Positions 1-8,776 of a DNA stretch of 8,776 nucleotides are shown here, piece after piece. The notes beneath the pieces are model-generated. The model saw only the letters and a program-made list of their open reading frames with translations, searched no databases and was not told the DNA's origin. The DNA is from Octopus sinensis (Eukaryota): NCBI RefSeq assembly GCF_006345805.1, contig NW_021828334.1, positions 1 to 8,776 on the forward strand, in the 5' to 3' direction. How positions within the stretch are numbered: the first letter of the stretch is position 1; each line of letters starts with the position of its first letter. A program made the translations under genes and the position numbers.

Positions 1-159
1 TATACGACGGGTTTCTTTCAGTTTCCCTCTACTAAATTCACTCACAAGGTTTTGGTCGGCCCGAGGCTATAGCAGAAGACATTTGCCCAAGGTGCTACGC
101 AGTAGGAGTGAACTCCGAACCATAAGGTTGGGAAGCAACGTACTTACCACACAGGCACG
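1..159 (-). mobile_element. tRNA-derived SINE family A, 5' half (window starts at its internal TA tract)
   Basis: Aligns by eye with 872-1030 and 7862-8013 (acgacgg...tcacaagg...gctatag.agaagaca.ttgcccaaggtg...gaac...tacttaccacacag). The minus strand gives a tRNA-like head with degenerate A/B boxes, followed by accttgggcaa. Confidence 0.85.
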
Positions 160-179
160 GGATGTGGTAAGTATATATA

Positions 180-385
180 TAGTGAGAATTTACAAAAAAA
201 AAAAAAAAAGACGAAGACGGGTATGTAAACAACAGATGTCTGTAAACAACAGATGTAAACGCTCGGGAAACGAAAAAGTCTTTTACGTTTCGAGCCTACG
301 CTCTTCAACAGAAGGAACAGAAATAGACCGGGAGAGAAAATAATAAAAAAAGATGTTCTGTGGCTAGCGATCTATCATGGCGAAC
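180..385 (-). mobile_element. Penelope-like element terminal-repeat fragment with degenerate hammerhead-like motif (family P1)
   Basis: Minus strand 315->280 reads CCUU-CUGUUGA-A-GAGC-GUAG-GCUC-GAAA-CG-UA-AAAG. It is homologous to 6675-6850 (aatttac...agacgaa.ac.gg...aacaaca...cgctc.ggaa...aaaagt...acgtttcg.gcc.acgctcttc.acagaa) and is flanked by TA tracts. Confidence 0.65.
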
Positions 386-386
386 A

Positions 387-399
387 TATATATATATAT

Positions 400-427
<28 letters not shown>
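387..427. repeat. (TA)n microsatellite
   Basis: Direct reading. Confidence 0.95.
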
Positions 428-430
<3 letters not shown>

Positions 431-608
431 GGTCCGGGTTGATTCGGGGTTAACCACAGTAAATAGTACTATACATATAAAATTATTTATTATATAGAAG
501 GAGCTTCTACAGGATAGAACTGTTTATTCAAGATCTTCAGGAATCTTCCTGAGATTTCTCTTGATAAACGTTCTAGTCACTGTAGAAGCTCCTTCTATAT
601 AATAAATA
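428..608. mobile_element. Fold-back element with about 125-bp palindrome, probably Penelope-derived (family P2)
   Basis: 484-512 is the exact reverse complement of 580-608 (29/29). The inner arms 513-542 and 547-579 also pair, with indels. Each arm ends in AATAAA and has a CTGA(A)GA...AAAC remnant. The element is TA-flanked. The Penelope origin is inferred. Confidence 0.55.
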
Positions 609-827
609 TATATTATTATATGCTGCACGGAATGTTGTCAGTGAACAGGTCGCGGTCTCAAAACGATGAAAATATTTTTACAAATTGAATTTAAATGTTG
701 AAATGAATCTAACAGATTTTTTATTTTTTAAATGGCTTATAAACACCTTCCACACTGCAATTGTTTACGTTCCAGCACACGATCTCAGATCAGGTCATTT
801 GCTAAGCAAGTACACCTCCGTAATATT

Positions 828-868
<41 letters not shown>

Positions 869-871
869 GTA
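828..871. repeat. (TA)n microsatellite
   Basis: Direct reading. Confidence 0.95.
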
Positions 872-1030
872 TACACGACGGGGTTCCTTCAATTTACGCC
901 TACCAAATCCACACACAGTGGCTTCGTCGGCCTGTAGCTATAGTAGAAGTCACTTGCCCAAGGTGTCACTCTGCGACTGAACCCGGAACCTTGTGGTTAG
1001 GAAGCAAGCTACTTACCGCATAGCTACTTC
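872..1030 (-). mobile_element. SINE family A, 5' half only
   Basis: Homologous to 1-159 and 7862-8013. The 3' half seen at 7545-7755 is not present beyond the TA tract. Confidence 0.85.
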
Positions 1031-1057
1031 TGTATAAATCATGTGTTTGTGTGTGTG

Positions 1058-1095
1058 TGTGGTTGGGAAGCAAGTTTCTTACCACACAGCCACTC
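1058..1095 (-). mobile_element. SINE family A extra head fragment
   Basis: tgtggttgggaagcaagtttcttaccacacagccactc repeats 992-1029 (tgtggttaggaagcaagctacttaccgcatagctactt). Confidence 0.7.
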
Positions 1096-1340
1096 ACGAT
1101 CATCAGACTGTGGGTTCGATTACCAGACCGGTCTGCGCGTTGTGTTCTTGAGCAAAACGTCCACTTAGTTGTTAAATGTGTAACACTGCGACGGTCTAGC
1201 TTTCCGATCAGAGGGAATGTCGAATCGATCACCTAGCTAGCGGGGTTTTATTAATTCCAAAGTTAAAATGATGCAAAGCTCACTGTGATGTGCGATGTAT
1301 AACAACATCCGATAGTCTGGTCAATCACGTGATCCGTGAT
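1091..1340 (+). mobile_element. tRNA-derived SINE (family D), 5'-truncated
   Basis: B box ggttcgattacc is followed by gcgttgtgttcttgagcaaaac, which matches the family B/C domain gcgttgtgtccttgagcaagac. Then come gtccacttag and ctgcgacggtctagc, resembling family C ccgcgacagactggc. The 3' boundary is approximate. Confidence 0.65.
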
Positions 1341-1664
1341 TCGTTATTGAATTTTACCTTACGTCTCCATCGCCGTTGCATTCCGGCAAATAGTTTTTAT
1401 GTTATTATTATGCAATCACAGACTGGCGATTTCGATCTGTCGAAGGTTCCTTTCAGGTACTTGATGTTGATAAGACACGAAAATGGCGAAATATCGATAT
1501 TCACCACTCCTGAATTCGATCGGATGCGAGTTGTCTCACCTGCCGATGACTTCCAAGTGTTTTAACACCCAGTGTTTTGAGGGAGTCGAGCCTCGAGCGC
1601 TATGCTGCAACGAACTGGCGAACACACAAACAAAACAAATACATTGAGTATGTGCGGGCTGTAA

Positions 1665-1737
1665 TACATATGTGTGTGTGCATGTGTGTATGTGTGTGTA
1701 TACACATACATACATACACACATATATATGTATATAT
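1665..1737. repeat. Mixed (TG)/(CA)/(TA) microsatellite
   Basis: Direct reading. Confidence 0.9.
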
Positions 1738-2559
1738 GGTTGGCATCCTTTCTGTCTCGGGAGACAATGGAGTTGCGCATAAAGTAGTCTAGTCCGGCTT
1801 TTATATTCCATGTCCTGATACATTTCCTGCTGTGGCTGTGTAGTCCTATCCTGGACAAACACTCCCTCTGGCAGGTACCGCAAATGTAGCGAAGACTGTC
1901 CCTGGCTGGTTGTAATGCCATAGTCGCTTGTTGACGTCTCTTCTTTTCTTTCCATTTCTCCTCTCTCTCTCTGTCACTCCTTTGTATTCCCTCTTTTACG
2001 GTACGTCGCCATTCTCCACGGTTGCCGGCAACTGCCTCCCAACCGCTAATATTGATGTTGCAGGCCTTCATGTCCCTTTTGCAAGCATCCTTGTAACGTA
2101 AGATCGGTCTACCCACAGACCTAGTACTCCTAGCAAGCTCTCCGTAGAATATGTCCTTGGGGATTCTGCCATCATTCATACGGCTAACATGCCCAAGCCA
2201 TCTCATACGTCTTTGTGTGAGGAGTGCAAACATGCTTGGTATTCCTGCTTGCCTGAGGACATCTTTGTTGGGGATATGATTCTGCCATTTGATGCGGAGG
2301 ATTTTTCGGAGGCAGCGCAGGTGAAAGATGTTTAGGCGACGCTCTTGGCGTGTGTATAGCGTCCAGGTCTCACTTCCATACAGTAGAGTGCTGAGTACAC
2401 ATGCCTGGTAGATCTTCATTTTCGTGGTCTTGGTCAGCTTATTGTTGTCCCAAGCCCGTTTGGAGAGTTGGGCCATCGCAGCAGCTGCCTTGCCAATGCA
2501 TATATTGAGCTCAGCGTCAAGGGATAGGTTGTAGGTGACGGTAGAGCCCAGATAGGTAA

Positions 2560-2560
<1 letters not shown>
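1738..2560 (-). pseudogene. Truncated reverse transcriptase ORF C-terminus (lacks the APE endonuclease and RT catalytic core)
   Basis: Open frame without stops across the element. The Met at 2476 is internal, and the extension to 1562 is read-through into microsatellite. Confidence 0.85.

Positions 2561-2562
<2 letters not shown>
1738..2562 (-). mobile_element. RTE-clade non-LTR retrotransposon (LINE), 5'-truncated 3' fragment
   Basis: The frame upstream of the listed ORF reads FTYLGSTVTYNLSLDAELNICIGKAAAA (end of RT/thumb). It continues TKMKIYQACVLSTLLYGSETW...FHLRCLRKILRIKWQ...RRMRWLGHVSRMNDGRIPKDIFYGEL...GRPILRYKD and ends in a C2H2-like finger (CGTCQRECLSRIGLHSHSRKC), all RTE hallmarks. 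The 3' tail has hairpin tgtctc-cc-gagaca (1753-1766) then ggatgcc. TA tracts lie on both sides. Confidence 0.95.

Positions 2563-2563
<1 letters not shown>

Positions 2564-2595
<32 letters not shown>
2564..2595. repeat. (TA)n microsatellite
   Basis: Direct reading. Confidence 0.95.
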
Positions 2596-2596
<1 letters not shown>

Positions 2597-2765
2597 TTTA
2601 TTTAAAAGCAGCAGAAATCTAACAAAAGCTGTTACTCAGAGTTTCACGTTCCCGTTCGTCGGACAGTTTTGTTAACAGCTTTTCTTATATTTCTGATGCT
2701 TTTAAATAAAGCATTTTACTCTACCTCTTTTTTCCACCTTGTTTCACATTTATGTGCTTACACGG
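2596..2765. mobile_element. Short Penelope-derived fold-back element (family P3) with 39-bp inverted repeat
   Basis: 2596-2634 versus 2673-2711 pair at 36/39. AATAAA is present in both arms, a hammerhead motif lies in the spacer, and (TA)n flanks both sides. Confidence 0.75.
2622..2672 (-). ncRNA. Minimal type-I hammerhead ribozyme (U4C core variant), predicted
   Basis: Minus strand: ACAAAACUGU-CCGACGA-ACG-GGAA-CGU-GAA-ACUC-U-GAGU-A/ACAGCUUUUGU. Stem I has 10 bp with a one-C bulge, stem II has 3 bp with a GNRA loop, and stem III is palindromic. The GUA cleavage triplet predicts a cut between 2633 and 2632. Confidence 0.75.
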
Positions 2766-2865
2766 TATATATATATACATATATATGTAGATAGATAGAT
2801 AGATAGATAGATAGAGAGAGTCAGAGAGAGAGAGACAAAATGAGAGAGAAAAAAAGAGAGAGAAA
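2766..2865. repeat. Compound (TA)n-(GATA)n-(GA)n microsatellite
   Basis: Direct reading. Confidence 0.9.
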
Positions 2866-3258
2866 GGAAGGGGAGTAACAGACAAACAGACCGACATGCA
2901 GACTCGAACATGCAAACGGGTTTATCCTGTGGTTGTAAAATGCTGTTTGGTTGCTCCTTATCCATAGTTTAGGCCTGACCGATGATGAAAATCATTCATA
3001 ATTTTCCCTACTCTGTCTAGGACTAGTTTATCAAACGAATTCGCCTTGCTTAAAAGCGTTTGGGGTGGGGAGCCGGTGGATTTGAGGGTAGTGTGGCTGC
3101 TATTTCAAGAACATGGAACTGTGCAGCGTAGATCTTCAATCAAAATGTGCAAGTTTATGTTTGTCACCGTTTGTATTAAGGGAGATAGATGGAAAGATAG
3201 GAGGAGGAGGAGGAGAAATAAAGACGGGGGGGGGAGGCAGAAAAAGTTATTTGTGTAT

Positions 3259-3260
3259 TT

Positions 3261-3299
<39 letters not shown>

Positions 3300-3455
3300 A
3301 TGCATATGTATATATACTATATATATATATACATATCTATGTATATATGCACATATAGATATTATGTGTGTATATATTTATTTATATGTATATAAATAAA
3401 TATATATATATATATATAATATATATATATATATACATACATAATATATATATAT

Positions 3456-3497
<42 letters not shown>

Positions 3498-3645
3498 TAT
3501 ACATACATACATATATATATACACCACTTTCACATATATATATACATACATGCATACGTGTGTGTGTTAGAGAATAAGAGAGAGAAAGAGAGAGAGAAAG
3601 TGCGGGAGAGAGGGGAGAGAAAGTGTGTGAGAAAGAGAGGTTGAA
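3259..3645. repeat. Long compound (TA)n/(TG)n/(CA)n tract followed by GA-rich tract
   Basis: Direct reading. Confidence 0.95.
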
Positions 3646-3784
3646 GGAAGAGGAGATCTAATATGTAGGTAACAGTTTGGTTCCAGTCAACATTTCACAC
3701 GGATGGCAACAATTAGACTCCAGCAAACCGGAAATGGCAGTTTTAGTTTTGGGTATCACTGTCACATAACTTCCGGCAGATGAC

Positions 3785-3947
3785 CCACCCACCATTACCA
3801 CTACCACCAACACCAACTCCTATTCTATCTAGCTCCTCTACAACAATATATACCACAATACTACCACCCATACTATGTGCCTTTATGTAGGAACAACCAT
3901 TGCAACAACTACCATTGCAACTACTACTACTACTACTACTACTACTA

Positions 3948-3988
<41 letters not shown>
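3785..3988. repeat. ACC/ACT-rich low complexity ending in (CTA)n at 3921-3988
   Basis: Direct reading. It includes a short duplication of accattgcaac at about 3896-3921. Confidence 0.9.
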
Positions 3989-4164
3989 GCTTTTAGCGCC
4001 TTCTTAAGCTAATGAGGGGAGCATCTGCAATGGAGGTACACAATCATAGGCAAACTGCGGTCTGTGTGACTTTCTGAATTACTTTGAAGAATTTTAGTAG
4101 TGCGGTGCACCTGATGATGAGCCAGGCCTCATGAAGTCCTCATTTCGAAAAAAAAAAGGTTGCC

Positions 4165-4245
4165 CAATCTCTGCTAACCTGCTAGAAATAGCAGCTAATT
4201 CATCGTAAAATAGCGCTCTATCGTCTTTATTGAAAGGGGTTTGGG
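4165..4245 (+). repeat. Old interspersed repeat fragment; inverted relative at about 3045-3110
   Basis: gaaatagcagc here matches the reverse complement of gctgctatttc near 3096-3106, with weak similarity continuing 3'. Boundaries are uncertain. Confidence 0.35.
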
Positions 4246-4329
4246 GAAATGTCTGAGACAGTAATGTGAATTTATTTAGGTGGTAGATATGATATGCCTC
4301 CTGGTTGATCACCAACCTACCATATGTTT

Positions 4330-4895
4330 CACGGATGTCATTTATAGAACCTAATGGAATGATTCGTTTAATCCTGGTCCCAGATTAACTGCGAGTGTCT
4401 TTAGCAGAATCCATTCGGATACGAGCCTTAATTCAGCATCTGAGTTAAGCCTTCTACCCCGCCACCACCACCACTCTCCCATCTGAACCTCGAGTAACTT
4501 CAACAGAACCCTTTATGGGACTAGCCTTAATTCACTACCCGGATTAAGTTCACCTTCTGTCTGGCCGTCGAGTGTCTAACAATCTATTCGGGATCTAGCC
4601 TTAATTTTGCATCTTGATTAACTTCACCTTCCAAATGATCTGCGAGAGTCTAGCAGAATCCATTAAGTTCTTAGCTTTAATCTCGCACACGGATTTGATC
4701 CACGAGAATTTTAAAAGATCCGTTGGAATAATAGACTTATTCCAGTACCCGGATTAACTCCATCTTCCATCTGACCCTCGAATGTCTTTAGAGAATCTAT
4801 TATGATGCTAACCTTGATCCAACATCTGGATTTTATCCTCGAGTGTCTAACAAATCTATTCATGATAGACATAATCCAGCACCCAGCTCAACACC
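4330..4895. repeat. Degenerate minisatellite, about 8 units of 60-99 bp
   Basis: Recurring cgagtgtct..a.cagaatccatt....ga.ctagccttaat.cagca.c.ggattaact. The cga anchors lie at 4392, 4491, 4569, 4643, 4703, 4779 and 4840. Confidence 0.85.
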
Positions 4896-5058
4896 ACCCT
4901 CTTGCCCAAGGGTTGGGTTATCTTTGACAGAATTCCCTTTTAAAAGTATTTGAGCTTACCCTATAGTTTCAGTATAATGCAATTCATAGAATTGTAGTAT
5001 AGGTGTTAGTGATGTAGTAATGGATGTGACCATGATAGTGGTAGTATAACTGGTAACT

Positions 5059-5377
5059 GGCATTCCGTCGATTATGACGATCAGTGTTCCAGTTAATCCG
5101 ATCAACAGAGCATCCTGCTCGTAAAAATCCCCGTGGAAGTGGCTGAGTACTCCACAGAGACGCGTACCCTTAATTTAGTTACCAGGAAGTTCAGCGTGAC
5201 ACAGAATGGGGCAAGGCTGGTCCTTTGAAATACAAGTACTACTCATTTTTGCCAGCAGAGTGGACTGGAGCGACGTGAAATAAAGTGTCTTGCTGAAGAA
5301 CACAACGCGTCGCCTGGAATCGAATTCACAACCTTACGATCGTGGGCCGACTACCCAATCCACTAAGCCACGAGCCT
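5059..5377 (-). mobile_element. tRNA-derived SINE family B, full length
   Basis: Colinear with 6201-6522. Minus strand has A box tggcttagtgg, B box gaattcgattcc, then gcgttgtgttcttcagcaagacactttatttcac. The tail is cgtcataatcgacggaatgcc followed by a ccagtta repeat. Confidence 0.9.
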
Positions 5378-5379
5378 AA

Positions 5380-5850
5380 ACGGTATAGTGGTTATGTAGT
5401 GGTATTGGTAGAGGTGATAAATAATTGTAGTTTTATGGTTAATGATGTTTTGGTGTAGATAATGTATGGTTGTTAGTGTTAGCGTAGTTAGCAGCAGTAG
5501 AGGTGGTGGTGATGGTGGTGGTGGTGGTGGTAGTGGTGGTGGATAGTAGTGGTGGTGGTGGTGGTGGTGGTGGTAGTGGTAGTGGTTGTGGTGGTGGTGG
5601 TGGTGGTGGTGGTATTGGTGGTGCTGGGGATGGTGGCGCTGGGGATGGTGGTAGAACTACTACTGCCACCTACGCAATGAACGCTATCATCACCGCAGCC
5701 GCCACCGCCACCACCACTATCACAGACATCGCCGCCACAGCCGTCACCACCATCACATCCATCACCACCACAGCCATCACCACCATCACGTAACCACCAT
5801 CTGCATCTCTATCTTCACCCAGCATCACCACCACCACCACCACCACTTCC
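5380..5850. repeat. (GGT)n/GTA-rich tract (5380-5652) abutting complementary (CAC/CAT)n tract (5660-5850)
   Basis: Direct reading. This tract explains the poly-Gly/Val/Thr and poly-Pro ORFs. Confidence 0.9.
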
Positions 5851-5974
5851 TAGATCACATTTGTTCATTCATGTTGGCTGACATTTTAAGTAATTACAAT
5901 AGCAACAGTTATTATTGTTGATGTTGTTGTTGTTCTTACTGTTTTTGTTGTCATTATCGTTTACTGATATTATA

Positions 5975-6113
5975 CAGTAATAGAGTGTCTTAGTTATATA
6001 CATAATAAACTGACCTGCTTATACACTATAGACTGACCTGGTTGTATACACTCTCTACTGACCTGCTTATAAAGTATATCCGGACCTGGCTATATACGCA
6101 TTACGCAGATCTG

Positions 6114-6116
<3 letters not shown>
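5975..6116. repeat. About 24-bp minisatellite with TGACCTG core
   Basis: Cores at 6011, 6034, 6059, 6082 and 6107 (spacing 23, 25, 23, 25). Confidence 0.8.
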
Positions 6117-6117
<1 letters not shown>

Positions 6118-6173
<56 letters not shown>

Positions 6174-6191
6174 AATATATATATATATATA
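6118..6191. repeat. (TA)n microsatellite
   Basis: Direct reading. Confidence 0.95.
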
Positions 6192-6200
6192 CACATAGGA

Positions 6201-6522
6201 GCACTCCGTCGGTTACGACGGTGAGGGTCCCAGCTGATACGATCAACGGAACAGCTTGCTCGCGAAATTAACGTGCAAGTGGCTGAGCACTCCACAGACA
6301 CGTGTGCCCTCAACGTAGTTCGTAAGGAGATTCAGCGTGACACAGAGTGTTACAAGTATGGCCCTTTTGAAATACAGGTACTACTCATTTTTGCCAGCTG
6401 AGTGGACTGGAGCAATATGAAATGAAGTGTCTTGCTCAAGGACACAACGCGTCGCCGGGAATCGAACTCACAAACTTACGATCAAGAGCTGAATGCCCTA
6501 ACCACTAAGCCAAGCGCCCTCA
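6201..6522 (-). mobile_element. tRNA-derived SINE family B, full length
   Basis: Colinear with 5059-5377. A box tggcttagtggtt and B box gagttcgattcc are on the minus strand. The tail is cgtcgtaaccgacggagtgc. Confidence 0.9.
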
Positions 6523-6674
6523 TACATACACAGTAAACAGCTGCATTTATACACAATATAGTGACATGGTTACAAACTACATAATCGTCTAGTTATACAT
6601 ATAATATGATATAGCTGCATGCTATATTTATTGATCTTCTTACGTACACTTGCTATACGGAGGTAACTGTATAC

Positions 6675-6850
6675 TATATAAAGCAAATTTACTGAAAACG
6701 AAAGACGAAAACAGGCGAGGGAACAACAAGCAGGTATATTTGGCGCTCAGGAAGAATGGAAAAGTTGCTGACGTTTCGTGCCAACGCTCTTCGACAGAAA
6801 GGGTTGCGAGGGGGAAAAAATGGAGAGAACGAAAAAAAACGGAGGGAGAA
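6675..6850 (-). mobile_element. Penelope-like terminal-repeat fragment (family P1, second copy)
   Basis: Minus strand 6801->6766 reads CUUU-CUGUCGA-A-GAGC-GUUG-GCAC-GAAA-CG-UC-AGC. It is homologous to 180-385. Confidence 0.65.
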
Positions 6851-6898
6851 AAAAATATGAAGGGATTAAAGGTTTAACATGATGAAACTGCTTTATGT

Positions 6899-7268
6899 AT
6901 ATAACTTAGATAACTTAGGTTGGTTTCGGCCACTGTCGGCCCAAGCCATGACTAACTCAATAGCACCACCTGGAAAAGTCTTTTAATTAATTATTTCGGG
7001 ACACCATGGACCACTCAGTCAGAGAGTTGTTGGCTGAGACGTATCCAGGTGTAGATGGTTTATCCGGTATTTCTTAAAGGAATTTGTCCAGGTACCGTCT
7101 GAAAGTTGTGGGCTTTTTTTTCTACTTTAATTTCTTTCGGGATAACAGTGAAAAGGGCAGAACCATTTGCAGTGAAGAAATTGTGTCTCAATGTTCTTGT
7201 GTGATGTGATCTCGACCTTCGTAGGGGACGTATTGCACTTGGGTCTAGTCTTGGGGTGAATTGTTAAC
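6899..7268 (-). mobile_element. CR1/L2-group LINE, decayed ORF2 C-terminus plus 3' UTR
   Basis: Manual translation gives PRLDPSAIRPLRRSRSHHTRTLRHNFFTANGSALFTVIPKEIKVEKK / frameshift / PTTFRRYLDKFL*EIPDKPSTPGYVSANNSLTEW. This fits the CR1-group C-terminal pattern (R.N.F...G..LF..LP..I......F...LDKFL..IPD.P..PGY...NSL). The element ends in (ctaagttat)2. It is not in the ORF track. Confidence 0.8.
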
Positions 7269-7276
7269 ATATATAA

Positions 7277-7528
7277 GATCAGAGATCCTTCCTGAGCTAT
7301 AGGTTCATATGGCCGGTTTCCCAGGTTCAGTGCAGTATATATTCCTCAGACCCGTGGATGGGACGCCAGTCTGTCGCGGGATTACTTATATTTGCCAGCG
7401 GAGTACGATGGAGCAACGTGAAATACTGTTTTACTTAAGAACATAAAACACTTCCCAGTCCAGGGATCGAAACCACAATTTGTCAATCACGAGTGCAACA
7501 TTCTAACCACTGAGCCACGCGTCTCCAC
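7277..7528 (-). mobile_element. tRNA-derived SINE family C
   Basis: A box tggctcagtggtt and B box gtttcgatcc are present. It shares tatttcacgttgctcca...gctggcaaa with family B, then has a different 3' part (ccgcgacagactggcgtcccatcc...gaaaccggcc). Confidence 0.8.
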
Positions 7529-7544
7529 ATGTAAACTACATACT

Positions 7545-7789
7545 AGCTTCTTTTAATCTTTTACACTTTTACTTGTTTCAGTCATTTGACTGTGGTCACG
7601 CTGGAGCACCGCCTTTAGTCGAGCAAATCGATCCCAGGACTTATTCTTTGTAAGCCTTGTACTTATTCTATCAGTCCCTTTTGCCAAACTTCTAAGTTAC
7701 GGGGACGTAAACACACCAGCATCGGTTGTCAAGCGATGTTGGGGGGTCAAAACACAGACACACACACACACATACATGCATACATAACC

Positions 7790-7861
<72 letters not shown>

Positions 7862-8013
7862 TACGACGGAATTCTTTCATTTTCCGTCTACCAAATCCAT
7901 TCACAAGGCTTTGGTCAGCCTGAGGCTATAGTAGAAGACACTTGTCCAACATGATACGCAGTGGGACTGAACCCGGAAACATGTGGATCGTAAGCAAGCT
8001 ACTTACCACACAG
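7545..8013 (-). mobile_element. SINE family A, near full length with internal (TA)n/(TG)n tract (about 7752-7862)
   Basis: The 5' half 7862-8013 matches 1-159 and 872-1030 (B box ggttcagtccc). The putative 3' half ends ggcggtgctccagcgtgaccacagtcaaatgactgaaac followed by taaaag repeats. Joining the two halves into one element is inferred from adjacency and recall of the family. Confidence 0.8.
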
Positions 8014-8542
8014 TGCTTATATACATTTTATACTGACAAGTTTTACACTATATAAATATCTAATATACACTGTATATTAACCTTGTTATATAACACTGTA
8101 CTAACCTCATTATATATTATATAGACTTCTGGTTATACGCAATTTACTGACCTAATTTATTACTCCAGATACTGACATAGTAATACGCTGATTACATATT
8201 ATATAGTTAGTTTATATGCTGGCCTAGTTATGCAGCATATAGATATACATTAAATACATTCTAGATATACATAGATATACGTTAAATGCTGACCTAGAAT
8301 AGAGTGTTATAGTAAACTAGTTATTCACTCATTCTGACCTAGTTAGATAGTATATTTGACCTAACTACACATCAGTTATAGAGTTATTATTGTCTAAATC
8401 ATACAGTGTATACTGACACAGGTGTGCAGGATGTATTGTATATCCTGTTCTAGTTAATATAGTATATACAGAGCTAGATATACAAAATATATTAACTTGA
8501 CTACGCGTCATTTATTTACCAAGTTCTACATGATTTATTGAC
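8014..8542. repeat. Highly degenerate AT-rich minisatellite with actgacctagttata motif
   Basis: Recurrent tgaca/tgacct/ctagtta cores (e.g. 8148, 8290, 8335, 8357), related to 5975-6116 and about 6530-6670. Confidence 0.7.
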
Positions 8543-8595
8543 AGGCGTGGTTGTATGGTGAGAGGTGGTTTCCCGACCACACAGCCCTGCGTTCA
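8543..8595 (+). mobile_element. Degenerate SINE family A-like head fragment
   Basis: aggcgtggttgtatggtgagaggtggtttcccgaccacacagccctgcgttca resembles the family A head gagtggctgtgtggtaagaaacttgcttcccaaccaca...ccgggttca. Confidence 0.5.
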
Positions 8596-8597
8596 TT

Positions 8598-8688
8598 TAA
8601 TTATCCTTTTTATTACAAGCACAAGGCCTGAAATGTTGGTGTATTTGGGGAGGCTAGTCATTTACATCAACTACAGTACTCAGTTGGT
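8598..8688 (-). mobile_element. Probable 3' part of another SINE, interrupted at 8688
   Basis: Minus strand accaactgagtactgtagttgatgtaaatgactag...atttcaggccttgtgc resembles the gtac...ggggtcgat...cgacta module also seen in the family A 3' half (about 7616-7665). The call rests partly on recall of cephalopod SINEs. Confidence 0.5.
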
Positions 8689-8776
8689 GGAGGCGCAATG
8701 GCCTAGTGGTTAGGGCAGCGGACTCGCGGTCGTAGGATCGGGGTTTCGATTCCCAAACGGGCGTTGTGAGTGTTTA
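8689..8776 (+). mobile_element. tRNA-derived SINE head, runs off window end
   Basis: A box tggcctagtggtt (8699-8711), B box ggtttcgattcc (8742-8753), then gcgttgtg as in families B and D. Confidence 0.85.

Follow-up and report, generated by a model that had tools for sequence, protein, structure and literature searches.

The DNA analyzed here is a window of 8,776 nucleotides, the forward strand of contig NW_021828334.1 of Octopus sinensis, in which a short insertion between two (TA)n tracts carries a hammerhead motif on its minus strand (Table 1). The hammerhead-bearing arm of the insertion (2596..2675) starts about 3 nt inside the common 5' edge of its repeat family, and the two arms overlap by a 3-nt microhomology at 2673-2675. 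The tail of the window copy measures 54 nt because of a deletion of about 16 nt; in the intact copy L143 (133-203) it is 71 nt long. Site A (2596-2604, minus strand) includes AATAAA, a possible polyadenylation signal about 80 nt past the presumed start, and both priming sites show a likeness of 2-4 nt to TATA immediately beyond.

Table 1. Features of the insertion and of its hammerhead motif in the window
Feature	Position	Strand	Basis
Insertion, 170 bp: two inverted pseudo-LTR arms of a Hydra-clade Penelope-like element	2596..2765		
Hammerhead-bearing arm, 3' end at first fixed end (site A, AAATAAAG)	2596..2675	-	
Inverted arm, 3' end at second fixed end (site B), other end at about the cut position	2673..2765	+	
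Penelope 'tail' between sites A and B, 54 nt	2712..2765	+	
(TA)n target, left side	2564..2595		
(TA)n target, right side	2766..2786		
Stem I, 5' strand	2663..2674	-	sequence
Core C3-A9 = CCGACGA, U4C	2656..2662	-	
Stem II ACG-GGAA-CGU: A10.1-U11.1 and two C-G/G-C pairs, GNRA tetraloop	2646..2655	-	
GAAA (2645-2642) and palindromic stem III ACUC-U-GAGU (2642-2634)	2634..2645	-	
Predicted cut 2633^2632, after GUA; A17 = 2633	2632..2633	-	hammerhead numbering on sequence
Stem I, 3' strand with one bulged C	2620..2632	-	

The motif at 2620-2674 is a genuine hammerhead-shaped sequence with one unusual core letter. It had been described from the letters alone in an earlier note, and the minus strand agrees with that description letter for letter, including the 2633^2632 cut and an element spanning 2596-2765. 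Of the features of type I hammerheads, CUGANGA and GAAA, A15.1-U16.1 and H17 are all present except for U4, which is C in the window. The three helices around the core can be paired, helix III between two copies only. The pair G10.1-C11.1 is replaced by A-U in the window and by A.G and A.A in younger subfamilies; in the Hydra rows of File S2 of PMC8557442 this pair is variable, often U-U, U-C or G-U, and G10.1-C11.1 is therefore not required in the Hydra clade. The earlier note had suggested a scan with type I descriptors tolerant of core variants, and a relaxed descriptor allowing U4C gave a single site in the window and none in any of 500 dinucleotide shuffles. An Rfam scan of the window returned no hammerhead at E values up to 10, only simple-repeat noise.

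Of the three helices, only stems I and II appear in the minimum-energy fold of 2622-2672. Since the loop of stem III is a single nucleotide, helix III cannot be closed in a monomer and can form only between two molecules, for which a duplex of about -7.9 kcal/mol is predicted. The claim that the strand folds into all three helices thus stands for the motif as drawn or as a dimer and falls for the monomer, while the idea that the palindromic stem III is suited to dimers agrees with both the loop and the predicted duplex. Positions 2673-2711 are an inverted copy of 2596-2634, and the predicted fold of the 112-nt context 2598-2709 is a long hairpin (-39.5 kcal/mol; 40 bp in the window copy) that captures the 3' strand of stem I. 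Because this strand is thereby removed from the ribozyme fold, the window copy is predicted to be inert. Cleavage by the motif in general is probably weak and dimer-dependent, and for the C4 form we put measurable cleavage, by a dimer or with the help of a protein, at about even odds.

Other copies, for which the earlier note had proposed to search the genome, were found in number. In the 2.72 Gb searched, the old-type 34-nt pattern has 623 exact matches, and the same pattern with six positions freed has 5387; the control gave 0 in both cases. The copies share a common plan consisting of a TA repeat, an arm, a junction, the other arm in inverted orientation and a second TA repeat, in which the junction varies between copies and the outer ends are fixed at two sites. 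Solo arms also occur. Anchors placed 3' of the cut gave 1443 old-type and 6749 younger-type matches, from which 192 arms were taken, at all 100 listed old places and, among 100 listed younger ones, at the first 30 and at 41 of the 52 remaining regions. Under a strict rule, site A is the end of 90 of these arms and site B of 66, so that 156 of the 192 stop at one of the two sites and then pass into TA repeats; most of those printed among the 36 unclassed arms are decayed versions of the same ends. Both sites are also seen as loose ends followed by TA in the contigs of four runs with four organism labels. The traits of EN+ Penelope-like elements (PLEs) are present, namely pseudo-LTRs in partial tandem, an inverted 5'-truncated copy and a tail at one end, and the inverted, tailed arrangement is known for such elements (PMC8557442).

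Longer copies lead from the hammerhead through an AT-rich 3' UTR of 1.0-1.3 kb to an ORF for a reverse transcriptase with a C-terminal endonuclease (RT-EN). Long copies with the same U4C hammerhead as the window run on into this ORF, and in the old copies L126/L157, L158, L127, L130 and L131 RT-EN sequence lies 0.35-1.24 kb upstream of a GGAA-loop hammerhead. At 8 of 16 long loci two direct hammerheads surround the ORF, one with its core 209 nt before the ATG and the other about 1 kb after the stop, in a unit of about 3.35 kb. The tail between sites A and B, which lie 71 nt apart in L143, runs directly into the 5' UTR and ATG in L143, L145 and L152, and does so in inverted orientation in the old copy L157.

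The Hydra clade is defined by RWK, DKT, CxCX5C and CxxC/CxH motifs (PMC8557442). An intact ORF of 709 aa in L140 contains RWK, DKT, YRDD, CxxC and CRH motifs. RWK lies near the N terminus (RLRWKAFFF in L140), DKG is modified to DKT (SDKTRN in L140), and the CxCX5C linker before the C-terminal endonuclease reads CNCNDGSCC in L123 and CNCKDGTSC in L100, with its second C replaced by F in L140. CxxC and CxH surround a conserved E and N (CKLC..EK..LN..CRH), and CCHH is absent, as judged by eye. The unit of about 3.35 kb, with its 1.0-1.3 kb 3' UTR, differs from Hydra elements, which are under 3 kb; since the source says 'generally', size is a tendency and not a defining trait (PMC8557442). A protein search gave 135 scored matches besides the query at 74-83% identity, many of them long open frames. 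The nearest database protein is 58% identical, and the others among the 120 matches listed are 41-48% identical. The family ORF and its fragments found no match in Pfam, P0001 giving one weak unrelated match, and a PDB sequence search returned nothing meaningful.

By its motifs, rather than by a tree with published Hydra sequences, the parent is placed as an autonomous Hydra-clade PLE, in agreement with the earlier assignment of the motif to the minimal type I hammerheads with a Penelope connection. The link to the ORF, the 3.35-kb units and the continuity from tail to 5' UTR indicate that the stub is the end of this autonomous element and not a separate mini-element. The proposal of a non-autonomous mini-element is not supported: the 170 bp are a 5'-truncated inverted end, junctions vary from copy to copy, and long copies reach the RT-EN ORF. 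As a candidate parent we rejected the decayed ORF with a Neptune-like cysteine motif that lies upstream on the hammerhead strand in L033: from about 350 nt upstream of the hammerhead, other long copies no longer resemble L033 and instead continue to the Hydra ORF. At the same place, L091:400-2200 (minus strand), a decayed RT-EN remnant with a CxxxxCxxC motif lies directly upstream of a truncated Hydra copy; we take this remnant to be Neptune-like.

The 5' ends of the copies were compared with the predicted cut. Of the 192 arms, 10 start at the cut (-3..+2) and 31 in the 27 nt next to it (p = 0.31), and the subfamilies do not differ in this respect (5/103, 2/31 and 3/58). The RNA ends that the earlier note had proposed to look for at 2632 thus find no counterpart in the ends of genomic copies, used here as a proxy. 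A pile-up is seen further upstream: 82 of the 192 arms have their 5' end in the 16 nt at or inside a sharp edge, an initiator-like A that was chosen after viewing the histogram, compared with 11 in the 16 nt outside it. This A lies 46 nt (old) or 47 nt (younger subfamilies) upstream of the predicted cut. The lack of an excess at the cut together with the pile-up at the edge suggests that the template was likely uncleaved RNA. The inverted arm in the window itself ends within 2 nt of the predicted cut, where a cleaved template would give the same end.

Genome-wide counts in the younger subfamilies agree with this edge: the templated base before +1 is replaced by a purine in 296 arms, 531 carry a non-A base before +2, and 1339 extend at least 5 nt further. 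The base before +1 is G in 55 of the first 100 listed, and that before +2 is G in 8 of the first 100 listed. Thirty cases were inspected. Microhomology or mutation accounts for the 10 A cases; in the 20 G cases microhomology is absent unless the G is counted, the partner arm could have supplied the G in 18 of them, and in 2 neither side provides a template for it. The G before the edge suggests a copied cap, and the edge fits the initiator YYANWYY (consensus from PMC4581360). If RNA structure had made copying stall, the ends would be expected to lie 3' of stem I rather than 5' of it. Among the full-length copies with an upstream pseudo-LTR, eight of nine run past the edge for variable lengths and L179 alone starts there, so long copies need read-through or a circular template, unlike in a simple start-site model.

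We consider it likely that the stub is a 5'-truncated inverted pseudo-LTR end in (TA)n, made by nicking of both strands and by two cDNAs that were primed internally on an uncleaved transcript, ran towards the 5' end of the RNA and were joined by microhomology. The transcript would start just 5' of the hammerhead, with the edge as its putative capped start, and the enzyme would nick both strands of a TA repeat and prime at sites A and B. Where the 5' repeat was used, both cDNAs would be short and, joined head to head, would give stubs like that of the window, whereas use of the downstream repeat would give long copies. Such priming resembles that of Poseidon of Anolis carolinensis (PAc; Frangieh et al., 2024; PMC11167929). 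In vitro, PAc is described to prime both strands from two internal start sites, which define its tail, and to use unprocessed RNA as template, and RNA ends at the cut are absent. The evidence for PAc comes from in vitro work and that for the octopus family from the ends of genomic copies; a further difference is that the PAc ORF starts inside the hammerhead and the ATG here lies downstream of the core. The family lends genomic support, from a second clade, to two-site priming of both strands on uncleaved RNA, and thousands of such stubs record how PLEs are likely copied.

The role of the hammerhead in endonuclease-bearing PLEs is described as an open question (PMC8557442). In this family the motif may be a slow ribozyme whose activity depends on dimerization or on help from a protein. 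Minimal PLE hammerheads show no activity as monomers and weak activity as dimers (PMC4209133), and the ribozyme of the anole element needs protein (PMC11167929). Any cut would strip the element RNA of its cap and its first 46-47 nt, a loss that points to translation control or RNA turnover rather than to insertion. The U4C change would then have weakened the ribozyme without stopping retrotransposition. The value of the family lies in its subfamily series and in the footprint of its copy ends, not in the window copy.

At position 4, the first 100 listed of the 5387 matches, counted by eye, have U in 60, C in 39 and G in 1; searches restricted to CUGANGA would miss about two fifths of the motifs among these 100. 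The subfamilies form a series. The old one, to which the window belongs, has CCGACGA, a GGAA loop and A-U at 10.1-11.1; intermediate ones have CCGACGA or CCGAUGA, a GCAA loop and A-U or A.G; young ones have CUGAUGA, a GCAA loop and A.A. ORF identity within the groups is 86% (6 old copies), 95% (4 intermediate) and 98% (14 young). The family offers a set of naturally occurring cores, spread over subfamilies of different ages, for direct comparison. The more diverged subfamilies at L036, L057, L042 and L054, which have other stem I and flanking letters, could extend the series and help to root it. A protein tree was built from 14 copies and 4 outgroups; 3 further outgroups, 9 young copies that are nearly identical and the copies lacking a called hammerhead were left out. 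Two starred branches place the 5 U4 copies within C4 lineages. Grouping the 9 other copies together was narrowly rejected (p-AU 0.043), for a group that was named with the tree in view and with long outgroup branches. The nesting suggests that U4C was probably fixed early and U4 later regained, and since both C-to-U steps are at CpG sites, reversal is easy. C4 makes up 15-39% of the summed contig depth in all four of four runs.

Old and young copies share 83% identity over the stretch between the edge and a point just beyond the cut, compared with 56-67% in four upstream windows (4 by 4 copies, L168 being dropped since its last motif lies on an inverted arm), which argues that the hammerhead stretch is under selection. 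The changes between subfamilies fall mostly at positions that are free in hammerheads, namely N7, the N of GNRA, the centre of stem III and the bulge of stem I. Covariation across copies, which the earlier note had proposed as a check, was not above shuffles: the helices of 55 copies, which show mostly neutral decay and in which stem III was fixed by the pattern used for their selection, contain 2 double-change pairs, below the shuffled mean of 3.1.

The motif in the C4 lineages could instead be catalytically dead and retained as a signal in DNA or RNA, serving as an internal promoter or being bound by the enzyme, which we regard as doubtful. The same core change in a viroid hammerhead considerably lowers activity in vitro (Ambros and Flores, 1998, via PMC3088659), the Penelope element of D. 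virilis has an internal promoter (PMC2377424), and in the old subfamily CGACG at +18 and ACGT at +30 match 7 of the 8 specified Bridge letters and 5 of 6 DPE letters match at +28 (consensus from PMC4581360, by eye). However, the fit to Bridge and DPE is limited to the old subfamily, as the intermediate subfamilies retain C4 but sit one base off this register, and the MTE consensus is out of register in the family. Moreover, both strands of stem I and the palindrome of stem III are kept although a promoter does not need them, the youngest subfamily regained U4, and the U4C viroid hammerhead keeps enough activity to support infectivity and is viable in vivo (PMC3088659). The viroid motif has full tertiary contacts, whereas here U4C was fixed in a minimal motif through several successive retrotransposon subfamilies.

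A variant of the promoter idea would have the hammerhead core double as an internal promoter at the 5' end of the capped transcript, with catalysis traded for transcription by U4C and the canonical core regained in the youngest burst. If this were so, the stubs would resemble strong-stop cDNAs, would locate the start site to the single base and would even include a copy of the cap, and the graded ribozyme cores within one lineage would allow one to ask what purpose Penelope hammerheads serve. Because the Bridge and DPE fit is lost in the intermediate C4 subfamilies, we rate it as quite unlikely.

According to a model proposed in PMC4209133, the hammerheads could cut in vivo at both pseudo-LTRs, and the resulting 3.35-kb circle, once ligated, would be copied by rolling reverse transcription into copies longer than one unit, in which the restored junction hides the cut. 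As a proposal about the working of the ribozyme, it is compatible with an origin of the stubs from two cDNAs. Internal priming speaks for it, and it would account for the full-length copies that overrun the unit boundary by variable lengths, but these are also explained by read-through of genomic tandems, and the sharp edge upstream of stem I is left unexplained. In addition, ribozyme mutants of the anole element inserted unchanged in vitro (PMC11167929), and U4C lineages spread through several subfamilies. We therefore consider cutting and circularization of this kind unlikely.

If the stubs came from a short non-autonomous RNA of their own, a mini-element or retrozyme with its start at the edge and mobilized in trans, this would explain why most of the sampled arms are short, why so many of them share one 5' edge and why full-length copies rarely start there. 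Against this, the junctions vary, arrays of short units were not seen in the loci inspected, the diagnostic letters of short copies track the ORF-bearing subfamilies, and the tail passes straight into the 5' UTR and ATG; such an RNA is accordingly an improbable source of the stubs. Non-LTR retrozymes (Cervera and de la Pena, 2020, PMC7229834; bioRxiv 10.64898/2026.07.22.740005) are similar in having a type I hammerhead, a short length and a relation to PLE pseudo-LTRs. They are head-to-tail arrays of ORF-less hammerhead units of 170-400 nt that are expressed as circles, while the window holds a single head-to-head stub of an ORF-bearing element whose tandem unit is 3.35 kb long and contains RT-EN.

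A MITE-like DNA transposon carrying a hammerhead by chance can practically be dismissed in spite of the long inverted repeats and TA flanks, since the ends are asymmetric (they differ by the tail, where MITEs have symmetric terminal inverted repeats and a uniform length), the centre varies, solo arms occur, stems I and III are near-identical to those of published Hydra hammerheads, and continuity with the RT-EN ORF refutes it.

The octopus family shares with the Hydra clade the RWK, DKT, CxCX5C, CxxC and CxH motifs, the C-terminal endonuclease and the (TA)n targets, and its tail of 71 nt is about twice the usual 30-40 nt of PLEs (PMC8557442). The hammerheads closest to that of the window are those of Hydra-2_aMil and Hydra-2_aJap (Craig et al., 2021, PMC8557442 File S2). 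As in other Hydra hammerheads, the motif lies near the 3' end and has a CUGU/ACAG stem I, an ACUC-N-GAGU-A stem III and a stem II with a tetraloop (PMC8557442). The Hydra rows of File S2 all have U4, but the descriptor behind them required it, whereas the older subfamilies here have U4C. Hydra-1_Obim is likewise an Octopus Hydra family with a (TA)n target and, by eye, similar RT motifs; it is 2507 bp long, and its description in PMC8557442 reports no pseudo-LTR. Its hammerhead differs in its core (CUGAAGAG), in a stem II of 7 bp and in a stem III of ACCA-A-UGGU.

U4C, an odd palindromic stem III and a weak 10.1-11.1 pair have each been described already, and CYGANGA is used as a published hammerhead descriptor (PMC13481778). 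The U4C and A-U variants pointed out in the earlier note are thus present but less surprising than had been thought. A search of the openly accessible literature found no description of the family or of U4C in PLEs. As the sole octopus Hydra hammerhead in File S2 of PMC8557442 is a different one, the family seems to be uncatalogued, as had been suspected, within the openly accessible literature and that file.

The window contains a number of other features. At 285-315 (minus strand), with a decayed copy near 6770-6800 (minus strand), lies a second, larger family with a minimal hammerhead-like motif, whose core CUGUNGA (A6U) is combined with an extra A, stem II GAGC-GUAG-GCUC and GAAACGU. It has 13,792 exact genomic matches (control, 0); U6 is found in 99 of the first 100 listed, and position 7 takes all four bases. 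This motif is possibly more unusual than the hammerhead at 2620-2674. A loose scan also picked up CUGAUGA...GAAA with a weak 3-bp stem II at 4111-4150 (plus strand), which a stricter descriptor missed. The 3' fragment of a LINE ORF, open for 258 codons, occupies 1787-2560 (minus strand), and its 5' break abuts the (TA)n of the stub. It found no match in Pfam, and from its motifs we take it to be RTE-like. Another short inverted-repeat insertion with TA-rich flanks, at 485-600, is perhaps a stub left by a third Penelope-like family. Two SINE-like repeat families have several copies with 82-86% similarity, at 1-154, 823-1020 and 7860-8013 and at 5100-5376 and 6200-6518, and 4400-4900 holds a degenerate tandem repeat whose period is about 74-99 nt.
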